From UHGV virus genome UHGV-0171999: a DNA stretch of 64,000 bases. One strand, 5' to 3'. The notes beneath the pieces were generated by a model. That model made no database searches. It saw only the letters and a list, made by a program, of their open reading frames with translations, and was not told the DNA's origin. Of the stretch, positions 1 through 64,000 are shown piece by piece. This DNA comes from a virus. Each line of letters begins with the position of its first letter. The stretch's first letter is position 1. The position numbers and the translations under genes are program-made.

Positions 1-2683
1 GGGTAATTGCTATAAATCCAAATCCTACTGGATGAACAAAACGAATAACGTCAGATTTCCAACGGGAAGAAGGCAAATTGGATTTAATTTTCATTACATA
101 ATATGATCGACTTCTATTAATATAGTCTATATTATTTTGAAGCAAATCCTTTCCTTTAACCCCACGAATAATTTCGCCTTCAAAACTAGGAAGTCTTTCT
201 GCTTTAACTTCTTGACCGGCAATTAATCTTCCCAAAAGATTATGAATAGTTACGGTCCATTGCAATTTACCATTAGAATAGCTTCTTTCTATATAAGTAA
301 CATTGCATCTTCCTGTAGCTGTATAAATCGTTTGTCCTACTAAGTCTTCAGTCAAAGAATCAGATTGAACGATTATATCATATTCAGTACCAGCCCCAGA
401 TTCGATTTCAATTTCAACTTCTTCATTATAAAGAACTTTAAAAAGAAATTTGTATGATGCTTCAATTCCTTTAGTAGAATAAAAATCATAGCTACGTGAT
501 TCGAAAAATCTTGCAACAGCATCGCGTTTGTCAGCATTTAAATAAATGTTTCTTTTATATATCTCTGACCACAAATATTCCCATGCATGCTCTTCTCGCG
601 GATATTTGTTACGAATTAAATTTCGTAAATTGTTATACTGAGTTCCATATCCATCAGAAAGATACTGAATATATGCTTCGCAAAATGCCTCAAAATTCGA
701 ATCCTGTAGCAAGTAAGAATCAGGCATCATTGTGCCAATCAATGGTCTTAAATCAGGGTCAGCTAATCCACGCTCTTCTTCAGGCGACCAAGGGGTTTCA
801 TGCTCTTGGTTTTGTAAAAATGCTTTTAAAAATACTTCAGTTGGCTTCCAAATAATTTCGACAGTGTCTCTAACACGATAATTAAAATCATAGTAAGAAA
901 TTATTTCACCGGAGGCTTTATAGAAAAGCATCCCAGATGCATATTTTTTAAATCCAGTGAATTTAACATTTGGCATTACTATAGTGCAATCGCCATCATC
1001 CCAGTATTCATGAACTAATCTATCTGGTGATGTTTCCGGAATATTTTCTATAACTTTAGTGTATTTTAAATCAGCATAAACTACTACAACCCTATCAGAG
1101 TTGTTTATCCAACAACGCGTGTTAGATTTTTTAGACCAGTTAAAGAATGGTTCAGCGTAGTATTTCATCGGCTGAGGAGTAAAAGTTTCCCAATCAGACT
1201 TTTCATCTGCTATAAATGCCATCATATGATAATGCTTATCAGCTAGCCATTCACGAGGAAATTCATATTTAACGGCACCGATTAACTGATATTTTGCCGC
1301 AGTTTCAGGGTCATCAACAACATTATCACTTAAAAATTTAAAATTACTCGATGATAGAGAAACTAATTTACCATCAGTTGACATATTCGCATACCCTGGT
1401 TGAATACGTCTTCTTTCTTCTTCAGTGTTGCCAAAAACTCTTTTCCATGTTTTTGTGTCATGATTTAAAACATATATTCCTTTATCAACAGAATCAATTA
1501 TTTTTGATGTTCTAGGATTAGCATTTAATGTTTCAACTTCACCAATAATAAGAGCAAAAACTTTATCACCGACAGAATCCATTTTATAGCATACTGCTTT
1601 AGGATTTCCGGTTATAGTCATTGTATCAGGTTCAAAAAGCCTTTCAGAATATGTTGGAGATAATGGGTCAGAATCTATAGGTGCATTACTCGTTTTTATG
1701 TATCTAACTTTGTCTCTGGCAACAACGTAAATGTAATCATCGGTGCAAGTAATAGCTTCTGCAATGCGATATACATTCGCTGGTAAAGTCGCGTAAGTGG
1801 CAAAAATTTCTACATCAAATCCTAAATGTAATTGGTCGCCAAGTTTAGCAAATGTTATATCCTGTGAACTGAATCTGACATCGTCAGCTGACCATCTAAC
1901 ATCAGTCGATTTGCGGCCATAGAAAATCTTGTCGTATCCTAGAACGTATGTTGTGTTCGCAGATTGGTAATATACTGTCTTAGATAAAGGATATCCTACG
2001 CGGTCATTGAAGAGCTTTACAGCTTTCCAGGTTTGTCCTTTATCATTAGATACTTTAACTACAGGTTGATAACGCTCAAAAAGATATAGAATCCCTTCTG
2101 ATTCCATCAAATAAACTCGGTTAATATCCTTACATACTTGTTGAATAGAACCTTGTATTTCATGATACTCATTTTCACCAATAATAAAATTACTTATTGA
2201 TGAAACATCAACATATGATGGACTGAATTGAAAAGATTCATTCATCAATGCAGCCATTATAGTGTCATTATTAAAATTGACATAATCAGAATTATTAAGA
2301 GTAAATTTTTCCTGAATGAATTTATTGGCTAATTGCATTTCAATCATGTTTTGAAATGTATAAGCATTTGTAGCAAAAGTTTCAAACTCTTCGGTATAAA
2401 TCCAATCAGACTGCTCAAAATCTTGCGCAGCTGTAGCTACTCTGATAATGTATGATGTCAATGGGTCAGCATCATCAAAAAAGAAGCTGTTATTTGCAGT
2501 ATATCCTAAGTTAATCCATCTGTATTGATTACTCGGGAGATTTTCCCCCGAGTTTGTTTTTGTCTCAGCGATTTCTACAAAATAGTAGAAATTAGCACCA
2601 ACGTCATCCCAGCGTACTTGCACCTGATTTGCGGATAACTTGGAAATTCTGAGACTAGTGACTGAAGGTGCTTTTACTGTCAT
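1..2683 (-). CDS. 7: baseplate wedge protein gp7, partial (start codon at 2683, 3' end beyond window start)
   Basis: Reverse-complement from 2683 reads MTVKAPSVTSLRISKLSANQVQVRWDDVGANFYYF; open to position 1; ATGA overlap with gene 6 stop; synteny 6-7. Confidence 0.85.
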   Translation of the reverse strand, partial: MTVKAPSVTSLRISKLSANQVQVRWDDVGANFYYFVEIAETKTNSGENLPSNQYRWINLGYTANNSFFFDDADPLTSYIIRVATAAQDFEQSDWIYTEEFETFATNAYTFQNMIEMQLANKFIQEKFTLNNSDYVNFNNDTIMAALMNESFQFSPSYVDVSSISNFIIGENEYHEIQGSIQQVCKDINRVYLMESEGILYLFERYQPVVKVSNDKGQTWKAVKLFNDRVGYPLSKTVYYQSANTTYVLGYDKIFYGRKSTDVRWSADDVRFSSQDITFAKLGDQLHLGFDVEIFATYATLPANVYRIAEAITCTDDYIYVVARDKVRYIKTSNAPIDSDPLSPTYSERLFEPDTMTITGNPKAVCYKMDSVGDKVFALIIGEVETLNANPRTSKIIDSVDKGIYVLNHDTKTWKRVFGNTEEERRRIQPGYANMSTDGKLVSLSSSNFKFLSDNVVDDPETAAKYQLIGAVKYEFPREWLADKHYHMMAFIADEKSDWETFTPQPMKYYAEPFFNWSKKSNTRCWINNSDRVVVVYADLKYTKVIENIPETSPDRLVHEYWDDGDCTIVMPNVKFTGFKKYASGMLFYKASGEIISYYDFNYRVRDTVEIIWKPTEVFLKAFLQNQEHETPWSPEEERGLADPDLRPLIGTMMPDSYLLQDSNFEAFCEAYIQYLSDGYGTQYNNLRNLIRNKYPREEHAWEYLWSEIYKRNIYLNADKRDAVARFFESRSYDFYSTKGIEASYKFLFKVLYNEEVEIEIESGAGTEYDIIVQSDSLTEDLVGQTIYTATGRCNVTYIERSYSNGKLQWTVTIHNLLGRLIAGQEVKAERLPSFEGEIIRGVKGKDLLQNNIDYINRSRSYYVMKIKSNLPSSRWKSDVIRFVHPVGFGFIAIT

Positions 2684-4662
2684 TGTGATATAGGCTCCAA
2701 ATCGATAGTTAAGTATTGTGGACGTAAGTCATTTTCAAATACAATCAGTGAACCGTCGCGAGTAAAGATAACATCATCGGTTGGGTCAGAATATAATTCA
2801 ATGGTCTGAACTTCAAATTTTTCAGATGTTAAATTAATTTTAGCGATATTCCAATAAATCACATCAGCTGGATAATTTATTTCACCGATAACATAGTATT
2901 TGTCACGTCCATCAGAATTTGCTAATTTGTTAAAATCGTTGCCTGTATACGGCTGAATGTTTTCATTTTCTGTAACATCACCAGAAGCAAATGGACCAAT
3001 AATAACTTTACCAATTCCTTTAGAATCTCGGTCTGTTGATACTATGCGAACGTCATATAATACATCTTCTTCTAAACCAGTATCAGGATTTACAACCTTT
3101 CGTCCAGAATTAAATGAAAATGTATTAGATTCCATAGAACGATCTTTTATTTGATTATTGTATTTAATACCTGCTTCAGGCGTTTTATAGAAGTTTTGTA
3201 CTTCACGAACAATTTGAATTGTCGCTGATGAACCAATGATAGAATGATCTACATCATCTACATATGTCAACATCTTAGATTTAGCGAAAGATGAGTTAAA
3301 AATTTCTACATCTTCGGTATAATAACGATCAATTTTATCAATTATTTGACCTTCGAGCCACTGTTCGGATTCTTGCAGCTTATTTAAAGCATATGTGACT
3401 TTTAAATTAGTCTTAATAAAAAGATAATTAGGAGAAATAATTGATGGCGTAATAGGAGCTAAATTATAGTCTTTGAGATAATTTTTAATATCTTCACGCT
3501 GTACGGTAGTTAAATACAGACCTGATTTAGGTTTAGCAGCAATAAATGCATAACCAGGTTTAGTAGAATCAGTGAACGTCTGAACTGCTTGAATAATAGA
3601 ACCAAATCTCTCTGAAACGAATGTATCATAGTCAGTCGCAGTTACGCAGCGTTGCTGAGTTTCGCGTTTAATAGTACCCAATTCGCGAATACGTTCAATA
3701 TCTTCTGGATCACCGCCGCCATCTGCCCCAACAAAATCTGGGTCATCGTTTGGATTTTCATTAATATTGATGACAGTTATATTTGTTAATGTATCTGCGT
3801 ATGAAAATCCGACTGCGCCATTCGCATCTGCACCGTTAGTACTGATGTACTCAATAACAATCGTAGAGTTCTGAGTAGGTTTAAGACCTCCAATGTAATT
3901 AGCGGTTAATGCTCCTTCTGCCGCATTAACGGAAATCTCACCTTCACCAAAATAGAATTCAGTGTTTCCATCAATAGTTTCACGCATATAATAAATCGTT
4001 GATGTTGAACCAGCATGAACCATTGACTTTCTCGTCCAGTTAATCCATTCCGCTCCATCAACATATAATTTAACCTGGTTTCTATCAATATTTTTATCAT
4101 AAATGATAATAGGTGTTAATTTATCATAAATGATTTCGGTTCTTACTATACGCCCTTGAGCAAGTTTTAAACGTGGAAAATATTGGTTATTTTTATCACG
4201 AATAGCAATAACGTCTTCAGTAGAAACGAAGTTATATGGATTAACAGAAGTATCTTTTGCGTATGCTAAAAAGCGAGTACCACGAGGAATAGTAATGTAA
4301 TTTCTATTCAATGCGTCTGTGCACGTTAACATAATTTCAGTCTGTGCAGCGGATTTTGAAGTAGGTAAATATCCGTTATCTTGCGCAGCTTGAACAACTG
4401 AACTTCGTAAGTTAGCAGTACGCATAAAGCTTTCATACACGGCAGCATTACCAAACTGCTGAATGTATAATGTATTATAAGCCAAAAGGTCGCACAGAAC
4501 GTTTAATCTTGAGCCTTCAAAATCATAATCCAAAAATTCATTTTGACCATTAAGCCATTCAATGAGGTTTTGTTTTATTTCAGCAAATGTACCCCCGACG
4601 AATATCTCGGGAATAGCATTTGCTGTTCTTGTTAATTGATAATTTACAGGGGTATTTGCCAT
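2680..4662 (-). CDS. 6: baseplate wedge protein gp6
   Basis: 660-aa ORF; synteny between 5.4 and 7; length as recalled for T4 gp6. Confidence 0.88.
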   Translation of the reverse strand: MANTPVNYQLTRTANAIPEIFVGGTFAEIKQNLIEWLNGQNEFLDYDFEGSRLNVLCDLLAYNTLYIQQFGNAAVYESFMRTANLRSSVVQAAQDNGYLPTSKSAAQTEIMLTCTDALNRNYITIPRGTRFLAYAKDTSVNPYNFVSTEDVIAIRDKNNQYFPRLKLAQGRIVRTEIIYDKLTPIIIYDKNIDRNQVKLYVDGAEWINWTRKSMVHAGSTSTIYYMRETIDGNTEFYFGEGEISVNAAEGALTANYIGGLKPTQNSTIVIEYISTNGADANGAVGFSYADTLTNITVININENPNDDPDFVGADGGGDPEDIERIRELGTIKRETQQRCVTATDYDTFVSERFGSIIQAVQTFTDSTKPGYAFIAAKPKSGLYLTTVQREDIKNYLKDYNLAPITPSIISPNYLFIKTNLKVTYALNKLQESEQWLEGQIIDKIDRYYTEDVEIFNSSFAKSKMLTYVDDVDHSIIGSSATIQIVREVQNFYKTPEAGIKYNNQIKDRSMESNTFSFNSGRKVVNPDTGLEEDVLYDVRIVSTDRDSKGIGKVIIGPFASGDVTENENIQPYTGNDFNKLANSDGRDKYYVIGEINYPADVIYWNIAKINLTSEKFEVQTIELYSDPTDDVIFTRDGSLIVFENDLRPQYLTIDLEPISQ

Positions 4663-4670
4663 TTTAAATC

Positions 4671-4964
4671 CTATTTAATGAATACTTTAGATGATGCCTG
4701 AGCCACAGTATCACCGCATGATATTGGATCAGCCATTTGAACAGCTTTCTTTCCAGTGACATATACCTTAGAAGTTCTAGGTTGTGTCACTCCGCCATGT
4801 GTTTCATATGGCTTTTTAATTTCTGTATGTTCTGTAATTGGATCACCTGCTACGAGAACAGCAATTCCTCCAGTGAATACTTTACTCTGTGTAGCATTCA
4901 CAACTGTTGGAGGCCATGCTTCATGGCCGGCAGTAACGCACTTATCATAACTTAATCCTGACAT
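4671..4964 (-). CDS. 5.4: baseplate spike tip PAAR-repeat protein gp5.4
   Basis: 97-aa ORF immediately downstream of gene 5 region; size and position as recalled for T4 gp5.4. Confidence 0.75.
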
Positions 4965-5522
4965 TTATGACCTCTCATACACGTAGCTTCTCAATTTATT
5001 AGCCCAACGACTCCAATTTCCAACTATAGTTTTTGTATAATTTTTAACAAGAGTTTTTCTTATTGGAGCTGGAGGATTCGTCGGTTCAGTAGTATCAGAA
5101 GATGACCTAGAATTACTGCCAGAACCTCCAGATTCACCTTGTTCTTGGTAGTCATATATTAATGTTACTTCGTAAGTGAATGTCTTCTGGAGGTTTTGAG
5201 GAGCTTTCCATAGATATAACTGAGTATTAGAATCAGTTGGAAGGTCTTCCCATGAAGCAGCAGTTTTAAATTCATTATCTAAACGATATTTCAACGCATC
5301 ATTTCCAAATCCAAATACAGATTCATACGTTCCATATAAACGATTTTCTTCTACTAAAACCCCAGGAGTTTCTTCGTAACTAGTTATATTTATAGATACT
5401 AACGTTTCACCTGTTTCTAATTGAGCGGTAAAGGTGACGTCGATAGAAGAACCTTCCATGGATTCTCCTAAATCAGCGCTCATTGGAAGTATATTAGCCA
5501 ATGTCAATCCTCGATCCATCAA
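4965..5522 (-). CDS. hypothetical protein (gp5.1 position); true start may be an internal Met because the ORF overlaps gene 5 by 29 nt
   Basis: 185-aa ORF between genes 5 and 5.4. Confidence 0.5.
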
Positions 5523-7221
5523 TTGTGTATTGACCAGATGAAATAGAACTCATAGATGCCATTTTTTCTGTCCAATCACCACCAACGTCCCAATCAACTG
5601 TCCCAGCAACTTTCCAAGAAAGATTTCCATTTACTGTATTAGTCTGATTTCCTTCAACTAAAGTGGTAGCATCTCCTTTAACTGTAATGTCAGCATTACC
5701 TTCAACTACAATAGTAACATTACCTTTAACTAGGATAGTTCCATTACCTTCAACTGTCTTAGTTTCATCGCCACGTACAAATATTGTATTACTTCCATCT
5801 ATCTGGTGAAGACGATTATCCATGTTGTAATAAATTTCTGAACCACCGACGTTAGTCTTTTTATCACCGGCTACCAAAAAATTACCATCAGCGTTGGTTA
5901 TATCATACAAATTATCAACAGTTTTTCTTGTTCTTCTTCCTGACGGTGATACTTCTTCATAAGTTCCAGTTGGATGAACTAATCTATATCGTTCTTGCCC
6001 AGGGGTATCATCAAATTCCTGAATATGACCACTTTCAGTTTCCATTGTGTGAACATACGGATATTCACCTTTATATGAAGAAACAGGTTCTTTGAATAAA
6101 ATTCTCGAATCATTCGGAATAGGAGGGTCAGCTGGATCAGAAGACTTCGCCACAGTAGCAGCCATTGCTGATAGAGACCTAGCTGGAGTTTTCACTTCAA
6201 TACCGTATGATTCCAAATTACCCGTAAGAATAATCATGGTAACACGGGATGCACGGCCTTTTGTTTGTTGATACCACAATGAATCACGACCAGCTTTATA
6301 TGCTTTTTCCCAATCTCCGGCTAACATAGCAGTTAACATTGTGTTAAATTTAGCTACACCGCCAACACCCATCTGAAATGCCATATTTTCTAATGCCATT
6401 TGACGAGAACGATTAACTGCTTGCCAAACTGGGCCAACTTTAGAATGTGATTTAATGTCACGTTGCATATCAGCCAAATCACGCTCAAATAAAGCTACCG
6501 CTTCTTCCATTGTAATAGAACCTGGATTTCCGGTAATTTCACGACCAACTTGTTTTGATAAAACTTTATTAATTTGGGTCATATCACGAACTGGCTGCTT
6601 CATGATAAGATGACCAATGCCAATTGTCGGATATCCTTCAGTATCCCAATAAACTTTTAGTCTTAATCCTTCATCACGGCGAAGCATTTCAGCCATTGAC
6701 ATATTTGGATTATCATCAGTTGGAATCTCTGATAACGGTCTATCATCGGGATTTATTGCAGTGTCTAGATTGCTATCTTGGATAATATTAGAAGACGAAT
6801 CATATCCTACTTCTCCGCCTTGGTTTAATACGTTAGTATCATTTCCTAGACGTCTAGGATACTGTCCAGTCGGGTCAGAAAATCCTTCAAGTCTATTAGG
6901 CTTTTCGCGAACTATTCCGCCATACGTGCCAAGGACAATTCCGTTAGTTTTCCATTTGTCTAAAAAATGACCATAAACTCTAGTTCCTTCTACCGGACCA
7001 GTAACGGAGCCTCCAATTCCAGACATTGCTGCAGAAGTTATAGGTTGAATAACTGACATCCATGGTAATTTATCAGTTGGAATACCCATTACGTCGCCTT
7101 GTGCTCTTTGAGGTGGATGCAGACCAACTACACGAACACGAACACGACCTAATTTTAATGGGTCCATTCTATCTTCAACAACACCAACAAACCAATTAAG
7201 GTTATTACTTATCATTTCCAT
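5494..7221 (-). CDS. 5: baseplate central hub and tail lysozyme gp5
   Basis: 575-aa ORF; internal lysozyme motif EMLRRDEGLRLKVYWDTEGYPTIGIGHL similar to gene e; C-terminal VxGxxxxx beta-helix repeats. Confidence 0.92.
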   Translation of the reverse strand: MEMISNNLNWFVGVVEDRMDPLKLGRVRVRVVGLHPPQRAQGDVMGIPTDKLPWMSVIQPITSAAMSGIGGSVTGPVEGTRVYGHFLDKWKTNGIVLGTYGGIVREKPNRLEGFSDPTGQYPRRLGNDTNVLNQGGEVGYDSSSNIIQDSNLDTAINPDDRPLSEIPTDDNPNMSMAEMLRRDEGLRLKVYWDTEGYPTIGIGHLIMKQPVRDMTQINKVLSKQVGREITGNPGSITMEEAVALFERDLADMQRDIKSHSKVGPVWQAVNRSRQMALENMAFQMGVGGVAKFNTMLTAMLAGDWEKAYKAGRDSLWYQQTKGRASRVTMIILTGNLESYGIEVKTPARSLSAMAATVAKSSDPADPPIPNDSRILFKEPVSSYKGEYPYVHTMETESGHIQEFDDTPGQERYRLVHPTGTYEEVSPSGRRTRKTVDNLYDITNADGNFLVAGDKKTNVGGSEIYYNMDNRLHQIDGSNTIFVRGDETKTVEGNGTILVKGNVTIVVEGNADITVKGDATTLVEGNQTNTVNGNLSWKVAGTVDWDVGGDWTEKMASMSSISSGQYTIDGSRIDIG

Positions 7222-7795
7222 AAGATTTCTCCATTATACGTATAAGGTCGTTCATAAATGAATTGATGTCTGATTTTGCTATTATTTTTATTTGACGAAG
7301 TTTTTCATTTTCAAGAACAGCAGCTTCATACGTATCGACTGCAGCAAGTGCTCCTTCATATTGAGGATATTTTCTAGCTTTATCGCCTTTGTCATACCAA
7401 ACATATGGATTATCATCATATGATACTAAATTATAAAATTTTTCACCGTTCTCGTTCACATGATATACTATTTGGTCTCCACCTACGTTTTTGTATTTTT
7501 GTATAGATGCTTGATAAGCAGCTTCTTGCGAAGTAATCCATCCATAATACGGATCATAATTATCATTACACATCAATAAAACCCAATACAACTGCGGATT
7601 TCCATATATAGCATTTGCTAATTCTTCCGGGCGTGGTGAACCTTTAATATAATAAGTACGTAAACGGTATCCCGCAAGAGCACGTTTGAAATAGTCTTTA
7701 TAGTTTCTAAAAATATCTGTCATAGGAATAGTCGGCGCGTTTTTATTCACCGTTTTGGCCGCATATTCAATCGGATCAAAAAATGTAAAGAGCAT
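7205..7795 (-). CDS. 53: baseplate wedge protein gp53
   Basis: 196-aa ORF upstream of gene 5, overlapping its start; synteny. Confidence 0.8.
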   Translation of the reverse strand: MLFTFFDPIEYAAKTVNKNAPTIPMTDIFRNYKDYFKRALAGYRLRTYYIKGSPRPEELANAIYGNPQLYWVLLMCNDNYDPYYGWITSQEAAYQASIQKYKNVGGDQIVYHVNENGEKFYNLVSYDDNPYVWYDKGDKARKYPQYEGALAAVDTYEAAVLENEKLRQIKIIAKSDINSFMNDLIRIMEKSYGNDK

Positions 7796-7808
7796 GGGCC
7801 CTCCTGTT

Positions 7809-7816
7809 TATAAATA
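7809..7816 (+). promoter_or_regulatory. late promoter TATAAATA upstream of gene 4
   Basis: TATAAATA about 27 nt upstream of ATG 7843; divergent from the gene 53 promoter. Confidence 0.55.
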
Positions 7817-7823
7817 TATTATC

Positions 7824-7831
7824 TATTTATA
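7824..7831 (-). promoter_or_regulatory. late promoter TATAAATA (minus strand) upstream of gene 53
   Basis: Plus strand reads ctatttata; about 28 nt upstream of the gene 53 ATG; approx coordinates. Confidence 0.55.
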
Positions 7832-7842
7832 AGGAGAATCCA

Positions 7843-8295
7843 ATGGCATATTCTGGAAAATGGGTTCCTAAAAATATATCAAAATATAGAGGTGACCCTA
7901 AAAAAATTACGTATAGATCAAATTGGGAAAAATTCTTTTTTGAATGGTTAGATAAAAATCCAGAAATTATTGCATGGGGTAGTGAAACAGCAGTAATTCC
8001 TTATTTTTGTAATGCAGAAGGGAAAAAACGTAGATACTTCATGGATATTTGGATGAAAGATTCTTCTGGGCAAGAATTTTTTATTGAAATAAAACCTAAA
8101 AAAGAAACACAACCACCAGTTAAACCAGCACATCTAACAACTGCAGCGAAGAAAAGATTTATGAATGAAATTTATACATATTCCGTTAATACTGACAAAT
8201 GGAAAGCAGCGCAAGCTTTAGCTGAAAAGCGCGGAATAAAATTTAGAATTCTAACAGAAGATGGATTACGAGCTCTTGGCTTTAAGGGGGCATAA
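7843..8295 (+). CDS. 4: head completion protein gp4
   Basis: 150-aa ORF; synteny 53/4/2/3; size as recalled for T4 gp4. Confidence 0.8.
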
Positions 8296-9119
8296 TGGCT
8301 ATTTTTCAAATAATTAATGAAAGCACTCCCCAAGTTCCAAAGGTTAAGCAATCATTAAACGAAAAGAAATGGATTCAGATAGGTCTTGAATACAAAAAGG
8401 CCAAAGCAAAAGGAATGACAGGAAAGCAATTTGCCGAAGAAAGAGGAATCAAATACTCTACGTTTACTTCAGCAATGTCAAAATATGCTTCAGGAATTAA
8501 AACGGCTGAAAAGATTCAAAAGCTTGAATCAAAACCAATGAATAAACTCAATAAGCAAGAAAGACAACTGCTTATGATAAATTCATTCAGGCAAACATTG
8601 CGTGATAAAATTCGTAATGAAGGCGCAGCAATTAATAATAAAACCAGAAAGTGGTTTGCTGAAACTATTAAGCAAGTAAAAGGACATAAAGTTGTTCGCC
8701 CGCAGCCGGGACGAATATATGCTTTTGCTTATGATGCTAAACACAAAGAAACTCTTCCTTACTGGGATAAATTTCCTTTGATAATTTATCTTGGTTTAGG
8801 TAAACATAATTTAATGTACGGATTGAACTTGCACTATATTCCACCTAAAGCTCGTCAGCAATTTTTAGAAGAGCTTTTAAAGCAATATTCAAATACACCT
8901 ACTATTACTAATAAAACGAAATTAAAAATTGATTGGAGTCAAGTGAAAGGATTTAGGGGTGCAGACCAAATGATTAAGGCATATATACCAGGTAATATTA
9001 TGGGTAGCCTTGTTGAAATCGCCCCGAAAGACTGGGCGAACGTTGTGTTAATGCCACTTCAGCAGTTCGTTTCAAAAGGAAAACGTTTCTCTGCAAACAA
9101 AGTCTGGTCAAATATCTAA
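8295..9119 (+). CDS. 2: DNA end protector protein gp2
   Basis: 274-aa basic protein; ATGG overlap with gene 4 stop; synteny. Confidence 0.8.
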
Positions 9120-9225
9120 TTCTATTATCTTCCATTCTTTTCTATTGTTTGTTCTAATTGGAATTGAATGGAAGGGACTTAGATCCATTATACCACCAAC
9201 ATTTATAAAGCATTATGAGGAATAT

Positions 9226-9756
9226 ATGTCGCAAGCACTACAACAAATTTTTAACCAAGCAAATACAACTAACTTTGTAGTATCAATACCACATAGTAAT
9301 ACTACATCTGCTTTTACTTTAAATGCTCAGTCAGTTCCTATTCCAGGAATTAGGATACCTGTTACTGATACCGTGACTGGGCCATTTGGACTGGGTCGAG
9401 CACAGCGTCCAGGAGTTACATTTGAGTACGATCCACTCATCGTGAGATTTATAGTTGATGAAGAGCTTAAGTCGTGGATAGGAATGTATGAATGGATGCT
9501 AGGAACTAGTAACTATCTTACAGGCGAAAATACTGCCCCAAAAACAGGTCCTGAATACATTACGCTTTACATTTTAGATAATAGTAAAACTGAAATCGTG
9601 ATGTCAATAAATTTTTATAAGCCTTGGGTTTCTGACCTGTCTGAAGTAGAATTTAGCTACACGGAAGATTCAGACCCGGCTTTAGTATGTACAGCAACGA
9701 TTCCTTATACGTATTTTCAAGTAGAAAAAGATGGTAAAATTATAGCAGAAGTTTAA
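9226..9756 (+). CDS. 3: tail completion and sheath stabilizer gp3
   Basis: ORF 9145-9756; probable start at internal Met (MSQALQQIF) giving 176 aa; synteny. Confidence 0.72.
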   Translation: MSQALQQIFNQANTTNFVVSIPHSNTTSAFTLNAQSVPIPGIRIPVTDTVTGPFGLGRAQRPGVTFEYDPLIVRFIVDEELKSWIGMYEWMLGTSNYLTGENTAPKTGPEYITLYILDNSKTEIVMSINFYKPWVSDLSEVEFSYTEDSDPALVCTATIPYTYFQVEKDGKIIAEV

Positions 9757-9780
9757 TGCTTCAGTTTCATGTGTTATAAT
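9757..9780 (+). promoter_or_regulatory. putative MotA-dependent middle promoter for gene 1
   Basis: MotA-box-like aaTGCTTCA about 11-12 bp upstream of TATAAT; approx coordinates. Confidence 0.4.
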
Positions 9781-9805
9781 CTTAACTAAATTTGAGGAGA
9801 AACAT

Positions 9806-10518
9806 ATGAAACTAATCTTTTTAAGCGGTGTAAAGCGTAGTGGAAAAGATACCACTGCTGATTTTATTATGAATAATTATTTTGCAGTTAAATATCAACT
9901 TGCTGGTCCGATTAAAGATGCACTAGCCTATGCGTGGGGTGTATTTGCATCAAACACCGTTCATCCTTGCTTAACTCGTAAAGAGTTTGAAGGAATTGAC
10001 TATGATCGTGAAACTAATTTAAATCTGACTAAATTAGAAGTAATTACGATTATGGAACAAGCATTTTGCTATCTTAATAATAAAAGCCCAATTAAAGGTG
10101 TGTTTGTTTTTGATGACGCAGTTAATTTCGTAGCATTTAACAAGATTGCTGACGTTATAAATAATATTGAAGATCAATGGTCAGTCCGTCGTCTGATGCA
10201 AGCCCTAGGTACGGATTTGATTGTTAATAACTTCGACCGCATGTATTGGGTAAAATTATTTGCTTTAGATTATCTTGATAAATTTAACTCAGGTTATGAT
10301 TATTATATCGTTCCTGATACTCGTCAAGATCATGAAATGGATGCGGCTAGGGCGATGGGTGCTACAGTAATTCATGTAGTTCGTCCTGGTCAAAAATCCA
10401 ATGATACTCATATTACAGAAGCTGGATTGCCAATTCGTGATGGCGATTTAGTAATTACAAACGATGGTTCTCTTGAAGAACTTTTTTCTAAAATTAAAAA
10501 TACACTAAAGGTACTATA

Positions 10519-10519
<1 letters not shown>
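9806..10519 (+). CDS. 1: deoxynucleoside monophosphate kinase gp1
   Basis: P-loop GVKRSGKDT; strong match to recalled T4 dNMP kinase. Confidence 0.9.
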
Positions 10520-11216
<697 letters not shown>

Positions 11217-11228
11217 TTTCACAAAGTT

Positions 11229-11258
11229 GTTTACACGTTGATGAGGTAGTGATACTAT
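11229..11258 (+). promoter_or_regulatory. early promoter (GTTTACA -35, extended -10 TGaTACTAT)
   Basis: sigma70-like elements with about 17-18 bp spacer, AT-rich upstream; precedes ipI. Confidence 0.6.
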
Positions 11259-11288
11259 TATCTCATCAAAATTAATTAGGAAAATAAA

Positions 11289-11575
11289 ATGAAAACTTTC
11301 AAAGAATTTACTTCTACAACTACCCCGGTTTCTACTATTACTGAAGCTACTCTTACTTCTGAAGTTATTAAAGCAAATAAAGGACGAGAAGGTAAACCAA
11401 TGATTAGTTTGGTTGATGGTGAAGAAATCAAAGGTACTGTTTACCTAGGCGATGGATGGTCTGCTAAAAGGATGGTGCTACAATCGTTATCTCTCCTGCT
11501 GAAGAAACTGCGTTGTTTAAAGCTAAACACATTTCTGCGGCACATCTCAAGATTATTGCTAAAAATCTTTTGTAA
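11289..11575 (+). pseudogene. ipI: internal protein I gene with apparent -1 frameshift in an A-run at about 11466-11469
   Basis: First 60 codons read MKTFKEF...GDGWSAK; after the A-run the zero frame reads RMVLQSLS... to 11603, while the +1 frame encodes DGATIVISPAEETALFKAKHISAAHLKIIAKNLL and stops near 11575, matching recalled T4 IPI. Confidence 0.6.
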
Positions 11576-11593
11576 TAAATATTTCACAAAGTT

Positions 11594-11623
11594 GTTTACA
11601 TAGGGTTTTAGTTGTGATACTAT
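11594..11623 (+). promoter_or_regulatory. early promoter
   Basis: GTTTACA, 17 bp, TGaTACTAT; overlapped by the frameshifted ipI read-through. Confidence 0.6.
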
Positions 11624-11651
11624 TACCCTATCAACTACCGAGGAGAATAAA

Positions 11652-11837
11652 ATGAAACGTTGTGAATTAATTCGAAATGTTGCTATTGCAATTTCTGCTT
11701 CTGCTTTTAGTTTTTCAATGTTTGTTGGATTTATATGCGGATTATTAACTACAGCAGAAAACGTTTTTTCACTTGTAGTAGCATTTTTAATTGGTTTAAT
11801 TGCTATCGTTATGGATAAAATTTCTAAAGGTGAATAG
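11652..11837 (+). CDS. small hydrophobic membrane protein
   Basis: 61-aa ORF with one long hydrophobic stretch; downstream of an early promoter. Confidence 0.45.
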   Translation: MKRCELIRNVAIAISASAFSFSMFVGFICGLLTTAENVFSLVVAFLIGLIAIVMDKISKGE

Positions 11838-11838
11838 A

Positions 11839-12219
11839 ATGTACAAAGTGTATGCGGATTATCAGGCTAATCCATCTGAAAAGCCAGGTTGTCAAATTGG
11901 ATGGGCTCATGATACTTTGCTTGAAGCAGTAGATGCTGCTCAAAAATTGGGATATAAATATGTAGAGATTGTTCAACCGTCAGGAAAAGTTATTACTCTT
12001 GAAGAGTTCAATAACATTAAACCAAACTTTTTACTTTTTGCAGGTGATAATTATTATCCTCGTGGTGGATATGCTGATTTAATAGCGAAAGCCGCTACCG
12101 AAGATGAACTCCGTGACATTATCAAAGAAAATGAAAACAAACCAGATTATGGTTCTAATCGCTTTGATTGGTGGCAAATTGTAAATGCCAATACGCACAC
12201 TATTGTTGATGAAGGTTGA
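11839..12219 (+). CDS. hypothetical protein
   Basis: ORF 11800-12219 with probable start at Met 11839 (MYKVYADYQ). Confidence 0.5.
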   Translation: MYKVYADYQANPSEKPGCQIGWAHDTLLEAVDAAQKLGYKYVEIVQPSGKVITLEEFNNIKPNFLLFAGDNYYPRGGYADLIAKAATEDELRDIIKENENKPDYGSNRFDWWQIVNANTHTIVDEG

Positions 12220-12509
12220 TAATGATTCTTTATGCGAAAGTATCGTCCGTTGAAAATGGATATAAATATGATCAAGAAGCAGCTAAAGCCTTGATTGATG
12301 ATTATGGCATTTTAACATATTTTGAAGTTGAAAAGGTTTACATTGACCGTTCATCTTCTCAAGTTAAATTAGTGAAGGAAGACCGTAAATTTAACACAGT
12401 AAATTTTGATTTCTTTATTGAAACAGAAAAAGGTCCTCTTGAATATGATATTTTCAAGAATCCTTTGGGTCTTGAATGCATCGTAAATATGTATTATCAT
12501 AAATGGTAA
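12216..12509 (+). CDS. hypothetical protein
   Basis: 97-aa ORF; ATGA overlap with upstream gene. Confidence 0.5.
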   Translation: MIMILYAKVSSVENGYKYDQEAAKALIDDYGILTYFEVEKVYIDRSSSQVKLVKEDRKFNTVNFDFFIETEKGPLEYDIFKNPLGLECIVNMYYHKW

Positions 12510-12606
12510 ATATGCTTTAAGAATTATTTGTTATTATTAACTCATATCGCACTGATTAATACCCTCTATCATCAAGGGTTCTTGCTTGAGAGCCTTTGTT
12601 AATAAT

Positions 12607-12679
12607 TGGGAATTAGCCAAGTTGGTAAGGCACTGGATTTTGATTCCAGGATGCAAAGGTTCGAGTCCTTTATTCCCAG
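12607..12679 (+). tRNA. tRNA-Gln (anticodon UUG)
   Basis: Cloverleaf by eye: acceptor tgggaat/attccca, anticodon loop ttTTGat, T-loop TTCGAGT. Confidence 0.8.
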
Positions 12680-12680
12680 C

Positions 12681-12767
12681 GCGAGAATGGTCAAATTGGT
12701 AAAGGCACAGCACTTAAAATGCTGCGGAATGATTTCCTTGTGGGTTCGAGTCCCACTTCTCGCACCA
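12681..12767 (+). tRNA. tRNA-Leu (anticodon UAA), long variable arm, CCA encoded
   Basis: Acceptor gcgagaa/ttctcgc, anticodon loop ctTAAaa, T-loop TTCGAGT, ends ACCA. Confidence 0.8.
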
Positions 12768-12772
12768 AATTT

Positions 12773-12846
<74 letters not shown>

Positions 12847-12856
12847 ATTTAATTTA

Positions 12857-12931
12857 CTCCGTGTAGCTCAATGGCAGAGCGATCGCCTGTTAAGCGATTG
12901 GTTATAGGTTCGAATCCTATCACGTCCGCCA
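12857..12931 (+). tRNA. tRNA-like element, anticodon GUU (Asn), three mismatches at the acceptor-stem end; possible pseudo-tRNA
   Basis: D-arm GCTC/GAGC, anticodon stem atcgc/gcgat with loop ctGTTaa, T-arm atagg-TTCGAAT-cctat, 3' GCCA; 5' ctccgtg pairs with 3' cacgtcc at only 4 of 7 positions. Confidence 0.4.
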
Positions 12932-12935
12932 AATC

Positions 12936-13011
12936 CGAGGCATAGCTCAGAAGGAAGAGCAAGGACCTTCTAAGTCCTAGGTCGTAGGTTCGATCCCTAC
13001 TGCCTCGACCA
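12936..13011 (+). tRNA. tRNA-Arg (anticodon UCU), CCA encoded
   Basis: Acceptor cgaggca/tgcctcg, anticodon loop ctTCTaa, T-loop TTCGATC, ends ACCA. Confidence 0.8.
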
Positions 13012-13027
13012 ATTAAGTGAGGAAAAT

Positions 13028-13378
13028 ATGAAAGGTAATGTTTATTTAGTAGTTCATGATTTAACGTTCTATTTTAATCACAATGACACTGTTATTTCTG
13101 AACGTGTAATTAATTTGCTTTATCAGCATGCAGATTATGTTTATGTCGAAAACGAATATGGTCATTGGCAATTTCTCAAAAATCGTTCATTTGGTTTAGA
13201 TGGTTACGAATACTTTGAACGTAAAGACCTTTTAGATAAAATTCCGTTATCTACACAATATCAAAATCATAAGTCTTTATATAAATGCCGTCCAATTCGA
13301 AATGCTGAATCCGCGTATGAAGCAATTGATTTATGGCGTAAACGCCGTGAACAGATTGATTCTTTAAAAGAATATTAA
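13028..13378 (+). CDS. hypothetical protein
   Basis: 116-aa ORF with SD gtgagga upstream, immediately after tRNA-Arg. Confidence 0.5.
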   Translation: MKGNVYLVVHDLTFYFNHNDTVISERVINLLYQHADYVYVENEYGHWQFLKNRSFGLDGYEYFERKDLLDKIPLSTQYQNHKSLYKCRPIRNAESAYEAIDLWRKRREQIDSLKEY

Positions 13379-13379
13379 G

Positions 13380-13718
13380 AAACCGGGTCGCTACCGGTAA
13401 GTCGTCGGACTGATGTTCCCTGCGTAAGGACTGGCATTAACAAATCTTTACGATCTGTTAATGTCCCCTTACATCACAGCAGAAACGGCGCACAGAATTA
13501 TCGATTCGAGGAAATATCTTTGCCGTAAGCCGAGTAGCGTTTTTGACGGAACGTTCGGATATGGTCGAGATATGGCCTTTTAAAAATATTGAGTAGCGTC
13601 AACTGCTTAATAACCGGGTTCGAATCCCGGCGTTTCGTACAAACACTTGCCTTAGCAGGTGGAACCCCGACAAGGTTGCCGCAAGGCTTAGCCCCGACCA
13701 AAAGGTTGGGGCTTTTTG
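13380..13718 (+). ncRNA. putative stable small RNA region (species 1/2, rnaC/rnaD-like), ends in an intrinsic terminator
   Basis: About 340 nt with no credible ORF; contains tRNA T-arm-like ccgggTTCGAATcccgg near 13613-13629 and terminator hairpin plus T-run near 13690-13718; T4 has stable RNAs next to its tRNA cluster. Confidence 0.35.
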
Positions 13719-13850
13719 GTATCTAGGCCTTTCTGGACCTCTCTAGGCATCATTTAGTTTCTACCCTTTATAATATATTATCCTATCCTTTAATTGCCCC
13801 TTTCATCCCTAGAATTCCCTAAAACTTTTTAAAAAATTTTTCACAAAACT

Positions 13851-13880
13851 GTTTACACCCCTGTTCTTCCATGGTACTAT
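13851..13880 (+). promoter_or_regulatory. early promoter
   Basis: GTTTACA, 17 bp, TGgTACTAT; AT-rich upstream. Confidence 0.6.
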
Positions 13881-13923
13881 ACAACTATCAACTACTGATA
13901 CAGAAAACAACTTGGAGAATGAA

Positions 13924-14187
13924 ATGGATAATTACGGCGAACTGTTCAACTTCTTTATGAAATGCGTTTCAGAAGATTTCGGTCGTACAGTGAATGATAT
14001 TAAAGTTATCGGTCCTGACCATCCGATGTTTGAAACTTACGCAGTAATGGGTAATGAAGATGGTCAGTGGTATACTGTAAAGGTTGTGATTAACATGTTC
14101 ACTGCTGAAGGTTATGTTAAACTGTCTTCTAAAGTTTACCATGATAACGACGAAATCGCAGAAGAATATTTCAATAATATGAAATAA
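13924..14187 (+). CDS. hypothetical protein
   Basis: ORF 13912-14187; probable start at Met 13924 after SD ggaga. Confidence 0.5.
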   Translation: MDNYGELFNFFMKCVSEDFGRTVNDIKVIGPDHPMFETYAVMGNEDGQWYTVKVVINMFTAEGYVKLSSKVYHDNDEIAEEYFNNMK

Positions 14188-14217
14188 GTTTACATAGGCT
14201 CATGATTGAGATATTAT
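14188..14217 (+). promoter_or_regulatory. early promoter
   Basis: GTTTACA, 17 bp, TATTAT. Confidence 0.5.
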
Positions 14218-14291
14218 GAGCCTATAACTTGATGATAGAGTATAATACTACTTTTACGGATTTTAAATCTTAATCAACCTAAGGAAATACT

Positions 14292-14885
14292 ATGAACACA
14301 CTGAAGAAAATTGTTGAGTTTATTCGCACTAAACTTGGTTCTGCTATGGCTAAAAATTTATCTGTTGAAGAACAGTATACTGCTGCAGCAGCAAAACTAC
14401 TTGATAAAATTAAAGACCTAAAAACTGCTTCTGTTAAATCTATTAATGAAGAAAAACGTATTCGTGAACTTATTGTCGAAAAGAATCGACAGGCCGAATC
14501 AAAAGAGCGTGAAATTCGCAAGCTTCTTTCCGAAGGTCAAGATGTAACAATGCATGCTAAACTCGGCTTGCTATATCGTCGAACAGCTGAGCAGTTGACT
14601 ACTAAAGCTGATGGTTATGCTGAAATGCGAATTGAAATCGCCAAGAAAGTAGTTGAATTGGATGATGCTCGCCAAGAACTTGCAGTTAAATTGGAATATA
14701 TCCGTGAAACTCGTGCAGCAAATGCCCTTGGAATTAGTACTGCTGATGATGTAGTTGAAATTGCAGCGCTGACTAAGGTTGATATTGAAGATACTCTTGC
14801 TCGAGTTGAAACCTTTAATGGCAATATTTCTGGGGTTGAAACTACCTCTGCCGATGTTCAGGAATATATTAATTCTTTGAAATAA
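14292..14885 (+). CDS. hypothetical coiled-coil protein
   Basis: 197-aa ORF, charged helical composition; SD aaggaaa upstream. Confidence 0.5.
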
Positions 14886-14889
14886 TGAT

Positions 14890-14910
14890 AAGGGGCTTCG
14901 GCCCCTATTA
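14890..14910 (+). terminator. UUCG-tetraloop hairpin (terminator or RNA-stability element)
   Basis: aggggc-ttcg-gcccct directly after the stop codon. Confidence 0.5.
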
Positions 14911-14926
14911 CTTGGAGTAAATAGGA

Positions 14927-15532
14927 ATGAAAATGCAAAGTGATTTTAATTCAATGTTTGAAGAGTTCCAAAGACAGGTTGATGTTCCAGACCAATTACT
15001 AAATGCTCTTAAACGCATGGCAGAAGGACGTAATTACTATTGGGGTTCTTCATATGAAACTGATGAAAGTCTTTCTGGAAGATTTTCTAGAGGTAAAAAG
15101 TCTTTAATACGTCCTGGAATACTTATTAACAGTATTGAATCAATTCATTTATTAACATGCGATTTTGATGTTGAATTTACTGATTTCATTTCTCCTGAAT
15201 GGACGGTCTGTTATTTAAATGACGATTATGATTATCTTGGCGTTTATAGTTTAAGTGACGCATGGTTTAAACGTAATTTACAAAAGTCAAATTTATTTTA
15301 TATTGATACTACAGTAAAATTTCAGGGAAAGAAATATTTCTTTACTCTTATAGTTGACTCTGAAACAAAATATGAAAATAAGCGTATTCTTAGTAAAAAG
15401 AATATCTTGACTATTGTTGATGATCTTTTTGATAAATTCGTAGAAAATCCTAATTTTGAAAGCGATTTATTAGAAAAATTTGTTAAGGAATGCAGAGAAT
15501 ATGTCAAAGCCATCACTATACCTTCCAAGTAA
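14927..15532 (+). CDS. hypothetical protein
   Basis: 201-aa ORF. Confidence 0.5.
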   Translation: MKMQSDFNSMFEEFQRQVDVPDQLLNALKRMAEGRNYYWGSSYETDESLSGRFSRGKKSLIRPGILINSIESIHLLTCDFDVEFTDFISPEWTVCYLNDDYDYLGVYSLSDAWFKRNLQKSNLFYIDTTVKFQGKKYFFTLIVDSETKYENKRILSKKNILTIVDDLFDKFVENPNFESDLLEKFVKECREYVKAITIPSK

Positions 15533-15893
15533 ACCTTTGAAGTATGAATTAAAGCGCCAGATAATTTCTACCGATGTATTAATGGGTCCTGTGGTAGCTG
15601 TATCATTTGTGATTCTGCTGATTGCTGGAATGGTTATAGACGTTATGACTGATATTGAATCTGGTGTAATATTTGGAGCAACGCTAATTCTTCCATTAAT
15701 AATTCCGCTTTTATTAGTACCTGTAAATTTGGTAGGATACTGGTATCAAGGAAGACATTATCGTAAACGCGTACGTGATTGGAAAGCACAGTGTAAAAAG
15801 ATTAAAAAGGAACACCAGCTTAAACTAGATATGTATGAATTTAATGAAATTATGAAATTTGTTAAGGAATCACGATGCAAAAGCCAAAACTAA
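15501..15893 (+). CDS. small membrane protein
   Basis: ORF 15480-15893, probable start at Met 15501; two hydrophobic segments. Confidence 0.45.
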   Translation: MSKPSLYLPSKPLKYELKRQIISTDVLMGPVVAVSFVILLIAGMVIDVMTDIESGVIFGATLILPLIIPLLLVPVNLVGYWYQGRHYRKRVRDWKAQCKKIKKEHQLKLDMYEFNEIMKFVKESRCKSQN

Positions 15894-16237
15894 ATAAAGT
15901 CAAATATTCGTTTCCTGAGGCACTATTAATTCTTGCTGTGTCAGTATTTGCAGCTCTTGCAGGTAGTTTTATTGGATTAATGATTGACTGTATTATTTTA
16001 AACATCGATGGTTCAGCGATTATAACAGAGGTTTGGAGTGAACTTCGTTTTACTATAGCGATTACATTATTTTCATTCTTTGGCACCATGTTATATTTTC
16101 ATTATGATAATTTTAAAATAAATTGGCAAAGAAAAAAGGATTACAAAATACAATTAAAAGAATATAATAGCTATATGTCTTATATTGAAAATGAATCAAT
16201 GAAAGAGTTTGTGAGTGATTGTAGGAAAATCGGATGA
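15875..16237 (+). CDS. small membrane protein
   Basis: 120-aa ORF with two or three hydrophobic segments. Confidence 0.5.
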   Translation: MQKPKLNKVKYSFPEALLILAVSVFAALAGSFIGLMIDCIILNIDGSAIITEVWSELRFTIAITLFSFFGTMLYFHYDNFKINWQRKKDYKIQLKEYNSYMSYIENESMKEFVSDCRKIG

Positions 16238-16722
16238 TTTTAAAAACTCGCTGGTATGATTTAGATGATGGGGATGATGGCATTCCAGTTGATAGAGTTG
16301 ACTGGAATGGCTGTTCCGAAGATATGAAAAATTTGTTGATTAGGGAGTTTAGAATGGGATATCAACCAGTTAAGCCATCTACTATAACAGATGATAAATT
16401 CGTGTGTATTCAAAATGGCCGCGCTAAGTTAACGAATGCTGATTGGTTTACAAATAAGATTATGATTCTGTGGTATATCATTAGTCTTCCTGTGACATCA
16501 TTTGTATTTTGCTTCTTTGGAGAAAGTCCAGTAGGCAGAATGGGAGATTGGATTCTTTTAATCATACTTGTTAATATTTTGACAGCAGCAATACTATCAG
16601 GAATATGGTGTGTGTTCATCGAAATGCCATGGCGGTTACGTAAGCAGCAAAAGATTTTTGATGAAAAGAAATATACTCAAAATTTAAATAACTTTATCAC
16701 TGAATGCAGGAAATTAAAATGA
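16234..16722 (+). CDS. membrane protein
   Basis: 162-aa ORF; hydrophobic central segments; ATGA overlap. Confidence 0.5.
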   Translation: MILKTRWYDLDDGDDGIPVDRVDWNGCSEDMKNLLIREFRMGYQPVKPSTITDDKFVCIQNGRAKLTNADWFTNKIMILWYIISLPVTSFVFCFFGESPVGRMGDWILLIILVNILTAAILSGIWCVFIEMPWRLRKQQKIFDEKKYTQNLNNFITECRKLK

Positions 16723-17159
16723 AAACACTATCAGCTGGTATTATCTTTATGACAGAAGATAAAGATTTATTTATGGGACGAGTTACTGGTTCTCGTAAAC
16801 ATGGAATGATGGCACATCGCTGGGATATTCCAAAGGGCCGCGTAGAAAATTCTGATTTAAACGCGCTAGATGCAGCACGAAGAGAATGCTTAGAAGAGAC
16901 CGGTTTTAGCAATTATAATCCAGACCTTCTAGAAGACCTAGGTGTATTTAAATATTCTAGTAATAAAGACTTACAGTTATTTTATTATACGATTCCAGTA
17001 GAGCATGAGATGTTTAGAAATTGCCATTGCGAGTCTTATTTTGAAAATAAAGATGGAGTTATGATTCCAGAGATGGATGCTTTTGCTCTTATTCCTCGTA
17101 CTCAGTGGCAATATGTGATGGGTCCTTCACTTTACCGAATAATGAACAGCCTCTTTTAA
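16719..17159 (+). CDS. nudE: Nudix hydrolase (e.1 position)
   Basis: Nudix box RVENSDLNALDAARRECLEETGF; immediately upstream of lysozyme e as in T4. Confidence 0.7.
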   Translation: MKTLSAGIIFMTEDKDLFMGRVTGSRKHGMMAHRWDIPKGRVENSDLNALDAARRECLEETGFSNYNPDLLEDLGVFKYSSNKDLQLFYYTIPVEHEMFRNCHCESYFENKDGVMIPEMDAFALIPRTQWQYVMGPSLYRIMNSLF

Positions 17160-17962
<803 letters not shown>

Positions 17963-17963
17963 T

Positions 17964-17993
17964 GTTTACTTCCTCCAAGGACTTTGATACTAT
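17964..17993 (+). promoter_or_regulatory. early promoter upstream of denV
   Basis: GTTTACT, 17 bp, TGaTACTAT. Confidence 0.55.
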
Positions 17994-18020
17994 ACATTCA
18001 TCAACTACTTGGAGGAAATT

Positions 18021-18434
18021 ATGACTCGTATCAATTTAACACTTGTTTCTGAATTGACCGACCAACATCTTATGGCTGAGTATCGTGAATTACCACGCGT
18101 ATTTGGTGTAGTTCGTAAACATGTTCAAAACGGTAAACGTGTAAAGGATTTTAAAATCTCTCCAACATTTATCTTAGGCACAGGTCACGTAACATTCTTT
18201 TACGACAAACTCGAATTTTTACGTTTACGTCAAATCGAGCTAATCACTGAATGCTTGAAACGTGGTTTCAAAATCAAGGACACGACTGTCCAGGATATTT
18301 CCGACATCCCTGCCGAATTTCGTAATAATTATGTCCCGTCCGAAGCGTCCATTGCGATAAGTCAAGCACGCTTAGATGAAAAAATTGCTCAACGTCCTAC
18401 TTGGTACAAATACTATGGTAAATCAATCTACTAA
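18021..18434 (+). CDS. denV: endonuclease V, pyrimidine-dimer DNA glycosylase
   Basis: [12 protein letters not shown]...PTWYKYYGK; strong match to recalled T4 endo V; 138 aa from Met 18021. Confidence 0.9.
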
Positions 18435-18440
18435 GGAAAA

Positions 18441-18701
18441 ATGAAAATGTATCAAGAATTTATCATTGAAGCAGATGCCAAAGGTCCTAAATTTAAAGTT
18501 AAAGCTTTCATTGGTGATGCGGAAGACTTTGGCTCATTAAAACGTAATGGGTATTTTTTCTTAGGTGGCGATGGTAAAGAAATCAACACCTATGCAAAAC
18601 GTAGTGAAATTGCTTATGTTGTAGCAAGCCCTAAAGTAGATGTTGACGATATTGGATATGATTTTAACAACTTCGGAATTATTTCTGGCGGTAAAGCTTA
18701 A
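18441..18701 (+). CDS. internal protein (IPII-like) with capsid targeting sequence
   Basis: N-terminus MKMYQEFIIEA; 86 aa. Confidence 0.55.
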   Translation: MKMYQEFIIEADAKGPKFKVKAFIGDAEDFGSLKRNGYFFLGGDGKEINTYAKRSEIAYVVASPKVDVDDIGYDFNNFGIISGGKA

Positions 18702-18704
18702 ATT

Positions 18705-18734
18705 GTTTACGCTTAAGTATTAATATGGTATAAT
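18705..18734 (+). promoter_or_regulatory. early promoter
   Basis: GTTTACG, 17 bp, TGgTATAAT. Confidence 0.6.
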
Positions 18735-18764
18735 TACTCTATCAAAACAAACAAGGAAACAAAA

Positions 18765-19343
18765 ATGAAAACGTATAAAGAATTTATCGCCGAGGCCTTT
18801 GCAGGAAAAGCTCAAGGTATTAATAAGGACGAGTGGACTTATCGTGGTGGAAACGGCTTTGACCCTAAAACTGCTCCACTTGAACGATATCTAGCCACAA
18901 AAGCTTCTGATTTTAAAGCCTTCGCTTGGGAAGGACTTCGCTGGCGTAACGATCTAAATATTGAAGTTGACGGACTTAAATTTGCTCATATTGAAGATGT
19001 TGTTGCTAGTAACTTAGACGCAGCTTTTGTTAAAGCCGACAGTGACCTTCGTCGCTGGAATTTAAAACTGTTCTCTAAACAAAAAGGCCCGAAGTTTGTG
19101 CCTAAAGCAGGTAAATGGGTTATTGATAATAAATTAGCTAAGGCTGTCAACTACGCCGGTCTTGAATTTGCCAAGCATAAATCATCATGGAAAGGTCTTG
19201 ATGCAATGGCTTTCCGTAAAGAATTTGCCGATGTTATGGCTAAAGGCGGCTTTAAGGCAGAAATAGATACCTCTAAAGGTACGTTTAAAGACGCTAATGT
19301 TCAGTACGCTTACGCCGTTGCTAATGCGGCCCGTGGTAATTAA
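18765..19343 (+). CDS. internal protein (IPIII-like) with capsid targeting sequence
   Basis: N-terminus MKTYKEFIAEA; 192 aa, lysine/alanine rich. Confidence 0.6.
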   Translation: MKTYKEFIAEAFAGKAQGINKDEWTYRGGNGFDPKTAPLERYLATKASDFKAFAWEGLRWRNDLNIEVDGLKFAHIEDVVASNLDAAFVKADSDLRRWNLKLFSKQKGPKFVPKAGKWVIDNKLAKAVNYAGLEFAKHKSSWKGLDAMAFRKEFADVMAKGGFKAEIDTSKGTFKDANVQYAYAVANAARGN

Positions 19344-19345
19344 TA

Positions 19346-19366
19346 AGGCCTATACTTAGGCCTATT
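19346..19366 (+). terminator. hairpin terminator after the IP gene
   Basis: aggccta-tact-taggcct followed by attt. Confidence 0.45.
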
Positions 19367-19520
19367 TACATTCAAATAACATGGGAACAAGCTGGACTTC
19401 ATGATTCTGTGAGGGATTCCCGCCAACCTATAATAAGGTCGAGCCCAAGTGCGGTAATGGGTAAATACAGAAATGGACAATTCATGCGCCATGGAATGGC
19501 CCAAATTTAGAGAGAATAAA

Positions 19521-20060
19521 ATGAGAACATTTTTAACTGGTCCTTATCTATCCCTGATGAATGCTTTTACACACCATTCTGATGCTAGAGTAGAAGAAAT
19601 TTGTAAAAACGATTATATCCCACCATTTGAAGACTTACTTAAGCAGTATTGCACACTTCGACTAGATGGTGGACGTCAATCTGGTAAATCAACTGCAGTA
19701 ACTAATTTTGCCGCTAATTGGTTGTATGACGGTGGAACAGTTATTGTTCTTTCTAATACTTCAGCTTACGCTAAAATTTCTGCGGGCCACATTAAAAAAG
19801 AATTTTCTCGTTATTCTAGCGATGATATTCGATTCCGTTTATTTACTGATTCTGTCCGTAGTTTTGTTGGTAATAGAGGTAGCAAGTTCAGAGGTTTATC
19901 GCTTTCTCGAATTTTGTATATAATCGATGAGCCTGTTAAAGCTCCTGATATGGATAAAATTTACGATATTCATATTGAAACTGTGCAACACTGTTGCAAT
20001 AGTAAATGCTGCATTGGTGGTATTACTCGTCCACAGTTTTTCGTAATTGGGATGCAATGA
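19521..20060 (+). CDS. hypothetical P-loop protein
   Basis: Walker A-like GGRQSGKST; ORF 19473-20060 with alternative Met at 19521. Confidence 0.45.
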   Translation: MRTFLTGPYLSLMNAFTHHSDARVEEICKNDYIPPFEDLLKQYCTLRLDGGRQSGKSTAVTNFAANWLYDGGTVIVLSNTSAYAKISAGHIKKEFSRYSSDDIRFRLFTDSVRSFVGNRGSKFRGLSLSRILYIIDEPVKAPDMDKIYDIHIETVQHCCNSKCCIGGITRPQFFVIGMQ

Positions 20061-20386
20061 TGACAGATACGCAACTTTTCGAATATCTTTATTTTTCGCC
20101 AAAAACTATTAAAAATAAATTGGTGAATCATTTTGAAATTTTGGCAAATAACAACGTCTTGAGCGAATTTTATCCTAAGCAATACAAATTACAAAAAGGT
20201 GTATTCAAAGGATGCAGAGTGTTGTGCACCGCTCCTAATGCAAAGTTAATGAATAAAATTCCATATTTTACCATGGAATTTATTGATGGGCCTTTTAAAG
20301 GACTAATTACCCAAAGTTTAATGGCATATGATTCTGAGCCATTTTTAATTAAAGAACAATCTTGGATAAATTTATTTTCTAATTGA
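20057..20386 (+). CDS. hypothetical protein
   Basis: ORF 20006-20386, start at Met-Met 20057; ATGA overlap. Confidence 0.4.
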
Positions 20387-20394
20387 GAGGTTAT

Positions 20395-20757
20395 ATGAAA
20401 GCATATCAAATTCTTGAAGGCACGCATAAAGGTACTATTTATTTTGAAGACGGTATTCAAGCACGAATTATTGTATCTAAAACCTTTAAAGAGGACTCTT
20501 TTGTAGACCCAGAAATTTTCTACGGTTTGCATGCCCGTGAAATTGAAATTGAAACACAACCTACAGTTAAAATTGAGGGTGGTCAACACCTGAACGTTAA
20601 CGTTCTGCGTCGCGAAACTCTGGAAGATGCAGTTAAGCATCCGGAAAAATATCCGCAGCTGACCATCCGTGTATCCGGTTATGCAGTTCGCTTTAACTCT
20701 CTGACTCCGGAACAGCAGCGCGACGTTATTGCTCGTACCTTTACCGAGAGTTTGTAA
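20395..20757 (+). CDS. autonomous glycyl radical cofactor (GrcA/YfiD-like)
   Basis: C-terminal [59 protein letters not shown] with glycyl-radical motif RVSGY, as recalled for E. coli GrcA. Confidence 0.8.
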
Positions 20758-20978
20758 TGGCAAAGATAATTATTGAAGGTTCTGAAGATGTGTTAAATGC
20801 TTTCGCCGAATGGTTTAGTAATTCAGGCGAACAACAATTTAACGAAGCGTGGAACATGGGTGATATTAATGGAATTTATCCTACGACAGAAATTTCTGTT
20901 CAAGGATATGGCATTCATGAGCCTATTCGTTTAGTTGAATATGATTTGGGAACAGGTGAGGAAGTAAAATATGATTGA
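20757..20978 (+). CDS. hypothetical protein
   Basis: 73-aa ORF, overlap-coupled. Confidence 0.4.
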   Translation: MAKIIIEGSEDVLNAFAEWFSNSGEQQFNEAWNMGDINGIYPTTEISVQGYGIHEPIRLVEYDLGTGEEVKYD

Positions 20979-21237
20979 AGATATTAAAGGCTATAAGCCA
21001 CATACTGACGATAAAATCAGTAAAGTGAATGCAATCAAAGACGCTGAAGTTCGTTTAGGACTTATCTTTGATGCTTTATATGATGAATTCTGGGAAGCGC
21101 TAGATAATTGTGAAGACTGTGAATTTGCGAAGAATTATGCTGAAAGTCTTGATCAGTTAACTATTGCTAAAACGAAACTCAAAGAAGCTAGTATGTGGGC
21201 TTGTCGCGCAGTGTTCCAACCAGAGGAAAAATATTAA
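20971..21237 (+). CDS. hypothetical protein
   Basis: 88-aa ORF. Confidence 0.4.
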
Positions 21238-21515
21238 TGGCTCAATTAAGCGCAGGGTTTGGTTATGAGTATTATACCGCCCCTCGTCGTGTATCTGTTG
21301 CTCCTAAGAAAATTCAAAGTCTTGATGACTTCCAGGAAGTAGTCCGTAAAGCTTTCCAGGACTATGCACGTTATCTTAAAGAAGATTCACAGGACTGTCT
21401 CGAAGAAGATGAAATTGCTTACTATGAGCAACGTCTTGAACAGCTCAAAAACCTACATGAGGTTCGTGCAGAAGTTACAAAGTCTATGAATAAATTGATT
21501 AGATTTAAAGAATAA
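21237..21515 (+). CDS. hypothetical protein
   Basis: ORF 21195-21515 with start at Met 21237 (taATGg overlap). Confidence 0.4.
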
Positions 21516-21517
21516 CT

Positions 21518-21547
21518 GTTTACTTTTCCTCTTGACTGTGGTATAAT
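21518..21547 (+). promoter_or_regulatory. early promoter upstream of regB
   Basis: GTTTACT, 17 bp, TGgTATAAT. Confidence 0.6.
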
Positions 21548-21574
21548 TTTTCTATCAGTTAAGAGGAGAATAAC

Positions 21575-22036
21575 ATGACTATCAACACAGAAGTTTTTAT
21601 CCGTCGAAATAAGCTCCGTCGTCACTTTGAGTCGGAGTTTCGTCAAATTAACAATGAGATTCGTGAGGCATCAAAAGCAGCAGGGGTCTCATCGTTTCAT
21701 CTAAAATATTCTCAACATCTTCTTGATCGTGCAATTCAACGGGAGATTGATGAGACATATGTTTTTGAATTATTCCATAAAATAAAAGACCATGTTTTAG
21801 AAGTTAATGAATTCCTGAGTATGCCTCCGCGTCCTGACATTGACGAGGATTTTATCGATGGGGTTGAATATCGTCCTGGGCGTTTAGAAATCACAGATGG
21901 AAATCTTTGGCTTGGATTTACAGTTTGTAAACCTAACGCGAAGTTCAAAGACCCGTCACTTCAATGTAGGATGGCCATTATCAACAGCCGTCGTTTACCA
22001 GGAAAGGCTTCTAAAGCAGTAATTAAAACTCAATGA
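21575..22036 (+). CDS. regB: site-specific endoribonuclease RegB
   Basis: 153-aa ORF MTINTEVFIRRNKLRRHFESEF...; matches recalled T4 RegB; synteny next to vs. Confidence 0.75.
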   Translation: MTINTEVFIRRNKLRRHFESEFRQINNEIREASKAAGVSSFHLKYSQHLLDRAIQREIDETYVFELFHKIKDHVLEVNEFLSMPPRPDIDEDFIDGVEYRPGRLEITDGNLWLGFTVCKPNAKFKDPSLQCRMAIINSRRLPGKASKAVIKTQ

Positions 22037-22043
22037 GGTAAGC

Positions 22044-22589
22044 ATGAGAAAAGCACTACTCGCTGGTCTATTGGCCATTTCAATGATGGCACATAGCTCC
22101 GAGCATACTTTCAGTAATGTCCAACTCGATAACATGCGTTACGCGTATCAATTCGGGGAACAATTTTCTAAGGATGGAAAATATAAAACACACAAAAATA
22201 TCCATAAAAGCGGATTAGGTCATATAATGGCTGCTATTTTATGGCAAGAAAGCTCTGCCGGAGTTAATTTAAAATCTAAACCGAAGCATCATGCCTACGG
22301 AATGTTCCAAAACTATTTGCCGACCATGCGTGCAAGAGTTAAGGAACTTGGTTATAATATGACCGATGCCGAAATAAAAAGAATGTTGAATAAACGGTCC
22401 AATTCAGCTTCCTGGGCGTACATTGAACTTTCTTATTGGTTAAATATACATAAGGGTGATATAAGAAAGGCAATATCCTCTTATAATTCGGGATGGAATG
22501 TTAAAGCAGGTTCTAAATATGCTTCTGAAGTCCTAGAAAAGGCTAACTACTTTAAAAATAATAAACTACTGGAAATAGTAAATGACTAA
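22044..22589 (+). CDS. secreted lytic-transglycosylase-like protein (vs.1 position)
   Basis: Signal peptide MRKALLAGLLAISMMAHS; SLT-like motifs WQESSAG and YGMFQ. Confidence 0.5.
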   Translation: MRKALLAGLLAISMMAHSSEHTFSNVQLDNMRYAYQFGEQFSKDGKYKTHKNIHKSGLGHIMAAILWQESSAGVNLKSKPKHHAYGMFQNYLPTMRARVKELGYNMTDAEIKRMLNKRSNSASWAYIELSYWLNIHKGDIRKAISSYNSGWNVKAGSKYASEVLEKANYFKNNKLLEIVND

Positions 22590-22929
22590 AATTTTGGTTT
22601 TATGTATAGGATTAATTTCATTTTCTGCTTATGCGTCAGCAGATATATCATATTCTGAAGTTAGAGAGTATGTAAACCGTACTGCCGCGGATTATTGTGG
22701 GAAAAATAAAGCATGCCAAGCTGAATTTGCACAGAAATTAATATATGCATATAAAGACGGAGAAAGAGATAAATCAAGCAGATACAAAAACGATACATTA
22801 TTAAAACGATATGCTAAAAAGTGGAATACCTTAGAATGTTCAGTTGCGGAGGAGAAAGATAAAGCCGCTTGTCATTCAATGGTTGACCGTTTGGTAGATT
22901 CTTATAATCGAGGATTGAGTACTAGATGA
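22582..22929 (+). CDS. vs: valyl-tRNA synthetase modifier (Vs)-like secreted protein
   Basis: 115-aa ORF with signal peptide; size and position as recalled for T4 vs. Confidence 0.55.
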   Translation: MTKILVLCIGLISFSAYASADISYSEVREYVNRTAADYCGKNKACQAEFAQKLIYAYKDGERDKSSRYKNDTLLKRYAKKWNTLECSVAEEKDKAACHSMVDRLVDSYNRGLSTR

Positions 22930-23405
22930 TTGTAAAATATATCAAGGGCGATATTGTCGCCCTATTTCTTCAAGGTAATATTATTGCGCACGGGTGCAAT
23001 TGCTTCCACACAATGGGCTCTGGTGTAGCTGGTCAATTAGCAAGAGCCTATCCCAAAATTTTAGAAATAGATAAGACCACAACTGAATATGGTTCGCGTG
23101 AAAAACTCGGTGATATGTCTATTGTTTTTAGACATAAACCTAATGGTTTTGGTATATGCTATAACCTGTATACACAATACGAACCAGGTCCTAATCTTGA
23201 TTATGGTGCTTTAGTAAACTGCATGATAGAATTAAATCTACAGGCAGAAACCCTTTTGTTTAAACCAGTAATTTACATTCCACGCATAGGTTGTGGTATT
23301 GCTGGCGGTGATTGGGATAAGGTTTCTAAATTAATCGACATGTTTACTCCTGATATTGATTTAATAGTGGTGGATTATGAAAGTACATTACCCACATCCG
23401 TTTGA
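22926..23405 (+). CDS. macro-domain (ADP-ribose binding/processing) protein
   Basis: Motifs KGDIVA...IIAHGCNC...GSGVAG...RIGCGIAGGDW resemble the macro-domain fold. Confidence 0.55.
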   Translation: MIVKYIKGDIVALFLQGNIIAHGCNCFHTMGSGVAGQLARAYPKILEIDKTTTEYGSREKLGDMSIVFRHKPNGFGICYNLYTQYEPGPNLDYGALVNCMIELNLQAETLLFKPVIYIPRIGCGIAGGDWDKVSKLIDMFTPDIDLIVVDYESTLPTSV

Positions 23406-23589
23406 TCCTAAAAACAAAGCAGAAATTATTCGTCAATGGGAACGCATTTGCCGTACTAAATGCCCAATTAATAGTCCTCATGATGTAGATAAAGACTATA
23501 TTGGAACATTCGTTGAATATACCTTCATTGATAGGAAAGGTCGTAAACAACATGTAGAAGAATATTGCTTAAAGGTTACATGGTTATGA
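23377..23589 (+). CDS. hypothetical small protein
   Basis: 70-aa ORF. Confidence 0.3.
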   Translation: MKVHYPHPFDPKNKAEIIRQWERICRTKCPINSPHDVDKDYIGTFVEYTFIDRKGRKQHVEEYCLKVTWL

Positions 23590-23792
23590 GCCAAACTAGT
23601 ATTCTTAAAAATGCCCATTGTGAAAAGTGTAAATGGCCTGTTGTTTTTGCTTTATGTAATGATGAAATGGCCTGTGATTTCGACTATTGGTGCTATTGTT
23701 CTAATAAAGGATGCATCAATCATAAAGGTGAAGGATTTTATTCAGGATTTTATCCTTATCCTGATTTCGTTAAAGAAGGTAAACCAAAATGA
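23565..23792 (+). CDS. hypothetical Cys-rich small protein
   Basis: 75-aa ORF with CEKCKW...CNDEMACDFDYWCYCSNKGC. Confidence 0.35.
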   Translation: MLKGYMVMSQTSILKNAHCEKCKWPVVFALCNDEMACDFDYWCYCSNKGCINHKGEGFYSGFYPYPDFVKEGKPK

Positions 23793-23958
23793 ATAATTTT
23801 GAGTTACAATATGAAGTGTTACGTGAGCTTGATAATTTAATTGAACTCGCTGTTAATAAAGGTTTTGCCATTGGAATCGGTCAAAAAGATACTGACCATT
23901 TAACTACGGAAATATTTAAGCAAAAGCGAATTATTTTAAAACTCCTGGAAATTAATAT

Positions 23959-24144
23959 ATGAGTCTAAGTAAAGAACAAAAAGATAAATTGTTTGAGCTT
24001 ATCCATGAACTTCTAGATGAGCATGCAGAAGCAAACACCTTTTATGATGAATACGGCCCGCTATCTCCCGAACAACAAGAAGAATTTGCTGACCGGTTTG
24101 ATAAGAAAGAAAACGAATTAATAGCTTATGTGAATACGCTTTAA
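23959..24144 (+). CDS. hypothetical small acidic protein
   Basis: 61-aa ORF. Confidence 0.4.
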   Translation: MSLSKEQKDKLFELIHELLDEHAEANTFYDEYGPLSPEQQEEFADRFDKKENELIAYVNTL

Positions 24145-24153
24145 GAAGGTGAT

Positions 24154-24735
24154 ATGGCGAGTTTAATTTTTACTTATGCAGCAATGAATGCTGGAAAATC
24201 TGCTTCTCTTTTGACTGCCGCACATAATTATAAAGAACGTGGGATGAGTGTATTAGTTCTTAAGCCTGCTATTGATACTCGCGATTCTGTCTGTGAAGTC
24301 GTTTCTCGCATTGGAATTAAGCAGGAAGCGAATATTATTACGGATGATATGGATATTTTTGAGTTCTATAAATGGGCTGAAGCACAAAAAGATATTCATT
24401 GCGTATTTGTAGATGAAGCTCAATTTTTAAAAACTGAACAGGTGCATCAATTAAGCCGAATTGTTGATACATATAATGTTCCTGTTATGGCTTATGGTCT
24501 AAGGACTGATTTCGCTGGAAAATTATTTGAAGGTTCTAAAGAACTTTTGGCGATTGCAGATAAACTTATTGAACTGAAGGCAGTTTGTCATTGCGGCAAA
24601 AAAGCGATTATGACAGCTCGATTAATGGAAGATGGAACACCAGTTAAAGAAGGTAATCAAATCTGTATTGGTGATGAAATTTATGTTTCTTTGTGTAGAA
24701 AACATTGGAACGAATTAACTAAAAAGCTCGGTTAG
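24154..24735 (+). CDS. tk: thymidine kinase
   Basis: 193-aa ORF with P-loop AAMNAGKSASLL and C-terminal zinc motif; matches recalled T4 Tk. Confidence 0.9.
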   Translation: MASLIFTYAAMNAGKSASLLTAAHNYKERGMSVLVLKPAIDTRDSVCEVVSRIGIKQEANIITDDMDIFEFYKWAEAQKDIHCVFVDEAQFLKTEQVHQLSRIVDTYNVPVMAYGLRTDFAGKLFEGSKELLAIADKLIELKAVCHCGKKAIMTARLMEDGTPVKEGNQICIGDEIYVSLCRKHWNELTKKLG

Positions 24736-24744
24736 TGCAAAAGT

Positions 24745-24752
24745 TATAAATA
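24745..24752 (+). promoter_or_regulatory. late promoter TATAAATA
   Basis: TATAAATA about 26 nt upstream of ATG 24778. Confidence 0.45.
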
Positions 24753-24777
24753 GGTTTATCTAACTAAAGGGGTATAT

Positions 24778-24990
24778 ATGCTACAATTAACTGAAAAGCA
24801 ACTTCGCAATCTTACTGTTCTTCAATTAGATGAAATTCGTAGGGAAGTTGGAAATATCATTTCAGCTTTGCGTCGAGAAGTATCACTCAACCAATCTCCA
24901 GCAGACTATACTAGATTGCGAAATTTTGAAAAATACCTTGATAAAGTTAAGGCCGTGCACCGGCACAAAGTAAATACAGGACAAAAATGA
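24778..24990 (+). CDS. hypothetical protein (rI.1 position)
   Basis: 70-aa ORF. Confidence 0.45.
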
Positions 24991-25002
24991 TAGGAGGCCT
25001 TT

Positions 25003-25296
25003 ATGGCCTTAAAAGCAGCGGCACTATTCGCCATGCTAGGATTAGCGTTTGTTTTATCTCCACCGATTGAAGCGAACGTCGATCCTCATTTTGATAAATT
25101 TATGGAATCTGGTATTAGACATGTTTATATGCTTTTTGAAAATAAAAGCGTAGAATCATCTGAACAGTTCTATAGTTTTATGCGAACGACTTATAAAAAT
25201 GACCCGTGCTCTTCCGATTTTGAATGTATAGAGCGAGGCGCGGAGATGGCACAATCATACGCTAGAATTATGAACATTAAATTGGAGACTGAATGA
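25003..25296 (+). CDS. rI: lysis inhibition regulator rI
   Basis: 97-aa ORF MALKAAALFAMLGLAFVLSPPIEANVDPHFDKF...; matches recalled T4 RI. Confidence 0.8.
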   Translation: MALKAAALFAMLGLAFVLSPPIEANVDPHFDKFMESGIRHVYMLFENKSVESSEQFYSFMRTTYKNDPCSSDFECIERGAEMAQSYARIMNIKLETE

Positions 25297-25679
25297 AATT
25301 CAGCGACTTTTCACAAAGTGGAAAACCTTCAAAGGCAGATGAATACTTAGGTTTATTAATGGCTGCACAAGCTTATTTTCATTCTGCGCATTTTGAAACT
25401 AAAAGTTATGCTAGACACAAAGCATACGATTTTATTTTCTCTGAGTTGCCAGATTTGATTGATAAATTTGGTGAGCAATATTTGGGGTATTCTGGTAGAA
25501 AATACACACCTTCAATTCCAGATGCCAGTAAACTTCCTACCGACACAATTAAAATGATTGATCGTATACTAGACCAATCTAACAGCATTTATAAAGAAAT
25601 GCCTCCAGCCATTCAAAGCACGATAGATGATATTACTGGAATGTTTTACCAGAGTAAGTATCTTCTTTCCCTCGAATAA
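25293..25679 (+). CDS. hypothetical protein
   Basis: 128-aa ORF, ATGA-coupled to rI. Confidence 0.5.
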
Positions 25680-25684
25680 CATTA

Positions 25685-25706
25685 GTCTCCTTCGGGAGAC
25701 TTTTTT
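25685..25706 (+). terminator. intrinsic terminator (UUCG hairpin plus T-run)
   Basis: gtctcc-ttcg-ggagac followed by tttttt. Confidence 0.6.
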
Positions 25707-25716
25707 CATTTTACCG

Positions 25717-25746
25717 GTTTACTTTCCATTTGAGCTGTGATACTAT
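25717..25746 (+). promoter_or_regulatory. early promoter
   Basis: GTTTACT, 17 bp, TGaTACTAT. Confidence 0.55.
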
Positions 25747-25774
25747 ACAACCATCGGATAAAGAGGAGAACATC

Positions 25775-25963
25775 ATGAAAATTGAAGCACTTAATCAAGA
25801 AGGAAATATCTACGTCATCATTAATGGTGATTTTTTCGTCGACATGGATGAAGTTACTAGTGAAGAACTTGTAGAACTTCTTAAGAAACGTTATGATATG
25901 TGTGATGAAGCTGCAACTCACATGGCGTGTGCAATATTCTCTCTTTCATATGTGGTGGAATAA
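25775..25963 (+). CDS. hypothetical small acidic protein
   Basis: ORF 25730-25963 with start at Met 25775 after SD agaggag. Confidence 0.4.
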
Positions 25964-26166
25964 TGATTAGTATCGAACAAGCAGATAAAATTAAAGAATT
26001 GGTAGCTTTAATTCGCAAAGCAGATGAGGAACTTAGTGACTTTGCTTGGTTTTCGGCAGGCATTGCAAATAAAGGCGCTGAAGAACTTGAAGCTAAAGTT
26101 GATAATGCTGTAGAAGCTTTAGATATGTTTCTTGATGAAATTATCGATCATAATACGAGAGTTTAA
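25963..26166 (+). CDS. hypothetical small acidic protein
   Basis: ORF 25927-26166, start at Met 25963 (taATGa overlap). Confidence 0.4.
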   Translation: MISIEQADKIKELVALIRKADEELSDFAWFSAGIANKGAEELEAKVDNAVEALDMFLDEIIDHNTRV

Positions 26167-26168
26167 GT

Positions 26169-26516
26169 ATGCTGACACGCGAACAGTTTGAAAAAATCAT
26201 TAAATTAGTACGTGATGTTGAAATAGATTCATATCAATTAGCAGTTGAGCATTGTGAAGGATACTCATACGATGGTATAGAAGCAGCTAAAAAGGATTTG
26301 GATAAATCCAAAGCTAAGTTAGTTCAATATCTTGAAATGATTAGGTGGACTGAAAAGCAGATGTTTTTAATGAAGCTAATTGAAGAATATGCTAATGCAG
26401 TTTCTGACTATGAGTATTCTGCTCGAGAAAGAGGTACAGCTTTCGCAAAGGAAGAAATGAAAATCATGGTTGATGCTCACACAAAGCTTCAGAATTTTAT
26501 TGAAAACGTCATTTAA
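26169..26516 (+). CDS. hypothetical protein
   Basis: 115-aa ORF. Confidence 0.45.
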   Translation: MLTREQFEKIIKLVRDVEIDSYQLAVEHCEGYSYDGIEAAKKDLDKSKAKLVQYLEMIRWTEKQMFLMKLIEEYANAVSDYEYSARERGTAFAKEEMKIMVDAHTKLQNFIENVI

Positions 26517-26518
26517 TG

Positions 26519-26548
26519 GTTTACAAGTTGGCAAGGTTATGGTATAGT
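26519..26548 (+). promoter_or_regulatory. early promoter
   Basis: GTTTACA, 17 bp, TGgTATAGT. Confidence 0.5.
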
Positions 26549-26729
26549 AATCTTGTCAACTGCCAAGGAGAAGAGAATGAAAGTTTTGTTTGTTGTGTAT
26601 GTGATGATTCAATATTATCACCCGATGTTTACTTATAATCTGGTGAACAACATTATTGATATTATTCAAAGGAGTATGTAATGACAAATGAACAAGCTTT
26701 TAAGTTAAGAGAATTAATTGAAACTTTAA

Positions 26730-27008
26730 TTGGTGAATAATGTGAGCTTTCCGAAATTAGAAGTAGGTGATTTAGTCTTAACAAAATTGTGGAATGATAC
26801 TCAATCAGTAGAAATCTGCCAATATCGTGGAGCAACAGGTAATTTGATGTACACGATTTATAATCCAGAAATTTTGTTAGAGTGTCATTTGGAACGCTTT
26901 ATAAAAGATACTGATAGTATGCCTTATAGTGTATCGATTGTACGTAAATCTAATACGAAGGAATACTCTAAAATTTTAGAACAAATTCATGCCAATAAAA
27001 AGGATTAA
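26730..27008 (+). CDS. hypothetical protein (non-ATG start)
   Basis: 92-aa ORF from the track, apparently TTG-initiated. Confidence 0.35.
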   Translation: MVNNVSFPKLEVGDLVLTKLWNDTQSVEICQYRGATGNLMYTIYNPEILLECHLERFIKDTDSMPYSVSIVRKSNTKEYSKILEQIHANKKD

Positions 27009-27009
27009 T

Positions 27010-27540
27010 ATGAAACGATTAGTATTAGAAGTTAGTCCGCTTTTTGGTGAATTGGCTATAGAAAAAGTAAATAACATGTATCGTTTGACGCAAGAAGACG
27101 ATATGCTATATTTTACGCCTAGTGAAATCATTCATTTAACCCAAATTGAATATCCTTATACCGATAAAATAGTAAGCATTAATGATGAGCATAAAATTCA
27201 TTTTTATTCTTCATGTCCAGGATTTAATATTAAAAGTGAGTCGATGTGTTTATCAGTTATCCATTGGGATAGTTTTATAGATAAGATTAAATATTTTTAT
27301 TATTCTAATGAAAGAAAACATAATTTAAAATGGTTTAAAAATTGCAATGCTATTATTACTAACGCTTGTAATCAAAATTATGAAACTGTTTTAGATGTAT
27401 CAAAATGCTATGAAGAGGGAGATGTCATAACTATTCGTCAATCGGTAAATGATGTTAATGTTGTTGTATTAAACAAAGAAGAAGCTGTTTTATTAAAGAC
27501 TTATCTTGATTCTGTCATTCCAACTATGGTTTCAAAGTGA
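27010..27540 (+). CDS. hypothetical protein, paralog A
   Basis: ORF 26989-27540, start at Met 27010; C-terminus AVLLKTYLDSVIPTMVSK. Confidence 0.5.
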   Translation: MKRLVLEVSPLFGELAIEKVNNMYRLTQEDDMLYFTPSEIIHLTQIEYPYTDKIVSINDEHKIHFYSSCPGFNIKSESMCLSVIHWDSFIDKIKYFYYSNERKHNLKWFKNCNAIITNACNQNYETVLDVSKCYEEGDVITIRQSVNDVNVVVLNKEEAVLLKTYLDSVIPTMVSK

Positions 27541-27546
27541 GGAAAT

Positions 27547-28068
27547 ATGTTTATTTCAAGTGGAAGCGGTTTAATTCGTGTTGAATTTAAAAATGACATC
27601 TTCCTTATTCAAGGAGATGATATTATTAAAATGAGCTATGATGAAATCAAGAAAATTTGTCATGCTCTTGAAAGTCATGGAAAGGAAAATGCTACTATCG
27701 ATATAGGTGATTTATGGGTGACACTCTATGAAGTATCCGAAGGATTTAACATTGAAGATGAAAACAACATCTTAGCTATTGATAAAAGAAGCGATTTGTT
27801 TGACGTGTTAAAAGTTTATGAACAGTCAAACGATGGAAGAAAAGCTGCATTGATTTATCAAAAACCACATTCATGTGGAACTGCTTCAATCATTTCAGAT
27901 ATTGAAGATGAAACTGATACTTATATGTGTGTTTTAAAAGCTGGTGGTGACCGTCATCCGGATTTTATTTCTATTCGTCAAAACAATGGAGAAATTTCAT
28001 TATCAAAATCAGAAGCTGAAGCTATGATTAAGTATTTAACAACTGTTACACCTTCAATGAAAGGATAA
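27547..28068 (+). CDS. hypothetical protein, paralog B
   Basis: 173-aa ORF; C-terminus AEAMIKYLTTVTPSMKG similar to the upstream ORF. Confidence 0.5.
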   Translation: MFISSGSGLIRVEFKNDIFLIQGDDIIKMSYDEIKKICHALESHGKENATIDIGDLWVTLYEVSEGFNIEDENNILAIDKRSDLFDVLKVYEQSNDGRKAALIYQKPHSCGTASIISDIEDETDTYMCVLKAGGDRHPDFISIRQNNGEISLSKSEAEAMIKYLTTVTPSMKG

Positions 28069-28070
28069 TT

Positions 28071-28532
28071 ATGATTATTAATGAAAGCTCTTGGCACTAT
28101 AAATTATTCAAAATGTTTAACGACGAATGGAAACGACCTAAGACACTGTGCGCGTATTTTTGGTCTATTGTTATCCCTACATTTTTCGTTTCTTTTTTCG
28201 GATGTACTATACTCGCAGGTCTAACTATCATCTGTGCAGAAATCATGCAGAAATGGCTTATTTTTGGTAGTTTATGGACTCTTATTCCAGCAGCATTTAT
28301 ACTTGCCATTTTGCTTGTTTTACTTATTATTGGTTCATTTGTTATTCCTGCACAACTACATGAAAAATATAAAGATTATAAATGGAAAAAGGATTATGCT
28401 TTACATGTAGAAAATATTGATAGGGCGTATAAAGGTTTACCTCCTATTCAACCCAAGAAATCTATTATCATCGAATTTTTAAAAGCGTGTAAAGCTAAAG
28501 TATGTCCTGTTATTGAATATAAGGCTGAATAA
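28071..28532 (+). CDS. membrane protein
   Basis: 153-aa ORF with two or three hydrophobic helices. Confidence 0.5.
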   Translation: MIINESSWHYKLFKMFNDEWKRPKTLCAYFWSIVIPTFFVSFFGCTILAGLTIICAEIMQKWLIFGSLWTLIPAAFILAILLVLLIIGSFVIPAQLHEKYKDYKWKKDYALHVENIDRAYKGLPPIQPKKSIIIEFLKACKAKVCPVIEYKAE

Positions 28533-29542
28533 TGAAAACAGTAATGAAAAGTTATTTTGGTAGTCATCTTTATGGAACTTCTACCCCAGAATCTGATGTA
28601 GATTTTAAAGAAATTTTTGTTCCTCCTGCTCGTGATATTCTTATCGGAAATGTTAAAGAGCATATGAGTAAAAACACTAACAACACATCATCTAAAAACA
28701 CTAAAGATGATATTGACCATGAACTATATAGTCTTAAGTATTTCTTTAAATTAGCAGCAGATGGTGAAACTGTAGCATTAGATATGCTCCACACTCCACC
28801 TGCACTAGTGGTTAAATCTGATTTGCCTGATGTGTGGAAGTTTATTCAAGACAACCGTTCTCGTTTTTATACAACTAACATGAAATCCTATTTAGGATAT
28901 GTCCGTAAGCAAGCTTCTAAATATGGCGTTAAGGGTTCTCGTTTGGCTGCATTACGTGATGTATTGAAAGTAGTTAATCAAATCCCTGAGCAATGGGTTG
29001 ATTACCAAGAAGATGGTTCTATTAAACAGCGTCGCACTAAAGTTGAAGATATTAAGCATCGTCTTCCAGAGAACGAGTTCTGCGAATGGGTGTTCCATAA
29101 TCATGAGAAAACAGGTCCGCAAACGTTCTATACAGTGTTGGGTCGTAAATATCAGACAACGCTTTCTCTTATTGAGCTTAAGCAGTCACTGAACAAATTA
29201 GATGCTGAATACGGCGAACGTGCTCGTAAGGCCGAAGCTAATGAAGGTATTGACTGGAAAGCTCTGAGCCATGCTTGCCGTGGTGGACTCCAACTATTGG
29301 AAATTTACAAAACTGGTGACTTGGTTTATCCACTCCAAGATGCTCCATTTATTCTCGATGTGAAGTTGGGTAAACACCCATTTAAAACGGTCCAAGAGTT
29401 TTTGGAAGATGTGGTCGATCAAGTAGAAGCAGCATCTACTGAAGCTTCTAAGAACGGTATGCAGCAAAAAGTGGACATGGGTTTCTGGGATGACTTCCTT
29501 GAGAGGGTGTATCTCGAAAACCATCGAAGTTATTATAAATGA
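28532..29542 (+). CDS. putative nucleotidyltransferase (Pol-beta-like NTase fold)
   Basis: N-terminal motif GSHLYGTSTPESDVD (GS-x9-DxD). Confidence 0.5.
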   Translation: MKTVMKSYFGSHLYGTSTPESDVDFKEIFVPPARDILIGNVKEHMSKNTNNTSSKNTKDDIDHELYSLKYFFKLAADGETVALDMLHTPPALVVKSDLPDVWKFIQDNRSRFYTTNMKSYLGYVRKQASKYGVKGSRLAALRDVLKVVNQIPEQWVDYQEDGSIKQRRTKVEDIKHRLPENEFCEWVFHNHEKTGPQTFYTVLGRKYQTTLSLIELKQSLNKLDAEYGERARKAEANEGIDWKALSHACRGGLQLLEIYKTGDLVYPLQDAPFILDVKLGKHPFKTVQEFLEDVVDQVEAASTEASKNGMQQKVDMGFWDDFLERVYLENHRSYYK

Positions 29543-29544
29543 TA

Positions 29545-29568
29545 GGGAGCCTTCGGGCTCCCTTTTTT
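29545..29568 (+). terminator. intrinsic terminator (UUCG hairpin plus T-run)
   Basis: gggagcc-ttcg-ggctccc followed by tttttt. Confidence 0.65.
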
Positions 29569-29593
29569 ATTTCAAAATTTTTTTCACAAAACA

Positions 29594-29623
29594 GTTTACA
29601 AGCATAAAGCTTTATGGTACTAT
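29594..29623 (+). promoter_or_regulatory. early promoter
   Basis: GTTTACA, 17 bp, TGgTACTAT followed by acaactatcaact. Confidence 0.6.
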
Positions 29624-29657
29624 ACAACTATCAACTGATACGGATTTGGAGAATAAA

Positions 29658-30626
29658 ATGAAAACTGTAACTATCAATAAGGGTATCTACTTCGGTAAAG
29701 AAATCTCTGGAACTTTTGAGCTCTTAGGCGAATGGTTCCCAGATAATGCTCCGGTAGATGCACAAGGAGATGGTAAAGTTTTTGTTGAAATTGACGGTAA
29801 ACGTCGCGGTGTTTGGGTTTACAAATCAGATATTTCATATGATGGTGTAAAAGTTGAAGAAGTTAAAGAATCATATGAAGATATGAAAACCCGCATTAAT
29901 AAAAGATTTAATGTTATGGGAATGATGACGAATGGTATTATTAACGGAAACATTCGTTCATTAATTATCTCTGGCGCAGCAGGTATTGGTAAAACGTATT
30001 CTTTAGATAAAGCTTTAAATAAAGCAAATGATATTGGATACATTGAATATAAAAGCATTAATGGTAAAATCTCTGGTATTGGTCTTTATGAGCAGCTTTG
30101 GAATAATCGTGAAGAGAATTCTGTCCTTTTGATTGATGATGTGGATGTTTTTTCTGATATGGACATTCTTAATCTTCTAAAAGCCGCTCTGGACACCGGA
30201 GAGACCCGTAAAGTATGCTGGAGCACTGCATCTTCCTACTTAGAAGAAAAAGGTATTGACCGTGAGTTTGAATTTAAAGGAACGATTGTTTTTATCACAA
30301 ACGTTGACATTGACCGCGAATTAGACCGTGGTACTAAACTTGCTCCACACTTACAAGCATTAGTGTCCCGCTCAGTTTATTTGGATTTGGGTGTTCATAC
30401 TAATGAAGAAATTATGGTCAGGGTTGAAGATGTTATTCTTTCAACTGACATGATGCAAAAGCGCGGTCTTTCTGATGAAGAAACTTATAAAGCATTATCA
30501 TGGATGAAAGTTAATGTAAACCGTTTACGCAATGTTTCACTGCGTACTGCTCTTTATCTTGCTGACTTTATTATGACCGACAAAAACGGTTGGGAAGAAA
30601 TTGCTGAGGTTACTCTTCTGAAATAA
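29658..30626 (+). CDS. putative P-loop ATPase
   Basis: ORF 29490-30626 with start at Met 29658; Walker A GAAGIGKT, Walker B-like VLLIDDVD. Confidence 0.55.
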   Translation: MKTVTINKGIYFGKEISGTFELLGEWFPDNAPVDAQGDGKVFVEIDGKRRGVWVYKSDISYDGVKVEEVKESYEDMKTRINKRFNVMGMMTNGIINGNIRSLIISGAAGIGKTYSLDKALNKANDIGYIEYKSINGKISGIGLYEQLWNNREENSVLLIDDVDVFSDMDILNLLKAALDTGETRKVCWSTASSYLEEKGIDREFEFKGTIVFITNVDIDRELDRGTKLAPHLQALVSRSVYLDLGVHTNEEIMVRVEDVILSTDMMQKRGLSDEETYKALSWMKVNVNRLRNVSLRTALYLADFIMTDKNGWEEIAEVTLLK

Positions 30627-30727
30627 TTCATAAGAGGACTTCTATGACAAAAAGGCAGTTCAGAAATAGATTATATGGACTGCCATTAAAAAGATGACTA
30701 GAATTAAACTGGTGAATGGAGGTAGTG

Positions 30728-31030
30728 ATGTTATACTCAAAGGCTCGTGAAATTTACGAAACTAAAATTAAAGAAGCAGTATTTCAGTTCGCAACGACAA
30801 TGCGATGGACAAATGATTGGGAGTATTCAAAAAATCATAAGAAGCCCATGGTGACAAGAAAGGCTCATATGTTAGTGTTAATAGACCGTGAGCAGATTAA
30901 AGCCCGAGAAGCCCTCCAGAATCATAAAAAGGCTGCCTTTGAATGGTTTATGGACCACACTGCTCCTGAGACTAAGAAAGCAGTGAGCGCCTGGTTCAGT
31001 GGAAAAAATTGTGAAAGAAGTTTCTTTTAG
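30728..31030 (+). CDS. hypothetical protein
   Basis: ORF 30716-31030 with Met at 30728. Confidence 0.4.
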   Translation: MLYSKAREIYETKIKEAVFQFATTMRWTNDWEYSKNHKKPMVTRKAHMLVLIDREQIKAREALQNHKKAAFEWFMDHTAPETKKAVSAWFSGKNCERSFF

Positions 31031-31032
31031 TG

Positions 31033-31062
31033 GTTTACAAGACTGTTCCTCTGTGGTACTAT
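31033..31062 (+). promoter_or_regulatory. early promoter
   Basis: GTTTACA, 17 bp, TGgTACTAT followed by acaactatcaactac. Confidence 0.6.
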
Positions 31063-31090
31063 ACAACTATCAACTACGGAGGAACAGAAA

Positions 31091-31618
31091 ATGAACGCTA
31101 AAGATATTTTCAACTTGGTAAATTACAACGATGGTAAATTTAAATCTGAAGCACAAAGCAAGTTCTTTAATGACATCTCAATCGGAGGTGAAATCACTGT
31201 TGATGGAGGACAAATTTACAAATCACGTTGGAATTGGATCGTTATTATCGATGAGATTGGTATTGTAGAAATTTACAAGAATACGAATAAAAATCGTACA
31301 TTACACTGGTCTCGTGATACTAACGAACAGTATAAAAAGGATAAAGCATCTAAATTATCTCGTGTAACTCAAGAAGATATTGAGTTCATCAAGAAAGATA
31401 TTTTAATGTATGATAACTTAATTGCTGAAGAGCAAGCTGTTATTGATAAATTTGATGAGATTAAAGCTTCTCGTGAAATTCCTGATTTTATGAAAGAATC
31501 AGTAAATGAACGATACACTCTCATTTCAGAGCGTATTGAAACTTACAAAAAGCAAAGAGCTGAACGCCAAAATACTCTTCGGAAGTTTGAAGAACGGTTA
31601 AAGACGGTACTCGCATAA
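31091..31618 (+). CDS. hypothetical protein
   Basis: 175-aa ORF. Confidence 0.5.
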   Translation: MNAKDIFNLVNYNDGKFKSEAQSKFFNDISIGGEITVDGGQIYKSRWNWIVIIDEIGIVEIYKNTNKNRTLHWSRDTNEQYKKDKASKLSRVTQEDIEFIKKDILMYDNLIAEEQAVIDKFDEIKASREIPDFMKESVNERYTLISERIETYKKQRAERQNTLRKFEERLKTVLA

Positions 31619-31673
31619 CCGCTTTATACCAAGGATGGTATAATGGTTCTAAGCCCTTTTAATTGAGATTATT

Positions 31674-32081
31674 ATGAAACAGTTGATAATTAAAAGATTG
31701 AATTTATTGATATGTTGTTTATGTGTAGTAGTTGCATATGGTTATTACGCAATTAATGATTATATGCACTATAAAGATTATGATGTTACTGTAGTTAATA
31801 CTATTACAGGAACACAAGGAAAGGGGTCTAGTTTATCGTTTATTGCCGTATATGAACTTAAAGACGATTATAGATTTAGTGAATATATTTCCCCAGAGAT
31901 GTATTCTTCAATAGAAAAAGGTGATAATATTACTGTAAGTTTACGTCCTTTCGACGTAAAACAGACACTGTTTGATAATATTGTTTGGTTCTTTGGAATG
32001 GTATTAGTTCAATCCGTATGTGGCGCTTATGTAGTCTGTTCCATCTTGTTCTGTATATTTAGTAAAATTGAAATTGAGTGA
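31674..32081 (+). CDS. membrane protein
   Basis: 135-aa ORF with N- and C-terminal hydrophobic helices. Confidence 0.45.
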   Translation: MKQLIIKRLNLLICCLCVVVAYGYYAINDYMHYKDYDVTVVNTITGTQGKGSSLSFIAVYELKDDYRFSEYISPEMYSSIEKGDNITVSLRPFDVKQTLFDNIVWFFGMVLVQSVCGAYVVCSILFCIFSKIEIE

Positions 32082-32144
32082 GGAAAATATGTCAGTAGTA
32101 ATTAATAATGTCAATGCAGTAATTAAATCTTTAGTTAATAAAAA

Positions 32145-32978
32145 ATGATGAATGAATGGACTGTATTTCGTCGTGGAGAGCCAGATAAATTTTTTCATAG
32201 ATTTAACTCAACTTTGGATTTGAATGTTATCGACAGAGATGTTCATGCAGAAATTTTAGATAAGTTTAAAGTTGATATTGGATTTGGATTAGAAAAACAT
32301 TTGCAGCGAACAAATGGGTCTGGAATGAGTTTATCTAATCGCATTATGAAAGCCCTTAATAAAATTGGAGCGTTGTCTCGTATTAACGCGAGTGAAATCC
32401 TTCGTAATTATAATAAAGGATATGACCTTTATGGTCGACTAATGCCGAAGTTATCATTTGACCAAATGATTGCAGATTTGTGGGAAAATCAACGACGATT
32501 ATTAGCATTAGGTGCTCGATTAGCTAAAGGTCTAGATAAACAAATGATTTTTAAGACCAATAATACAGAAGACCTTAAATGCTTTAAATTTAGTATTCGT
32601 GGCGATGATTATTACATCAGAGCTCGCTCTACAGATTATGTTAATATGGGTCATCATCTCTGTTTAGCCTTTGAAGTTTTAAAAGAAGCTGGAACACTAG
32701 AATATTCATCTGGTGCAAAATGCCCTATTGGCTCAAGTTGTATTTTAATTTATCGCCCGAATGAATCCAGTTCAACTACATTGCCTACGAAACCTGTACC
32801 AGTTCGTAGTAACGAAAAACATTCTGAACAAATTGATTATTTTAATAAGCAAATTGAAGAGCTGAATATTTCTATTCAACAATATGATGATGAAATTTTC
32901 AGACTATCTGGACTGAGTAGTAAAGCTAAATCTGAGCGTGAAAAGTTAATTAAAATTGTTGATTTACTTAAATCTTAA
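32145..32978 (+). CDS. hypothetical protein
   Basis: 277-aa ORF; C-terminal coiled coil. Confidence 0.5.
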   Translation: MMNEWTVFRRGEPDKFFHRFNSTLDLNVIDRDVHAEILDKFKVDIGFGLEKHLQRTNGSGMSLSNRIMKALNKIGALSRINASEILRNYNKGYDLYGRLMPKLSFDQMIADLWENQRRLLALGARLAKGLDKQMIFKTNNTEDLKCFKFSIRGDDYYIRARSTDYVNMGHHLCLAFEVLKEAGTLEYSSGAKCPIGSSCILIYRPNESSSTTLPTKPVPVRSNEKHSEQIDYFNKQIEELNISIQQYDDEIFRLSGLSSKAKSEREKLIKIVDLLKS

Positions 32979-32986
32979 GGAACACC

Positions 32987-33334
32987 ATGAAAACTCGTTC
33001 TCAAATTGAAGATATGGTTCGTAATGCCAGCTATACTCGTGATGTTATGACATTTTTGTGTCAAAATAATTTAGACCCTGATAAAGTTAATCGTGATATT
33101 CACTTTAAATATATGAATAGCAGTGAATGGTTACGTCATTTTAGTAAAGCGGGGTATATTACACAAATGACTGCTCGTGAGCAGCTCACCGATTTCTGTA
33201 AAACTATTGATTATAAAAATCCTCTATTTGTTCAGGCGTTGGTCAGAGTAAGGTTGATTTATCATCTGGATTTTTTAATCCAAATCATTATCGTATTGAA
33301 TGGAGATTTATTGCTCTATTCCGTAAACAATTAA
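32987..33334 (+). CDS. hypothetical protein
   Basis: 115-aa ORF. Confidence 0.4.
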   Translation: MKTRSQIEDMVRNASYTRDVMTFLCQNNLDPDKVNRDIHFKYMNSSEWLRHFSKAGYITQMTAREQLTDFCKTIDYKNPLFVQALVRVRLIYHLDFLIQIIIVLNGDLLLYSVNN

Positions 33335-33417
33335 AGCAAATTTTATCAACTGCGAGTCGATTAAAAGGTTCTGATATTAACTTAAAGAACCTGAAATTTG
33401 ATGGTTATACTCTTCAG

Positions 33418-34317
33418 ATGGAAGTAAGACCATTAAAAGAAAATAATAGAACTGCACGAATTAGCTTTAAACCTAATACAAAAAATTCTCTTTCAATTTG
33501 CGAATGCCTTAAATCGCAGTTGACAGAAGCATTTAAGTATATGGATGTTGTTGCCGCTGTTCAGTCTAAGATTTTACCTCGTTTTGAGCGATTTAAATTA
33601 GACACAACAACATATGAACTTGATATGATCGTTTCATTTAAATACGATTTTTTGAGAAAGGATGAAGTCCCGCAAGAGAAAAAGCAGGAAGTGCAAGATA
33701 ACTTAAATTTAAATTTATCTAATTACTCATCAAACGATCCTAAATTTTGGATGTATAGTTCAGGTAATGAGGATGCATGGAAATTCAATAAAGTGAATAT
33801 GCTTTTTAAGCATGCTCGCAAATTATTTACCGCGGGTGATGACCGTACAAATACAGTTCATGTTAAGGACTGGGTTATTGCTGATGAAGTAACACATAAG
33901 CCAGGTGGTTCATCAGTGTTAATTAATATCCAGGTTCCTTATTATTACTCACGTAATCTCGGCACCATGAACTCTAGAGAAATTAATAAGCACAACAAAA
34001 CTATTCGTTCGTTGTCTTATAAACTCCGCATGATGTTAAAAATCATGGACGTAGTGGAAATGTATGACGAAACCGAAGATAATGGTTCAATGTTATACAG
34101 CTCACGCATTCTAATTAAACTGAAGAACCCTAATACATACAAGCCAGTTGTAAAAGAACCTAAAGTAGAAAAGGTTGATAACCTGAGCGAAGAACGCGAA
34201 TATCTTAATGCTCGCTTAATTGAAGTTGAAAAACAGATTGAAGAGCATACTAAAGTTCTTAAAGATTTAACTGCCAAAGCAAATGGTTTACGTAATGCTA
34301 TTGAGGTATTAAAATGA
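33418..34317 (+). CDS. hypothetical protein
   Basis: 299-aa ORF; C-terminal coiled coil. Confidence 0.5.
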   Translation: MEVRPLKENNRTARISFKPNTKNSLSICECLKSQLTEAFKYMDVVAAVQSKILPRFERFKLDTTTYELDMIVSFKYDFLRKDEVPQEKKQEVQDNLNLNLSNYSSNDPKFWMYSSGNEDAWKFNKVNMLFKHARKLFTAGDDRTNTVHVKDWVIADEVTHKPGGSSVLINIQVPYYYSRNLGTMNSREINKHNKTIRSLSYKLRMMLKIMDVVEMYDETEDNGSMLYSSRILIKLKNPNTYKPVVKEPKVEKVDNLSEEREYLNARLIEVEKQIEEHTKVLKDLTAKANGLRNAIEVLK

Positions 34318-34631
34318 AAAAGCGTCTATTAGAAGATATTGCAGCTTCAAGTAATTCCAGTCTAATTAAAATTATTATGGCTGGTGAAGAAGACGATCTA
34401 GAAATGCGTGGAAAGATTCATGGTTGTGACGATCTAGACTTTAAACCTCCTGCTTGGGATGCCATTATGGTTATGGTTGAACGCCGCGAAAGGGCTTCTA
34501 AGAATGTTCCAAACTGTCCAAAGTGTGGTACTGAACAGGTACAATTAGTTCATTGGCAGACTAGTAATCTTCGTTATAAATGTCGTTATTGCAAACACCG
34601 ATTTAACCGAGAAGAAAATGACCAAGCGTAA
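34314..34631 (+). CDS. zinc-ribbon protein
   Basis: CPKCG-x17-CRYCKH motif; ATGA overlap. Confidence 0.45.
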
Positions 34632-34869
34632 AGAATATATGAAGACTGCTGAAATGGCAGTCCGCGAATTAGCAATAGCTTATTATTATGAACATGGTAA
34701 ATTTCCTGATAGATACAGCGTGCTTAAATCTGCTTTAACTCGTTCATATAAAAATATGCTATCAGAAGTAAGTGATATTATATACAAACATAAAGAACAA
34801 ACGGGCCAAAGTCTTGATTATGACGAGACTTTTAAACAAGTACTAGGAATTAAGGAATATTATGTTTAA
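34618..34869 (+). CDS. hypothetical protein
   Basis: 83-aa ORF. Confidence 0.45.
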
Positions 34870-35125
34870 GGTATATGGTTATGATAGCAGCATCCATAAA
34901 TGTGTGTATTGCGATAATGCAAAACGTCTTTTGACTGTAAAGAAACAGCCGTTTGAATTTATCAACATTATGCCGGAAAAAGGTGTTTTTGATGATGAGA
35001 AAATCGCTGAGCTTCTGACGAAACTAGGTCGTGATACTCAAATTGGTTTGACGATGCCACAAGTATTTGCTCCTGATGGAAGTCATATTGGTGGATTTGA
35101 CCAATTGCGGGAATACTTTAAATGA
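34862..35125 (+). CDS. nrdC: glutaredoxin (thioredoxin) NrdC
   Basis: [24 protein letters not shown]...; CxxC motif; matches recalled T4 NrdC, 87 aa. Confidence 0.9.
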
Positions 35126-35337
35126 TGCTCGAAGGAACTGATTATATCCATGACTACCGCGGAAGCGCGGTATATGTAGGTGATGAGGTTGCAGTTTATT
35201 ATGGATATGGAACTTTGATGACAGCAAAGGTTATTCAAATTAAAAATAATCGTGCTAAACTCGAAGTTTATTATTCTAACGGTGAAAAGTCTATTTCTAA
35301 ATGGAAATATGGCGATTGCATGGTCAAACTGGGGTAA
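35122..35337 (+). CDS. hypothetical protein
   Basis: 71-aa ORF. Confidence 0.45.
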   Translation: MMLEGTDYIHDYRGSAVYVGDEVAVYYGYGTLMTAKVIQIKNNRAKLEVYYSNGEKSISKWKYGDCMVKLG

Positions 35338-35339
35338 AT

Positions 35340-35510
35340 ATGATTTACGATATTAGTGCATCAAGAACTCCGTCAATGGTTACTATTCCTGCTGAAGAAT
35401 TAGATCGTCTTCAGAAAATTGAAGAACTTCTTTGGGAAATTGAATCTGATTTGCCATCAGGATTAGAATCCTGGATTGATTATGAAGAACTTAATAAATT
35501 GCGAAATTAA
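35340..35510 (+). CDS. hypothetical small protein
   Basis: ORF 35301-35510 with Met at 35340. Confidence 0.4.
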   Translation: MIYDISASRTPSMVTIPAEELDRLQKIEELLWEIESDLPSGLESWIDYEELNKLRN

Positions 35511-35520
35511 TTGGTGAAAA

Positions 35521-35841
35521 ATGAATATTGAAAATAAATTAGATATTGATGCAGTTCTGAGTGAAATCATCGAAGACCATGATGCATTTTCAGAAAATTA
35601 TGATTTCGATTTTTCGGATTATCTTAAACCTATCGAAATAGAAGACTGGGTACAAGATGGCAAATGCCAATATCGCCAGTGTGTTTATTTTAGTCCAAAA
35701 CACAATGTACATGTTTCCGTAAATGAATGCCGTTCAGGTTCTTACCATTCTGACTGGTATTATGCAGTTCCGACTGTTGAACTAGTCGAGCCCCGTGAAC
35801 GTGTAGTAACTCAGACAGTACGAGAATGGATTACGCTATAA
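35521..35841 (+). CDS. hypothetical protein
   Basis: 106-aa acidic ORF. Confidence 0.45.
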   Translation: MNIENKLDIDAVLSEIIEDHDAFSENYDFDFSDYLKPIEIEDWVQDGKCQYRQCVYFSPKHNVHVSVNECRSGSYHSDWYYAVPTVELVEPRERVVTQTVREWITL

Positions 35842-35964
35842 AACCTTGGTGGGCGGCTAGATGGGAAACAGTAGAGCCAGAGCCGGAAGAACCGGTTTAC
35901 ACTGATGAAGAAACAGTATATAATGAACCAACGATAAATGACTTAATTGATATGGAGATGGGAC

Positions 35965-36411
35965 ATGATTACAGTAGATAAGTGGTTTAGAATTAATCGT
36001 GCTGATACAGGGCTGTGTAATTACTGGCCGGAACTTAGTGCAGGTACTGTCTTTAAAGTTCGTGAACTTGTAAAAGAATGTGAAGATGATATAGAACCTG
36101 ATACTGGAATTATTGAAATTGAACTTTCTGATGGAAAGATTATTAACATCTACGATAAGCCAATTACGTATTGGTGCTTATGGAATACTGAATCAGTAGA
36201 AAATGGCGAAATTGAAGAAGTTGTAGAACGAACTAGTCAAGATGTTCAAATACCTAAAGCCGCTTTTCAAGGTGAACGTATTTCATATGCATTAGCTAAA
36301 GTGTCATTAAAAAAGGATATTGATGATTATGAAGGAAATTTAATGCAAGCCGCGGCAGAATATATTGAATGGCTTGAAACTCAAATTTCTTTTTCTGACC
36401 GAGCGTTTTAA
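35965..36411 (+). CDS. hypothetical protein
   Basis: ORF 35947-36411 (TTG in track), first ATG at 35965. Confidence 0.45.
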   Translation: MITVDKWFRINRADTGLCNYWPELSAGTVFKVRELVKECEDDIEPDTGIIEIELSDGKIINIYDKPITYWCLWNTESVENGEIEEVVERTSQDVQIPKAAFQGERISYALAKVSLKKDIDDYEGNLMQAAAEYIEWLETQISFSDRAF

Positions 36412-36425
36412 TACTTGAAATAATA

Positions 36426-36456
36426 AATACCCTTATCTATTCAAGGTAAGGGTTTT
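36426..36456 (+). promoter_or_regulatory. RNA hairpin immediately upstream of gene 49
   Basis: 9-bp stem acccttatc/ggtaagggt with 7-nt loop, followed by a U-rich tract and the gene 49 start. Confidence 0.4.
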
Positions 36457-36459
36457 ATT

Positions 36460-36933
36460 ATGTTATTGACTGGCAAATTATACAAAGAAGAAAAACAAAA
36501 ATTTTATGATGCACAAAACGGTAAATGCTTAATTTGCCAACGGGAACTAAATCCTGATGTTCAAGCTAATCACCTTGACCATGACCATGAATTAAATGGA
36601 CCGAAAGCTGGAAAGGTGCGTGGATTGCTTTGTAATCTGTGTAATGCTGCGGAAGGTCAAATGAAGCATAAATTTAATCGTTCTGGCTTAAAGGGACAAG
36701 GTGTTGATTATCTTGAATGGCTAGAAAATTTACTTGCTTATTTAAAATCCGATTACACCCAAAATAATATTCACCCTAACTTTGTTGGAGATAAATCAAA
36801 GGAATTTTCTCGTTTAGGAAAAGAGGAAATGATGGCTGAGATGCTTCAAAGAGGATTTGAATATAATGAATCTGACACTAAAACACAATTAATAGCTTCA
36901 TTTAAGAAGCAGCTTAGAAAGAGTTTAAAATGA
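36460..36933 (+). CDS. 49: endonuclease VII (Holliday junction resolvase)
   Basis: 157-aa ORF MLLTGKLYKEEKQKFYDAQNGKCLICQREL...; zinc motif; matches recalled T4 gp49. Confidence 0.9.
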   Translation: MLLTGKLYKEEKQKFYDAQNGKCLICQRELNPDVQANHLDHDHELNGPKAGKVRGLLCNLCNAAEGQMKHKFNRSGLKGQGVDYLEWLENLLAYLKSDYTQNNIHPNFVGDKSKEFSRLGKEEMMAEMLQRGFEYNESDTKTQLIASFKKQLRKSLK

Positions 36934-38747
36934 CAATTGAAAAAGAAATTGAAGGATTGATTCATAAAACTAATAAAGACCTTTTAAACGAGAATGCTAA
37001 TAAAGATTCTCGTGTTTTTCCAACTCAACGGGACCTTATGGCTGGTATTGTGTCTAAACACATTGCCAAAAATATGGTCCCGTCTTTTATTATGAAAGCG
37101 CATGAAAGCGGAATTATCCATTTCCATGATATTGATTATTCCCCTGCTCTTCCATTTACTAATTGCTGTTTAGTAGATTTAAAAGGAATGCTTGAGAACG
37201 GGTTTAAGCTCGGTAATGCACAGATTGAAACTCCTAAATCAATCGGCGTTGCTACTGCAATTATGGCACAAATTACTGCACAGGTTGCTTCCCATCAATA
37301 CGGTGGAACGACTTTTGCGAATGTAGATAAAGTACTTTCTCCTTATGTTAAACGCACCTATGCAAAACATATTGAGGATGCAGAAAAATGGCAAATCGCT
37401 GATGCGTTGAATTATGCCCAATCTAAAACAGAAAAAGACGTATACGATGCATTCCAAGCTTATGAATATGAAGTAAATACTCTCTTTAGTTCAAACGGAC
37501 AGACTCCTTTTGTAACAATTACATTTGGTACGGGAACTGACTGGACTGAACGAATGATTCAGAAAGCAATTCTGAAAAATCGCATTAAAGGTCTCGGTCG
37601 TGATGGGATAACTCCTATTTTTCCTAAGCTCGTTATGTTCGTTGAAGAAGGTGTTAATCTTTATAAAGACGATCCGAACTATGATATTAAGCAGCTTGCT
37701 CTAGAGTGTGCAAGCAAAAGAATGTATCCTGATATTATTTCAGCTAAGAACAATAAAGCTATCACCGGCTCATCTATTCCTGTTTCTCCAATGGGTTGTC
37801 GTAGTTTCTTGAGCGTATGGAAAGATTCGACTGGTAATGAAATTCTTGATGGACGTAATAATCTTGGTGTTGTAACACTGAATCTTCCTCGTATTGCGTT
37901 AGATTCTTATATTGGAACACAATTCAATGAACAGAAATTTGTTGAGCTATTTAATGAACGAATGGATCTGTGTTTTGAAGCATTGATGTGCAGAATTAGT
38001 TCCTTAAAAGGAGTTAAAGCGACTGTTGCTCCTATTCTTTACCAAGAAGGTGCATTCGGGGTTCGTCTTAAACCTGATGACGACATAATTGAGTTATTTA
38101 AAAACGGTAGAAGTTCAGTGTCCCTAGGATACATTGGTATTCACGAATTGAATATTCTTGTCGGTCGTGATATTGGACAGGAAATTTTAACTAAAATGAA
38201 TGCTCGTCTTAAGCAGTGGACTGAAAGAACCGGTTTTGCTTTTAGCTTGTATTCTACTCCTGCTGAAAACCTTTGTTATCGCTTCTGTAAACTTGATACT
38301 GAAAAATATGGAAGCGTAAAAGATGTTACTGATAAAGGTTGGTACACTAATAGTTTCCATGTTTCAGTAGAAGAAAATATTACTCCGTTTGAAAAGATTT
38401 CTCGCGAAGCCCCATATCATTTCATTGCAACAGGTGGTCACATTTCTTATGTTGAACTTCCTGATATGAAAAATAACTTAAAAGGTCTTGAGGCTGTATG
38501 GGATTATGCTGCACAACATTTAGATTATTTTGGCGTTAACATGCCAGTAGATAAATGTTTTACATGCGGAAGCACCCATGAAATGACTCCAACCGAGAAC
38601 GGATTTGTTTGTTCTATTTGTGGAGAAACTGATCCTAAAAAGATGAATACCATAAGAAGAACATGCGGATATCTTGGAACTCCTAGCGTTGTTCCATGGA
38701 ATTTAGGTAAAATGAAAGAAATGGTAAAACGAGTAAAACATGCATAG
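36930..38747 (+). CDS. nrdD: anaerobic ribonucleotide reductase large subunit NrdD
   Basis: 605-aa uninterrupted ORF; C-terminal glycyl-radical and zinc region CFTCGSTHE...RRTCGYLG. Confidence 0.92.
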   Translation: MTIEKEIEGLIHKTNKDLLNENANKDSRVFPTQRDLMAGIVSKHIAKNMVPSFIMKAHESGIIHFHDIDYSPALPFTNCCLVDLKGMLENGFKLGNAQIETPKSIGVATAIMAQITAQVASHQYGGTTFANVDKVLSPYVKRTYAKHIEDAEKWQIADALNYAQSKTEKDVYDAFQAYEYEVNTLFSSNGQTPFVTITFGTGTDWTERMIQKAILKNRIKGLGRDGITPIFPKLVMFVEEGVNLYKDDPNYDIKQLALECASKRMYPDIISAKNNKAITGSSIPVSPMGCRSFLSVWKDSTGNEILDGRNNLGVVTLNLPRIALDSYIGTQFNEQKFVELFNERMDLCFEALMCRISSLKGVKATVAPILYQEGAFGVRLKPDDDIIELFKNGRSSVSLGYIGIHELNILVGRDIGQEILTKMNARLKQWTERTGFAFSLYSTPAENLCYRFCKLDTEKYGSVKDVTDKGWYTNSFHVSVEENITPFEKISREAPYHFIATGGHISYVELPDMKNNLKGLEAVWDYAAQHLDYFGVNMPVDKCFTCGSTHEMTPTENGFVCSICGETDPKKMNTIRRTCGYLGTPSVVPWNLGKMKEMVKRVKHA

Positions 38748-39570
38748 GTATTATATAATTTATAAAATAACAAATATAATTAATTCAAAGGAATATATCG
38801 GTGCGCATAGCACCGATAACATAAATGATGGTTATATGGGGTCAGGAACATTGATTCGTGCCGCTTTATTAAAATATGGTAGAAAAAATTTTAATAAAGA
38901 AATTTTACATGTTTTTGATAATGAAAAACAAATGTATGATAAAGAAGCTGAACTTGTAACCGAAGAGTATTGTCTAAAAGAAAATACATATAATATTAAA
39001 CCCGGTGGAAAAGGTGGAACTGCGTATGAACAGACACTTGAACATCGCCGCAAAAATAGTTTAGCAAATAAAGGTAAAAAGAGAACAGAAGAAACTAAAA
39101 TAGCTATTTCACGTGCTTTAAAGAAATATAAACGTACGCCAGAGCATCAAGCAAATTTAAATAAAGCCGTAAGCATAGCTATGAAGCGAAAAGATGTTAG
39201 AAGTAAATTAGCTGGAGAGCGGTCTGAGAAAGATAAATTATCTATATCAAACGGTGTTAAAAAATATTACAATTCTTTGAGTGAAGAAGAACGCGAACTT
39301 CATCGCAAGCGAATTATTGAAGGTAAAAAGAATTCTCCCATGTCATTGGAATCTAGACAAAAGCTTTCAAAAGCTTTAAAAGGACTTCAAGTTGGTTCAA
39401 AAAATCCAATGTATGGAAAAATTTCTCCAACTAGCAAAACCGTTTCAGTTGACGGTATTAAATATGATTCAATTAAAAAGTGCTCAAATGCAATAAAAGT
39501 TTCTAGACATCTTATACTAAAACGCTGTAATTCTACTGATGAAGCTTGGAAAAATTGGATATTATTATGA
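38740..39570 (+). CDS. free-standing GIY-YIG homing endonuclease (Seg-like)
   Basis: N-terminal YIIYKITN...EYIGAHS GIY-YIG module; C-terminal basic repeats resembling NUMOD3-type DNA-binding motifs; overlaps nrdD stop and nrdG start. Confidence 0.8.
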   Translation: MHRYYIIYKITNIINSKEYIGAHSTDNINDGYMGSGTLIRAALLKYGRKNFNKEILHVFDNEKQMYDKEAELVTEEYCLKENTYNIKPGGKGGTAYEQTLEHRRKNSLANKGKKRTEETKIAISRALKKYKRTPEHQANLNKAVSIAMKRKDVRSKLAGERSEKDKLSISNGVKKYYNSLSEEERELHRKRIIEGKKNSPMSLESRQKLSKALKGLQVGSKNPMYGKISPTSKTVSVDGIKYDSIKKCSNAIKVSRHLILKRCNSTDEAWKNWILL

Positions 39571-40037
39571 ATTATGATAGATTTTATCCCTGCGATTTTG
39601 TGAATGGCCCTGGATGCAGGGTTGTTCTTTTCGTTACGGGGTGTTTGCATAAATGCGAAGGGTGTTATAATAAATCAACGTGGAATGCTAGAAATGGCGT
39701 TCCATTCACTGGTGAAACACTAGAACAATTAATTGAATGTTTGAATAATGATTATATAGAAGGATTAACTATAACCGGAGGTGACCCTCTTTATCCTGAT
39801 AACAGAGACGTGATTCACTCTGTGGTTCAAACTATTAAAAATCTTTATCCAAATAAAAGCATTTGGTTGTGGACAGGATATAAGTTTGAAGATATTAAAC
39901 AACTAGAAATGCTTAAATATGTTGATGTTATTATTGATGGGAAGTATGAGAAAAATCTTCCGACCAAAAAGCTGTGGCGAGGATCAGATAATCAGCGACT
40001 TTGGTCAAATACCGATGGGGTGTGGAAACATGATTAA
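39567..40037 (+). CDS. nrdG: anaerobic ribonucleotide reductase activating enzyme NrdG
   Basis: MNYDRFYPCDFVNGPGCRVVLFVTGCLHKCEGC radical-SAM cysteine motif; start at Met 39567 within ORF 39546-40037. Confidence 0.85.
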   Translation: MNYDRFYPCDFVNGPGCRVVLFVTGCLHKCEGCYNKSTWNARNGVPFTGETLEQLIECLNNDYIEGLTITGGDPLYPDNRDVIHSVVQTIKNLYPNKSIWLWTGYKFEDIKQLEMLKYVDVIIDGKYEKNLPTKKLWRGSDNQRLWSNTDGVWKHD

Positions 40038-40127
40038 ATTGAATTATATTATGGACACTATAAATGATATGATTTTTCATTTTGGTCCAGAATTTTATTC
40101 GCAATATAGTTTAGTGCTTATCAATGC

Positions 40128-40364
40128 TTGGTTAATCAATTAAGGGTAAATATGTATAAATTTCGTAAAGGTTTAGCTGATTTTCTTACAACCGTAACAT
40201 TCTTTTTGTTTATGGCAGTTGGAGCTATTTTCCTTATTCCTTTTATTGCTATATTTTTCGTGATTAGTTTGATTTCTCCAGAAAAAGGACTATCTTCTAG
40301 TGAGTTCAATGAGCGTCTGGATAAAATTACTAACAAGCTGAATGCTGCTCTTAGTAAGGAATAG
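40128..40364 (+). CDS. small membrane protein
   Basis: 78-aa ORF with a hydrophobic helix. Confidence 0.4.
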   Translation: MVNQLRVNMYKFRKGLADFLTTVTFFLFMAVGAIFLIPFIAIFFVISLISPEKGLSSSEFNERLDKITNKLNAALSKE

Positions 40365-40366
40365 TT

Positions 40367-40675
40367 GTGAAACAAAACAAGATTGAAGTCTATGGAATTC
40401 CAGATGAAGTAGGTCGTTGTCCTGGATGTCAATCAGTTACAAAACTTCTAAAGGAGCTCAATGCTCCTTTTACTTTCTATAAAGTTCTTACAAATAATGG
40501 TAAGATTGAGTATGATCGTCCACTGATTGTATCTCTTGCTAAACGAGCTGGATTCACATCTCTTAACATTCGTTATCCAGTCATTTTCATTAATGATTCT
40601 AGACAAAAGAACATTAAACACTTCAAAGAAACTCTCATTTCACTTGGATATGATAGAGATATCATAGAAGACTAA
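40367..40675 (+). CDS. nrdH: glutaredoxin-like protein NrdH (apparent GTG start)
   Basis: CPGC redox motif; position after nrdG. Confidence 0.65.
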   Translation: MKQNKIEVYGIPDEVGRCPGCQSVTKLLKELNAPFTFYKVLTNNGKIEYDRPLIVSLAKRAGFTSLNIRYPVIFINDSRQKNIKHFKETLISLGYDRDIIED

Positions 40676-40678
40676 GAC

Positions 40679-40700
40679 GGGCCCTCTGGGCCTTTCTTTC
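40679..40700 (+). terminator. GC-rich hairpin plus T-rich tract
   Basis: ggccc-tct-gggcc followed by tttcttt; approx coordinates. Confidence 0.45.
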
Positions 40701-40771
40701 TAACATTCTGTATATTACCATTCTAACTATCGTTCCCTTCTTATCATTCCCTAAAATAATTTCACAAAGTT

Positions 40772-40801
40772 GTTTACAAGAAGTTCAAACTGTGGTATTA
40801 T
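40772..40801 (+). promoter_or_regulatory. early promoter
   Basis: GTTTACA, 17 bp, TGgTATTAT. Confidence 0.55.
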
Positions 40802-41000
40802 TAACATATGAATTGCCTTTGAGGATTTGATATGGTTGATAAAGAGATTAAAAAGGATCAGTATTATCGTGTTAACGGACATATTGTTATTGTTACAACA
40901 GTAGATGATTTAGATGTTCATTATACTGTACTTAAATGGAATAAACATATGATTTGTGATCGTGCTGTATTTAGTTCAGTTGCTAAGGAAATTAAACTTC

Positions 41001-41294
41001 ATGGGTAAAACGTATCGTCGTAAAGACTTAAAAGTGCGTGATTATGACTATTTCGGAAAGCGTAAAGCTCCTGATGGTGTAAGTCATAAAGATATGGTTG
41101 AAAACATTTTTCGCTCTGATAAATGGCGTAGAATGAAAGGCATTGATTCAGAAGTTAAAGATGAGTTAAATCGTCAATTACGTGGTGAAGTAAGAAAGTT
41201 GAAAAAATCAGTTTACATTGACGATGATTTTGATTACAATACTTCTCAACGAGTTGCTAAGCGTAAATCAAACGAGTGCTATCGTTACAGCTGA
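41001..41294 (+). CDS. hypothetical basic protein
   Basis: ORF 40956-41294, probable start at Met 41001 (MGKTYRRKDLK). Confidence 0.4.
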   Translation: MGKTYRRKDLKVRDYDYFGKRKAPDGVSHKDMVENIFRSDKWRRMKGIDSEVKDELNRQLRGEVRKLKKSVYIDDDFDYNTSQRVAKRKSNECYRYS

Positions 41295-41433
41295 GGAAAA
41301 TATGAATATCAAACGCATGCTTTTTAAACAAGGATTATACACTTTAAATGTTGCTCCAAAGGGCGATACGACCAAGTGGTCAGTAAATGACTGGATTAAA
41401 TTTATTGATGAAAACGGTAACTGGAAAATTTAA

Positions 41434-41634
41434 ATGAATCCTGAATCTAAATTATCGCAACGAATTGCTGAAGCTCGTCGTCAGTTCTTTGAAAATATGA
41501 TAGCCCAAGGTATTGATGACGAAGTTTTTCTAAACTGGTTTTGGAATCACAAATATTCAAGTTGCTCAGGAGCAATATTAATATCAGCCGCAATGATGTA
41601 CGAAGGCTGGAAGGGTGCCAAACAGTTTAGCTAA
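41434..41634 (+). CDS. hypothetical small protein
   Basis: 66-aa ORF followed by a terminator. Confidence 0.4.
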   Translation: MNPESKLSQRIAEARRQFFENMIAQGIDDEVFLNWFWNHKYSSCSGAILISAAMMYEGWKGAKQFS

Positions 41635-41652
41635 GGGCTTCGGCCCTTTTTT
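41635..41652 (+). terminator. intrinsic terminator (UUCG hairpin plus T-run)
   Basis: gggc-ttcg-gccc followed by tttttt. Confidence 0.6.
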
Positions 41653-41687
41653 GGATAATAAAATTTTAATGCAATTGAGGATAATGT

Positions 41688-42014
41688 ATGACTATTCAAA
41701 TTAAAAACGCCATCAATTCTTACGCATATGATAAAGTAGTTTCTTTGCTAGAAAAAGGCGATATTGTAACTCCTCAAATTTTGGATAAATGGGAAAAAGA
41801 GCTTCATCAGACGATGAAACAGAATGATCAGAAAATTGGACGCAATACTGTCCGCGAATTGTTGGTTCAATATATCTTGTCAGAATTTGATGTTAAAGCT
41901 TTTGGTGTAGAATCTAAAGCTTATCAAAAGCATGAAATTTCCGATAAGACTATTCGTCGCATGAAAAATCAACGTAAGAAAAAATTTGCAGACCTGAAAA
42001 TTACTAAGGTATGA
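41688..42014 (+). CDS. hypothetical protein
   Basis: 108-aa ORF. Confidence 0.45.
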   Translation: MTIQIKNAINSYAYDKVVSLLEKGDIVTPQILDKWEKELHQTMKQNDQKIGRNTVRELLVQYILSEFDVKAFGVESKAYQKHEISDKTIRRMKNQRKKKFADLKITKV

Positions 42015-42232
42015 ATATGAACGAAGCTCTTATTAACGATTTGCGTCTTGCTGGATATGAAGTAAATACAAATGACATTGGTTTAACTCAAATTGAAGGA
42101 AACGGATTCATCCTTGAGTATGAATTTAGCCAATGGTGGTTATATGCCAATTACGGCGAATTGATTGAATACGTTGACCAATTTGATTCACTAGATGCAG
42201 CTCTTGGAGCGGCTAAGTTGATGAATGTATGA
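42011..42232 (+). CDS. hypothetical protein
   Basis: 73-aa ORF, ATGA-coupled. Confidence 0.45.
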   Translation: MNMNEALINDLRLAGYEVNTNDIGLTQIEGNGFILEYEFSQWWLYANYGELIEYVDQFDSLDAALGAAKLMNV

Positions 42233-42498
42233 AATTTATTAATATTTCTATTACTATTGAAAATTATGGAATTTTCTATGTTGACCAATATATGAAAATT
42301 TCATTTTTCCCAAATAAGACTGGTGTTGGATATTGGGAAAGCCATGTTTCTGAATTAAATGAAAGTGAATATGTTAGTACACATGAAAAGTTTTTAGACT
42401 TTTTATATCATGCTGATTTAACTAGTCATTACATAGATATTCATGAATTTAAAAAGATGATGGAGAAAGTGTTCCAAGCATACTGCTTACTTAGATAA
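42229..42498 (+). CDS. hypothetical protein
   Basis: 89-aa ORF, ATGA-coupled. Confidence 0.45.
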   Translation: MKFINISITIENYGIFYVDQYMKISFFPNKTGVGYWESHVSELNESEYVSTHEKFLDFLYHADLTSHYIDIHEFKKMMEKVFQAYCLLR

Positions 42499-42576
42499 CT
42501 GATATCCTCTATGCTTTAAGATAGATCTTCAAATATTATGATATAATAGATCTATGAATTGAGCTAAGAGGTGAAA

Positions 42577-43134
42577 ATGTCAGAAACTAAGCCTAAATAT
42601 AATTACGTAAACAATAAAGAGCTTTTACAAGCTATTATTGATTGGAAAACAGAATTAGCAAATAATAAAGACCCAAATAAAGTAGTTCGTCAGAATGATA
42701 CTATCGGATTAGCCATTATGCTTATTGCAGAAGGCTTATCTAAACGTTTCAACTTTTCAGGATACACCCAATCCTGGAAACAAGAAATGATTGCAGATGG
42801 CATAGAAGCTTCTATTAAGGGGCTTCATAATTTTGATGAAACGAAATATAAAAACCCACATGCATATATAACTCAAGCTTGTTTTAATGCATTCGTCCAA
42901 CGTATTAAAAAAGAACGTAAGGAAGTTGCAAAGAAATATAGTTACTTCGTTCACAATGTCTATGACAGTCGTGACGACGATATGGTTGCGTTAGTAGATG
43001 AAACTTTTATTCAAGACATTTACGATAAAATGACGCATTACGAAGAATCAACCTATAGAACACCAGGGGCTGAAAAGAAAAGTGTTGTAGACGATTCTCC
43101 TAGTTTGGATTTTTTATATGAGGCTAACGATTAA
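42577..43134 (+). CDS. 55: late-transcription sigma factor gp55
   Basis: [28 protein letters not shown]...; 185 aa from Met 42577; matches recalled T4 gp55. Confidence 0.88.
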
Positions 43135-43336
43135 CCTCTCCGGATTCTTGGAAGAAATACCTGAAGTTGAAGCTATTCCCTATTTACTTAAAATGTATCT
43201 CAGGGAAGTTTTAGCTCTTGACATTGATATTGATCCAGAAAATCCGTATGATACCGCTTTTAAATCTAATGGTGTAGAATTAAACTATCGGTATCATTTA
43301 ACAGATGATGATTTTTATTTTATATTAGAGAAATAA
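43118..43336 (+). CDS. hypothetical protein
   Basis: 72-aa ORF. Confidence 0.4.
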
Positions 43337-43337
43337 T

Positions 43338-43655
43338 ATGACTGATAAACCCGAAATTAATGATGAAGTGGAAAAGCTTATTTCTTCTATTGAAGAAAAG
43401 AACCGTCTTGAAGCAGAAAGAAAAGCAAATAAGTTATTGTCTAAAAATAAACGTGAACTGAACCGTCTTTATAAGCACGCTCAGATTGCAGCTGAAAACA
43501 ATAATTTTGCTCAATACGAATATGCTATCAAGAAAAGTCGGGATATTCTAAAACAGCCATATAACGATGAACTTATTAGTATTCTTTGGAAGACTACTAG
43601 ATCGCAGATTGAGGATATGATTGATGCTTACACACGTAAAATTCAAGCGTCTTAA
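43338..43655 (+). CDS. hypothetical protein
   Basis: 105-aa ORF. Confidence 0.4.
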   Translation: MTDKPEINDEVEKLISSIEEKNRLEAERKANKLLSKNKRELNRLYKHAQIAAENNNFAQYEYAIKKSRDILKQPYNDELISILWKTTRSQIEDMIDAYTRKIQAS

Positions 43656-43827
43656 AATTAATGCAGGATTTACTGAATCTTTGAATGGTCATCTTTGCGT
43701 GAAAATTTCTGAAAAAGAATACCATGATAGTTCAATCAAAGAAGTTAATCCTCCTATTGTAAGAGCAGACCCTAATATGAAAGTGTGGGTTGATTCTTAT
43801 CAAGTCAAAAAATGGTGGCAGTTATGA
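43621..43827 (+). CDS. hypothetical protein
   Basis: 68-aa ORF overlapping the previous ORF. Confidence 0.35.
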   Translation: MMLTHVKFKRLKINAGFTESLNGHLCVKISEKEYHDSSIKEVNPPIVRADPNMKVWVDSYQVKKWWQL

Positions 43828-44002
43828 AAGATGAACACCCAGACTTCTGAAATAGATTATAACAAAATTCGTTCCTCTAAAGTAGAAATGATGAGACGCT
43901 TTAAAGAGGCTCACGATAAAGCTAAAGCAGAAGGAACTATAACATATAAGCGTATAAAATTTAGAAGCTCTAATGAGCCTCTGTATGGTGTATTATGTGG
44001 AT

Positions 44003-44018
44003 AGGAGCTTCGGCTCCT
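44003..44018 (+). terminator. UUCG-tetraloop RNA hairpin (no T-run)
   Basis: aggagc-ttcg-gctcct upstream of a-gt. Confidence 0.35.
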
Positions 44019-44070
44019 ATATTGCTTTATAAATTTTTGGTAAAATAAACCAAAACAATGAGGATATTAA

Positions 44071-45285
44071 ATGAAAGTATGTATTTTTATGGCTCGAGGT
44101 CTTGAAGGTTGCGGTGTAACTAAATTTTCTCTTGAGCAGCGTGATTGGTTTATTAAAAATGGTCATGAAGTAACTTTGGTTTATGCTAAAGATAAATCAT
44201 TTACCCGTAATTGCGCGCATGATTATAAATCATTTTCAATTCCGGTTTTATTGGCAAAAGAATACGATAAAACGCTTAAGTTGGTAAATGATTGTGATAT
44301 TCTAATTATCAATTCAGTTCCTGCTACTTCAGTCGAAGAAGACACAATTAATAACTATAAAAAAATTATTGATAACATTAAACCTTCGGTTCGTGTTGTA
44401 GTTTATCAACATGACCATTCTTCTCTTTCTTTGCGCCGAAATTTGGGATTAGAAGAAACTGTTCGTCGAGCTGATGTTATTTTTAGTCATTCTGACAATG
44501 GTGACTTTAATAAAGTTTTAATGAAAGAATGGTATCCGGAAACTGTTTCTCTGTTTGATGATATTGAAGAAGCACCGACTGTATATAACTTCCAGCCTCC
44601 TATGGATATTGCGAAGGTTCGATCAACCTACTGGAAAGATGTTTCTGAAATTAACATGAATATCAACCGTTGGATTGGTCGTACGACTACATGGAAAGGT
44701 TTTTATCAGATGTTTGATTTTCACGAAAAACATCTTAAACCTGCAGGACTAAGTACTATTATGGAAGGTTTGGAACGTTCTCCAGCGTTCATTCCTATTA
44801 AAGAAAAAGGAATTCCAAAAGGAATTCCATACGAGTATTATCGTCTTCATCAAGTAGACCAAATTAAAATTGCTCCTAATTTGCCGACGCAAATTCTCGA
44901 CCGTTATGTAAATAGCGAAATGCTTGAACGCATGAGTAAATCCGGATTTGGTTATCAGCTGAGTAAGTTGGACAAAAAATATCTACAGCGTTCTTTAGAA
45001 TACACTCATCTCGAGCTTGGTGCATGCGGAACAATTCCAGTATTTTGGAAATCTACTGGTGAAAATTTAAAATTCCGTGTTGATAATACTCCATTAATTT
45101 CTCATGATAGCGGTATCGTTTGGTTTGATGAAAATGACATGGAATCAACATTTGAGCGTATTAAAGAACTGTCATCTGACCGAGCTCTTTATGACCGTGA
45201 ACGTGAAAAAGCTTATGAATTTTTGTATCAGCATCAAGATTCAAGCTTCTGTTTTAAAGAACAGTTTGACATTATTACAAAATAA
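44071..45285 (+). CDS. a-gt: DNA alpha-glucosyltransferase
   Basis: 404-aa ORF MKVCIFMARGLEGCGVTKFSLEQRDWFIKNGHEVTLVYAKDK...; strong match to recalled T4 alpha-gt. Confidence 0.9.
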   Translation: MKVCIFMARGLEGCGVTKFSLEQRDWFIKNGHEVTLVYAKDKSFTRNCAHDYKSFSIPVLLAKEYDKTLKLVNDCDILIINSVPATSVEEDTINNYKKIIDNIKPSVRVVVYQHDHSSLSLRRNLGLEETVRRADVIFSHSDNGDFNKVLMKEWYPETVSLFDDIEEAPTVYNFQPPMDIAKVRSTYWKDVSEINMNINRWIGRTTTWKGFYQMFDFHEKHLKPAGLSTIMEGLERSPAFIPIKEKGIPKGIPYEYYRLHQVDQIKIAPNLPTQILDRYVNSEMLERMSKSGFGYQLSKLDKKYLQRSLEYTHLELGACGTIPVFWKSTGENLKFRVDNTPLISHDSGIVWFDENDMESTFERIKELSSDRALYDREREKAYEFLYQHQDSSFCFKEQFDIITK

Positions 45286-45300
45286 AGGGCTTCGGCCCTT
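45285..45300 (+). terminator. UUCG-tetraloop hairpin after a-gt
   Basis: aagggc-ttcg-gccctt directly after the stop codon. Confidence 0.5.
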
Positions 45301-45461
45301 TAGCTTTATACGGAGTTTGATATAATGATATTTCTTGGATATGTGATACTTTTTCTGGCGTTTTATTTGTTCACCAGAGCATGTTGGATTGGGTTCTTTA
45401 GTACTCCAGATGGATTTATTTCAATAATTTTATTTTGCATTTCAATGACGGTTCTTGATAT

Positions 45462-46481
45462 ATGAAAATTTTAAATTTAGGTGATTGGCATTTAGGCGTT
45501 AAAGCCGATGATGAGTGGATTCGCGGTATTCAAATTGATGGAATTAAACAAGCAATAGAATATTCTAAGAAAAATGGAATTACTACCTGGATTCAATACG
45601 GTGATATTTTTGATGTGCGAAAAGCGATCACACATAAAACTATGGAGTTTGCCCGTGAAATAGTTCAAATGCTTGATGATGCTGGAATTACATTACACAC
45701 TATTGTAGGAAATCACGATCTCCACTATAAAAATGTAATGCATCCAAATGCCTCTACCGAGCTTTTGGCTAAATATCCTAATGTTAAAGTATATGATAAG
45801 CCTACTACAGTAGATTTTGACGGATGTTTGATTGATTTAATTCCTTGGATGTGTGAAGAAAATACTGGTGAAATTCTTGAACACATCAAAACTTCATCTG
45901 CTTCTTTTTGTGTTGGTCACTGGGAACTGAATGGATTTTATTTTTATAAAGGAATGAAATCTCACGGTCTTGAACCTGATTTCCTTAAGACTTATAAAGA
46001 GGTATGGTCTGGTCACTTCCATACTATCTCTGAGGCTGCTAACGTCAGATATATTGGGACACCATGGACACTAACTGCAGGTGACGAGAATGACCCTCGT
46101 GGGTTCTGGATGTTTGATACAGAAACAGAACGAATGGAATTTATTCCAAACAACACTACCTGGCATCGTCGAATTCAATATCCATTTAAGGGAAAAATTG
46201 ACTATAAAGATTTTACAAATCTATCAGTACGTGTTATAGTAACTGAGGTAGACAAAAATCTGACGAAGTTCGAATCTGAACTAGAAAAAGTTGTGCATTC
46301 ATTACGAGTTGTGTCAAAGATTGATAACTCTGTCGAGTCAGATGATAGTGAAGAAGTTGAAGTTCAATCTCTTCAGACGTTGATGGAAGAATACATTAAT
46401 GCAATTCCAGACATCACTGATTCTGACCGCGAAGCACTTATTCAATATGCAAATCAGTTATATGTAGAGGCAACACAATGA
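45462..46481 (+). CDS. 47: recombination exonuclease subunit gp47 (Mre11/SbcD-like)
   Basis: 339-aa ORF with phosphoesterase motifs GDWHLG, GNHD, GHFH; synteny with gene 46. Confidence 0.9.
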   Translation: MKILNLGDWHLGVKADDEWIRGIQIDGIKQAIEYSKKNGITTWIQYGDIFDVRKAITHKTMEFAREIVQMLDDAGITLHTIVGNHDLHYKNVMHPNASTELLAKYPNVKVYDKPTTVDFDGCLIDLIPWMCEENTGEILEHIKTSSASFCVGHWELNGFYFYKGMKSHGLEPDFLKTYKEVWSGHFHTISEAANVRYIGTPWTLTAGDENDPRGFWMFDTETERMEFIPNNTTWHRRIQYPFKGKIDYKDFTNLSVRVIVTEVDKNLTKFESELEKVVHSLRVVSKIDNSVESDDSEEVEVQSLQTLMEEYINAIPDITDSDREALIQYANQLYVEATQ

Positions 46482-46741
46482 CTTTTGATGAATTTAAAAA
46501 TGTTATGATGAGTCAGCATTTTGAATGCGAAGTAAAAGATGATATTGGGCATAAAGAAATTATTGAATATTGGTTTGAACCACTAGAGGTTGAAGATAAT
46601 TGTATTAAAAAGGTCACGGTCTGCACTGACTGGGCTGTATCTTTTAACTTCAACATTTTAGATAATGACACACCTAAATCATTACAAGATATGGCTGTAT
46701 CTTGTATTAAGGATGCATACTGTGAAGTTTTCGACATTTGA
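46478..46741 (+). CDS. hypothetical protein (46.2 position)
   Basis: 87-aa ORF, ATGA-coupled to gene 47. Confidence 0.45.
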   Translation: MTFDEFKNVMMSQHFECEVKDDIGHKEIIEYWFEPLEVEDNCIKKVTVCTDWAVSFNFNILDNDTPKSLQDMAVSCIKDAYCEVFDI

Positions 46742-46928
46742 CATTAATGATGAATTCATAGCAAACATTGATTATACCGAAGAAGATTCTAGATATGTTG
46801 GAATAATTTATATCACATCAAAAGCAGCGCAAGGTGTTGTTTGCATGGCTGAATTTGATGAATACTTTTTAGATTATGATGATATGATAGAATGGTCTAA
46901 AAGATACATTAAAAGGAATCTTTTGTGA
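46665..46928 (+). CDS. hypothetical protein (46.1 position); overlaps the upstream ORF in another frame
   Basis: 87-aa ORF; overlap of 29 to 77 nt depending on start. Confidence 0.4.
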   Translation: MTHLNHYKIWLYLVLRMHTVKFSTFDINDEFIANIDYTEEDSRYVGIIYITSKAAQGVVCMAEFDEYFLDYDDMIEWSKRYIKRNLL

Positions 46929-48613
46929 AGAATTTTAAACTTAATAGAGTAAAATATAAAAATATAATGTCAGTTGGTCAAAATGGGATTGACATTCAAT
47001 TAGATAAGGTTCAAAAAACTCTTATTACTGGACGAAATGGCGGTGGTAAGTCTACTATGTTAGAAGCCATCACATTCGGGCTTTTTGGCAAGCCATTCCG
47101 TGATGTAAAGAAAGGTCAATTAATAAACAGCACAAATAAGAAAGAACTTTTAGTTGAACTGTGGATGGAATATGATGAGAAAAAGTACTATATCAAAAGA
47201 GGACAAAAACCAAATGTTTTCGAAATCACCGTTAACGGTACACGTCTTAATGAATCTGCCAGCAGTAAAGATTTCCAAGCAGAATTTGAACAGCTTATCG
47301 GAATGTCATATGCCAGTTTCAAACAGATCGTCGTACTCGGCACGGCTGGATATACCCCTTTTATGGGCCTATCCACTCCTGCAAGAAGAAAGCTTGTCGA
47401 AGACCTGCTCGAGGTAGGAACATTAGCTGAAATGGATAAGCTTAATAAAGCACTAATACGTGAATTAAATTCACAGAACCAAGTGCTTGATGTTAAAAAA
47501 GATAGTATTATCCAACAAATTAAAATATATAATGATAACGTTGAACGCCAGAAAAAATTAACTGGTGATAACCTTACTCGTCTACAGAATATGTATGATG
47601 ATTTGGCAAAAGAAGCCAGAACGTTAAAATCGGAAATAGAAGAAGCTAATGAAAGATTAGTTAATATTGTTTTGGATGAAGACCCGACTGATGCATTTAA
47701 TAAAATCGGTCAAGAAGCATTTTTAATTAAATCAAAAATTGACTCGTATAATAAAGTCATTAATATGTATCACGAAGGTGGATTATGTCCAACCTGTTTG
47801 TCACAATTAAGTTCCGGCGATAAAGTTGTTTCTAAAATTAAAGATAAAGTTTCTGAATGCACGCATTCGTTTGAACAGCTTTCAACACATCGTGATAATT
47901 TAAAAGTTCTTGTTGATGAATACCGAGATAATATTAAAACCCAGCAGACGTTGGCGAATGATATTCGCAATAAAAAGCAATCTCTAATCACGACGGTAGA
48001 TAAAGCTAAAAAAGTTAAAGCAGCTATAGAAAAGGCATCATCTGAGTTTATTGACCATGCTGATGAAATAGCACTGCTTCAAGAAGAACTTGATAAAATT
48101 GTTAAGACAAAAACTAATTTAGTAATGGAAAAATACCACAGAGGAATTTTGACTGACATGCTCAAAGATTCTGGTATTAAAGGTGCTATTATTAAAAAGT
48201 ACATTCCATTATTTAATAAGCAGATTAACCATTATCTTAAAATAATGGAAGCGGATTATGTGTTTACATTAGATGAAGAATTTAATGAGACAATTAAATC
48301 CCGTGGTCGTGAAGATTTTAGTTATGCTTCATTTAGTCAAGGTGAAAAAGCACGAATTGATATTGCTCTTTTATTTACTTGGCGTGATATTGCTGAAAAA
48401 GTTTCAGGTGTTAAAATAAGTTGTTTATTTCTTGATGAAGTGTATGACGGTGCATTTGATGCTGAAGGTATTAAAAATGTGGCTAAAATTTTAGATGGTT
48501 TGAAGAATACCAACTTCTTCATAATTTCGCATAAAGACCATGACCCACAGGAATATGGTCAGCACATTCAAATGGAAAAAGTTGGTAGATTTAGTTTAGC
48601 TAAGATTAGTTAG
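46925..48613 (+). CDS. 46: recombination exonuclease subunit gp46 (Rad50/SbcC-like ATPase), apparent GTG start
   Basis: 562-aa ORF; Walker A GRNGGGKST, central coiled coil with CPTC zinc hook, C-terminal Walker B LFLDEVYDG. Confidence 0.92.
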   Translation: MKNFKLNRVKYKNIMSVGQNGIDIQLDKVQKTLITGRNGGGKSTMLEAITFGLFGKPFRDVKKGQLINSTNKKELLVELWMEYDEKKYYIKRGQKPNVFEITVNGTRLNESASSKDFQAEFEQLIGMSYASFKQIVVLGTAGYTPFMGLSTPARRKLVEDLLEVGTLAEMDKLNKALIRELNSQNQVLDVKKDSIIQQIKIYNDNVERQKKLTGDNLTRLQNMYDDLAKEARTLKSEIEEANERLVNIVLDEDPTDAFNKIGQEAFLIKSKIDSYNKVINMYHEGGLCPTCLSQLSSGDKVVSKIKDKVSECTHSFEQLSTHRDNLKVLVDEYRDNIKTQQTLANDIRNKKQSLITTVDKAKKVKAAIEKASSEFIDHADEIALLQEELDKIVKTKTNLVMEKYHRGILTDMLKDSGIKGAIIKKYIPLFNKQINHYLKIMEADYVFTLDEEFNETIKSRGREDFSYASFSQGEKARIDIALLFTWRDIAEKVSGVKISCLFLDEVYDGAFDAEGIKNVAKILDGLKNTNFFIISHKDHDPQEYGQHIQMEKVGRFSLAKIS

Positions 48614-49322
48614 GTTTATATTTACAATTATCATTATGCCATCTTGATAAATTTCCGAAAGTGGTAACTTTACCACAATGGACGCAAGTACCAGTCTTTT
48701 CAGTTTTCTTGCGTCCATTTGGATTTTTCTTGCAGAAATTTCTATGCGCTGCGATAACGCATTTCTTGCCTATCATTCCGCAGAATTCGCAGGATGTTTC
48801 TTCAAGAACGATTGCTTTAAGCCCGTTTGAGATATTATTTCTGTGTTCTTTAGACATTGGCGGTCTAACTTTAGGATTGGGGTGATTTGGGCAGTTATCA
48901 AAATGCCATCGATTCATATTCCCGCTTAATCCAGACTTACCGCAATGTGGACAAGTTAGTCTTGCTTTATTAGCTACTGCATCGGACATTTTCTTTCGTG
49001 TCTCTTGGGAGAACTCTTTATTCTTTTCTATTTCCCAGAGTTTACGACGAATCCAGCCGAAAGTTTTATTGTTGCGTTTAGCGTATTTCGTAGAAACTGT
49101 CATCATGTTAGCAGCATAGACTAATTTTGGTTCAGAAGGATAAATTTTTACTAAAAGTTGATGAGCTACATAGTGCTCTTCTGGTGTTAAATCTACTAAG
49201 TTTGAAGCATCATCGCTACCATTTAAACAGCGTGGTATAATGTGATGAGATTCAGTATAGCAATCAAGTTTTCGAGATTTAGCATTAGAGATTAACTTTT
49301 CGTAAATTAGTTTATAATTCAT
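48606..49322 (-). CDS. HNH homing endonuclease (Mob-like), antisense to neighbouring genes
   Basis: HNH motif ESHHIIPRCLNGSDDASNLVDLTPEEHYVAH; three C-terminal CxxCG...RWHxDNC zinc-finger-like repeats; overlaps gene 46 stop by 8 nt. Confidence 0.8.
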   Translation of the reverse strand: MNYKLIYEKLISNAKSRKLDCYTESHHIIPRCLNGSDDASNLVDLTPEEHYVAHQLLVKIYPSEPKLVYAANMMTVSTKYAKRNNKTFGWIRRKLWEIEKNKEFSQETRKKMSDAVANKARLTCPHCGKSGLSGNMNRWHFDNCPNHPNPKVRPPMSKEHRNNISNGLKAIVLEETSCEFCGMIGKKCVIAAHRNFCKKNPNGRKKTEKTGTCVHCGKVTTFGNLSRWHNDNCKYKPN

Positions 49323-49355
49323 AACATATCCTTTTGATACAGCGAGTGATAAACA

Positions 49356-49363
49356 TATTTATA
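49356..49363 (-). promoter_or_regulatory. late promoter TATAAATA (minus strand) upstream of the HNH gene
   Basis: Plus strand reads tatttata about 34 nt upstream of the HNH ATG at 49322. Confidence 0.45.
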
Positions 49364-49373
49364 CGGAGGAACT

Positions 49374-49565
49374 GTGGCAGAATATTCAACTGGACAGCAT
49401 CTATTAACTATTCCTGAAATAAAACGATATATTCTGAGAAATAATTTTTCTAATGAAGAGCATATAGTTACTGAATCTATGCTTAAGAATGCATTTAAAG
49501 CAGAATATACGAAAATAATGTCCAACAGAAATGAAGCTTGGACTGTTACTGATTATTATGACTAA
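49374..49565 (+). CDS. hypothetical small protein (apparent GTG start)
   Basis: 63-aa ORF after SD ggagga. Confidence 0.4.
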   Translation: MAEYSTGQHLLTIPEIKRYILRNNFSNEEHIVTESMLKNAFKAEYTKIMSNRNEAWTVTDYYD

Positions 49566-49574
49566 AGGTGTATT

Positions 49575-49964
49575 ATGACTAAAATTACCGTGAATTATAC
49601 TGTTGATGTAAAAGATATTCAGCCAAAACACGTGCGTTCTGAATCAAATCCGCAAAACCAAAATAAAATTCGTCGAGCATGGGTTTTGTCTCTTTCTGAT
49701 AACGCAATGGAAGTTATTCAGAATAAAATTAAATCTGCACCTGCTCGTCATGCGTATTATGAAGCTATCGATCGTGAAGTGAGTGATAAATGGATTGAAC
49801 TGATGCGCAAACATACGGCAGAATCTCTAAACGCTGGTGCCAAATTTATTATGACTTCATGTGGTGAACGCCTTGAAGATGATTATTGCGGTAATGCAGA
49901 TGAACGTCTAATTGTTGCTGCTCAAATTGTTGCTGAAACAATTGCTGCTGATTTTAATCGTTAA
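49575..49964 (+). CDS. rpbA: RNA polymerase binding protein RpbA-position protein
   Basis: 129-aa ORF immediately upstream of gene 45 as in T4. Confidence 0.5.
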
Positions 49965-49965
49965 T

Positions 49966-49990
49966 TGCTTTATTAAATTAGTTATAAAAT
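49966..49990 (+). promoter_or_regulatory. putative middle promoter for gene 45
   Basis: MotA-box-like aTTGCTTTA about 10-12 bp upstream of TATAAAAT; approx coordinates. Confidence 0.35.
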
Positions 49991-50019
49991 TAAATCTCAT
50001 TTGAATTGAAGGAAATTAC

Positions 50020-50706
50020 ATGAAACTGTCTAAAGATACTACTGCTCTGCTTAAAAATTTCGCTACTATTAACTCCGGTATTATGCTTAAATCTGGTCAA
50101 TTTATTATGACTCGCGCGGTTAATGGTACAACTTATGCGGAAGCAAATATTTCTGACACTATTGATTTTGATGTAGCGATTTACGATTTGAACGGTTTTC
50201 TCGGTATTCTGTCCCTAGTTAATGACGATGCAGAAATTTCCCAGTCAGAAGATGGAAATATTAAAATTGCTGATGCTCGTTCAACAATTTTTTGGCCAGC
50301 AGCCGATCCGAGTACAGTAGTTGCTCCTAATAAACCAATTCCATTCCCAGTAGCATCTGTTGTTACCGAAATTAAAGCTGAAGACCTTCAACAGCTGTTG
50401 CGTGTATCTCGTGGTCTGCAGATTGATACAATTGCTATCACAGTAAAAGAAGGTAAAATCGTAATTAACGGTTTTAATAAAGTAGAAGATTCTGCTTTGA
50501 CCCGTGTTAAATATTCTTTGACTCTTGGTGATTATGATGGTGAAAATACATTTAATTTCATTATCAATATGGCAAATATGAAAATGCAACCAGGAAATTA
50601 TAAACTTCTGCTCTGGGCAAAAGGTAAACAAGGCGCTGCTAAATTTGAAGGTGAACACGCGAATTATGTAGTAGCTCTTGAAGCTGATTCTACTCACGAT
50701 TTTTAA
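50020..50706 (+). CDS. 45: sliding clamp gp45
   Basis: 228-aa ORF MKLSKDTTALLKNFATINSGIMLKSGQFIMTRAVNGTTYAEANISD...; matches recalled T4 gp45. Confidence 0.95.
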   Translation: MKLSKDTTALLKNFATINSGIMLKSGQFIMTRAVNGTTYAEANISDTIDFDVAIYDLNGFLGILSLVNDDAEISQSEDGNIKIADARSTIFWPAADPSTVVAPNKPIPFPVASVVTEIKAEDLQQLLRVSRGLQIDTIAITVKEGKIVINGFNKVEDSALTRVKYSLTLGDYDGENTFNFIINMANMKMQPGNYKLLLWAKGKQGAAKFEGEHANYVVALEADSTHDF

Positions 50707-50708
50707 TA

Positions 50709-50724
50709 GAGGGCTTCGGCCCTT
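50709..50724 (+). terminator. UUCG-tetraloop hairpin after gene 45
   Basis: gagggc-ttcg-gccctt. Confidence 0.5.
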
Positions 50725-50757
50725 TATAATTTACACTAAAACTTGAATGAGGAAATT

Positions 50758-51717
50758 ATGATTACTGTAAATGAAAAAGAACACATTCTTGAACAGAAAT
50801 ATCGTCCATCTACTATCGATGAATGTATTCTTCCCGCCTTTGATAAAGAAACCTTTAAATCTATTACAAGTAAAGGTAAGATTCCGCATATTATTCTTCA
50901 TTCTCCTTCTCCAGGAACAGGTAAAACAACTGTAGCAAAAGCATTGTGTCATGATGTAAATGCTGATATGATGTTTGTGAATGGGTCAGATTGTAAAATT
51001 GATTTCGTTCGTGGTCCTTTGACTAATTTTGCTAGTGCAGCTTCATTTGATGGTCGTCAAAAAGTAATCGTTATTGATGAATTTGACCGCTCAGGGTTAG
51101 CAGAGTCTCAGCGACATCTTCGTTCCTTTATGGAAGCTTATAGTTCAAACTGTAGTATTATTATTACTGCTAACAATATTGATGGTATTATTAAACCACT
51201 TCAGTCACGCTGTCGCGTTATTACATTCGGTCAACCGACCGATGAAGATAAAATTGAAATGATGAAGCAGATGATTCGTCGATTGACTGAAATCTGTAAG
51301 CATGAAGGAATTGCTATAGCTGATATGAAAGTTGTAGCAGCTTTGGTTAAAAAGAATTTTCCTGATTTTCGTAAAACTATTGGTGAGCTCGATAGTTATT
51401 CATCTAAAGGTGTTTTGGATGCTGGTATTTTATCACTGGTTACTAACGATCGTGGTGCTATTGATGATGTTCTTGAATCTCTCAAAAATAAAGATGTTAA
51501 ACAGCTCAGAGCTTTAGCACCAAAATATGCGGCTGATTATTCGTGGTTCGTTGGTAAACTTGCCGAAGAAATCTATACACGCGTAACTCCGCAAAGTATT
51601 ATTCGTATGTATGAAATTGTTGGTGAAAATAACCAGTATCATGGAATTGCGGCTAATACGGAATTACATTTAGCATATCTTTTCATTCAATTAGCATGCG
51701 AAATGCAGTGGAAGTGA
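50758..51717 (+). CDS. 44: clamp loader large subunit gp44
   Basis: 319 aa from Met 50758; Walker [15 protein letters not shown] box, SRC motif. Confidence 0.92.
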
Positions 51718-51718
51718 T

Positions 51719-52282
51719 ATGAGCTTATTTGAAGATGATATTCAATTAAACGAGCATCAAGTTGCTTGGTATTCAAAAGATTGGACAGCTGTCCAATCTG
51801 CTGCTGATTCTTTTAAGGAAAAAGCTGAAAATGAATTTTTTGAAATAATTGGAGCTATTAATAATAAAACTAAATGCTCTATTGCTCAAAAAGATTATTC
51901 AAAATACATGGTTGAGAATGCATTATCACAATTTCCTGAATGCATGCCAGCTGTATATGCAATGAATTTAATCGGTTCTGGATTAAGTGATGAAGCCCAT
52001 TTTAATTATCTGATGGCTGCTGTTCCTCGTGGTAAAAGATATGGTAAATGGGCAAAATTGGTCGAAGATTCTACTGAAGTATTGATTATTAAGTTACTTG
52101 CTAAGCGGTATCAAGTTAATACAAATGATGCAATTAACTATAAATCAATTCTTACTAAAAATGGAAAACTTCCTTTAGTATTAAAAGAACTAAAAGGTTT
52201 AGTCACGGATGATTTTTTGAAAGAAGTGACTAAGAATGTAAAAGAACAGAAACAACTCAAAAAACTAGCATTGGAATGGTAA
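51719..52282 (+). CDS. 62: clamp loader small subunit gp62
   Basis: 187-aa ORF directly after gene 44; synteny. Confidence 0.88.
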
Positions 52283-52283
52283 A

Positions 52284-52652
52284 ATGATTGAAATTACTCT
52301 TAAAAAACCTGAAGATTTTCTGAAAGTAAAAGAAACTTTGACTCGTATGGGAATTGCTAATAATAAAGATAAAGTTCTGTATCAATCCTGTCATATTCTC
52401 CAGAAAAAAGGACTATACTATATCGTTCATTTTAAAGAAATGCTTCGTATGGATGGCCGTCAGGTTGAAATGACAGAAGAAGATGAAGTTCGTCGTGATT
52501 CGATTGCATGGCTGTTAGAAGATTGGGGACTGATTGAAATCGTTCCTGGTCAAAGAACTTTTATGAAAGATTTAACCAATAACTTCCGAGTTATTTCTTT
52601 TAAACAAAAACATGAATGGAAACTCGTTCCTAAATATACGATTGGTAATTAA
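52284..52652 (+). CDS. regA: translational repressor RegA
   Basis: 122-aa ORF MIEITLKKPEDFLKVKETLTRMGIANNKDKVLYQSCHILQKKG...; matches recalled T4 RegA. Confidence 0.9.
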   Translation: MIEITLKKPEDFLKVKETLTRMGIANNKDKVLYQSCHILQKKGLYYIVHFKEMLRMDGRQVEMTEEDEVRRDSIAWLLEDWGLIEIVPGQRTFMKDLTNNFRVISFKQKHEWKLVPKYTIGN

Positions 52653-52654
52653 GC

Positions 52655-52672
52655 AAGGGGCTTCGGCCCCTT
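52655..52672 (+). terminator. UUCG-tetraloop hairpin after regA
   Basis: aaggggc-ttcg-gcccctt. Confidence 0.5.
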
Positions 52673-52693
52673 ATTTGGAGTATAATATATCAA

Positions 52694-52713
52694 GAGCCTA
52701 ATAACTCGGGCTA
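52694..52713 (+). promoter_or_regulatory. gene 43 translational operator hairpin
   Basis: 5-bp stem agcc(u)/(g)ggcu with 8-nt loop just 5' of the gene 43 SD aagga; matches the recalled T4 gp43 autoregulatory operator. Confidence 0.5.
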
Positions 52714-52730
52714 TAAACTAAGGAATATCT

Positions 52731-55427
52731 ATGAAAGAATTTTATATCTCTATCGAAACAGTCGGAAATAATATTGTTGAGCGTTATATTGATGAAAACG
52801 GAAAGGAACGTACTCGTGAAGTAGAATATCTTCCGACTATGTTTAGGCACTGTAAGGAAGAGTCAAAATACAAAGACATTTATGGTAAAAATTGCGCTCC
52901 TCAAAAATTTCCATCTATGAAAGATGCACGAGACTGGATGAAACGAATGGAAGACATCGGTCTCGAAGCTCTCGGTATGAACGATTTTAAACTCGCTTAC
53001 ATCAGTGATACATATGGTTCAGAAATTGTTTATGACCGAAAATTTGTTCGTGTAGCTAACTGTGACATTGAGGTTACTGGTGATAAATTTCCTGACCCAA
53101 TGAAAGCAGAATATGAAATTGATGCTATCACTCATTATGATTCAATTGACGACCGTTTTTACGTCTTTGATTTGTTGAATTCAATGTACGGTTCAGTATC
53201 AAAATGGGATGCAAAGTTAGCTGCTAAGCTTGACTGTGAAGGTGGTGATGAAGTTCCTCAAGAAATTCTTGACCGAGTAATTTATATGCCATTCGATAAT
53301 GAGCGTGATATGCTCATGGAATATATTAATCTCTGGGAACAGAAACGACCTGCTATTTTTACCGGTTGGAATATTGAGGGATTTGACGTTCCGTATATCA
53401 TGAACCGTGTTAAAATGGTTCTCGGTGAACGCAGTATGAAACGCTTCTCTCCAATCGGTCGAGTAAAATCTAAACTAATTCAAAATATGTACGGTAGCAA
53501 AGAAATTTATTCTATTGATGGCGTATCTATTCTTGATTATTTAGATTTGTACAAGAAATTCGCATTTACTAATTTGCCGTCATTCTCTTTGGAATCAGTT
53601 GCTCAGCACGAAACCAAAAAAGGTAAATTACCATATGATGGTCCTATTAATAAACTTCGCGAGACTAATCATCAACGATACATTAGTTATAACATCATTG
53701 ACGTAGAATCAGTTCAAGCAATTGATAAAATTCGTGGGTTTATCGATCTAGTTTTAAGTATGTCTTATTACGCTAAAATGCCTTTTTCTGGTGTAATGAG
53801 TCCTATTAAAACTTGGGATGCTATTATTTTTAACTCACTGAAAGGTGAACATAAGGTTATTCCTCAACAAGGTTCGCACGTTAAACAGAGTTTTCCAGGT
53901 GCATTTGTGTTTGAACCTAAACCGATTGCTCGTCGATACATTATGAGTTTTGACTTGACGTCTCTGTATCCTAGCATTATTCGTCAGGTTAACATTAGTC
54001 CTGAGACTATTCGCGGGCAGTTTAAAGTTCATCCAATTCATGAATATATCGCAGGAACAGCTCCTAAGCCAAGTGATGAATATTCTTGCTCTCCGAATGG
54101 ATGGATGTATGATAAGCACCAAGAAGGTATCATTCCAAAGGAAATCGCTAAAGTATTTTTCCAGCGTAAAGACTGGAAAAAGAAAATGTTCGCTGAAGAA
54201 ATGAATGCCGAAGCTATTAAAAAGATTATTATGAAAGGTGCAGGGTCTTGTTCAACTAAACCAGAAGTTGAACGATATGTTAAGTTCAATGATGATTTCT
54301 TAAATGAACTATCGAATTACACCGAATCTATTCTCAATAGTCTGATTGAAGAATGTGAAAAAGCAGCTACACTTGCTAATACAAATCAGCTGAACCGTAA
54401 AATTCTTATTAACAGTCTTTATGGTGCTCTTGGTAATATTCATTTCCGCTACTATGATTTGCGAAATGCTACTGCTATCACAATTTTCGGTCAAGTTGGT
54501 ATTCAGTGGATTGCTCGCAAAATTAATGAATATCTGAATAAAGTATGTGGAACTAATGGTGAAGATTTCATCGCAGCAGGTGATACTGATTCTGTATATG
54601 TTTGTGTAGATAAAGTAATTGAAAAAGTAGGTCTTGACCGCTTTAAAGAACAAAATGATTTAGTTGAATTCATGAATCAGTTTGGTAAGAAAAAGATGGA
54701 ACCTATGATTGATGTTGCATATCGTGAGTTATGTGATTATATGAATAACCGCGAGCATCTGATGCATATGGACCGTGAAGCTATTTCTTGCCCTCCACTT
54801 GGTTCAAAGGGTGTTGGTGGATTTTGGAAAGCGAAAAAACGTTATGCTCTGAACGTTTATGATATGGAAGATAAGCGATTTGCTGAACCGCATCTAAAAA
54901 TCATGGGTATGGAAACTCAGCAGAGTTCAACACCAAAAGCAGTACAAGAAGCTCTCGAAGAAAGTATTCGTCGTATTCTTCAGGAAGGTGAAGAGTCTGT
55001 CCAAGAATACTACAAGAACTTTGAGAAAGAATATCGTCAACTTGACTATAAAGTTATTGCTGAAGTAAAAACTGCGAACGATATAGCGAAATATGATGAT
55101 AAAGGTTGGCCAGGATTTAAATGTCCGTTCCATATTCGTGGTGTGCTAACTTATCGTCGAGCTGTTAGTGGTTTAGGTGTAGCTCCAATTTTGGATGGAA
55201 ATAAGGTAATGGTTCTTCCATTACGTGAAGGAAATCCATTTGGTGACAAGTGCATTGCTTGGCCGTCGGGTACGGAACTTCCAAAAGAAATTCGTTCTGA
55301 CGTACTGTCTTGGATTGACTACTCAACTTTGTTCCAAAAATCGTTTGTTAAACCGCTTGCGGGCATGTGTGAATCGGCGGGTATGGACTATGAAGAAAAA
55401 GCTTCGTTAGACTTCCTGTTTGGCTGA
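52731..55427 (+). CDS. 43: DNA polymerase gp43 (family B, with 3'-5' exonuclease)
   Basis: 898-aa ORF; exo motif CDIEV, polymerase motifs SLYPS and YGDTDS. Confidence 0.95.
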   Translation: MKEFYISIETVGNNIVERYIDENGKERTREVEYLPTMFRHCKEESKYKDIYGKNCAPQKFPSMKDARDWMKRMEDIGLEALGMNDFKLAYISDTYGSEIVYDRKFVRVANCDIEVTGDKFPDPMKAEYEIDAITHYDSIDDRFYVFDLLNSMYGSVSKWDAKLAAKLDCEGGDEVPQEILDRVIYMPFDNERDMLMEYINLWEQKRPAIFTGWNIEGFDVPYIMNRVKMVLGERSMKRFSPIGRVKSKLIQNMYGSKEIYSIDGVSILDYLDLYKKFAFTNLPSFSLESVAQHETKKGKLPYDGPINKLRETNHQRYISYNIIDVESVQAIDKIRGFIDLVLSMSYYAKMPFSGVMSPIKTWDAIIFNSLKGEHKVIPQQGSHVKQSFPGAFVFEPKPIARRYIMSFDLTSLYPSIIRQVNISPETIRGQFKVHPIHEYIAGTAPKPSDEYSCSPNGWMYDKHQEGIIPKEIAKVFFQRKDWKKKMFAEEMNAEAIKKIIMKGAGSCSTKPEVERYVKFNDDFLNELSNYTESILNSLIEECEKAATLANTNQLNRKILINSLYGALGNIHFRYYDLRNATAITIFGQVGIQWIARKINEYLNKVCGTNGEDFIAAGDTDSVYVCVDKVIEKVGLDRFKEQNDLVEFMNQFGKKKMEPMIDVAYRELCDYMNNREHLMHMDREAISCPPLGSKGVGGFWKAKKRYALNVYDMEDKRFAEPHLKIMGMETQQSSTPKAVQEALEESIRRILQEGEESVQEYYKNFEKEYRQLDYKVIAEVKTANDIAKYDDKGWPGFKCPFHIRGVLTYRRAVSGLGVAPILDGNKVMVLPLREGNPFGDKCIAWPSGTELPKEIRSDVLSWIDYSTLFQKSFVKPLAGMCESAGMDYEEKASLDFLFG

Positions 55428-55440
55428 TAGAATAAATCTA

Positions 55441-55461
55441 GGGACCTCCGGGTCCCTTTTT
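55441..55461 (+). terminator. intrinsic terminator after gene 43
   Basis: gggacc-tccg-ggtccc followed by ttttt. Confidence 0.65.
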
Positions 55462-55544
55462 CATACAAGTAATATAAATCTATACTTAGGAAAAATAGAT
55501 GATTCTAGGTCCTGTAAATTCATTAAAATTTTTTTCACAAAACT

Positions 55545-55574
55545 GTTTACATCCCTGTTCTTCCATGGTACTAT
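55545..55574 (+). promoter_or_regulatory. early promoter
   Basis: GTTTACA, 17 bp, TGgTACTAT followed by acaactatcaactac; near-identical to the cassette at 13851. Confidence 0.6.
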
Positions 55575-55602
55575 ACAACTATCAACTACGGAGGAACACA
55601 AA

Positions 55603-55854
55603 ATGAAAAATATTCAAACTAATTTTATTCAAAATTTAAAAGTTGTTAATGCAGAAAAAGCTAATAAACTCTTTAAAGTTAAAGAATTCGAAAATGAAGG
55701 TAATACTTATGGTATTATAGAACAAAATGGAATGGTGACTGGATTAGAAATTTATATTGGCAAAGGAAAATTTCAGTCACAGCCAATTTCTGTTATGGGT
55801 GTAAGAAAAGGAATTAAAATTGAAGATGCTTTAAAATTATTTGCTAAGTTTTAA
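55603..55854 (+). CDS. hypothetical protein
   Basis: 83 aa from Met 55603; ORF 55420-55854 upstream part is promoter read-through. Confidence 0.5.
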   Translation: MKNIQTNFIQNLKVVNAEKANKLFKVKEFENEGNTYGIIEQNGMVTGLEIYIGKGKFQSQPISVMGVRKGIKIEDALKLFAKF

Positions 55855-55866
55855 GAGGAAATTGTT

Positions 55867-56247
55867 ATGAAAATCGCTATTTTGGTTATTGCATTAGGTC
55901 TTACTGGTTGTGTAGCTCAAGGACCGGTAGTGAATCAGTCTGATGTAGGAAAAATTGTAAACTGTTCAAGCAAATTTTATAATCCTAATGTCAAGTGTTA
56001 TAAAGAAGCTCCAAAGCAGACAGTAGAACAAATGCAGGCGAATTTTGACGAAGCTATTCGTCCAGATGAATCTGCTCAAGCATATCGTAATTCAGATGTG
56101 ATTACACGTGAAGAAAAAATTGAAAACTACTGCGCCGAACTTTGGGTTAATTGGGCTAATAATTACCAATGGCGTACTGGTAAAAATGCTCCAATGGAGT
56201 ATGTAGTGAATTCTTATAATTCATGCGTAAAAAATTTGACTAAGTGA
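55867..56247 (+). CDS. predicted lipoprotein
   Basis: Signal peptide with lipobox MKIAILVIALGLTGC. Confidence 0.5.
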   Translation: MKIAILVIALGLTGCVAQGPVVNQSDVGKIVNCSSKFYNPNVKCYKEAPKQTVEQMQANFDEAIRPDESAQAYRNSDVITREEKIENYCAELWVNWANNYQWRTGKNAPMEYVVNSYNSCVKNLTK

Positions 56248-56254
56248 GGAAAAA

Positions 56255-56506
56255 ATGGAAACTTTAGTAGCAGGTTCAATTTTTATGGTTTTAGTTTCAG
56301 GCGTGTTGGCTATTATTATATACATGCTTCCGTGGTTCATCGCCTTGATGCGTGGGTCAAAATCGACAGTAGGAATCTTTTTCACATCTTTACTGTTTAA
56401 CTGGTCAATTATTGGTTGGTTTATTACATTTATTTGGTCAATTGCGGGTGAAACTAAAAAATCTGTGCAGCAAAATCAAGTAATTATCATCAGAGAGAAG
56501 GAATGA
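56255..56506 (+). CDS. imm: superinfection immunity membrane protein Imm
   Basis: 83-aa ORF with two hydrophobic helices, located between 43 and 42 as in T4. Confidence 0.6.
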   Translation: METLVAGSIFMVLVSGVLAIIIYMLPWFIALMRGSKSTVGIFFTSLLFNWSIIGWFITFIWSIAGETKKSVQQNQVIIIREKE

Positions 56507-56659
56507 AAAGCAAATTTTTAGCAGTATTGCTTTTAATCTTGATGATTATAATAAGTATATACTATAGCGTAACGGTTCCTTGTATGATTCCGACACTTAT
56601 TATAGGTTGGGGTTTATTACTGTTACAAGTTAAATATGAATGTATCAATTGAGGTTTAA

Positions 56660-57400
56660 ATGATTAATGACTCTTTGACAGTTGAAGAAATCCGTCTTCA
56701 TTTGGGAATTGCGTTAAAGGAAAAAGATTTCGTAATTGATAAAACTGGCGTTAAAACTATTGAAATTATTGGTGCATCATTTGTAGCAGATGAACCTTTT
56801 ATTTTTGGCGCTCTTAATGATGAATACATTCAACGTGAACTTGAATGGTACAAGTCTCAAAGTCTGTTTGTTAAAGATATTCCAGGTGAAACACCAAAGA
56901 TTTGGCAACAGGTAGCATCTTCTAAAGGCGAAATTAACTCGAATTATGGTTGGGCCATCTGGTCAGAAGATAACTATGCCCAGTATGATATGTGTTTAGC
57001 TGAACTTGGTCAAAATCCTGATTCTCGACGTGGTATCATGATTTATACTCGTCCATCCATGCAGTTTGACTACAACAAAGATGGTATGTCAGATTTCATG
57101 TGTACTAATACAGTACAGTACCTGATTCGTGATAAGAAAGTCAATGCAGTAGTAAGCATGCGCTCAAATGACGTGGTCTTCGGATTCCGTAATGATTATG
57201 CATGGCAAAAATACGTATTAGATAAATTAGTATCTGATTTGAATGCAGGCGATTCAACTCGTCAGTATAAAGCAGGTTCTATTATATGGAATGTTGGAAG
57301 TCTTCATGTATATTCTCGTCATTTTTACTTGGTTGATCATTGGTGGAATACTGGCGAAACTCATATTGTGAAAAAAGACTATAAAGGTGAGTGGAAATGA
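56660..57400 (+). CDS. 42: dCMP hydroxymethylase gp42
   Basis: 246-aa ORF MINDSLTVEEIRLHLGIALKEKDF...; matches recalled T4 gp42. Confidence 0.92.
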   Translation: MINDSLTVEEIRLHLGIALKEKDFVIDKTGVKTIEIIGASFVADEPFIFGALNDEYIQRELEWYKSQSLFVKDIPGETPKIWQQVASSKGEINSNYGWAIWSEDNYAQYDMCLAELGQNPDSRRGIMIYTRPSMQFDYNKDGMSDFMCTNTVQYLIRDKKVNAVVSMRSNDVVFGFRNDYAWQKYVLDKLVSDLNAGDSTRQYKAGSIIWNVGSLHVYSRHFYLVDHWWNTGETHIVKKDYKGEWK

Positions 57401-58239
57401 TTCAATTCGTAATTCCAAGTTATCAGCGTGTCGGGGCAGTTTCTGCCCTTGATATGTTTCCGACTGATTATGAACCCCATATTGTAGTGCGTGAACATGA
57501 AGAAAAAGCTTATTATGACGCTTACGGGTCTAGAGCTAAAATTGTAGTTATTCCCGATGATGTAAATGGAATTGCTGGAACTCGTAAAGCAATTACTGAT
57601 ATGTATGCAGGCCAACGAATTTGGATGATTGATGATGATACTACTATTCGTATGAGTTCAATGCGAAAGAAAGATGATCGTCGCTGCGTAGATAAAATTA
57701 ATCAATTAACTCGTGAACAGTTCTATGAATTGATTCAATACGTGGAAGATGCAATGGATTGCGGGTATTATCATGGTCATGCTCGTCTACCTATTTTTAA
57801 AATTACTTCATCTTGGGGTAATTATCGTGAAAATTCATATGGATTCACGAATACCTGGTATGACCTCGGAAAACTTACAACAGAACAAATTGGGTATGGA
57901 AAAATTGATTTATGCGAAGATATGTATGCATTTCTCAATTTAATTAATCAAGGTTATCCGCATTTGGCCTTGTTCAAATATCTGGTTGTATCTGGAAAAG
58001 CACAGGCTCCTGGCGGATGTAGTTCAATTCGTAGTAATTCAAAACATAATAGAGCGCTCGAGCAAATCAATAGAGAATTTCCAGAGCAAGCTCGTTGGAA
58101 AACATCGAATATTGAAAATAGAAAATCGTTGGGTGAAGAAGACGAGCCATTAAAAGTTCTTCGCATGTGTGTTTCACGTAAAGAAAAATCAGAAGCATTT
58201 CATAAGTTTAATGCTATTCATCCAATAGCAGTTGATTAA
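57397..58239 (+). CDS. GT2-family (GT-A fold) glycosyltransferase at the beta-gt locus; not T4 beta-gt-like
   Basis: N-terminal FVIPSYQR (GT2-type IPxYN motif) and DxD motif WMIDDDT; ATGA overlap with gene 42; lies between 42 and uvsX. Confidence 0.6.
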   Translation: MIQFVIPSYQRVGAVSALDMFPTDYEPHIVVREHEEKAYYDAYGSRAKIVVIPDDVNGIAGTRKAITDMYAGQRIWMIDDDTTIRMSSMRKKDDRRCVDKINQLTREQFYELIQYVEDAMDCGYYHGHARLPIFKITSSWGNYRENSYGFTNTWYDLGKLTTEQIGYGKIDLCEDMYAFLNLINQGYPHLALFKYLVVSGKAQAPGGCSSIRSNSKHNRALEQINREFPEQARWKTSNIENRKSLGEEDEPLKVLRMCVSRKEKSEAFHKFNAIHPIAVD

Positions 58240-58316
58240 TGCCTAAATTTATTGTGTTATAATTACTCTATCTTTAACCAGTGAGGAAAATATAATGATG
58301 CCTATGGAAAAAATGA

Positions 58317-59498
58317 ATGTCTATTGCAGATTTAAAATCCCGTTTGATTAAAGCTTCCACTTCTAAAATGACTGCTGAACTGACTACATCTAAATTCTTT
58401 AATGAAAAGGATGTAATCCGTACAAAAATTCCAATGCTTAATATCGCTATTTCTGGTGCGATTGATGGCGGCATGCAGTCTGGTTTAACTATTTTCGCAG
58501 GGCCTTCTAAACACTTTAAATCAAATATGTCTTTGACTATGGTTGCGGCATATTTGAACAAATATCCTGACGCGGTTTGTCTATTCTATGATAGCGAATT
58601 TGGTATTACTCCAGCTTATTTGCGATCCATGGGAGTTGACCCGGAACGAGTAATTCATACGCCGATTCAGTCAGTTGAACAGCTGAAAATTGATATGGTG
58701 AATCAGCTTGAAGCTATTGAGCGCGGTGAAAAGGTTATTGTATTCATCGACTCAATCGGTAATATGGCTTCTAAGAAAGAAACGGAAGATGCCTTGAATG
58801 AAAAATCTGTGGCAGATATGACTCGTGCTAAATCACTGAAGTCATTATTCCGTATTGTTACTCCTTATTTTAGTATTAAAAACATTCCATGTGTTGCGGT
58901 TAACCATACAATTGAAACAATTGAAATGTTTAGTAAAACCGTGATGACAGGTGGTACAGGCGTAATGTATTCGGCTGATACTGTATTCATTATCGGTAAG
59001 CGCCAGATTAAAGATGGATCTGATCTTCAGGGGTATCAATTTGTTCTAAATGTAGAAAAATCTCGTACCGTCAAAGAAAAAAGTAAATTCTTTATTGATG
59101 TTAAATTTGACGGTGGTATCGATCCTTATTCTGGATTGTTAGATATGGCTCTTGAATTAGGATTTGTGGTAAAACCTAAAAATGGCTGGTATGCTCGTGA
59201 ATTTCTTGACGAAGAAACCGGCGAGATGATTCGCGAAGAAAAATCTTGGCGTGCAAAAGATACCAATTGCACTACATTCTGGGGTCCTTTATTTAAGCAT
59301 CAACCATTCCGAGATGCTATTAAACGTGCTTATCAGTTAGGTGCTATTGATAGTAATGAAATTGTTGAAGCTGAAGTTGATGAATTGATTAACTCAAAGG
59401 TTGAAAAATTTAAATCTCCAGAAAGTAAAAGTAAATCAGCAGCTGATTTAGAAACTGACCTAGATCAGTTAAGTGATATGGAAGAATTTAATGAATAA
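58317..59498 (+). CDS. uvsX: RecA-like recombinase UvsX
   Basis: 393-aa ORF; Walker A GPSKHFKS; strong match to recalled T4 UvsX. Confidence 0.95.
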   Translation: MSIADLKSRLIKASTSKMTAELTTSKFFNEKDVIRTKIPMLNIAISGAIDGGMQSGLTIFAGPSKHFKSNMSLTMVAAYLNKYPDAVCLFYDSEFGITPAYLRSMGVDPERVIHTPIQSVEQLKIDMVNQLEAIERGEKVIVFIDSIGNMASKKETEDALNEKSVADMTRAKSLKSLFRIVTPYFSIKNIPCVAVNHTIETIEMFSKTVMTGGTGVMYSADTVFIIGKRQIKDGSDLQGYQFVLNVEKSRTVKEKSKFFIDVKFDGGIDPYSGLLDMALELGFVVKPKNGWYAREFLDEETGEMIREEKSWRAKDTNCTTFWGPLFKHQPFRDAIKRAYQLGAIDSNEIVEAEVDELINSKVEKFKSPESKSKSAADLETDLDQLSDMEEFNE

Positions 59499-59841
59499 AG
59501 ATGATTTAGATTTAGATTTAGATCTAGAAATTATCGACGAATCCCCCTCTTCGGAGGGGGAAGAAGAAAGAAAAGAACGTCTTTTTAATGAATCTCTTAA
59601 GATAATTAAATCTGCCATGGAAAATGTTATCCAGGAGATTGTCATTAAACTAGAAGATGGTTCTACACACATTGTGTATGTGACAAAATTAGATTGGGTT
59701 GATGGAAAAGTCGTAATGGACTTTGCTGTTCTTGACCAAGAAAGAAAAGCTGAGTTAGCTCCTCATGTAGAAAAATGTATTACAATGCAACTACAAGATG
59801 CATTTAATAAAAGGTCAAAGAAAAAATTTAAATTCTTTTAA
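59491..59841 (+). CDS. 40: gp40-position protein (head vertex assembly chaperone in T4)
   Basis: ORF 59473-59841 with Met at 59491 (MNKDDLDLDLDLE); synteny uvsX-40-41. Confidence 0.55.
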   Translation: MNKDDLDLDLDLEIIDESPSSEGEEERKERLFNESLKIIKSAMENVIQEIVIKLEDGSTHIVYVTKLDWVDGKVVMDFAVLDQERKAELAPHVEKCITMQLQDAFNKRSKKKFKFF

Positions 59842-59850
59842 GGAGTAAGT

Positions 59851-61278
59851 GTGGTAGAAATTATTCTTTCTCATCTCATATTTGATCAAGCTTATTTTTC
59901 AAAAGTTTGGCCATATATGGATTCAGAATATTTTGAAAGTGGTCCAGCTAAAAATACATTCAAATTAATTAAATCTCATGTTAATGAGTACCATAGCGTT
60001 CCATCTATTAATGCGTTAAATGTTGCATTAGAAAATAGTTCATTTACTGAAACAGAATATTCTGGTGTAAAAACACTTATTTCGAAACTAACCGATTCTC
60101 CAGAAGACCACAGCTGGTTAGTAAAAGAAACAGAAAAATATGTTCAGCAAAGGGCGATGTTTAATGCTACGTCTAAAATAATTGAAATTCAAACTAATGC
60201 TGAGCTTCCTCCAGAAAAACGAAATAAGAAAATGCCAGATGTAGGTGCTATTCCTGACATCATGCGCCAAGCATTATCAATTTCATTTGATAGTTACGTT
60301 GGTCATGATTGGATGGATGACTACGAAGCACGTTGGCTATCTTATATGAATAAAGCTCGTAAGGTTCCATTTAAACTCAAAATTCTAAATAAAATTACTA
60401 AAGGCGGAGCTGAAACTGGAACACTGAACGTTTTAATGGCCGGTGTTAACGTTGGTAAGTCATTAGGTCTGTGTTCATTGGCAGCAGATTATTTACAGCT
60501 CGGTCATAATGTTCTTTACATTTCAATGGAAATGGCAGAAGAAGTCTGTGCTAAGCGTATTGACGCTAACATGCTCGATGTTTCTCTTGATGACATTGAT
60601 GATGGGCATATTTCTTACGCTGAATATAAAGGAAAAATGGAAAAATGGCGTGAGAAATCTACTCTCGGTCGTTTAATTGTTAAACAATATCCTACTGGTG
60701 GAGCAGACGCTAATACATTTAGATCGCTTTTAAACGAATTAAAACTCAAGAAGAATTTTGTTCCAACAATCATTATTGTTGACTATCTAGGTATTTGTAA
60801 ATCTTGTCGCATCAGAGTTTACTCAGAAAATAGTTACACAACTGTTAAAGCTATCGCAGAGGAATTGCGTGCTCTGGCTGTTGAAACCGAAACCGTTCTT
60901 TGGACTGCAGCACAGGTTGGTAAGCAAGCTTGGGATTCTTCTGATGTTAACATGAGCGATATTGCAGAATCTGCCGGTCTTCCAGCAACAGCCGATTTTA
61001 TGCTTGCGGTCATTGAAACCGAGGAGTTAGCAGCTGCTGAACAACAACTCATTAAGCAAATCAAATCACGATATGGTGATAAGAATAAATGGAATAAGTT
61101 TTTGATGGGTGTTCAAAAAGGAAATCAGAAATGGGTAGAAATTGAACAAGATTCTACTCCAACCGAAGTGAACGAAGTAGCAGGTTCGCAGCAGATTCAG
61201 GCTGAGCAGAATCGCTATCAAAGAAACGAATCCGCTCGAGCTCAGTTAGATGCTTTGGCAAATGAATTAAAATTTTAG
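59851..61278 (+). CDS. 41: replicative DNA helicase gp41 (DnaB-like), apparent GTG start
   Basis: 475-aa ORF; Walker A GVNVGKS; strong match to recalled T4 gp41. Confidence 0.95.
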   Translation: MVEIILSHLIFDQAYFSKVWPYMDSEYFESGPAKNTFKLIKSHVNEYHSVPSINALNVALENSSFTETEYSGVKTLISKLTDSPEDHSWLVKETEKYVQQRAMFNATSKIIEIQTNAELPPEKRNKKMPDVGAIPDIMRQALSISFDSYVGHDWMDDYEARWLSYMNKARKVPFKLKILNKITKGGAETGTLNVLMAGVNVGKSLGLCSLAADYLQLGHNVLYISMEMAEEVCAKRIDANMLDVSLDDIDDGHISYAEYKGKMEKWREKSTLGRLIVKQYPTGGADANTFRSLLNELKLKKNFVPTIIIVDYLGICKSCRIRVYSENSYTTVKAIAEELRALAVETETVLWTAAQVGKQAWDSSDVNMSDIAESAGLPATADFMLAVIETEELAAAEQQLIKQIKSRYGDKNKWNKFLMGVQKGNQKWVEIEQDSTPTEVNEVAGSQQIQAEQNRYQRNESARAQLDALANELKF

Positions 61279-61307
61279 TTTACAAGCCGACAAGACTATG
61301 GTAAGTA
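61278..61307 (+). promoter_or_regulatory. early promoter upstream of dmd
   Basis: GTTTACA, 17 bp, TGgTAAGTA. Confidence 0.5.
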
Positions 61308-61334
61308 GTCTTGTTGGTTAAATGAGGAGATGTT

Positions 61335-61517
61335 ATGGAATTAGTAAAGGTAGTTTTTATGGGGTGGTTTAAGAATGAAAGCATGTTTACTAAAGAAATC
61401 ACAATGATGAAAGATGACGTTCAATGGGCTACTACTCAATATGCTGAAGTTAATAAAGCGCTAGTTAAAGCTTTCATTGATGACAAGAAAGTATGCGAAG
61501 TTGATTGCCGAGGATAA
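61335..61517 (+). CDS. dmd: Dmd, antitoxin against host RnlA/LsoA RNases (gene 61.5)
   Basis: 60-aa ORF MELVKVVFMGWFKNESMFTKEITMMKDDVQW...; matches recalled T4 Dmd. Confidence 0.8.
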   Translation: MELVKVVFMGWFKNESMFTKEITMMKDDVQWATTQYAEVNKALVKAFIDDKKVCEVDCRG

Positions 61518-61518
61518 T

Positions 61519-61761
61519 ATGCATATTGTTTTATTTAAACCTACTCCGTATAACGTCAGGAAAAATACGCAATTCAAAGCACTTGTTGCAGATACGTGGG
61601 AATTGGTGTTAGATATTCCAGCAGAAGAAAGTCCTCCATTTGGTCGAGTGGAATTTATTAAGTTTGCTGTTCGCCCTACGAAGCGACAGATTCGTCAATG
61701 CAAAAGATACTTTCGTAAAATCGTCAAGTTAGAGAAACGGTTATTGATGCTAGTAAAATAG
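61519..61761 (+). CDS. hypothetical basic protein
   Basis: ORF 61477-61761 with probable start at Met 61519. Confidence 0.45.
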   Translation: MHIVLFKPTPYNVRKNTQFKALVADTWELVLDIPAEESPPFGRVEFIKFAVRPTKRQIRQCKRYFRKIVKLEKRLLMLVK

Positions 61762-61763
61762 TA

Positions 61764-61793
61764 GTTTACAAGCTGATAGAGTTGTGTTATAGT
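61764..61793 (+). promoter_or_regulatory. early promoter
   Basis: GTTTACA, 17 bp, TGtTATAGT. Confidence 0.55.
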
Positions 61794-61824
61794 AATTCTA
61801 TCAGCTAATCGCGGAGAAAAGAAA

Positions 61825-62079
61825 ATGATGCTAGTTAATAGAGAATATCAGTTTAAATCAGAAGAAGATTTGGAAAAATTCGCAAGTGGTTGTGAACTGA
61901 ATAGACGCACAGCTAAAGTCATAGGATTAAAACCCTTTACAGTTCTAGATTGTGAAGTTTCTAAATTCCGCAGAGGGTGTTCTATTAGCGGTCATGCTCT
62001 GGTTGATGGGAATACATTTTTCTTTGTTTTTAGCGTCAGAGAACTTTTATTGATTAACGAACTTGAGGAAATAAAATAG
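61825..62079 (+). CDS. hypothetical protein
   Basis: 84-aa ORF. Confidence 0.45.
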   Translation: MMLVNREYQFKSEEDLEKFASGCELNRRTAKVIGLKPFTVLDCEVSKFRRGCSISGHALVDGNTFFFVFSVRELLLINELEEIK

Positions 62080-62107
62080 TTTACTTTTGTTTTAAACATG
62101 TTATTAT
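62079..62107 (+). promoter_or_regulatory. early promoter
   Basis: GTTTACT, about 16-17 bp, TGtTATTAT. Confidence 0.5.
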
Positions 62108-62143
62108 AGACCTATCAAAACAAACGAGTAAATGGAGAACAAA

Positions 62144-62326
62144 ATGTCTAAAGTATCAGGTTATCAATTATTAACACAAGAACAACGTTCAGAGATGGAT
62201 TCTTTACAAGAACGGTGTCAGCATAGAAATAACGCACTTGATTCATTTTTATTAGTTGAATATGAAAACTTGTGCTCTAGACTTGAAAAAGAATATGTTC
62301 ATCAACATGAAGGAGGAGAAGAATGA
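62144..62326 (+). CDS. hypothetical small protein
   Basis: ORF 62132-62326 with Met at 62144. Confidence 0.4.
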   Translation: MSKVSGYQLLTQEQRSEMDSLQERCQHRNNALDSFLLVEYENLCSRLEKEYVHQHEGGEE

Positions 62327-62429
62327 AACTGAAATCACCAATTATTGCAATTTGTCTGTTTGCTTCTACTGGTGTTTACTTTTGTTGAAAATTGAGATAT
62401 TATAAACATAAACTACTGAGGAGATTATC

Positions 62430-62723
62430 ATGAAAAAATTTATCTTTGCTGCAATTTTTGCTTTATCTTCTTGCGCTGCCCAGCCTGCCATGGCAGGTTA
62501 TGACAAAGATTTATGTGAATGGTCTATGACTGCAGATCAGACTGAGGTTGAAACTCAAATTGAAGCAGATATTATGAATATCGTTGAGCGTGATCGCCCT
62601 GAAATGAAAGCTGAAGTGCAAAAACAGCTTAAATCTGGCGGGGTAATGCAGTATAATTACGTTCTGTATTGCGATAAAAACTTCAATAATAAAAATATCA
62701 TCGCTGAAGTGGTAGGTGAATAA
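62430..62723 (+). CDS. sp: Spackle-like periplasmic protein (superinfection exclusion, gene 61.3 position)
   Basis: 97-aa ORF with 22-aa signal peptide MKKFIFAAIFALSSCAAQPAMA; size and location as recalled for T4 Spackle. Confidence 0.6.
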   Translation: MKKFIFAAIFALSSCAAQPAMAGYDKDLCEWSMTADQTEVETQIEADIMNIVERDRPEMKAEVQKQLKSGGVMQYNYVLYCDKNFNNKNIIAEVVGE

Positions 62724-63349
62724 TGCTTTATCAAATGCACAAGTGCAAAGATACATACAAATATAAAGGTGCCCAGTGTTATATCATTAATCGTGAAAAC
62801 GCGGGTCCAGGTCATTCGCATCAATCACGGTTTGTATTCGTTAAAAACAATGAAATTATAGCAGTTGCTAATTACATGCTTGTGACTAATGATGTTAATC
62901 CGGTGCCTTTTACATATTATAATCTAATGGATTTGGCGTACGATTATAATTGGTTTAATCATGACACTTTGGCTCATATTGAAGGCGTAGGATTTGACAT
63001 CTCTTATTCTAGTTACTCGTTGTGTCCTATGAGCCGAGCTCATAGAGAGCCTGAATATTTTTCATTTCGTCGGCGTGTAGACTTTAAACGCAGTACAGAG
63101 TATGTCGGTGGAATCTTTGTTAAAGATAATCGAATTACTCGCATTATTTATCCTTTGGGTTGTGGTCAAAAAGATATTGATGTTGATTTAGACTTTACTG
63201 AAAACGTCATTAATCATATTGCTTCTGTGTATTTTGATATTGATCACAAAATTGTAATATGTGGATATGAATTACCATCAGAAAAACAGTCTAAAATAGA
63301 TGTTTCTATTGATGACCAAATTTTTAATGCTTTTATGAATAGAGGTTAA
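62723..63349 (+). CDS. hypothetical protein (61.1 position)
   Basis: 208-aa ORF, ATGC-coupled. Confidence 0.5.
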   Translation: MLYQMHKCKDTYKYKGAQCYIINRENAGPGHSHQSRFVFVKNNEIIAVANYMLVTNDVNPVPFTYYNLMDLAYDYNWFNHDTLAHIEGVGFDISYSSYSLCPMSRAHREPEYFSFRRRVDFKRSTEYVGGIFVKDNRITRIIYPLGCGQKDIDVDLDFTENVINHIASVYFDIDHKIVICGYELPSEKQSKIDVSIDDQIFNAFMNRG

Positions 63350-63350
63350 T

Positions 63351-63515
63351 ATGAAAACATATAAAGAATTTATTAAAGAAGATATGGTTGCTGGAGATTC
63401 AGGTGGTAATCCTGAAAATATCTCTACTGGAACAACATCAGGTGCTGTAGTAAATAAAGGTCCTGAACAGATTCCTAAAAAGAAAAAAGAGGAATCTAAA
63501 GAAAAAGAAGAGTAA
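63351..63515 (+). CDS. small lysine/glutamate-rich protein with IP-type capsid targeting sequence
   Basis: 54-aa ORF (below the 60-aa track cutoff) MKTYKEFIKEDMVAG...; SD aggaggt upstream; abuts gene 61. Confidence 0.45.
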   Translation: MKTYKEFIKEDMVAGDSGGNPENISTGTTSGAVVNKGPEQIPKKKKEESKEKEE

Positions 63516-63517
63516 AA

Positions 63518-64000
63518 ATGTCATCAATACCTTGGATTGATAATGAGTTTGCATACCGTGCATTAGCTCATTTACCTAAATTCGCACAAGTAAATAATAG
63601 TTCAACTTTTAAATTACGGTTTAGATGCCCTGTTTGTGGAGATTCAAAAACCGACCAAAATAAAGCCCGTGGATGGTATTATGGTGATAATAATGAAGGA
63701 AATATTCATTGTTATAACTGTAACTATCATGCACCAATCGAAATATATTTAAAGGAGTTTGAACCTGATTTATATCGTGAGTATATCTTTGAAATAAGAA
63801 AAGAAAAAGGTAAAAGTCGTCCAGTAGAAAAACCTAAAGAACTTCCTAAACAGCCTGAGAAGAAAATAATTAAATCTCTTCCGTCATGCGTTAGATTAGA
63901 TAAATTGGCGGAAGACCACCCAATTATAAAATATGTAAAAGCTCGTTGTATTCCAAAGGATAAATGGAAATATCTTTGGTTTACAACTGAATGGCCTAAA
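63518..64000 (+). CDS. 61: DNA primase gp61, partial (3' end beyond window end)
   Basis: MSSIPWIDNEFAYRALAHLPKF...CPVCGDS...CYNCNYH zinc-ribbon N-terminus; open to window end. Confidence 0.9.
   Translation, partial: MSSIPWIDNEFAYRALAHLPKFAQVNNSSTFKLRFRCPVCGDSKTDQNKARGWYYGDNNEGNIHCYNCNYHAPIEIYLKEFEPDLYREYIFEIRKEKGKSRPVEKPKELPKQPEKKIIKSLPSCVRLDKLAEDHPIIKYVKARCIPKDKWKYLWFTTEWPK

Follow-up and report, generated by a model that had tools for sequence, protein, structure and literature searches.

Between genes 41 and 61 of phage T4 lies the neighborhood of dmd, which has been read as an "anti-TA island" whose other genes were proposed as anti-toxin candidates (Srikant et al. 2022, eLife, PMC9391042). 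Dmd, which is preceded by an early promoter, inhibits the RnlA/LsoA RNase toxins (summarized in PMC9391042), and anti-toxin functions have been established experimentally for TifA, a ToxN inhibitor (PMC9391042, PMC10853763), and for AdfA (PMC9391042, PMC11257639). Spackle is described as inhibiting the gp5 tail lysozyme of a superinfecting phage (PMC7677548). Closely related to the present findings are also the PeSL cassettes, promoter/stem-loop units by which T4-type phages undergo modular shuffling (Arbiol et al. 2010, PMC2839356; Comeau et al. 2014, PMC4122927) and the GoF/MotB.1/Frd.2 family of LSm-like proteins (Kim et al. 2025, PMC12152347).

The window analyzed here, a 64,000-nucleotide stretch of viral DNA (UHGV-0171999), is a Tequatrovirus genome in reversed orientation relative to the T4 reference; at least 80% of the region under study is covered in 467 phage records, mostly Tequatrovirus (megablast). 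All of the open reading frames listed beforehand are present at the coordinates given below and are real, conserved genes; the gene identities, key residues, cassette junctions, repeats and synteny were observed directly. The region is ordinary and largely known already, with a small residue of candidates: orf84, orf60 and imm.1. It is very probably best explained as standard T-even early accessory modules to which orf84 and orf60 are added as shuffled promoter cassettes; i.e. it would represent the usual T-even early accessory gene set flanking the 42-uvsX-40-41 replication block, apparently built of independent modules of one gene each, with functions that are for the most part already established. 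The features between genes 41 and 61 are as follows.

61268..61317, + strand: early promoter of the dmd-tifA operon, -35 GTTTACA; direct repeat D1, inverted repeat I5
61335..61517, + strand: dmd, antitoxin-like inhibitor of RnlA/LsoA endoribonuclease toxins; Pfam Dmd, 1.6e-46
61519..61761, + strand: tifA (gp61.4), RNA-binding inhibitor of the type III toxin ToxN; Pfam DUF7279, 5.2e-20
61754..61806, + strand: early promoter of orf84, TTTACA-17-TATAGT with TG, motif at 61765-61793; D1, I4
61825..62079, + strand: orf84, single-domain relative of the T4 GoF N-terminal LSm-like domain; phrog_2980 "goF", 3.2e-20
62079..62107, + strand: early promoter of orf60, TTTACT-16-TATTAT; left copy of the 18-nt direct repeat D2
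62144..62326, + strand: orf60, acidic ORFan, 60 aa, pI 4.9; phrog_37915, 1.2e-45
62323..62388, + strand: hydrophobic ORF, 21 aa, MKLKSPIIAICLFASTGVYFC; overlaps the orf60 stop (ATGA), strong Shine-Dalgarno
62374..62403, + strand: early promoter of sp, TTTACT-17-TATTAT; right copy of D2
62430..62723, + strand: sp (Spackle), periplasmic inhibitor of gp5 tail lysozyme; Pfam T4_Spackle, 2.8e-45
62723..63349, + strand: adfA (gp61.2), anti-DarT factor A; Pfam AdfA, 1.5e-135, full length
63351..63515, + strand: gp61.1, low-complexity, 54 aa; 96% identical to T4 gp61.1, no matches in family searches

The window and the T4 island hold the same genes in the same order at 95-100% protein identity. They also agree in the dmd-tifA operon and the early promoters, in the RNA-binding residues of TifA and in the His allele of AdfA. 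The placing of a Dmd antitoxin and a Spackle protein here by the earlier note is borne out, Dmd being 100% and Spackle 97% identical to its T4 counterpart. TifA is 95% identical to T4 gp61.4 over residues 1-76 and retains F41, K55, R56 and R59; its C-terminal tail, RLLMLVK, differs from that of T4 because the junction of the orf84 cassette lies in the tifA 3' end (alignment A1). AdfA is 95% identical to T4 gp61.2, and its H165 aligns with R164 of RB69 (alignment A2), i.e. it is the His allele, which neutralizes DarT1. The window copies presumably act like their T4 or RB69 orthologs: Dmd would bind the RnlA/LsoA RNase toxins, TifA would trap ToxN on RNA, AdfA would bind the DarT1 ADP-ribosyltransferase, and Spackle would inhibit gp5 lysozyme in the periplasm. 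However, no phenotype of T4 AdfA could be detected against the DarTG1 that was tested (PMC11257639), and a single copy of T4 TifA with F41 inhibits ToxN only weakly; the true targets of the window TifA and AdfA alleles may therefore differ.

The window departs from the T4 island in the other TifA tail, in a 23-nt promoter repeat that brackets dmd-tifA, and above all in two extra promoter-bearing cassettes, orf84 and orf60, between tifA and sp. Both are absent from T4. Three arrangements, i.e. T4 without an insert, P8 with orf84 only, and the window and REP4 with both, diverge at GTTTACTTTTGTT motifs (A1). The right-hand junctions of orf84 and orf60 fall at repeated GTTTAC(T/A) -35 motifs, and orf60 is bracketed by the 18-nt direct repeat. 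Orf84 and orf60 are each preceded by a separate early promoter and ribosome-binding site; for orf60 the latter is GGAG, some 7 nt before the ATG. The orf84 promoter carries a 13-nt inverted repeat around its -10 and shares the 23-nt direct repeat with the dmd promoter, and an inverted repeat surrounds the -10 region of the latter as well. In RB69, unlike the window, the tifA-sp slot is occupied by the imm.1-imm pair. We infer that orf84 and orf60 are strain-variable cassettes moved by recombination between early-promoter repeats, a modular shuffling of the PeSL type. As in the PeSL cassettes, the ORFans are bounded by TTTACW-N16/17-TAYWAT, the presence or absence of ORFs among close relatives maps to promoter motifs, and a terminator-plus-promoter element follows gene 43; unlike in PeSL, the orf84 left junction is inside the tifA 3' end, and no upstream terminator is formed by the inverted repeats of the dmd and orf84 promoters, which enclose the -10 box, so that the classical architecture is fitted only loosely. 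A generic promoter scan found 33 sites as against 33.8 expected from shuffled sequence; the promoter calls therefore rest on position, conservation and the T4 literature.

Only 21 phage records contain orf60, each with an identity of at least 95%, and no relatives were found in IMG/VR, among 1.8-5.8 billion proteins, or in bacterial genomes. It occurs in three in-frame length variants, which differ by changes of 3 nt. The sequence upstream of 62373 is confined to orf60-carrying records, while the sp promoter is common to 216 other records without orf60. The overlapping 21-aa ORF, possibly a remnant, belongs to the orf60 cassette.

Orf84 was found in 84 phage records. Its N-terminal 41 residues are 37% identical to residues 7-47 of T4 GoF (BLASTP, E 2e-8), and like the GoF/MotB.1/Frd.2 family it is an early gene restricted to T-even-like phages, with a PHROG "goF" match. 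The AF2 model (pLDDT 75.5; one of five models confident) matches a member of its own family (TM 0.82) and T4 MotB.1 (E 0.01) in BFVD, and gave no significant match in the PDB. Unlike GoF, orf84 is a single 84-aa domain without the C-terminal domain and has invariant Cys23, Cys43, Cys52 and His57, which GoF lacks; moreover it lies in the 41-61 island and not near gene 39, motB or frd. In four T-even lineages (including SP18 and L010-L012) homologs are always found between 41 and 61, in L010-L012 directly upstream of the TifA homolog. As a tentative best guess, orf84 would be an early protein of the GoF family, small and associated with RNA, and like its neighbors it may perhaps protect phage mRNA from host endoribonucleases.

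On the other side of the replication block the following features were found between genes 43 and 42.

55440..55457, + strand: terminator-like stem-loop with T-run, directly 3' of the gene 43 stop; 7-bp stem, 5 GC pairs
55546..55574, + strand: early-promoter-like site TTTACA-17-TACTAT with TG, driving orf83/imm.1/imm
55603..55854, + strand: orf83, basic accessory ORF, 83 aa, pI 9.6; phrog_18567, 1.9e-50
55867..56247, + strand: imm.1, predicted lipoprotein, lipobox LTGC, Cys15; Pfam DUF5481, 2.3e-71
56255..56506, + strand: imm, superinfection immunity protein, two transmembrane helices; Pfam Imm_superinfect, 7.8e-16
56503..56652, + strand: orf49, conserved hydrophobic micro-protein; phrog_3610, 1.9e-25

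The two-helix Imm and the neighboring lipoprotein that had been reported here are both confirmed, the former by its Pfam match and two visible hydrophobic helices, the latter by L-T-G-C at residues 12-15 and by DUF5481. They are 96% (Imm, 1011 phage records) and 98% (imm.1, 657 records) identical to T4. The terminator and early promoter that follow 43 are common to the window and T4, as is the small hydrophobic ORF that separates imm from 42. The stem-loop makes up one half of a PeSL-type element common to T4, REP4 and P8; the promoter is conserved in the same three phages and fits the T4/PST PeSL consensus TTTACW-N17-TAYWAT (alignment A9; PMC4122927). The window differs from T4 in orf83, inserted between the promoter leader and imm.1 (boundaries in A9); 38 phage records contain it, T2 and RB51 among them, and Dhakavirus has relatives at 55%, while tblastn gave no match in T4, REP4 or P8. 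Imm would be expected to block DNA entry of the superinfecting phage at the inner membrane.

Four small ORFs had been put forward in the earlier note as uncharacterized and, as neighbors of exclusion and anti-toxin genes, as good anti-defense candidates. This was apt for two of the four, which are indeed anti-defense genes, but these, 61519-61761 (tifA) and 62723-63349 (adfA), had been characterized in 2022-2023, and the idea itself had appeared in 2022 under the name "anti-TA island" (PMC9391042); only orf84 (61825-62079) and orf60 (62144-62326) are still uncharacterized. Near-identity to T4 genes of unrelated function was not encountered, since the established T4 functions relate to defense. 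That orf84 and/or orf60, and possibly imm.1, orf49 and orf83, are further undescribed anti-defense factors, orf84 as a TifA-like RNA-binding antagonist of a host endoribonuclease toxin and orf60 as an acidic decoy or inhibitor, appears unlikely. The two neighbors that proved to be anti-TA factors, the constancy of orf84 homologs within the island, its GoF-type LSm-like domain of a fold often linked to RNA, and the acidity and small size that orf60 shares with many protein inhibitors argue for it, as does a patchy distribution (84 and 21 of ~860 records) which, together with early promoters, is typical of counter-defense accessory genes. However, the association is positional only; Pfam, PHROG and other family searches revealed no homology to known anti-defense proteins, PDB searches gave no significant structural match, and a search of the supplementary files of one published accessory-gene screen turned up neither sequence. 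The checks of homology and structure that had been proposed for orf84, orf60 and the lipoprotein yielded nothing for or against such a role. It is conceivable, though still short of probable, that orf84 is instead a host-takeover or mRNA-metabolism modulator, as GoF is presumed to be, and orf60 a near-neutral ORFan hitch-hiking on a recombinogenic promoter cassette. GoF(D25Y) alters gene 41 mRNA stability, and genes of the orf84 family always lie just downstream of gene 41; the few orf60 records are near-identical, with no relatives found elsewhere, and ORFan traffic of exactly this sort is reported in the PeSL papers. Against hitch-hiking stand the orf60 frame, kept through the three length variants, its good ribosome-binding site and promoter, and the capsid-size limit on T4-like genomes, as a result of which useless DNA tends to be lost (PMC9391042).

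A comparable question attends imm.1, which might be a functional partner of Imm, i.e. a lipoprotein that faces the periplasm as part of the superinfection-exclusion barrier, and not an unrelated neighbor. In Tequatrovirus it lies directly upstream of imm under one shared promoter, and in RB69 the pair is kept together despite its move to the tifA-sp slot. The lipobox and the conserved cysteines (full-length positions 89 and 120) of the predicted 112-aa mature periplasmic domain imply a periplasmic location, as for Spackle, and authors have loosely grouped imm.1 with the exclusion genes (PMC5885020). The partnership is nevertheless doubtful, since imm.1 occurs in fewer records than Imm, and in Dhakavirus and Gaprivervirus gene 43 is followed at once by imm, with no imm.1. 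Structure prediction gave no lead to function (AF2 pLDDT 66.8, no PDB match). Reportedly, Lu and Henning found that cloned imm alone confers exclusion, which also counts against a partner role.

Three small ORFs were missing from the earlier note: 55603-55854, 56503-56652 and 62323-62388. The second of these, orf49, has a start that overlaps the imm stop (ATGA) and is 86% conserved in T4, yet it is unannotated in the T4 RefSeq record; its alignment with Gaprivervirus MN01_00164 and RB69ORF054c (A8) shows an invariant IY..P.MIPT..GW..LQ.KYEC.N.

The interval from gene 43 to gene 61 holds an ordinary, well-studied accessory gene set of the T-even phages with established roles in exclusion and against toxins; its 41-61 portion is a recognised anti-toxin island for which the island hypothesis has been published (PMC9391042). 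The 8.2-kb stretch is matched by 861 phage records, nearly all of them Tequatrovirus (T4-like coliphages), and in 467 the match extends over 80% or more of the stretch, with ~95-97% identity. In the window, whose orientation is the reverse of the T4 reference, the order is 43, orf83, imm.1, imm, orf49, 42, beta-glucosyl-HMC-alpha-glucosyltransferase, uvsX, 40, 41, dmd, 61.4, orf84, orf60, sp, 61.2, 61.1, 61. The glucosyltransferase gene (57391-58239) is of the T2/T6 type and replaces the T4 beta-gt; the segA homing endonuclease gene, which in T4 lies between beta-gt and uvsX, is absent from the window phage. Scanned with Rfam, 55300-64000 shows no match to an RNA family. The features that matter here are the following.

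55440-55457, terminator-like stem-loop after gene 43, directly upstream of a promoter
55603-55854, + strand, orf83, basic accessory ORF
55867-56247, imm.1, lipoprotein gene (Pfam DUF5481 2.3e-71; 98% identical to T4 imm.1)
56255-56506, imm (Pfam Imm_superinfect 7.8e-16; 96% identical to T4 Imm)
56503-56652, + strand, orf49, hydrophobic ORF
61335-61517, dmd, antitoxin against RnlA/LsoA (Pfam Dmd 1.6e-46; 60/60 residues identical to T4 Dmd)
61519-61761, tifA, gp61.4 (Pfam DUF7279 5.2e-20; 95% identical to T4 over residues 1-76)
61765-61793, 62080-62107 and 62375-62403, early-promoter sites at the cassette boundaries, fitting the T4/PST consensus TTTACW-N16/17-TAYWAT of promoter-early stem-loop (PeSL) cassettes
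61825-62079, + strand, orf84
62144-62326, + strand, orf60
62430-62723, sp, Spackle, the gp5 lysozyme inhibitor (Pfam T4_Spackle 2.8e-45, residues 1-96; 97% identical to T4)
62723-63349, adfA, gp61.2, anti-DarT factor A (Pfam PF23813 AdfA 1.5e-135, residues 1-208 of 208)

For Imm and Spackle the role in exclusion is textbook knowledge. The hydrophobic stretches of Imm form, by inspection, two helices at roughly residues 5-31 and 39-64, and Spackle begins with the N-terminal signal sequence MKKFIFAAIFALSSCAAQPAMA. All the ORFs listed in an earlier note, made from the sequence by eye, are present where it placed them, and its identifications of Imm, the neighbouring lipoprotein, Dmd and Spackle are right, since Pfam matches and identity to T4, together with the lipobox, bear them out. 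The same note took four small ORFs of the 41-61 interval to be uncharacterised; this holds for orf84 and orf60, neither of which has a T4 counterpart, but not for 61519-61761 and 62723-63349, which encode TifA and AdfA. Its proposal that neighbours of known exclusion and anti-toxin genes are candidates for anti-defence functions is sound in its logic but was already in print; as a restatement of published knowledge it would not surprise a specialist. The T4 genes to which these ORFs are nearly identical have established functions that are related to the proposed one, rather than the unrelated functions that the note had set against its own reading, and it is this near-identity that removes most of the novelty. 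The candidates that remain are orf84, orf60, imm.1, orf49 and orf83.

As in T4, dmd and tifA form one early operon, with tifA directly after dmd and the promoter upstream of dmd. Srikant et al. (PMC9391042) identified T4 gp61.4 as a proteinaceous inhibitor of the type III toxin ToxN. According to Guegler et al. (PMC10853763), TifA binds ToxN as well as RNA and traps the toxin on the RNA of the cell, and inhibition of ToxN by the RB69 protein needs K55, R56 and R59. The window protein is by homology a ToxN-inhibitor orthologue: in an alignment with T4 and RB69 its similarity to T4 gp61.4 extends across the conserved TifA core (residues 1-70), and the RNA-binding basic residues K55, R56 and R59 are all kept. 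It carries F41, the T4-type interface residue; with Ser or His at this position inhibition is stronger. The final seven residues differ between the window and T4; this tail falls outside the conserved core, as RB69 TifA stops at residue 70, and is altered because the left junction of the orf84 cassette sits within the 3' end of tifA. A 23-nt direct repeat in the early-promoter region (61268-61290 and 61754-61776, 486 bp apart) flanks dmd-tifA. Tandem amplification of dmd-tifA has been selected experimentally in T4 on toxIN hosts, and a repeat of this kind could ease such an event.

The window AdfA is 95% identical to that of T4 and 70% to that of RB69. Its H165 aligns with a His in T4 and with R164 of RB69, the position at which His is the DarT1-neutralising allele (PMC11257639), so that the window protein has the His allele, the one allowing DarT1 binding. 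Against the DarTG1 system tested, a T4 adfA deletion was without phenotype (PMC11257639). The natural target of T4-type AdfA may thus be another DarT, and the activity of the near-identical window allele, including any association with DarT or rescue from DarTG, is uncertain.

This leaves orf84 and orf60 as promoter-bounded candidate genes of the island. That orf84 or orf60, or both, act as a new counter-defence factor, be it against an endoribonuclease toxin of the host or some other defence system, we judge to be rather unlikely. On this reading orf84 is a stand-alone GoF-type LSm-like protein that is kept beside dmd/tifA in four T-even lineages, with orf60 as its acidic ORFan neighbour. If true, the published anti-toxin island would be extended, and the GoF/MotB.1/Frd.2 family would gain its first biological role. 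NCBIfam and PADLOC scans of all the unknown ORFs gave chance-level matches only (YidC 0.003, RT_UG34 0.0056, 2TM-TIR 0.087), and the sequences of orf84, orf60 and imm.1 were not found in the supplements of one accessory-gene screen.

The homology and structure predictions that the earlier note had suggested for orf84, orf60 and the lipoprotein linked orf84 to the N-terminal domain of GoF, and gave no significant PDB match for either orf84 or imm.1. Over its first 41 residues orf84 is 37% identical to residues 7-47 of T4 GoF (BLASTP pairwise E 2e-8), and it matches phrog_2980 'goF' (3.2e-20) along with several other PHROGs at its N-terminus; the GoF relationship is absent at library-wide significance from an exhaustive HMM search. 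Proteins of the LSm-like GoF/MotB.1/Frd.2 family share a bent five-stranded antiparallel beta-sheet (LSm/SH3-like barrel), and in their two-domain architecture the N-terminal barrel is followed by a linker and a C-terminal domain. The resemblance of orf84 is confined to the N-terminal domain; the protein is 84 aa long, ends after this domain and has no C-terminal one, so that it is best regarded as a relative of the N-terminal domain of GoF that stands alone. The name 'goF mRNA metabolism modulator' that several records give to orf84 was rejected, as it reflects N-terminal similarity and not orthology to the 141-aa GoF. The GoF(D25Y) mutant protein stabilises gene 41 mRNA (Kim et al., PMC12152347).

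The AF2 model of orf84 has one short and three long strands and two helices (mean pLDDT 75.5; one of the five models confident). Searched against BFVD, it matches an independent model of a family member with a TM-score of 0.82 and, weakly, T4 MotB.1 (E 0.01, TM 0.56). Searched against the PDB, it has no match with E below 0.19; eIF5A/EF-P barrels at E 0.2 are not significant and agree at most with an SH3/LSm-like barrel in the model.

The number of phage records that carry orf84 is 84. Remoter relatives, of 55-81% identity, come from Gaprivervirus SP18 and from uncultured T4-like contigs, and in every one of these lineages the gene is located between 41 and 61. A word-indexed search of 5.8 billion proteins returned only 5-6 close relatives, too few for a deep alignment. 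An exhaustive search of 1.84 billion representatives with a profile of the orf84 alignment gave one true relative and none outside the T-even-like phages; five other matches were discounted as multi-stretch, apparently repetitive proteins. The IMG/VR scan gave one orf84 locus. On three uncultured contigs (L010 5001-5483, L011 4015-4654, L012 1908-2547) the orf84 homologue lies directly upstream of a TifA homologue, i.e. in the position that dmd has in T4; dmd is not detectable on these loci, and a 253-aa protein without a Pfam match follows gene 41. Cys23, Cys43, Cys52 and His57, which GoF does not have, are invariant in all six orf84 family sequences down to 56% identity and may form a metal site.

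Only 21 records contain the acidic orf60 (pI 4.9), and their identity is never below 95%. An origin from a bacterial antitoxin was considered and rejected because scans of IMG/VR and of bacterial genomes found no relatives. Its variants differ by in-frame 3-nt changes within the C-terminal GGAGGAG tract, which is weak evidence for coding; slippage in the repeat could also account for them. A 21-aa hydrophobic ORF with a strong Shine-Dalgarno sequence (62323-62388, MKLKSPIIAICLFASTGVYFC) overlaps the stop codon of orf60 and ends within the -35 box of the sp promoter. Like its upstream part, it occurs in orf60-carrying phages only, and it may be what is left of a truncated gene, or else a small membrane peptide.

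Three arrangements of the tifA-sp slot are seen on alignment with relatives: in T4 tifA is followed by the sp promoter, in P8 orf84 alone intervenes, and in the window and REP4 both orf84 and orf60 are present. The right-hand junctions fall at GTTTACTTTTGTT, the -35 part of the early promoters; each of the two cassettes has a GGAG ribosome-binding site, and the orf60 unit lies between two copies of an 18-nt direct repeat (62079, 62374). Promoter-bounded cassettes with junctions at promoter motifs resemble those of PeSL shuffling (Arbiol et al., Comeau et al.; PMC2839356, PMC4122927), but the inverted repeats of the slot surround the -10 box and do not make up an upstream terminator; the promoters of orf60 and sp showed no stem-loop. 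In RB69 (L005 4012-4690) imm.1-imm is not beside gene 43 but between tifA and sp, the slot that orf84 and orf60 fill in the window. The promoter repeat between tifA and sp is thus a recurrent insertion slot.

Two further candidates, the conserved lipoprotein imm.1 and the unannotated micro-protein orf49, lie on either side of imm. The imm.1 signal peptide ends in a lipobox, MKIAILVIALGLTGC, with L12-T13-G14-C15 fitting the consensus [LVI][ASTVI][GAS]C, and a bacterial-type lipoprotein is predicted. The lipobox is LAGC in T4 and LTGC in RB69, and between these two phages it is conserved together with one Cys pair. Imm.1 is found in 657 records, in Tequatrovirus and at ~33% identity in Mosigvirus, and Imm in 1011. 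The imm.1-imm pair is kept together in RB69 despite its relocation, whereas in Dhakavirus and Gaprivervirus imm directly follows gene 43 without imm.1; a functional partnership of imm.1 with Imm is thus possible but not obligatory. The word-indexed search of 5.8 billion proteins gave only three close imm.1 relatives, too few for a deep alignment, and the single-sequence AF2 model is of low confidence (pLDDT 66.8). Likeness to exclusion lipoproteins such as T5 Llp was sought in the PDB with this low-confidence model, and no match with E below 0.7 was obtained. The literature search found no function assigned to imm.1.

The 49-aa hydrophobic orf49 overlaps the imm stop codon (ATGA) and is unannotated in the T4 RefSeq record NC_000866. 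It is conserved in T4 (86%), RB69 (ORF054c, 58%) and Gaprivervirus MN01 (47%), with the invariant pattern IY..P.MIPT..GW..LQ.KYEC.N, and looks like a real, overlooked membrane micro-protein. Orf83, a basic 83-aa accessory ORF (pI 9.6, phrog_18567), lies between imm.1 and the conserved terminator-plus-promoter element after gene 43; it is common to T2, RB51, RB68 and, at 55%, Dhakavirus, and is absent from T4. In REP4 this slot is occupied by an ORF of 115 aa that is unrelated to orf83 and has a signal peptide.

Some automated names in the records are spurious. The T4 RefSeq labels imm.1 'iduronate sulfatase' (L003 9137-9514), and in the P8 record (L001 6112-6372, 7690-7854) TifA is named 'DNA polymerase' and gp61.1 'major capsid domain-containing protein'.

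Follow-up and report, generated by a model that had tools for sequence, protein, structure and literature searches.

In phage T4, the interval between gene 42 and uvsX carries b-gt together with the homing endonuclease gene segA. In the DNA studied here, a stretch of 64,000 nucleotides from the viral genome UHGV-0171999 (the window; about 64 kb of a genome of roughly 168 kb), an earlier note had placed a glycosyltransferase gene of another kind between these two genes. This raises the question which enzyme is encoded at this locus, and which sugars are to be expected on the hmC of the phage.

An intact gene between gene 42 and uvsX

The earlier note had drawn an open reading frame of 280 aa at 57397-58239, between gene 42 and uvsX, and we confirm it at this position (plus strand, 280 aa plus the stop codon). 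Both motifs which had been quoted from it are present verbatim, FVIPSYQR as residues 4-11 and WMIDDDT as residues 76-82. The program-made list of open reading frames lets this frame start at GTG 57391, six bases before the ATG at 57397; the ATG agrees with the annotated starts in T2 and in the Durham Tequatrovirus phages vB_Eco_CP and vB_Eco_EL (CP and EL in the following). The start codon overlaps the TGA stop codon of gene 42 in the sequence ATGA (57397-57400, plus strand), and a comparison of the annotated loci revealed the same junction in T2, T6, CP and EL. Gene 42 and the gene downstream of it are probably translationally coupled and co-transcribed.

At the base composition of the window, an open frame of 280 codons would arise by chance with a probability of about 3e-10. 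Comparison with four relatives gave dN/dS values of 0.04-0.06, i. e. the sequence is under purifying selection. The frame is intact, and the residues which are invariant in an alignment of nine family members (R11, D79-D81, E174-D175 and others) are all kept. Thus 57397-58239 is a real gene under selection. Its annotation as a coding sequence is based on the open reading frame, on sequence identity and on the profile matches reported below.

The neighborhood is that of a T4-like phage. Upstream lies gene 42 (56660-57400, plus strand), coding for dCMP hydroxymethylase, which matches Pfam Thymidylat_synt and is 95% identical to T4 gp42. The downstream neighbor is uvsX (58317-59498, plus strand), which matches Pfam T4_UVSX_C and RecA and is 90% identical to T4 UvsX. 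According to the annotations of T6, T2, T4, CP and EL, the gene between them takes the place of T4 b-gt. It is separated from uvsX by only 77 bp (58240-58316), in which segA is absent. The alpha-gt gene for the DNA alpha-glucosyltransferase, which the earlier note had reported, is indeed found at 44071-45285 on the plus strand (Pfam AGT, E=2.8e-234). Hence both genes required to make the acceptor, the hmC synthase gene 42 and alpha-gt, are contained in the window. Taken as a whole, the window shares 96-97% identity with many Tequatrovirus genomes and has an exact match in none of them.

Assignment to the TAGT family

The encoded protein is identical to the T2 enzyme in 273 of 280 residues (97.5%; the T2 sequence is the same in two independent records) and to the T6 enzyme in 271 of 280 (96.8%). 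It matches Pfam PF20691, the TET-associated glycosyltransferase (TAGT) family, with 40.4 bits at a gathering cut-off of 27.5 and over profile positions 2-205 of 205. PHROG 842, which is named beta-glucosyl-HMC-alpha-glucosyltransferase, was matched with E=6.3e-89, and NCBIfam holds no model for this protein. With megablast the gene was found in 475 phage records, with nucleotide identities of 90-97%; many of these records are annotated as beta-glucosyl-HMC-alpha-glucosyltransferase. Around 200 further records with 60-80% identity, from Klebsiella, Enterobacter, Citrobacter and related phages, were detected by tblastn, and a large protein search yielded no more than 10 clusters (48-98% identity).

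The earlier note had considered a T2/T6-like beta-glucosyl-HMC-alpha-glucosyltransferase as one candidate, and the identities together with the Pfam TAGT and PHROG 842 matches speak for this candidate. It is almost certain that 57397-58239 encodes the T2/T6-type enzyme (ba-gt, also called ggt or TAGT; glucosyl-DNA beta-glucosyltransferase), which attaches a second glucose to alpha-glucosyl-hmC. What the present analysis establishes is the identity of the gene, its intactness, its conservation, its predicted fold and its genomic context.

The protein is an ordinary allele of the T2/T6 gene. It has the same length of 280 aa as the T2/T6 enzyme, the same locus, the same ATGA coupling, the same partner alpha-gt and the same invariant residues. 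It differs from T2 by 7 substitutions and from T6 by 8, to which the amber codon of T6 has to be added. The TAGTs of CP and EL, where synteny is identical, differ from that of the window by 6 and 8 residues, respectively. V51, K92 and N241 do not occur in T2, T6, CP or EL, and all three lie outside the invariant columns. V50 and I101 are shared with EL, whereas alpha-gt of the window is of the T2/CP type. At positions 11 and 251 the window TAGT has R and P as in T6 and CP, which are rich in gentiobiosyl-hmC, and unlike T2.

In contrast, the similarity to T4 beta-gt is restricted to position and chemistry. The T4 gene is syntenic, as it lies between gene 42 and uvsX too; its product uses UDP-glucose as the donor and forms a beta linkage, as does the ba-gt enzyme. 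The two differ in the acceptor, which is hmC itself for T4 b-gt and alpha-glucosyl-hmC for the ba-gt enzyme, and in the fold, which is GT-B for T4 b-gt and predicted to be GT-A for the ba-gt protein (PMC13216743). As the earlier note had claimed, the protein does not resemble T4 beta-gt: BLASTP between the two gave E=3.4 and PF09198 was not matched. With T4 b-gt as tblastn query against the entire 64-kb window, the best hit had E=4.6. On these values, a diverged T4-type b-gt at 57397-58239 was rejected.

An arabinosyltransferase or another sugar transferase, likewise brought up earlier, is not needed to explain the gene. The arabinosyltransferases of Mosigvirus act on 5-hydroxycytosine, which originates from a 5-hydroxy-dCMP synthase. 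Mosigvirus uses a different precursor (PMC13390438), and the context argues against an enzyme of this (RB69) type, as gp42 is 95% identical to the hmC synthase gp42 of T4 and the window resembles Tequatrovirus genomes at 96-97% identity.

The arrangement, which the earlier note had contrasted with that of T4, is not unusual. Most Tequatrovirus genomes combine alpha-GT with TAGT, and either alpha-GT or beta-GT together with TAGT is the common pairing, while alpha-GT with beta-GT, the combination known from T4, is restricted to 6 of 753 genomes (all PMC13216743). Having ba-gt in place of b-gt is therefore the normal arrangement in T4-like coliphages, and the exception is T4. The finding is correct, but it describes the ordinary case and is already in the literature in nearly identical terms. 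The phage is assigned by it to the common class with alpha-GT plus TAGT, which helps in annotating the genome and in predicting sensitivity to defence systems but reveals no new biology.

Predicted fold and candidate active site

The predicted structure of the ba-gt protein is a GT-A fold, with a single Rossmann-like alpha/beta/alpha domain which is similar to solved GT-A enzymes. In Foldseek searches with this model the scores were weak (best E=5.7e-4, TM 0.35-0.42), and the loops at residues 132-140 and 193-211 have low confidence. The alignment behind the structure model is shallow, and the term "invariant" refers throughout to the alignment of nine sequences. Sequence searches of the PDB retrieved only unrelated proteins, both with the single protein (best E=0.79) and with a profile of the nine sequences (best E=0.24). 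By these searches, the ba-gt family is without a solved structure. The T6 TAGT has also been modelled as a GT-A fold (PMC13216743).

FVIPSYQR (57406-57429, plus strand) is the motif of the first beta-strand, which spans residues 3-7 in the model, and it ends with the invariant R11. It probably marks the usual place where nucleotide binding begins in a GT-A domain. D79-D80-D81 (57631-57639, plus strand) form a DxD-type motif, are invariant and directly follow the model strand of residues 74-78, which is beta-strand 4. GT-A enzymes canonically carry their DxD motif at this place, and D79-D81 are predicted to bind a divalent metal and the diphosphate of UDP. With the predicted GT-A fold and the invariant D79-D81 at the DxD position, the GT-A hallmarks proposed in the earlier note are borne out. 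E174-D175, which belong to the sequence LCEDMY, are invariant as well and lie at the N-terminus of a model helix comprising residues 174-184 (57916-57921, plus strand). By analogy to the ED/TED motif of GT2 enzymes, they are candidates for the catalytic base of an inverting GT-A enzyme.

The label "GT2-type" that had been given to the protein holds at the level of the fold, which is GT-A, but not as a family assignment. The Pfam GT2 model PF00535 was not matched at E<=1, and PF20691 was the only significant Pfam hit. Inverting GT2 enzymes with GT-A structures, e. g. TarS, TarP, BcsA and AvpGT, have at most 17% identity to the ba-gt protein, and their acceptors differ from that of ba-gt, which is a sugar on duplex DNA. 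Structural clustering placed TAGT outside GT2, as its sister group (PMC13216743).

Expected composition of the virion DNA

In the proposed pathway, Gp42 would supply hm-dCMP, which the polymerase would incorporate into DNA. The alpha-gt product would then use UDP-glucose to place an alpha-linked glucose on hmC. TAGT, presumably a soluble enzyme with GT-A fold, would attach a second glucose derived from UDP-glucose to the 6-OH of the alpha-glucose in beta-1,6 linkage, so that gentiobiosyl-hmC would result. The configuration must be inverted when UDP-glucose, an alpha-linked donor, gives rise to a beta linkage, and this fits a GT2-like inverting mechanism, in which the metal and UDP would be held by D79-D81 and E174 or D175 would act as the base.

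The T2/T6 enzyme is known to add a beta-1,6 glucose to alpha-glucosyl-hmC and thereby to form gentiobiosyl-hmC (PMC6024577, PMC13216743), and for T2/T6 and close relatives this chemistry has been established by LC-MS and genetics (PMC6024577, PMC11078745, PMC13390438). In Tequatrovirus phages which have alpha-GT plus TAGT and are devoid of beta-GT, LC-MS detected hmC, alpha-glucosyl-hmC and gentiobiosyl-hmC but no beta-glucosyl-hmC (PMC13390438). Since the TAGTs of CP and EL are only 6 and 8 residues away from that of the window, the same three species, unmodified hmC, alpha-glucosyl-hmC and gentiobiosyl-hmC, are to be expected in the virion DNA of this phage, and beta-glucosyl-hmC is not. The earlier note had predicted that the decoration would not follow the T4 alpha/beta-glucosyl pattern; as an expectation, this gains support from the sequence, which belongs to a TAGT-family enzyme and not to a T4-type beta-gt. 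Possibly, a b-gt gene lies outside the visible 64 kb of the genome, though b-gt normally occupies the gene 42-uvsX locus.

The proportion of gentiobiosyl-hmC varies widely between related phages. In T2 it is about 5% (PMC6024577), in T6 72%, in CP about 67% and in EL about 40% (PMC13390438). Across these four phages, neither the allele type of alpha-gt nor any single TAGT residue tracked cleanly with the gentiobiosyl level. The alpha-gt type was rejected as a predictor, with T2 (5%) and CP (about 67%) sharing one type and T6 (72%) and EL (about 40%) the other.

Relevance to anti-phage defence

The activity of ba-gt decides whether the hmC of a phage bears a single glucose or gentiobiose, a disaccharide. 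Brig1 excises alpha-glucosyl-hmC; T6 DNA, which is rich in gentiobiosyl-hmC, was not degraded by it in vitro, whereas the DNA of T6 without ba-gt contained alpha-glucosyl-hmC only and was degraded (PMC11078745). BapA is unable to release glucose from gentiobiosyl-hmC (bioRxiv 10.64898/2026.02.25.707755). GmrSD targets alpha-glucosyl-hmC and gentiobiosyl-hmC alike (PMC13216743).

Alternative readings

The phage could contain the expected species in unusual proportions. A four-residue duplication in its alpha-gt (KGIP, described below) and the three substitutions private to its TAGT could shift the ratio of unmodified, mono-glucosylated and gentiobiosylated hmC beyond those known from T2, T6 and the Durham phages. 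We regard this as very improbable; if true, it would change the sensitivity to defences of the Brig1, BapA and GmrSD type.

A second alternative is that the enzyme belongs to the TAGT family and has a changed specificity, so that it uses another donor sugar or acts on hmC or beta-glucosyl-hmC, and the product is not gentiobiosyl-hmC. Distant TAGT homologs with about 64% identity are found in phages where beta-GT replaces alpha-GT or where TAGT is the only glycosyltransferase (PMC6024577, PMC13216743). Because these homologs occur without alpha-GT, the acceptor specificity probably varies within the family, and the three private substitutions of the window TAGT relative to T2, T6, CP and EL would fit such a change. 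Yet only 6-9 residues separate it from the enzymes of these four phages, for which gentiobiosyl-hmC was measured (PMC13390438), no invariant column is affected by a substitution and a matching alpha-gt is present. A changed specificity is thus very improbable here.

Least probable of all is that ba-gt is present but weak or inactive, which would leave the DNA essentially alpha-glucosylated only, as in T2 or in a more extreme form. T2 itself has a nearly identical gene and reaches only about 5% gentiobiosyl-hmC (PMC6024577). Moreover, ba-gt carries lesions in both public T6 records, and thus loss or attenuation of the gene does occur in stocks. In the window, however, the frame is uninterrupted and none of the invariant residues is lost, among them DDD79-81 and R11, which is H in T2. 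The low dN/dS of 0.04-0.06 and the coupling of the start codon to gene 42, which active relatives share, also argue against a weak or inactive gene.

Alleles of ba-gt and alpha-gt in related phages

The lesions of ba-gt in the two public T6 genome records are different ones. MH550421.1 has an in-frame TAG at codon 10 (CAG to TAG; locus L001, about 5951-5953, minus strand). The CDS annotated in this record (L001 5138..5923, 261 aa) starts at Met20, and its product would be without the first beta-strand. Since T6 is the reference phage for 72% gentiobiosyl-hmC, either the sequenced stock had mutated at this codon or the sequence is in error. In AP018814.1 (locus L006, 5135..5974, minus strand), Q10 is intact and a 3-bp deletion (GATGATGAT to GATGAT) affects codons 79-81. 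It converts WMIDDDT to WMIDDT, so that one Asp of the invariant DDD is lost.

The TAGTs of T2 and CP differ in three residues only, R11H, A30V and P251S. H11 and S251 are found in both T2 records (locus L002, 5286..6128, minus strand; locus L007, 2228..3070, plus strand). R11 is encoded at 57427-57429 in the window and is invariant in the nine-sequence alignment; R11H may be a candidate explanation for the 5% gentiobiosylation of T2.

For alpha-gt, two allele types with about 91% identity to each other can be distinguished, one in T4, T6 and EL and the other in T2, CP and the window; members of one type share 99% identity. Over 400 aligned residues, alpha-gt of the window is 99% identical to those of T2 and CP and 91% to those of T4, T6 and EL. 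It contains a 12-bp tandem duplication at 44806-44829 (AAAGGAATTCCA twice), which results in KGIPKGIP at residues 246-253 and in a length of 404 instead of 400 aa. This duplication is absent from T2, T4, T6, CP and EL, and a junction-specific query of 40 nt had no match in 50,697 phage records; an assembly artefact is possible. In T2, T6, CP, EL and the window, the alpha-gt types and the TAGT alleles are combined as a mosaic, i. e. they assort independently.

A GIY-YIG sequence similar to segA is located elsewhere in the window, at 38746-39084 on the plus strand (49% identity over 115 aa, E=2e-26). In a scan of 55400-58400 for sigma-70 promoters and terminators, sites were no commoner than in shuffled sequence. 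Among those picked up by the terminator scan was a G+C-rich stem-loop with a stem of 7 bp and a weak T-tail (GGGGCAGTTTCTGCCCT, 57433-57449, plus strand), and sites of this kind were likewise no commoner than in shuffled sequence. The stem-loop covers codons 13-18 of ba-gt, shortly after the start codon; its 17 bases are identical in T2 and T6.

Follow-up and report, generated by a model that had tools for sequence, protein, structure and literature searches.

Gene 61.1 of this T4-like phage encodes a protein of 54 residues that, as read from its alignments, is built of three parts: a leader that resembles a capsid targeting sequence (CTS) as well as the P-side of the maturation site of gp23, a copy of the N-fist of this major capsid protein, and a lysine-rich tail. 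We tentatively propose that this protein is a prohead-targeted mimic of the gp23 N-terminus, which would be cut by gp21 after Glu10 to leave a peptide of the N-fist plus the basic tail; we give this proposal somewhat less than an even chance. Few assembly pathways have been studied as thoroughly as that of the T4 head, yet 61.1, kept in ~1,500 relatives, is without an assigned function. A cleaved, prohead-targeted N-fist copy would be a new component of this head. Such a copy would further hint at an origin of the CTS, which is widely used for loading foreign proteins into T4 heads (vaccines, delivery vectors), and could explain a gene often mislabeled “major capsid protein” in databases. Should the proposal fail, the constant association with the primase gene would point to a replication accessory.

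Gene 61.1 and Its Genomic Context

The window, i.e., the whole stretch of 64,000 nucleotides that was analyzed, belongs to a Tequatrovirus and is ~97.6% identical to many sequenced T4-like phages. The features around 61.1 are the following:

62723–63349, plus strand: gene 61.2, encoding AdfA (anti-DarT factor A; Pfam PF23813, E = 1.5e-135), with its stop 1 nt before the 61.1 ATG
63342–63345, plus strand: Shine–Dalgarno sequence GAGG, 5 nt upstream of the 61.1 ATG and within the 3' end of gene 61.2
63351–63515, plus strand: gene 61.1, with ATG, 54 codons and TAA (T4 annotation NP_049649.1, phrog_1823, dN/dS)
63351–63380, plus strand: 61.1 leader MKTYKEFIKE, codons 1–10 (likeness to an internal-protein-type CTS, gp23 alignment)
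63372–63380, plus strand: I-K-E, codons 8–10, predicted gp21 cleavage motif (alignment with gp23 Glu65)
63381–63464, plus strand: codons 11–38, DMVAGDSGGNPENISTGTTSGAVVNKGP, copy of the gp23* N-fist plus Gly-Pro (BLASTP, hhalign, PDB profile search)
63465–63512, plus strand: codons 39–54, EQIPKKKKEESKEKEE, lysine-rich, then acidic tail (alignments)
63518–64000, plus strand: 5' part of primase gene 61, running off the window, with its ATG 2 nt past the 61.1 stop

Translated from the window, gene 61.1 reads MKTYKEFIKEDMVAGDSGGNPENISTGTTSGAVVNKGPEQIPKKKKEESKEKEE. The coordinates and the MKTYKEFIKE start of the 54-codon frame reported in the initial annotation were borne out, and so was its tight coupling, with the upstream stop at 63349, one base before the ATG, and the primase ATG at 63518, two bases past the TAA. 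The frame had been described as unlisted. It is indeed missing from the ORF track, because of the 60-aa cut-off only, but it is no novelty, since T4 gene 61.1 is annotated at the identical position (NP_049649.1, “gp61.1 hypothetical protein”, 54 aa), with two residue differences. The match to phrog_1823 covers residues 1–54 (E = 7e-34), and residues 8–53 match the C-terminus of phrog_2086 (E = 2.6e-16); phrog_1823 (54 aa), phrog_2086 (156 aa) and phrog_18642 (197 aa) are all clusters without an assigned function. Gene 61.1 is a real, conserved and translated gene, already annotated in T4 and uncharacterized. In the searchable literature, gp61.1 occurs in gene-list mentions only, and no discussion of a link to the gp23 cleavage site or N-fist was found there; elsewhere, this link exists only as automated “major capsid” labels on homologues in databases.

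Past the leader, the protein had been described as Gly/Ser-rich and then Lys/Glu-rich. The composition agrees with this, as residues 11–38 contain 6 G, 3 S, 3 T and 3 N, and residues 39–54 include 6 K and 6 E. This part is not a featureless tail, however, since it holds the homologue of the gp23 maturation site and N-fist. Taken as a whole, the interpretation given in the initial annotation is partly supported.

The gene order in the window is dmd, three small ORFs (at the place of tifA in T4), spackle, 61.2, 61.1 and the primase gene. In a comparative set of 68 IMG/VR loci and reference phages, the primase gene lies downstream of 61.1 on the same strand in 68/68 loci, at a distance of at most 100 nt in 56 and of more than 100 nt in the other 12, whereas AdfA adjoins 61.1 in only 6/68. 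The order in Aeromonas phage 65 is 41-61.1-61. Because of the contrast between these two neighbors, 61.1 belongs to the core genes and goes with the primase operon; it is not the cargo of a counter-defense island. Its distribution is not that of an accessory gene traveling with counter-defense genes, as it occurs across genera and always by the primase, and the same synteny weakens a reading of the locus as an anti-defense island. T4 gene 40, annotated as a head-vertex assembly chaperone, is located in the same early replication cluster, which provides a precedent for a head-related gene at this position.

Homology to the Cleavage Site and N-Fist of gp23

Gene 61.1 was compared with T4 gp23 because some database records label its homologues “major capsid (domain-containing) protein”. 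With BLASTP, residues 2–38 of gp61.1 align with gp23 residues 57–93 in a single ungapped alignment (16/37 identical, E = 1e-8). Using 16 short-form 61.1 homologues and nine gp23 N-termini as inputs, hhalign matched the two families over 48 columns with a probability of 97.8% (E = 8.7e-13), and the long forms described below gave a similar result (97.7%, E = 1.5e-12). When the 61.1 profile was run against 177,635 distinct PDB sequences, gp23 (E = 1.3e-7) and mature gp23* (E = 6e-6) were found, with no further significant match among those sequences (next E = 2).

The first 65 residues of gp23 are removed by the prohead protease gp21 (LTE65|A66, PMC9546572). The N-fist comprises residues 66–91 of mature gp23* (PMC7136217), touches four subunits and helps to build the Soc site (PMC9958956). 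Codons 1–10 of 61.1, the leader, align with gp23 residues 56–65, the P-side of this maturation site, so that I8-K9-E10 faces L63-T64-E65 and Glu10 faces Glu65. Residues 11–36 align with the N-fist, and codons 11–38 add Gly92-Pro93. Several of the positions that are invariant in the 61.1 family (G15, D16, I24, G27 and G31) correspond to the gp23-invariant G70, D71, I79, G82 and G86, and the near-invariant E10 and P38 to the gp23-invariant E65 and P93. The motif of gp21 substrates, (L/I)-x-E, is present in gp61.1 at the position homologous to the proven site of gp23, and the predicted scissile bond would fall after Glu10, at 63380|63381.

The likeness between both proteins is therefore ungapped over the gp21 site and the 25-residue N-fist, with the P1 Glu, Gly-Asp, Ile, Gly, Gly and Gly-Pro invariant and common to both. 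A basic pair or patch comes next in gp23 as well as in 61.1, the KKKK patch of the latter aligning with MVRR of gp23. They differ in that DHGY of gp23 is replaced by [SA]GGN and in that gp61.1 is without an HK97-fold body. The similarity is confined to gp23 residues 56–101. Neither 61.1 nor its long forms matched the Pfam Gp23 model PF07068 (gp23 residues 88–517) at E up to 1; Pfam is silent on the relation because this model begins only at residue 88. The “major capsid protein” labels on 61.1 homologues in GenBank and UniRef are over-annotations.

The Leader and the Capsid Targeting Sequence

The leader was scored against the internal-protein CTS, MKTY[QK]EFI[ATN]E, together with every other stretch of 30 aa or more that opens with Met in any of the six frames of the window, 797 in all. 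Of these 797, 792 matched at four or fewer of the ten positions, and five at six or more: ipIII (10), 61.1 (9), an internal-protein-like ORF at 18441 (8), ipII (7) and ipI (6). Two of these genes serve as comparators:

17681–17962, plus strand: ipII-like internal protein (phrog_3499), with late-promoter consensus upstream at 17162 and 17175
18765–19343, plus strand: ipIII, with the CTS MKTYKEFIAE (phrog_5341, E = 1.8e-117)

Compared with the CTS of this phage's own ipIII, the leader of 61.1 is identical at 9/10 positions. Targeting is reported to depend mainly on CTS positions 4 and 7, and processing on positions 8 and 10 (Mullaney & Black 1996, as summarized in PMC9026906). The leader carries all four of these critical residues (Tyr4, Phe7, Ile8 and Glu10) and ends in an I-x-E motif of the gp21 type. 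The resemblance is far from chance and specific, since 61.1 is second best among the 797 frames and has every residue reported as critical.

The initial annotation had taken the leader for the motif that targets the internal proteins. The 9/10 match and the critical residues speak for this claim, but in the orthologues the leader is not kept as a CTS. It varies to MKTFKDFINE, to MKSFKEVMNE in JS98-like phages and to MTLLEKYKQSLSE in RB69-like phages, or is replaced by a long N-domain without an MKTY start. RB69-like, JS98-like and all long-form phages depart from the CTS at its key positions or have none. A DNA pattern scan for MKTY[QK]EFI in T4-, VR7-, JS98-, RB69-, CF1- and JD18-like contigs retrieved one to five internal-protein-type ORFs per genome, in which MKTY[QK]EFI.E is essentially invariant. 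These ORFs have A, T or N at position 9 and A, S or T at P1', where 61.1 has Lys9 and Asp. Based on this comparison of sequences, the exact CTS look-alike is limited to Tequatrovirus and a few relatives, and the 61.1 leader appears less constrained than true CTSs; it is not conserved in orthologues as the CTS of the ip genes is across genera.

With respect to T4 IPI, IPII and IPIII, 61.1 is thus alike in its MKTYKEFIKE leader with an aromatic residue at position 4, Phe7, Ile8 and Glu10, in the I-x-E end of this leader, in its small basic product and in an RNA classed as early. It is unlike them in its place outside the ip locus, the lack of a late promoter, Lys9 and the Asp at P1', and in the loss of the CTS among its orthologues, while the internal proteins of the same genomes keep theirs. 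The body of gp61.1 is a copy of a gp23 fragment and not a folded effector such as IPI*. The T4 internal proteins are packaged and processed by gp21, as gp61.1 would be in the mechanism proposed below.

In the alignment, CTS positions 4, 7, 8 and 10 coincide with F59, F62, L63 and E65 of gp23. The internal-protein CTS may therefore itself imitate the C-terminal end of this propeptide of gp23. At the DNA level, the first 24 nt of 61.1 and ipIII are identical at 22/24 positions, while the DNA upstream is unrelated. This identity could stem from preferred AT-rich codons, and recombination with an ip gene is only one possible origin of the leader.

Selection, Distribution and Long Forms

For 16 distinct short-form genes, the dN/dS of the complete gene was 0.087; the core alone gave 0.077 and the leader 0.27. 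Synonymous sites were close to saturated (dS ~1.0). These values indicate that 61.1 is under strong purifying selection. A tblastn search located the gene in 1,486 records of phages whose hosts include Escherichia, Klebsiella, Acinetobacter, Aeromonas and Vibrio. The initial annotation had made its proposal depend on conservation in relatives, and ~1,500 T4-like phage records, together with purifying selection, document such conservation. The gp23 fragment that includes the N-fist part aligned at a coverage of at least 80% in 1,490 records, whereas cyanophage and other distant capsid proteins aligned to it only from about residue 82–94 on. The parallel between the two record counts is crude, though suggestive.

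Short forms of 61.1 (52–64 aa) occur in T4-, VR5/VR7-, JS98-, JD18-, RB69- and RB49-like phages. Most other genera have long forms (121–177 aa) with an additional N-domain of ~100 residues and no MKTY start; their carriers include S16/CF1-like, RB16/RB43-like, KP15-like, Acinetobacter, Aeromonas and KVP40-like phages. A common pattern runs through all of these forms, from phages and IMG/VR alike, and consists of hydrophobic-x-E, [DEA]MVAGD[SA]GG...I[AS]xGxT[ST]G...GP and a basic patch. Exceptions are a few database sequences with D for E or without GP. In the long forms, hydrophobic-x-E stands at the junction of the N-domain and the core, ahead of MVAGD. The basic patch of the tail is kept in nearly all forms, while the remainder is variable, and in the T6-type variant (P0002) the tail is frameshifted yet basic. 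The occurrence of the cleavable module behind a ~100-residue N-domain in most genera suggests that the putative cleavage site and the N-fist copy form the ancient functional core, the MKTY leader being the presentation used by one lineage.

AlphaFold modeled the N-domain of a long form as helical (pLDDT 80–88), with a disordered core and tail (pLDDT < 50). For the short form, the mean pLDDT was 60 and the pTM 0.18, so the 54-aa protein is predicted to be mostly disordered. Such predicted disorder of the lone core is as would be expected for a docking peptide. Searches of Pfam and NCBIfam assigned neither 61.1 nor the N-domain of the long forms to a family, and a Foldseek search of the long form against the PDB returned nothing significant (best E = 0.94). 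The N-domain family comprises 1,720 cluster representatives at E ≤ 1e-3, many with different C-termini, and links to phrog_18642. Next to genes of the distant N-domain proteins, which lie on short contigs, an upstream DUF7207 gene was the sole recurrent context feature.

The layout of the long forms, a ~100-residue N-domain followed by an x-x-E site, recalls giant-phage head proteins (SPN3US gp50, gp53 and gp54; phiKZ-like phages). According to PMC5694885, such head proteins have cleavable propeptides of >100 residues. This is an analogy of layout only, as no relation in sequence or fold between these propeptides and long-form 61.1 was found.

Expression and Packaging

In a T4 multi-omics study (PMC9697503), the 61.1 mRNA is classed as early and the protein has no class, i.e., it was not quantified; ipI, ipII and ipIII are all listed there as “early RNA, late protein”. 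A plus-strand scan of the window for the late-promoter consensus TATAAATA found none near 61.1, the nearest being at 24745. The two copies at 17162 and 17175 are located upstream of ipII/ipIII, so 61.1 lacks the late promoter that goes with T4-type internal proteins. A scan for sigma-70 promoters gave background level. In the accessible portions of the text and supplements of a mass-spectrometry study of T4 head proteins (PMC5694885), 61.1 was not found. This absence speaks against packaging without deciding the matter, since a product of 4.5 kDa yields few tryptic peptides and is easily missed.

Possible Role of gp61.1

In the proposed mechanism, gp61.1 would act as a mimic of the gp23 N-terminus. 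Its leader and gp23-like junction would bring it into the core of the assembling prohead. Before the prohead expands, residues 66–105 of gp23 are disordered, and they are believed to be located in its interior, where they touch the scaffold (PMC9546572). In the prohead, gp21 would cut gp61.1 after Glu10, at the position homologous to Glu65|Ala66 of gp23. The product would be a peptide of 44 residues, made of the N-fist module and the basic tail and beginning at Asp11 with DMVAGDSGGNPENIS[T/I]GTTSGAVVNK. This peptide might stay in the head, docked where the N-fist or DNA binds, or exit together with the cleaved scaffold. Most other T4-like genera would present this cleavable module behind the helical N-domain of ~100 residues and not behind a short leader. 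A broader version is more doubtful: that the whole 61.1 family consists of ancient mimics of the phages' own capsid N-terminus, either small proteins or C-terminal modules of larger ones, which enter the prohead and are cut to a peptide of N-fist and basic tail that serves structure or touches DNA, with the CTS derived from, or mimicking, the end of the gp23 propeptide.

The early mRNA, the lack of a late promoter, the lack of protein detection and the variable leader all argue against a cargo of the prohead, and the universal linkage to the primase gene could point to a replication-linked role instead. In that case, gp61.1 would be a cytoplasmic early protein of the replication module, whose gp23-like motif recognizes a protein that nascent gp23 binds as well, for example a chaperone or a translation factor, and would not be a signal for the prohead. 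It might aid primase/helicase loading or bind DNA with its basic tail. We regard this as a possible, though rather unlikely, explanation. Besides the early transcription without a late promoter, it would account for the primase gene downstream on the same strand in every locus, mostly within 100 nt, for the order in phage 65 and for the basic patch in nearly all forms; moreover, according to a review, EF-Tu is held more stably by ~100 residues from the first quarter of gp23 than by the Gol peptide on its own (PMC3014915). It does not account, however, for a homology that sets in precisely at the gp21 motif, with P3 and P1 kept, or for the agreement of T4-type leaders with the CTS at each of the four critical positions. 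T4-like replication modules are inherited as a block, which makes the linkage by itself weak evidence, and gene 40 belongs to the same cluster. No replication-related domain was found in gp61.1 by Pfam, NCBIfam or fold search.

The homology to gp23 and the common invariant positions would also fit a modulator of head assembly that is not packaged. As a free mimic, gp61.1 would compete for gp21, the scaffold or the docking sites of the N-fist, possibly as a pseudo-substrate or timer of gp21, and would tune maturation or expansion. The contacts of the N-fist with four subunits and its part in the Soc site (PMC9958956) are in line with such an effect, as are the gp23 N-terminal mutations A66D, A94V and G97S, which change head length (PMC9546572). 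T4 already has an annotated gp21 inhibitor, Inh. Nevertheless, this role is unlikely: 61.1 is expressed early, ahead of gp23, and has no known phenotype, and since gp21 is thought to be active only within completed proheads (PMC9546572), an interaction would need prohead entry.

A third explanation sees in gp61.1 an anti-defense decoy, an early copy of the capsid N-terminus that blocks a host sensor recognizing gp23. In T4-type phages, the gene lies beside the counter-defense genes dmd, tifA (61.4) and adfA (61.2), and capsid-sensing defenses exist. Yet these neighbors vary while the primase linkage does not, and 61.1 is kept across very different hosts, unlike typical accessory anti-defense genes, which makes a decoy quite improbable. 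In addition, gp61.1 has no apparent Gol core. Gol is the most conserved part of gp23 according to a review (PMC3014915). The invariant block RRAIPNLIAFDICGVQP of the gp23 alignment, the apparent Gol core, begins where the similarity to 61.1 stops; a Lit/Gol decoy is ruled out by this position downstream of the 61.1-like segment. Finally, 61.1 might be a leftover piece of gene 23 whose peptide has no function and which is retained solely to couple translation to that of the primase. Such a relic would fit the spacing of 1 nt and 2 nt and a primase ribosome-binding region inside the end of 61.1, but is very improbable given a dN/dS of 0.09 at dS ~1.0, a core near invariant across genera, long forms included, and 12/68 loci with the primase gene more than 100 nt away.

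Comparison of 61.1 with the Capsid Protein of the Same Phage

By eye, several 61.1/gp23 pairs appeared to co-vary. Lineage-specific co-evolution or gene conversion between the two genes was not borne out by an exhaustive permutation over eight lineages, in which the excess likeness of cognate over non-cognate pairs did not reach significance (p = 0.11); some of these pairs were matched at the genus level only, and the Vibrio pair may differ in genus.

In pelagiphage HTVC008M, the 61.1 family is split into adjacent ORFs. An ORF starting with MKTFTDF... contains EDIANVAGDGAVSMPP...KKKK, and the capsid protein of this phage has ...LGEIANVTGSAVANWDP...VRR (GEIANVTGSAV...VRR) at the equivalent place, the matching stretch of the ORF being EDIANVAGDGAV. 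When the ORF and the capsid protein are aligned over their whole length, this match does not stand out. In shuffles, 16/5,000 reached the observed score, for segments that were picked by position after the match had been seen. HTVC008M thus gives a weak hint that the mimicry may follow each phage's own capsid protein.

Internal-protein genes and their targeting signal

The capsid targeting sequence (CTS) of the T4 internal proteins, MKTY[QK]EFI[ATN]E, is near-invariant across several Tevenvirinae genera, where it was found on 1-5 ORFs per genome (IMG/VR contigs L092-L171). The ORFs carrying it in these contigs are unrelated to each other apart from the CTS. Such invariance on otherwise unrelated ORFs shows how strongly this signal is constrained. 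Two internal-protein loci of the window are listed here.

18441..18701 (+): 86-aa ORF starting with MKMYQEFIIE (CTS score 8/10); phrog_2667 'internal head protein', E=4.9e-20
11289..11603 (+): ipI-like gene, frameshifted; Pfam IPI_T4

The 86-aa ORF, flanked by an ipII-like gene and ipIII, is a further internal-protein gene. In the ipI-like gene, frame 0 continues past ...GDGWSAK into an unrelated tail, and the usual IPI C-terminus (KDGATIVISPAEETALFKAKHISAAHLKIIAKNLL) is found in a different frame. The break coincides with an A-run (GCTAAAAGGATGG, near 11465) and reflects either a sequencing error or a pseudogene.

Tail and N-domain of gp61.1

The T6-type gp61.1 (protein P0002) is 62 aa long. 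In T6 and its relatives, the tail after PKKKK is read in a different frame, is still basic and is 8 residues longer, and should therefore overlap the primase start. The precise sequence of the 61.1 tail thus seems dispensable.

The long-form gp61.1 carries an additional helical N-domain of ~100 aa with the motif W.AY..GIID..G...P.T..E...Y.PFH..R..KR.

L005:1174-1665, L009:115-591, L004:1183-1662 and proteins P0099-P0245: loci and proteins for the N-domain of long-form gp61.1

This domain, which has neither a model in Pfam nor a fold match in the PDB, belongs to a large uncharacterised family of 1,720 cluster representatives. Many of these have unrelated C-termini, and one has a DGHH-containing stretch that by eye resembles ParB. 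On metagenomic contigs, a DUF7207 gene repeatedly lies upstream of the family genes.

In Pelagibacter phage HTVC008M, the 61.1-type N-domain has an ORF of its own; two genes downstream of it lies a 359-aa ORF that starts with MKTFTDF and contains EDIANVAGDGAV...KKKK, a stretch similar to the N-terminus of the phage's own capsid protein, GEIANVTGSAV...VRR.

L212:3459-4538 and L213:24222-25484: HTVC008M regions compared (359-aa ORF and capsid protein)

Counter-defence island

The dmd-spackle interval, which holds only 61.4/tifA in T4 and three small ORFs here, is a variable slot of the counter-defence island.

61477..62326 (+): three small ORFs; phrog_2375, phrog_2980 'goF mRNA metabolism modulator' and phrog_37915
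62723..63349 (+): gene 61.2, full-length AdfA (anti-DarT factor A); Pfam PF23813, E=1.5e-135

AdfA accompanies 61.1 in only 6 of the 68 related loci.
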